A DNA stretch of 14,458 bases from Candidatus Bathyarchaeia archaeon. GTDB lineage: Archaea > Thermoproteota > Bathyarchaeia > Bathyarchaeales > Bathycorpusculaceae. Location: NCBI GenBank assembly GCA_050012755.1, contig JBEKGO010000046.1:1-14458 (forward strand), read 5' to 3'. Below the pieces are notes generated by a model that saw nothing but the letters and a program-made list of their open reading frames with translations, searched no databases and had not been told where the DNA came from. Shown one piece after another: positions 1 to 14,458 of this stretch. The first letter of the stretch is position 1. The number at the start of each line of letters is the position of its first letter. The position numbers and the translations under genes are program-made.

Positions 1-45
1 TGAACCAAAAAAGCAACCCAATGTACAGAGGACAAAGTCTTGTGC

Positions 46-58
46 AGAAACCTTATAA
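46..58 (+). promoter_or_regulatory. Putative archaeal BRE-TATA upstream of the repeat array
   Basis: AGAAAC-CTTATAA resembles BRE + TATA, like the candidate promoters at 1171 and 5887. Confidence 0.35.
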
Positions 59-70
59 TAATCGCCCCGT

Positions 71-251
71 TTTCGCGCATTTCCACACAGAATTACACAT
101 ATAAACACATTTTAACACAATTAGACACATTTCAGCTCAAATCCACACAAATAAACACGCAACCTGCAAACGCACCAAACCCTAAACCAAGGAAGCAACT
201 CAAAACACAAACAACAAAACAGGGCACAAAAAACCGTCAATAACTAAGTTC
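71..251 (+). repeat. Non-coding dispersed element, copy A: nine in-register 10-bp units (71-160) plus conserved tail (165-251)
   Basis: Decamers from 71: tttcgcgcat ttccacacag aattacacat ataaacacat tttaacacaa ttagacacat ttcagctcaa atccacacaa ataaacacgc, with ACACA or a variant always at positions 5-9. The tail aligns to the reverse complement of 12459-12540; 225-246 matches 20/22. Confidence 0.8.
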
Positions 252-399
252 ACTATTCGATTTAAGAGGATTTCATAATCTTTTCAGCTAACTTTGAACA
301 ACTTGACATTTTCATCAAAGGACAAGGCTACGCTGAAGGGAAATAGAGAAATATCTCCGATGCGAAGATTAAAGATAGGTATTTTTGGAGGCTCTGGGA

Positions 400-831
400 A
401 TGGTGCTAAAACTATCCAAGAAGGATGTTGCGTTTATGCAGCAATTGCCCGTGTGCCGATTAGCTACCGCTACTGAAGATTGTGAGCCCATAGTGAGGCC
501 TGTTTGGCCCGTTTTCGACGGCTCAAACATTTACATTGCATCTGACCCTGACACGCCCAAGCTGGAGCAAATAGAAGCAAACCCACAGGTATCATTAGTC
601 TTTGATGATTATGACAAAAAAAACTGGTCAATCATCAAAGGAATACGTGTTCAAGGAGAAGCAACCATCATGTGGAACGGCCAAGAATACCGTTATGCCC
701 ATGACCTTCTTAAGGAAAAATACCCCGAATACCAAACTGAAGAAGGCGGCTGGAAAGAAGGCGACATTCCCATAATCAAGGTGACGCCAACATCCTATAC
801 AACATGGGCACAGGGCAAATGGAAAAAATAA
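400..831 (+). CDS. Pyridoxamine 5'-phosphate oxidase-like (PPOX/split beta-barrel) flavin- or F420-binding oxidoreductase
   Basis: Motifs CRLAT, PIVRPVW, K..QIEANPQVSLVFDDY, GIRVQGEA and LKEKYPEY. ATG 400 follows GGAGG (387-391) and is preferred over TTG 385. Confidence 0.85.
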   Translation: MVLKLSKKDVAFMQQLPVCRLATATEDCEPIVRPVWPVFDGSNIYIASDPDTPKLEQIEANPQVSLVFDDYDKKNWSIIKGIRVQGEATIMWNGQEYRYAHDLLKEKYPEYQTEEGGWKEGDIPIIKVTPTSYTTWAQGKWKK

Positions 832-875
832 CTGCATTTTCACTAAAAAGCTCCTTTTAAGTGCTTCTCTTCGCG

Positions 876-1127
876 TTATTTTTCTCCCTTGATTATTCCT
901 ATGGGACCAACCATAAACGGCAGCTTCAAAGTTCCAGGGATAAAGGGTGAGTTTCGCGTTTCCACGAATTTCACTTGGGTGATTCCCCAGCTTTTTATGG
1001 TTGCAACCAACGTTTCGGGTTCTCCATAGATTTGTTTGAGTAAGAAGAGGTCTTGGAACGCGAATTTTCCACCCTTCTTGACCACACGCAAAGCCTCACG
1101 GATAACCTCACGCTTGCTTTTTGCATT
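876..1127 (-). pseudogene. C-terminal remnant of a class I SAM-dependent methyltransferase
   Basis: Frame reads (stop 1130-1128) NAKSKREVIREALRVVKKGGKFAFQDLF...GEK*. EALRVxKxGG is the late methyltransferase motif; the N-terminal SAM-binding glycine motif is absent. Confidence 0.75.
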
Positions 1128-1163
1128 TTAAAGCTAAATTCTTCCCTGAATTTGTTCAATCAC

Positions 1164-1185
1164 AAAAAATCTTATATCTTAGATT
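1164..1185 (+). promoter_or_regulatory. BRE/TATA of the ferritin-like gene, overlapped by an imperfect palindrome
   Basis: AAAAAAT-CTTATAT (1171-1177) lies ~40 bp before ATG 1215; AATCTTA-tatc-TTAGATT spans 1168-1185. Confidence 0.5.
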
Positions 1186-1214
1186 GCTCTTCTTTGCATA
1201 GAAGTTGTGATTCT

Positions 1215-2195
1215 ATGGCAGTTAAAACAACCCCTGACTATGTGAATTTACTAAACAGAGCAGTTGAACGTGAAATTGGCGTTTCGCTGCAATATATTCT
1301 TCAACACGCAAAAATGGAAAAACTTGTACGCAGAACTATATCTGAAAACACCCTATTAGACAAAACAACCTACGACGCCGTTGGAAAATTCCTACGTGAA
1401 ATCGCCATCCAAGAAATGAAACATGCAGCAACTATTATGGAACGCATTTACTATCTGGGTGGGCAAGCATCAACTAAATCAAGCAAAGTTAACGTTGGCG
1501 ATAGCATAAGCGAATTTGCCAAACTGGGCGTAAAAGCTGAAGAAGAAGCCTTAACACTTTACCGCCAAATCATCGAAACAGCTGGAAAAATGGGTGATTG
1601 GGAAACACGTGAAGTCTTCGAGAAAATTTATGGTGAAGAAGAAGGACACTTGTTCAAATTCCAAGAATACACAAAATTCCAAGACGAGAAAGAAGAACCA
1701 AGCAAAGTGCCATTGCCAGAATGGAGAAAAATATACACCGACGATTACTTTACTCTCCTAAACAAAGCTGTATCGGCAGAAATCACCGGCATAATCCAAT
1801 ACACCCATCAACATGAAAAAGCGGCTTTTCTTGAACTCCGAATGAAGAGCATATCATTAGAAACGATCACTGAAACTAACAAGGCCGCTGTAGTAAGTAA
1901 GATTCTGAAAGAAGTTTTCATGCAGGAAATGGATCACCTAGAAAAAATCAGCGAACGCATTTATTTGCTTGAAGGCGAAGCCGCATACAAACCCGATCCG
2001 CTTCCAGTAGTAGGTGACACCGCACAGGACTTTTTGAGATTGGATCATGCATTAGAAAGTAGCGCAATATCACTTTACCGACAAATCATCGCTGAAGCAC
2101 TCAAACGCAGTGACACCACAACAAGACGCATGTTCGAAGACATTATACTTCAAGAAGAAGATCACTTCTGGACATTTGACGACTTCGTAAGATAA
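1215..2195 (+). CDS. Tandem two-domain bacterioferritin/ferritin-like diiron protein (326 aa)
   Basis: Two repeats of LLN.AV..E....QY..QH ... QEM(K/D)H...ERIY.L.G ... E..A..LYRQII ... D..TR..FE.I...EE.H. Start ATG 1215; the ORF-track extension from 1053 overlaps the promoter and the pseudogene. Confidence 0.9.
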   Translation: MAVKTTPDYVNLLNRAVEREIGVSLQYILQHAKMEKLVRRTISENTLLDKTTYDAVGKFLREIAIQEMKHAATIMERIYYLGGQASTKSSKVNVGDSISEFAKLGVKAEEEALTLYRQIIETAGKMGDWETREVFEKIYGEEEGHLFKFQEYTKFQDEKEEPSKVPLPEWRKIYTDDYFTLLNKAVSAEITGIIQYTHQHEKAAFLELRMKSISLETITETNKAAVVSKILKEVFMQEMDHLEKISERIYLLEGEAAYKPDPLPVVGDTAQDFLRLDHALESSAISLYRQIIAEALKRSDTTTRRMFEDIILQEEDHFWTFDDFVR

Positions 2196-2205
2196 AATCA
2201 AACCA

Positions 2206-2221
2206 TCCTTTCTTTTTTGTT
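2206..2221 (+). terminator. Probable archaeal T-tract terminator
   Basis: tcctttcttttttgtt begins ~10 bp after the stop at 2195. Confidence 0.5.
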
Positions 2222-2299
2222 AAACCCTTTAGATTAGGAGTATTTCCGAAAACTTAATTCCGAACACCATACAACACTAGATATGGCAGAGGCGAAGAA

Positions 2300-2437
2300 A
2301 TGAGCAAAAAAGATTTGCCTCGTTGCATAAACTGTGGAAATTTCATAAACGATTGTAATTGCGTATGCCCATACTGCGGAGAAACGGCAAAATGCACTTG
2401 CTGTATAGGCGTAGATAAGGCAGCAGGCGGCGGCTAA
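2300..2437 (+). CDS. Cysteine-rich microprotein, 45 aa, C-terminal GGG (not in the ORF track)
   Basis: Hand translation: MSKKDLPRCINCGNFINDCNCVCPYCGETAKCTCCIGVDKAAGGG*. RBS-like GAGGCGA at 2289-2295; two CxxCG-x4/5-CxC units; fills the gap between two + strand genes. Confidence 0.85.
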   Translation: MSKKDLPRCINCGNFINDCNCVCPYCGETAKCTCCIGVDKAAGGG

Positions 2438-2475
2438 ACCGTCGCTCAACAAAAAATTATTTAACGTGAAGAAAA

Positions 2476-5356
<2,881 letters not shown>

Positions 5357-5364
5357 AAACATTT

Positions 5365-5415
5365 GCCTCAAAGAGAGGCGTAAGAAGCCTTCCTTTCTCC
5401 TTGTTCTCCTTCTCA
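5365..5415 (+). terminator. Short hairpin plus pyrimidine tract after the OFOR operon
   Basis: GCCTC-aaaga-GAGGC (5365-5379) followed by a C/T-rich run. Confidence 0.4.
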
Positions 5416-5448
5416 ATTCACAAAGAGTAAAAATAGACTTATTAAGCG

Positions 5449-5652
5449 CTATTGCAGTAATCGAAATATATCACAAAAAAAATTACCGCAGCTTTGTTTC
5501 AGTCTCTTCTCCATTACAGTAGTTGTAACTCCAGGTTTAACTCTAGCTCTTGCAATTGAAACTAGTTCATCGCTGTAATTCTCGACTACAAAGCAGCGTT
5601 CAGAAGTTGAATATTCTTTTAAGGACTTATCTTTTGCAATTTTTGCCTTCAT
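5449..5652 (-). pseudogene. Truncated cupin-domain protein
   Basis: MKAKI...EYSTSERCFVVEN...VSIARARVKPGVTT resembles the N-terminus of small cupins. Similarity stops (~5518) just before the metal-binding His/Glu motif. Confidence 0.65.
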
Positions 5653-5879
5653 ACCAACGCCCGTAATCAATCCTTTCGTGTTTATCAAGATAAAGGTAAC
5701 TGACTATATGCCATGTCTTAATTATTTTTCTTGCGCAAGACTTAACCAAACCATTATCTGTGAGAAAAGGAGTTTTTTTGCGGAAAAAGGACTGATTCTT
5801 ACTTTTTTATTTTGCATTTTTTGTTTATTTTTTATGGAACAATCTTTATCGTAATAGGTAATATTTCCAGTTTAATGTT

Positions 5880-5895
5880 AAAATACCTTATATAT
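5880..5895 (+). promoter_or_regulatory. Archaeal BRE-TATA promoter of nrdR-nrdD-nrdG
   Basis: AAAATAC-CTTATATAT about 75 bp upstream of the nrdR ATG. Confidence 0.65.
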
Positions 5896-5911
5896 GCGCT
5901 AACTGTAGTGT
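5896..5911. promoter_or_regulatory. NrdR box 1
   Basis: GCGCTAACTGTAGTGT; its reverse complement ACACTACAGTTAGCGC fits the consensus acaCwAtATaTwGtgt. Confidence 0.7.
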
Positions 5912-5927
5912 GTAGGTTAGGTCGTTA

Positions 5928-5943
5928 ACACTACATATATAAC
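5928..5943. promoter_or_regulatory. NrdR box 2
   Basis: ACACTACATATATAAC matches 11 of the first 12 consensus positions and starts 32 bp after box 1. Confidence 0.7.
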
Positions 5944-5965
5944 AAAGCATGAGTATGTTAAATCT

Positions 5966-6412
5966 ATGAGATGTCCCTACTGTAATTCGGAAAACTCCAA
6001 AACATTGGAAACACGTGATTCTCCAGAGAACACTACGCGTAGACGTAGAGAATGCATTAACTGCGGAAAACGTTACACAACCTACGAATATCTGGAAACA
6101 GTAGAGCTTATGGTCCGAAAAAAGGATGGCGAGCTTGAACGCTTCGACGTTAACAAGATAATACGTGGCTTACAGAAAGCATGCGAGAAAAGACCTGTAA
6201 CCATGAGCCAAATCAACGAGTTAGCAGGTAAAGTAAGGCAGGATCTAATGCTTAAAGATACTGAAGAAGTTACGTCCCAAGAAATAGGGGATTTAATTAT
6301 GAAGTATCTGAAAAATTTGGATCGCATTGCCTACATTCGTTTTGCTTCGGTTTACAAACAGTTTGAAGAGCCTGAAGATTTCAGGCGGCTACTCCTTGAG
6401 GTGAAAAAATGA
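5966..6412 (+). CDS. nrdR: Transcriptional repressor NrdR
   Basis: MRCPYC...RRRRECINCGKRYTTYE zinc ribbon, ATP cone (VRKKDG..E.FD..K) and AYIRFASVY. Confidence 0.97.
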   Translation: MRCPYCNSENSKTLETRDSPENTTRRRRECINCGKRYTTYEYLETVELMVRKKDGELERFDVNKIIRGLQKACEKRPVTMSQINELAGKVRQDLMLKDTEEVTSQEIGDLIMKYLKNLDRIAYIRFASVYKQFEEPEDFRRLLLEVKK

Positions 6413-8535
6413 AGTTTGTCTTAAAACGTGATAGTAAATTAGAACCATTCGATCAAGAACGCATAACAAACGCCATTTGGAAAGCTGCAAAAGCAGTAGG
6501 TGGAACAAACAAAGAACAAGCCAAACGCTTAAGCGACGAAGTTGTTGTTGATCTACAAAAAAAATACGGCGATGATGGAGTACCTACTGTTGAGGAAATT
6601 CAAGATGTCGTTGAAAAACGCTTGATTGAAAATGGACACGCGCAGACTGCTAAAGCCTACATTCTTTATAGAAAACAGCACACTGATATGCGTGAATTAG
6701 CTGCCTTACTAAGTTCCTCAGACATGGTTGATCAATACCTTGAAGTTGAGGATTGGCGCGTAAAAGAAAACAGCAACATGAGCTATTCCCTTCAAGGATT
6801 GAACAATTATTTATCCTCAACAGTAATAGCAAAGTATTGGATATCAAGAATCTATCCTCAAAATATTGCTGACGCCCACTTTTCAGGTGATCTTCACATC
6901 CATGACCTGGGAGTTTTAGGTGCTTACTGCGTCGGCTGGGACATAAGTGAACTATTACTCGCAGGTTTCGGAGGCGTTTCAGGCAAAATAGAGAGCAAAC
7001 CAGCTAAACACTTCCGAACAGCTTTAGGCCAAGTCGTAAACTTCTTTTATACATTACAAGGTGAAGCAGCAGGAGCGCAAGCGTTCAGCAACTTTGACAC
7101 TTACCTTGCCCCATTCATCCGATATGACCACCTTACTCAGCAAGAAATACAGCAAGCACTTCAAGAATTCTTCTTCAACATGAACGTACCGACCCGTGTA
7201 GGTTTCCAGACACCATTCACAAACTTAACTCTGGACTTAACTGTGCCAGATTTCATGAAAAACGAAGCAGTTCTCTACAATGGAAAAGTAACTTCAGACA
7301 CATACGGCGACATGACCAAAGAAATGGAAATGTTCAATTTAGCGTTCGCAGAGGTCATGCGACAAGGTGACTCAAAAGGCAGAGTTTTCACATTCCCAAT
7401 TCCAACATACAACATCACTAAAGATTTCGATTGGGATTCACCTGTATCACAAGCCATTTTTGAAGTCACTGCCAAGTACGGTGTACCTTATTTCTCAAAC
7501 TTCGTTAACAGCGACATGAAACCTGAAGATGTACGCAGCATGTGCTGCCGCTTAAGAATAGACAATCGTGAGCTACGCAAGCGAGGCGGCGGATTCTTCG
7601 GCGCCAACCCATTAACAGGCAGCATAGGCGTTGTAACATTAAACATTCCACGCATTGGCTACTTATCTAAAGATGAAGACGAATTCTTTGAGCGATTAGA
7701 AACACTAATGGAAACTGCAAAGTCTAGTTTGGAGATAAAACGTAAAGTGCTTGAAGCCTTCACAGATAACGGTTTATACCCGTATTCACGACGTTACCTA
7801 CGACATGTAAAAGAGGGGTACGGCAAATACTGGAAGAACCACTTCTCCACAATAGGCATCGTGGGTGTAAACGAAGCAATCATAAACCTGCTGGGACAAA
7901 ACATAGCATCTCGCGACGGACAAGCCTTCGCAGTTAAAATTTTGAATTTCATGCGAAATCGTCTAGCAGACTACCAAGAAGAAACAGGCAGCATATACAA
8001 CCTTGAAGCAACACCCGCCGAAGGAACCTCTTATCGACTTGCACGCATAGACAGAAAACGCTACAAAGACATAATATTCGCTAACCAAAAACAAGTTGCA
8101 ACTGAACACGCAGAGCCATTCTACACCAACTCATCCCAGCTGCCAGTAGACTTCAACGGTGACCTATTTGAAGCCTTGGAGCACCAGGAAACAATGCAAA
8201 CACTATACACTGGAGGAACAGTTTTCCATATTTTCTTAGGGGAACGATTGAACTCTTGGAAAGCAGCTGCCGAACTAATCAAAAAAGTATCATGGAACTC
8301 AAAGTTACCTTACTTCACCCTGACACCAACATTTAGCATTTGCCCAACCCATGGCTACACAACTGGTGAACACAAAATTTGTTCCGTCTGCGGAGCAAAC
8401 TGCGAAGTTTACTCAAGAGTGGTGGGCTACTTAAGACCAGTTGACCAATGGAACGATGGAAAACAAGCGGAATTTGCCATACGCAAAACCTTTGACCGAT
8501 CGACAATCGTCACTGCATTACCCATAGCAACTTGA
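6409..8535 (+). CDS. nrdD: Anaerobic (class III) ribonucleoside-triphosphate reductase with ATP cone
   Basis: N-terminal ATP cone, HIHDL, SMCCRL finger loop, TPAEG, CPTH...CSVC and glycyl-radical motif YSRVVGYLRP. ATGA overlap with nrdR and GAGGTGA RBS. Confidence 0.97.
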   Translation: MKFVLKRDSKLEPFDQERITNAIWKAAKAVGGTNKEQAKRLSDEVVVDLQKKYGDDGVPTVEEIQDVVEKRLIENGHAQTAKAYILYRKQHTDMRELAALLSSSDMVDQYLEVEDWRVKENSNMSYSLQGLNNYLSSTVIAKYWISRIYPQNIADAHFSGDLHIHDLGVLGAYCVGWDISELLLAGFGGVSGKIESKPAKHFRTALGQVVNFFYTLQGEAAGAQAFSNFDTYLAPFIRYDHLTQQEIQQALQEFFFNMNVPTRVGFQTPFTNLTLDLTVPDFMKNEAVLYNGKVTSDTYGDMTKEMEMFNLAFAEVMRQGDSKGRVFTFPIPTYNITKDFDWDSPVSQAIFEVTAKYGVPYFSNFVNSDMKPEDVRSMCCRLRIDNRELRKRGGGFFGANPLTGSIGVVTLNIPRIGYLSKDEDEFFERLETLMETAKSSLEIKRKVLEAFTDNGLYPYSRRYLRHVKEGYGKYWKNHFSTIGIVGVNEAIINLLGQNIASRDGQAFAVKILNFMRNRLADYQEETGSIYNLEATPAEGTSYRLARIDRKRYKDIIFANQKQVATEHAEPFYTNSSQLPVDFNGDLFEALEHQETMQTLYTGGTVFHIFLGERLNSWKAAAELIKKVSWNSKLPYFTLTPTFSICPTHGYTTGEHKICSVCGANCEVYSRVVGYLRPVDQWNDGKQAEFAIRKTFDRSTIVTALPIAT

Positions 8536-8550
8536 GAGGAAAAATCTAAC

Positions 8551-9228
8551 ATGAAGTTTAGTGGATTACAAAAAACAAGCTTACTTGACTACCCCGATAA
8601 AGTAGCCAGCGTCTTATTCACGCCTGGCTGCAACCTACACTGCCCCTTCTGCCACAACTGGCGCATAGCTGTAAACCCGCAACCGCCGTTTCTGCAGGAA
8701 GCCGTTGCCCTAGAAATTTTGGAGAGCCGCAAAAAATACGTTGATGCAGTAGTCATCACGGGCGGCGAGCCTTGCATACATAAGGAACTGCCCAAATTTC
8801 TAGCTAAACTTAAGGAACGAGGCTTCATGGTTAAACTGGACACAAACGGCTTTTTCCCAGAAGTTCTTGAGGAATGCTTGGGCAGCGTTGATTACGTGGC
8901 TATGGATGTGAAAACCTGTAGAGAAAAATACAATCTGCTGGGAGCGCAAGATACGGTTGGACTCATGCAGACTATCGAAATTTTAAAGACAGGCAAGGTG
9001 CCTTACGAATTTAGGACTACAGTAGTGCCACAAATAGTTACAGCACAAGACGCCACATGCATCGGCGAAATGGTGAAAGGCTCAAAAATTCATGCGTTAC
9101 AACAGTACATTCCAGAAGATACGTTAGACAAGAAATTTCAAACCCTCAAGCCTTATACACCAGAGATTTTCAGCGAATTTGCACAAATAATAAACAAGTA
9201 TACCGAAAAAGTTCTTGTAAGAGTCTAA
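8551..9228 (+). CDS. nrdG: Class III RNR activating radical SAM enzyme
   Basis: GCNLHCPFCHN, TGGEP, KLDTNG and YEFRTT motifs; adjacent to nrdD. Confidence 0.95.
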   Translation: MKFSGLQKTSLLDYPDKVASVLFTPGCNLHCPFCHNWRIAVNPQPPFLQEAVALEILESRKKYVDAVVITGGEPCIHKELPKFLAKLKERGFMVKLDTNGFFPEVLEECLGSVDYVAMDVKTCREKYNLLGAQDTVGLMQTIEILKTGKVPYEFRTTVVPQIVTAQDATCIGEMVKGSKIHALQQYIPEDTLDKKFQTLKPYTPEIFSEFAQIINKYTEKVLVRV

Positions 9229-9325
9229 TTTTCCTTATTCTGTTCAATTGCCCGAAGTTGTTAAACTGAAGGTTCGGAGAATTTTCTTTAACCACCCAAA
9301 AAGAAGTAATTGAAAAAAGTGCTAA

Positions 9326-12300
9326 CTAGTGGATATTTAGGAATATTTTTTTGCCATCTAATTCGGATTCATGCCATTCGGCATCGTGTTCTTCACTGCT
9401 GCTGCTATGCAAATACACTTTTCTGGTTCTCACCAGTCCAGCCATCTCATCTAAATATGGCTCCAAAAGCGTCATGCTTTCTGCGTCTAACTCTGCAATA
9501 TGAACGGATTCTAAAACATCGGTGGGTGTGAAACCCATTTCCTTGCGGAGGGCTTGCACGCGGCGTGCTAAATCGCGCATAATGCCTTCGCCCAGCAATC
9601 TGTCGTCACGCTGCCCGCTTACGAATACAGTTATTTCATCTTCTTGACTGGAAACCCAGTTTTCGCCTCCAACATGGTCAGGAAAACTTGTGGCATATTC
9701 AACTGCTTTCACGTTTACTTGTTCTAAAAACAGTGTTTCAAGACATTTTATGGCATACACTGTCTTTTGTGGGGCAACTACGATTGCTTTGCCTAGAGGC
9801 CATCGGCGCTTCAATTTCCCTGTTTGTCTTGCTGCATACGCTATTGAAACTGTCTTAAGCAGAATTTCAAATTGTTCTTCAAGAAGTTTGTTGCGGATTT
9901 TCTTTTCGGGGGTTGGCCAAGAGGCAAGGTTGACTGATTCTGGAAGTTCAGGTTGAAGTTGTCTGTAAATTTTCTGGTAAAGTGCCTCGCTGAGGTAAGG
10001 TGTGACTGGGTTGAAGAGCAACGTCACCGTCTTTAATGTATGATGTAAAAGCGCATAGATTGTTTGGCGTCTTTCAAAGGTTTCAGGCTCATCAGTCCAA
10101 AGCTCCTTTCGAATCATAGGCACGTATAGCCTGCTTAATGTCTCAATTACGAAATCATCTAAAACGGCTACTGCAATGTTAAATTCGCATCGCTCCAGTT
10201 TTTGGGTGTAGTCTTCGATCATTCCTTGCAATTTAGAGAGAAGCCAGAAGTCAGCGGCTTGAAGCTTATTTGTCCTTAAAGCCCAATCCAAAGTGTACTT
10301 TTTAGCGTCAAACTCGTCAAAAGTGGCGTTTTGCATAAAAAACCTGCTCAAATGATAAAGTGTTGACAGTACTTGGTATGGGCGACGAGTGAGTTCTTGC
10401 ATATCAAAATTCATGAAGTCAATCGGCGAGCATTTGCGCATCATGTAGAAGCGACAGAGGTCGGCTGAATTTTTTTCCAGTAACTTGTTGGTTTCAACTA
10501 CGTTTCCGAGGCTTTTGCTCATTTTTCTGCCTTTTGCATCCTGTGTTAATCCTTGAAACAGAAATGCCTTGTAGGGTGCCTCTGGTTTGCCAGTTAAAAT
10601 AGCGTGTTCCAACAGCAGCGAGTTTGCCCAGCCTCTGGTTTGGTCGATTCCTTCAGTTAAGAAAGCTGTTGGAACAAACTTCTCAACTTCCTTGTCAGTA
10701 AATCGTGCATAGGGCGAGGCGCCGCTGTTATGCCAAGTATCCAAAACGAAATCTTCTCGATGCATGGATCCGTCGCATTTGTCGCATTTGAAAGTTATTC
10801 GGTCAACCCATGGCTTATGCAACTCAAAGTTTTCAGGAATTGTTTCCTGAGCATTTTCAAGAAGTTCTTTTTTGCTTCCGACTATGCGTTTGTTGCCGCA
10901 TTTTTCGCATGCCCAAATCGGGAGCGGTGTACCCCAGATGCGTTCTCTGCTTATGCACCATGGTTTCCCTTCTTTAAGAAAGGCAAGAAAACGGTTTTTT
11001 GGTTCTTCGAAGAAGTACTCAACTTTTTCGGCTGCGTCCAAAACTCTGCTGTTTAATTTGTCAGTGCGCAAGAAGTATTCTTTTCTTGCTAGCCAGACGA
11101 GTTTGTGGTGAGAACGCCAGCATGTTGGATATTCATGCTTGATTTTTGTTACTTTGACGAAGGCATTGTTGTTGCGCAGTTCCTCGACAACCAGCATATC
11201 TGCTTCTCGAGCAAAAACGCCGACAAATATTCCAGCGTCCTTAGTGAATTTAACTTCGTCATCGTAAGGAGCAAAGATGGGAACGCCTCTGCGTTGAGCT
11301 GCCCAAAAATCGTCTTCGCCATTTCCAGGCGAAAGATGTACCACACCAGTGGCAGTTTCAACATCAACAAAGTCTTCGCCGACGACCTTATGCACCAAAG
11401 GATGCTTGGTTTCAAGTTCAGCCTGTTTAGGAATCAAATCCTTTAACGGATAATCGTATGCTATTCCCTCGAGGGTTTTGCCCAGCACAGTTTCGGTAAC
11501 TTGATACTTGAATATGTCAAGTTCCTGCATAATAGGTTCGACTCGCTGTTTCATCATAATCCATATTTCATCGCCGACTTTCACTTTCACATATTCGGCG
11601 TCTGGCTTAACTGCGAGCATAGTGTCTGTTATTATGGTGAAAGGCATGGTTGTCCAAACGAGGAAAAACTCATTTTTGCTGCCTGAAACTTTTAATTTGA
11701 AATAGACTGAGGGGTCTTCGACCTCTTTGTAGCTGCCTTCATAGCCAACTTCAGCGCTGCTTAGACTGGTTTGACATCCTGGACAATAGGCGACAACGTA
11801 GTGCCCTTCTTCAAGCAGTCCTTGATCCCATGCCCGTTTTAGAATTTGCCATTCACGCTCAATATAACTGTCCTTGTAGGTCCAGTAAGCTTTTTCTTGA
11901 TTAATAAAAACGCCCAAGTTTCCGTCGGCTTCTAGCCACATTTGATGATACCGTAGGATGGCTTTTTTGCATTCTTCAATGAAGCGTTCCATTCCATATT
12001 TCTCGATGGATTCACGCTTGTTGCGTACGCCTAGAAGTTTCTCAACTTCCAACTCTACAGGTAAGCCTTGGCAGTCCCATCCTGCCCAAAATGGCATGTA
12101 GTAACCTTCCATGGTTTTCCATCGGTAACGAATATCTTTCATGATTCTGCCGCGGGCGTGACCGATGTGTGGGATGCCGTTTAATGTGGGTGGGCCTTCA
12201 ACGTAACCTAAGCAGCCTTTAGCGTTTTTTTCCAAAAGCTCAAGTTTTTCTCTAATCTGGTTTTTAACCCAGAATTCCCGCATTTCCTTCTCTAATGTAA

Positions 12301-12358
12301 GCGGTGCGTAATTAGTTGGTAAACCTATGTTTGAGCCAGCTTCTTCGGTGGCAGTCAT
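9326..12358 (-). CDS. ileS: Isoleucine--tRNA ligase (archaeal/eukaryote-like type 2)
   Basis: GPPTLNG.PHIGH, GWDCQGLPVE, WTTMP, TGVVH, WCISRER.WGTP, EGIDQTRGW and KMSKS motifs. Confidence 0.97.
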   Translation of the reverse strand: MTATEEAGSNIGLPTNYAPLTLEKEMREFWVKNQIREKLELLEKNAKGCLGYVEGPPTLNGIPHIGHARGRIMKDIRYRWKTMEGYYMPFWAGWDCQGLPVELEVEKLLGVRNKRESIEKYGMERFIEECKKAILRYHQMWLEADGNLGVFINQEKAYWTYKDSYIEREWQILKRAWDQGLLEEGHYVVAYCPGCQTSLSSAEVGYEGSYKEVEDPSVYFKLKVSGSKNEFFLVWTTMPFTIITDTMLAVKPDAEYVKVKVGDEIWIMMKQRVEPIMQELDIFKYQVTETVLGKTLEGIAYDYPLKDLIPKQAELETKHPLVHKVVGEDFVDVETATGVVHLSPGNGEDDFWAAQRRGVPIFAPYDDEVKFTKDAGIFVGVFAREADMLVVEELRNNNAFVKVTKIKHEYPTCWRSHHKLVWLARKEYFLRTDKLNSRVLDAAEKVEYFFEEPKNRFLAFLKEGKPWCISRERIWGTPLPIWACEKCGNKRIVGSKKELLENAQETIPENFELHKPWVDRITFKCDKCDGSMHREDFVLDTWHNSGASPYARFTDKEVEKFVPTAFLTEGIDQTRGWANSLLLEHAILTGKPEAPYKAFLFQGLTQDAKGRKMSKSLGNVVETNKLLEKNSADLCRFYMMRKCSPIDFMNFDMQELTRRPYQVLSTLYHLSRFFMQNATFDEFDAKKYTLDWALRTNKLQAADFWLLSKLQGMIEDYTQKLERCEFNIAVAVLDDFVIETLSRLYVPMIRKELWTDEPETFERRQTIYALLHHTLKTVTLLFNPVTPYLSEALYQKIYRQLQPELPESVNLASWPTPEKKIRNKLLEEQFEILLKTVSIAYAARQTGKLKRRWPLGKAIVVAPQKTVYAIKCLETLFLEQVNVKAVEYATSFPDHVGGENWVSSQEDEITVFVSGQRDDRLLGEGIMRDLARRVQALRKEMGFTPTDVLESVHIAELDAESMTLLEPYLDEMAGLVRTRKVYLHSSSSEEHDAEWHESELDGKKIFLNIH

Positions 12359-12391
12359 TTTTCATTCCCTTCCGCAAAATAGGATAAAAGA

Positions 12392-12402
12392 CTATATAAA
12401 AG
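12392..12402 (-). promoter_or_regulatory. TATA box of ileS
   Basis: Minus strand CTTTTATATAG ~35-40 bp before the ATG at 12358; purine-rich GGAAGGGAA at 12373-12365. Confidence 0.6.
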
Positions 12403-12458
12403 TAATATCAACCCAAACTTGACTTTGCAACAACAGAAAATTCATTTGTTTCTCTGCA

Positions 12459-12590
12459 GAACTAGTTATGGACGGTTTCTTGTGAGCTTTTTCTTTGTGT
12501 TTCAGGTTGCATTTTTAATTTGGGGCTCAAATCTATTGCAATCATAATCTTAAAACATCCCAAAACATCTAGAAACATCCCAAAAAATCG
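12459..12590 (-). repeat. Non-coding dispersed element, copy B: ~4 in-register 10-bp units plus conserved tail
   Basis: Minus-strand decamers 12584-12545: tttgggatgt ttctagatgt tttgggatgt tttaagatta. The tail 12540-12459 is homologous to 165-251. Confidence 0.8.
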
Positions 12591-12594
12591 CTCG

Positions 12595-12646
12595 ACAAGT
12601 TAAAGCAATAAAATATCGACTTAACTTATATCTGAAAACAAGTTAA
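12595..12646 (+). promoter_or_regulatory. GT4 promoter with repeated AAGTTAA sites
   Basis: TATA-like CTTATAT at ~12625-12631; TTAACTT (12621-12627) is inverted to AAGTTAA (12640-12646); ACAAGTTAA occurs at 12595 and 12638. Confidence 0.45.
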
Positions 12647-12679
12647 CATAAGGTATTCAAAACAGAAGAAGTGGAATTA

Positions 12680-13870
12680 ATGGACAAGTTTCGATTAGCA
12701 ATTTTCAACACTCAACCGCCTCACCTTTATTTCGGAGGAGTCGAAAGACGCATAATCGAAACAACAAAGAGATTACAAAACCGGGTGGACATAACCATCT
12801 ATAGCGGAACCAAAGCAGGTTTCAAAGAACCTACCACAGTTGACGGCGTGAAGTTGGTTCCGTGTTACTCGACAGATAGGATTTTTCCTTTAGATAACTG
12901 GTTTTTTAATAGAAGCATCGCCAAAAAAACCGGTTCCTTTAACGCTGATGTTTATGAGGCCCATGCAGTAAGCGGGTACGGACTACTAAGGGAGCTAAAT
13001 AAAAAAGGCATCAAAAAGCCGTTTATACATACGATTCATGGCGTTCTCGCTGACGAGTATGATCAGGCGAAGAAAAATGAGTATCAATCTTTCAGAGGCA
13101 GAATTGCGAATTATTTCATGGGCGGACTAGCCAATCTGGAATCGGAAACGTCTCAAAATGCCACATTGATTGTGACAATAAGCAACTATTCACTTGAGAA
13201 AATTAAGCAATTTTACAAAGTTGATGTGACCAAAGTGCGAATTGTTCCAAACGGGGTTGACGGTGAAAAATTCCAGCCCTTTGCGAATAAGGCGGCAGCT
13301 AGGCGGCAGTTTGGGTTGGGGGATGAGCCATGTGTGCTTTTTGTAGGCAGTTTGATTCCTAGAAAAGGGTTACATTTTCTGGTTGAAGCAGCCAAAAAAA
13401 TTGTTAAAGAAAAAAGTGATACAAAATTTTTAATTGTTGGGGAAGGGCCCATGAAGAATCAATTGGTTAATTCGCTTGAAGCGGCGAAGCTTGCGGGCAA
13501 TTTCAAGTTTTTGGGCAATCTCAAAGATGATAAGCTCCCAGCAGTGTATAATTGTGCAGACGTTTTCGCGTTGCCATCAATCCAAGAGGGGCAAGGTATA
13601 GTGTTGCTTGAAGCACAAGCCTGCGCTAAGCCGATTGTAGCGTTCAATATTGGGGGAGTGAATGAAGCAGTCAAAAACGAGGAAACGGCTTTGCTTGTTA
13701 AGTTGGGCAACACTGATGAGTTTGCCGATGCATTGTTGAAGCTTATCTCAGACAAGGCTTTGCAGGAAAAAATGGGTGCGTTTGGACGCAGGTTTGTTTT
13801 GGAAAACTTCACGTGGGATATTTGCGCTCAAAAAATGCTCAATGTTTATTATGAAGCGTTAGGAAGATGA
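12680..13870 (+). CDS. Glycosyltransferase family 4 (GT-B fold)
   Basis: GGVER, HTIHG, VPNGVD, FVGSL..RKG and LPS..EGQGIVLLEAQAC (EX7E) motifs. Start is ATG 12680 or GTG 12671. Confidence 0.93.
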   Translation: MDKFRLAIFNTQPPHLYFGGVERRIIETTKRLQNRVDITIYSGTKAGFKEPTTVDGVKLVPCYSTDRIFPLDNWFFNRSIAKKTGSFNADVYEAHAVSGYGLLRELNKKGIKKPFIHTIHGVLADEYDQAKKNEYQSFRGRIANYFMGGLANLESETSQNATLIVTISNYSLEKIKQFYKVDVTKVRIVPNGVDGEKFQPFANKAAARRQFGLGDEPCVLFVGSLIPRKGLHFLVEAAKKIVKEKSDTKFLIVGEGPMKNQLVNSLEAAKLAGNFKFLGNLKDDKLPAVYNCADVFALPSIQEGQGIVLLEAQACAKPIVAFNIGGVNEAVKNEETALLVKLGNTDEFADALLKLISDKALQEKMGAFGRRFVLENFTWDICAQKMLNVYYEALGR

Positions 13871-14386
13871 GACGTTAACTGATTTCGCCAGTTTTTTGAA
13901 GTCGTCCTCGCTCATCCACTCAGTCCGAAGGTAGCATCTGATTCTTTCATCATTAAGACCTAAACGCCTTGCTTCTTGAATACAATAACGGTAAGCTTCA
14001 ATCTCGGTCGGTCGCTCCACATAGCTATATCTTGGGTCAAAGAGTTCTTTTCCCTCCATAAACTGCTTAACATGGCAAAGCTCATGAATTAGGTCTAAGT
14101 AAATGTCTGTTTTGTCACCATTGTTGAGATAGTTCTTGCTTATTACAAGGTGCCCGTCAGATCCATCCACGTACATGTAGCCGAAAACCCAGCTAAGCTC
14201 AACTGTAAGATGATGGAGGACTTCATCTGTTTTTTCGCCGAAAATGCCTTTTACCGCTTCAACTTTTTCGAAATCCTTGAAGAAATCTGCAAAAATCACT
14301 TTTTGATTTCCAACCCCCAGTACATTGAACGGTAATTTTCTGAGCAAACGCAGTATCCTAAATCCTATATATTCTATTGCTGACAA
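13859..14386 (-). CDS. Hypothetical protein with HEXXH zinc-metallopeptidase-like motif
   Basis: LIHELCHVKQ followed by PTEIEAY. Start codon uncertain; 12-bp convergent overlap with the GT4 gene. Confidence 0.7.
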   Translation of the reverse strand: MSAIEYIGFRILRLLRKLPFNVLGVGNQKVIFADFFKDFEKVEAVKGIFGEKTDEVLHHLTVELSWVFGYMYVDGSDGHLVISKNYLNNGDKTDIYLDLIHELCHVKQFMEGKELFDPRYSYVERPTEIEAYRYCIQEARRLGLNDERIRCYLRTEWMSEDDFKKLAKSVNVSSS

Positions 14387-14458
14387 TGCGGGTGAGCGCT
14401 CCTGCTACTAAAGTGTGAAAGATATTCAAGTTTCATTCCTCGATGCGCCAAATCTGGA

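Follow-up and report, generated by a model that had tools for sequence, protein, structure and literature searches.

A lineage-restricted modular DNA element with 10-bp repeat arrays in peat and soil Bathyarchaeia is linked to a family of small proteins

Two inverted elements, A and B, in a window of 14,458 nt (the whole stretch of DNA analysed here) are copies of one modular, lineage-restricted DNA element found in peat and soil Bathyarchaeia, and the module family to which they belong is previously undescribed; among titles and the beginnings of abstracts in the literature, a description of this family or of Bathyarchaeota repeats was not found. A module is made up of an array of 10-bp units, a core of ~70 nt that continues the phase of the array and an optional 3' tail, and the family is present in many copies between genes, keeps a strict 10-bp period, is restricted to certain species and is linked both physically and in its phyletic distribution to a single family of small proteins. 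On balance we think it probable that the modules are operator arrays of an AbrB/MraZ-like regulator, with most copies being orphans. Parts of three modules lie in the window:

2..49, + strand: core of a third module, which the contig start truncates (copy located at 2-42; model positions 28-68)
50..68, + strand: tail of the third module, a diverged variant ACCTTATAATAATCGCCCC that recurs in other copies
67-76, + strand: degenerate ninth unit of array A, phased on the core start
77..156, + strand: array A, eight 10-bp units of the form ACAnnTnnAC ('ACACA' class), phased on the core start
157..228, + strand: core A (nhmmer family model, 49.8 bits, E 4e-15)
229..251, + strand: tail A AAAACCGTCAATAACTAAGTTC, the optional 3' part, placed by sequence
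12549..12590, - strand: array B, four 10-bp units of the form GGATGTTTTn ('GATGTTT' class), placed by TRF and by phasing on the core
12477..12548, - strand: core B (match at model positions 9-64, 41.9 bits, E 1.2e-12)
12459..12476, - strand: tail B ACCGTCCATAACTAGTTC, placed by sequence

Core A starts at 157 (ACGCAACCTGCA), 8 nt upstream of the start given in the initial annotation of this DNA. The core is A/C-rich and conserved. GCAACCT boxes occupy its positions 3-9 and 39-45, whereas its centre varies and in some copies is quasi-palindromic (for example ATTTAAGCTTAAAT, compared with the layout of integron attC), and the first 8 nt of core B are class-specific (ATTATGAT). The tail is present in 36 of 127 copies. 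For the third module, the same 120 nt are also found at contig ends of C55, C60 and C61.

Positions 165-251 of A (+ strand) align with 12540-12459 of B (- strand) at a local alignment score of 28, above the maximum of 18 reached in the composition-shuffle check that the initial annotation had called for (2000 mononucleotide shuffles, mean 10.0, sd 1.75, z = 10.3), and the pair is the top non-self match among 1438 windows tested across the whole stretch. Re-reading and re-alignment bore out everything that had been stated about the two sequences, with a recount giving the same 21/35 identities over the first 35 nt, the middle and end blocks matching as quoted and the 4-nt gap recovered by the alignment. 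TRF reports period 10 at 95-158 in array A (6.4 copies) and at 12552-12589 in array B (3.8 copies); the original count of about four units in B stands at four, and the nine given for A resolve into eight units and the degenerate ninth.

The inverted, inward-facing geometry of A and B, two inverted copies 12.2 kb apart, is likewise real and taken alone would favour a reading of the pair as the ends of an invertible or mobile block or as a pair of partition sites. This is already contradicted and we give it practically no credence. No special meaning attaches to the geometry, since 129 copies in one or the other orientation are present in the genome, only two of which bracket the block, and the 12.2 kb between them are filled by ordinary housekeeping genes (PNPOx, a ferritin-like protein, 2-oxoacid:ferredoxin oxidoreductase, NrdR, NrdD, NrdG and IleRS). 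At 155 bp upstream of A there is a third copy, and copy B is found upstream of IleRS in this species only, the same locus lacking it in 24/24 other species of the genus. Contigs from the DNA runs X1-X3 stop at the repeats, with one odd joint (12589/12488) that we read as another copy of the same class and as uninformative, and in the RNA run X22 (Nanopore contigs, word share 0.07) cover is absent over 1-1928 and 9159-14458, hence over the elements.

The proposal of a dispersed module joining an array to a conserved part, with further copies elsewhere and a 10-bp periodicity beside them, is borne out across the genome. Searching with nhmmer gave 129 cores on 34 of the 65 contigs, lying with their arrays between genes, and the best period upstream of the core was 10 in 118/127 copies here and in 140/154 copies from other Bathyarchaeia, with no solid array of any other period in this genome or the others. 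The cores group into 75 clusters of 1-5 copies which avoid real genes and in 11/75 cases produce spurious ORF calls; within clusters they lie 141-195 bp apart with arrays, rather than unique spacers, between them. Orientation to the neighbouring genes is unbiased (21 clusters divergent, 14 co-oriented tandem, 15 anti-oriented tandem, 14 convergent and 11 at a contig edge). The family makes up ~1% of the genome, and at 10 of the 130 contig ends a core is found less than 330 bp away.

Self-identity at lag 10 upstream of the cores is 0.57 compared with 0.27 in 4702 intergenic controls, and 115/127 copies exceed the 99th percentile of those controls. The repeated word differs between copies and subfamilies, giving dozens of word classes that have diverged at most unit positions and yet keep the length of 10 and a phased C (unit position 2 is C in 87% of units). 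Arrays have a median of 5 units (range 0-10). For the commonest classes in this genome (GACTTTT, CTTACAT, GTGACGT, ACACA and others), the assembly does not contain a single gene-linked copy.

Among multi-copy protein families only one is enriched near the modules (4/4 members, p = 1.2e-5), with no transposase found to be enriched there. Its members are 92-99 aa in length and are encoded by 8 gene copies in this genome, and in 6/6 assessable copies a divergent module lies 17-96 bp from the gene start. Genus-wide, 18/26 gene copies have an adjacent divergent module; of six core-less loci inspected, four still show a readable diverged core start with 2-3 units, and in genome G214, which belongs to another family of the class, the gene of a member is preceded by an array of nine 10-bp units but lacks a core. 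Of the 46 genus genomes compared, 27 have both core and protein, 3 the core alone, 0 the protein alone and 16 neither, a table that overstates the support because its entries, all from a single genus, are not independent. Within the clade whose arrays are of the xCGC type, 3 genes beside TCGC units encode the loop motif xFxK and 5 genes beside ACGC, ACGG or GCGC units encode xxxT or xxxA, although this covariation could be mere linkage, the array lying directly against the 5' end of the gene. Many copies of the gene carry stop codons, and no conserved partner gene was found beside it beyond local synteny in 3-4 loci. Only ~8 protein genes stand against 129 modules, leaving ~120 orphans without an adjacent protein gene, A and B among them. 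No gene remnants were found beside the orphans, since the 7/129 flanks that match are all known gene-linked copies. With the commonest word classes having no gene-linked copy, a scheme that assigns one paralogue to each word cannot hold in that form. In public data the protein family comprises at least 552 sequence clusters.

The protein models as a single-chain AbrB/MraZ-like swapped-hairpin barrel, the AF2 prediction (pLDDT 89.4, pTM 0.80) consisting of two beta-beta-alpha-beta halves. With Foldseek the top match of this model is PhS018 (2GLW; E 7.6e-5, TM 0.70/0.75), followed at ranks 2-9 by MraZ entries with probabilities of 0.96-0.99 and modest TM values of 0.41-0.46, and 2GLW is also the only match in a profile search of PDB sequences (E 0.017). 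Four proteins of the family gave no relevant Pfam match at E <= 1, the sole Pfam listing being the unrelated Arcadin_1 (E 0.039, below its cut-off). The NCBIfam AbrB domain TIGR01439 was listed for one of the four (E 0.034, below cut-off), and the best 120 homologues carry no precomputed Pfam domain. A homodimer prediction (score 0.00, mark 0.42) weighs on neither side.

As for the nature of the core and tail, the earlier statement that they could not be matched to CRISPR or tRNA holds, with contiguous 10-bp units where CRISPRs have repeats of 24-48 nt and unique spacers. Rfam gave no match at E <= 1 over both strands of the whole window. A structured non-coding RNA, one of three identities put forward at the outset, finds no support in folding, as z is close to zero on both strands (core +0.17 sense and +0.31 antisense, whole module +0.65 and +0.36; dinucleotide shuffles, 43 of the 129 modules, every third being taken). 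The element had been called non-coding, in agreement with the absence of codon periodicity in the core. A small basic peptide read from core and tail (TQPA...KKQPKTQRTK...TVNN*), to which the array would add a hydrophobic N-terminal part in some classes, was considered and rejected. Frame 1 is open in the core consensus, the tail is in frame in 23/37 copies with TGA, TAA or TAG directly after AAC in many, and 8 ORFs of at least 45 aa start from an ATG at core positions 56-95, of which five (46-93 aa) cross TTTGCTT or GTACTT arrays to give transmembrane-like peptides. Open frames are, however, expected in T-poor sequence. Conservation has no three-base rhythm (mean consensus fraction 0.81, 0.84 and 0.80 at codon positions 1, 2 and 3), 14/37 tails are out of frame, that of copy A by one base, most arrays hold in-frame stops and ORF lengths vary within a class, leaving such a peptide extremely improbable.

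We also rate as quite unlikely that the module is a portable transcription unit, in which a weak BRE/TATA centre of the core would drive, in sense, a small ORF or a short RNA without structure or, in antisense, a transcript of the array, with the array as operator. Using a BRE/TATA matrix built from this genome's own upstream regions, the core centre scores above 6 bits in antisense in 19/126 copies (background 0.15% per position) and above 4 bits in sense in 19/126 (background 0.36%). An ATG falls at core positions 56-95 in 40/129 modules, about half of these at 60-65, which is ~35-40 nt past the TATA-like centre and agrees with the promoter-to-start distance genome-wide, and for one gene-linked copy, C2:16172, the spacing between the antisense TATA and the start of the protein gene is plausible. 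Against this, a scoring TATA is missing in ~70% of cores and conservation within the core is lowest at its centre, the ORFs from core ATGs are not kept open, there is no fold signal and gene orientation is unbiased. On these sequence matches a classical promoter identity of the core has only partial support.

Species within a single genus differ in copy number, from 0 to at least 79, and modules are absent in 21 of the 63 genus genomes searched, the window's own being counted in. The same 120 nt stand at four contig ends, and similarity between copies ends inside the cores at boundaries that vary. A classical non-autonomous transposon, a form of the recombination or mobile element suggested at the outset, finds no support, as neither terminal inverted repeats nor target duplications were found, nor a transposase link among the enriched protein families; a comparison of the 5' flanks of the 75 modules that open a cluster gave no general terminal motif or inverted repeat.

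A broader version of this idea, which we regard as unlikely, is that the module is a purely selfish non-coding repeat of the MITE, REP or BOX kind, its arrays being neutral minisatellites that slippage keeps uniform and the AbrB-like gene a frequent neighbour or cargo using the module upstream. The swing in copy number within the genus, the species-specific insertion at IleRS, the mosaic copies, of which near-identical ones break the assembly, the unbiased gene orientation and the stop codons in many protein genes all accord with it, but dozens of words have diverged while the unit stays at 10 with its phased C, and this speaks against neutral slippage because slippage predicts neither. That no terminal inverted repeats, target duplications or enriched transposase nearby were found, together with the protein occurring without the core in 0/46 genomes, also counts against it. 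A different account of the strict period despite varying words would be that the arrays are chromatin or nucleoid sites, whose 10-bp-phased bent or wrappable DNA, of whatever word, positions archaeal histones or another chromatin protein. Most word classes have phased T-tracts, the genome encodes two histone-fold proteins and the array lengths (median 5, range 0-10) are compatible with this. Some classes, such as GAGACGC, nevertheless have no A/T tracts, and chromatin binding leaves unexplained the conserved core, the link to the AbrB-like gene and the absence of modules from the 21 genomes mentioned above, which makes it a highly improbable account.

Operator arrays of an AbrB/MraZ-like regulator remain the reading that we favour, and of the three identities first proposed a putative protein-loading site is the best supported, through the adjacent MraZ/PhS018-like gene and its co-occurrence with the core. 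Protein subunits would occupy consecutive units of the array from the same side of the helix, by analogy with MraZ. A full unit would consist of the regulator gene, its operator array and a core with a BRE/TATA-like centre, and the roughly ten-fold commoner gene-less modules may be copies of this control region that were spread by duplication and by recombination between cores. They could act as extra docking platforms, either as a dispersed regulon or as selfish decoys; a gene-specific regulatory role fits poorly because the modules show no orientation bias toward genes. It is conceivable, if rather doubtful, that the whole is a self-propagating system of regulator and operator array, in which protein and array spread as a unit and seed about ten times more gene-less arrays, after which words and recognition loop would rapidly co-diverge into many specificities. 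To our knowledge no described repeat family works in this way and, if true, it would mean that an archaeal lineage builds, or is parasitised by, genome-wide protein-loading platforms.

Bathyarchaeia are abundant in peat and sediment but are uncultured, and their gene regulation is hardly known. Tying the module family to a specific unnamed small protein family gives both a testable function. Were binding to prove true, the MraZ principle of one AbrB-like subunit per 10-bp box would be extended to Archaea, and dozens of natural array words would be at hand for studying how the AbrB-like fold reads DNA. The assembly breaks and spurious ORFs at the modules are of relevance to gene callers and binning tools.

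Several known systems resemble the modules in part. REP elements are paired with a dedicated RAYT gene, which is itself flanked by repeats and encodes an HUH/Y1 transposase. The modules resemble REP/RAYT in pairing a repeat family with a dedicated protein gene that the repeats themselves flank, and resemble the REP/BIME clusters of enterobacteria in forming mosaic intergenic clusters of short repeats in both orientations; BIMEs are also named in the background section of PMC3049150. REP/BIME units are, however, palindromic hairpins of ~35 bp whereas the core here is A/C-rich with no palindrome or fold signal, and RAYT is a transposase whereas the protein here is a putative small DNA binder, with no catalytic fold in its model. 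The module units, moreover, keep a 10-bp phase. With the BOX elements of Streptococcus pneumoniae the likeness is one of layout only, without sequence relation, and extends to constant ends around a tandem middle. The boxB unit, at ~45 nt, is far longer than the 10-bp unit here. From what is available of PMC3049150, BOX elements, too, are modular repeats that occur between genes in high copy number and combine constant parts with a tandem module whose number varies, and like the modules they affect assemblies and can create spurious ORFs. Their RNA is predicted to form stem-loops, unlike the modules with a folding z of ~0, and the same portion of PMC3049150 names no linked protein gene whereas the modules here have the AbrB-like one.

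On the protein side, the best structural match PhS018 is likewise archaeal, of ~92 aa and built from two homologous halves, but it shares only 19% identity and is itself listed as an uncharacterised protein. MraZ differs in being bacterial and longer, at ~140-150 aa with oligomerising helices, whereas the protein here has 92-99 aa and no such helices. Each genome has a single MraZ locus, where ~4 boxes share one conserved word and a conserved core is absent, as against up to 10 units, varying words, ~130 dispersed arrays and an attached core of ~70 nt here. According to the available portion of PMC12957436, MraZ binds four GTG(G/T) boxes of the bacterial dcw promoter, with 6-nt spacers and a 10-bp period, cooperatively and with one subunit per box. 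The modules share that 10-bp period throughout, and a site upstream of the regulator gene is found in their gene-linked subset only. Going by that portion of the paper and by our model of the protein, the two systems would have in common a double AbrB-like single-chain fold and 10-bp direct repeats upstream of the protein's own gene.

The initial annotation had described a non-coding element present twice and inverted around a block of genes. Its alignment of window 165-251 (+) with 12540-12459 (-) holds: the local alignment of copies A and B scores 28, against a mean of 10.0 (sd 1.75) and a maximum of 18 for 2000 shuffles of B, and nowhere else in the window scores so high. The 10-bp-period arrays reported before both copies are recovered by TRF. 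The features discussed here are as follows.

2-42, third copy of the core, cut by the contig start
95-158, array of copy A by TRF, period 10, 6.4 copies
157-251 (+), copy A
5966-6412 (+), NrdR-type repressor (zinc ribbon and ATP-cone), upstream of nrdD and nrdG
12359-12400 (-), IleRS promoter and leader of approximately 35 nt to the start codon
12459-12548 (-), copy B
12552-12589, array of copy B by TRF, period 10, 3.8 copies
13859-14386 (-), 175-aa ORF with no Pfam match and a HELCH motif resembling the HExxH of zinc metallopeptidases

Reading the two copies as an inverted pair around a block had to be dropped, as A and B are members of a 129-copy family with ordinary genes between them, encoding PNPOx, a ferritin-like protein, 2-oxoacid:ferredoxin oxidoreductase, NrdR, NrdD, NrdG and IleRS. 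NrdR is mainly bacterial and is here found in an archaeon.

The host genome comprises 2.41 Mb in 65 contigs at 41.6% G+C, with the window forming the complete contig C46. Iterated nhmmer seeded with A rose from 25 to 127 and then 129 copies of a core of approximately 70 nt on 34 contigs, extending the dispersed module of array and conserved part that the initial annotation had proposed from the pair. The cores fall into 75 clusters (40 singles, 23 doubles, 7 triples, 3 of four and 2 of five) with core-to-core distances mostly of 141-195 bp; 64 clusters show no overlap with crude ORF calls (≥90 aa) and the other 11 overlap ORFs, but only ones consisting of the repeats themselves. As a core is found no farther than 330 bp from 10 of the 130 contig ends and 120 identical bases terminate contigs C46, C55, C60 and C61, the true copy number is probably above 129. 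Modules are densest in a variable island (C33:9000-27878, 17 in 16 kb) where small accessory genes for three PIN-domain, MazF-like, MazE-like, CcdA-like, PadR-family and winged-helix regulator proteins lie among them. A histone-fold gene (C4:13815-14000) is found approximately 2 kb from a five-module cluster (C4:10941-11662), probably by coincidence.

A core-derived pattern finds at least 112 stretches in the species-representative genome collection, 104 of which nhmmer confirms as cores, and among the 80 matches listed 73 carry Candidatus Bathyarchaeota or Bathyarchaeia as their label and are of bog, peat and soil origin. Sequencing runs containing the window are peat and wetland metagenomes. 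One 10-kb contig in a record titled Candidatus Acidoferrum sp. carries a genuine module, with a ACTTTTTTTG array and a ACTCAACCTGCA core, and has likely come from a Bathyarchaeia genome and been binned into a bacterial MAG. No published description of this repeat family was found in the literature, judged from titles and abstract openings.

Upstream of the 127 cores with full flank, self-identity at lag 10 averages 0.57, compared with 0.26-0.32 at other lags (lag 20 excepted) and a mean of 0.27 at lag 10 for 4702 intergenic windows, whose 99th percentile (0.414) is exceeded by 115 of the 127 modules. The periodicity seen beside A and B recurs beside the further copies: a period of exactly 10 fits best for 118 of the 127 modules here and for 140 of the 154 from other Bathyarchaeia, the remainder having very short or absent arrays, and no solid array has a different period. 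The repeated word varies among modules, with at least 13 classes in this genome, including GAGACGC, GTGACGT, GACTTTT, TTTGCTT, CTTACAT, ACACA (copy A), GTCAAA, GATGTTT (copy B) and GACCTTT, and many additional classes in other genomes. With the phase of the units counted from the core start, 87% of them have C at position 2 and 58% have AC at positions 1-2; arrays hold 0-10 units (median 5, strict neighbour criterion). The core is A/C-rich and its first ten bases, ACGCAACCTG, carry the array onward; conservation peaks in two GCAACCT boxes (positions 3-9 and 39-45, a distance of 36 nt), is high throughout positions 33-62 and is lowest in the variable centre (14-31). Of 127 copies, 36 carry a tail resembling CCGTCAATAAC.

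Module orientation relative to genes is unbiased (21 clusters divergent, 14 tandem co-oriented, 15 tandem opposite, 14 convergent and 11 at contig edges), and placement is near the mix of the genome's long intergenic regions (438 tandem, 285 divergent, 156 convergent). Copy B lies approximately 60 bp upstream of the IleRS promoter (TTTATATA), which is conserved with its leader in 24 other species of the genus, and the module is absent from this locus in all 24. B is therefore a lineage-specific insertion beside a housekeeping promoter, and its being an ancestral control element is ruled out. The promoter and leader (...TATTTTGCGGTACGGGAATGAA...) are almost invariant in the 25 species while everything upstream differs and the start codon varies between ATG, GTG and TTG; the leader may be a conserved regulatory 5' UTR. 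In one species (G016), three copies of a repeat of approximately 30 nt (GTAATCCAGCAAAACAAGGRTTGAAAC) with unique spacers between them, within approximately 420 nt upstream of IleRS, look like the end of an adjoining CRISPR array.

All crude proteins were compared all-vs-all and families enriched within 500 bp of modules were sought, yielding one family of four proteins (91-109 aa) that all adjoin modules (p = 1.2e-5). Their profile finds eight copies in the genome, four of them cut by contig ends, and each of the six with a module on its contig has that module 17-96 bp from the gene start, always divergent, in the layout gene <- array - core. Among 26 gene copies in loci taken from the genus as a whole, 18 have a divergently oriented core at no more than 260 bp, separated from the gene by the array, and four of six inspected loci lacking a core match show a diverged core start (GGTTGCGT, gene strand) and two or three units. 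The flanks of orphan modules hold no gene remnants, the 7 of 129 flanks that matched all being known gene-linked copies. A sequence-only core model (R1) matches 42 of 63 genus genomes (0 to at least 79 matches per genome) and the protein profile 28 of 47, this genome included in both. Among 46 other genomes searched with both queries, 27 have both, three the core only (G007, G011, G023), none the protein only and 16 neither, a table that is no test of independent events since the genomes are relatives. A plain DNA search found no core in 16 genomes of other families of the order. The protein is sporadic across the class (20 of 301 genomes), and in a different family a member (G214) is preceded by nine AGACAGAAAT units but lacks a core, so that the protein's tie is with the array rather than the core. 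One genome (G012, C1:7626-10976) carries three tandem AbrB-like gene copies at a spacing of approximately 1539 bp, one with a TAG stop and two 99% identical.

The protein has no relevant Pfam match and only a sub-threshold NCBIfam match to the AbrB looped-hinge helix (E 0.034). A 19-sequence profile matches one PDB sequence, PhS018 of Pyrococcus horikoshii (2GLW, E 0.017), and PMC4333400 presents this protein as a pseudo-dimeric relative of the AbrB swapped-hairpin barrel. The AlphaFold model (pLDDT 89.4, pTM 0.80) predicts two beta-beta-alpha-beta halves, for which the top Foldseek match is again 2GLW (E 7.6e-5, TM 0.70/0.75), followed by MraZ structures (probability 0.96-0.99, TM 0.41-0.46). 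Public protein data hold at least 552 clusters of the family at E ≤ 0.001, the best 120 of which carry no Pfam domain; source names are 'hypothetical protein', three PrlF-type antitoxin/regulator, one MraZ and one cupin-family, the last of which we take to be spurious.

On balance we favour, with modest confidence, a reading of A and B as orphan copies of this MraZ/PhS018-like regulator's control region, the arrays being putative docking rows for the protein; the modules would have multiplied within certain species of a single Bathyarchaeia genus, through duplication and recombination. A structured RNA is not supported, as neither strand folds with an energy different from that of shuffles in the 43 modules tested; the window has no Rfam match at E ≤ 1. 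A small peptide gene is hardly credible: two frames are open in the T-poor core, and 23 of 37 copies keep the tail in frame, a stop directly after AAC closing that frame in many of them, yet the core lacks a three-base conservation rhythm (consensus fractions 0.81, 0.84 and 0.80 by codon position), bearing out the earlier view that the element is non-coding. Where an ORF starts at an ATG close to core position 64 and crosses a T-rich array, the open frame is not maintained among copies of one class. Five of 46-93 aa (C40:14234, C33:24432, C61:1236, C4:11089 and C38:22343), from an ATG near positions 64-72 through TTTGCTT or GTACTT arrays into the next core, would encode a hydrophobic segment and then a basic tail; given stops in other copies of the same classes, they are probably by-products of base composition.

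That the module is a purely selfish repeat seems unlikely to us. Module ends share no terminal motif, and in high-identity pairs similarity begins and ends within cores, near positions 27, 41, 62 and 85, indicating a recombination mosaic and not a cut-and-paste unit. A portable transcription unit we likewise consider unlikely. With a BRE/TATA matrix derived from upstream regions of this genome (437 sites, consensus GAAAAGCTTAAATACT), the core centre exceeds 6 bits antisense in 19 of 126 copies (background 0.15% per position) and 4 bits in the sense direction also in 19 of 126 (background 0.36%), and at the short-array copy C2:16172 the antisense TATA is at a plausible distance from the protein gene start. 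The genome has two histone-fold genes, beside two TBP genes and an archaeal SRP RNA (McrA was not found), and a chromatin-positioning site strikes us as very doubtful. The core itself may represent a former promoter region of the regulator gene or a further protein-binding site, or combine the two.

The strict period over dozens of unrelated words, together with the C at fixed phase, is what binding on one helix face would predict, and slippage alone fails to predict it. In the protein tree, eight genes with arrays of xCGC or xCGG words form a well-supported clade (100/99), probably representing one syntenic locus, in which a BRE/TATA-like CGCTTAAGTATA between array and start codon places the array directly upstream of the gene's own promoter. 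Here a four-residue stretch just ahead of the conserved VQ(I/V)PK strand changes along with the unit: SFNK, RFSK and SFNK accompany TCGC-type units, and KTNT, SKNT, IKKT, KNHT and SANA accompany ACGC, ACGG or GCGC units; in the closest pair (84% identical) loop and word both differ. This covariation is suggestive of recognition, and linkage would give the same picture, as the array abuts the gene's 5' end and one recombination event would carry both. The most abundant word classes here have no gene-linked copy in the assembly, which disfavours a simple rule of one paralogue per word.

In the account given in PMC12957436, two AbrB-like halves make up the single MraZ chain, and the protein binds four GTG(G/T) boxes that lie upstream of its own operon, six spacer bases apart and hence with a 10-bp period, one subunit per box entering the major groove. 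Here too the gene for a protein of predicted double-AbrB fold has a row of 10-bp direct repeats just upstream.
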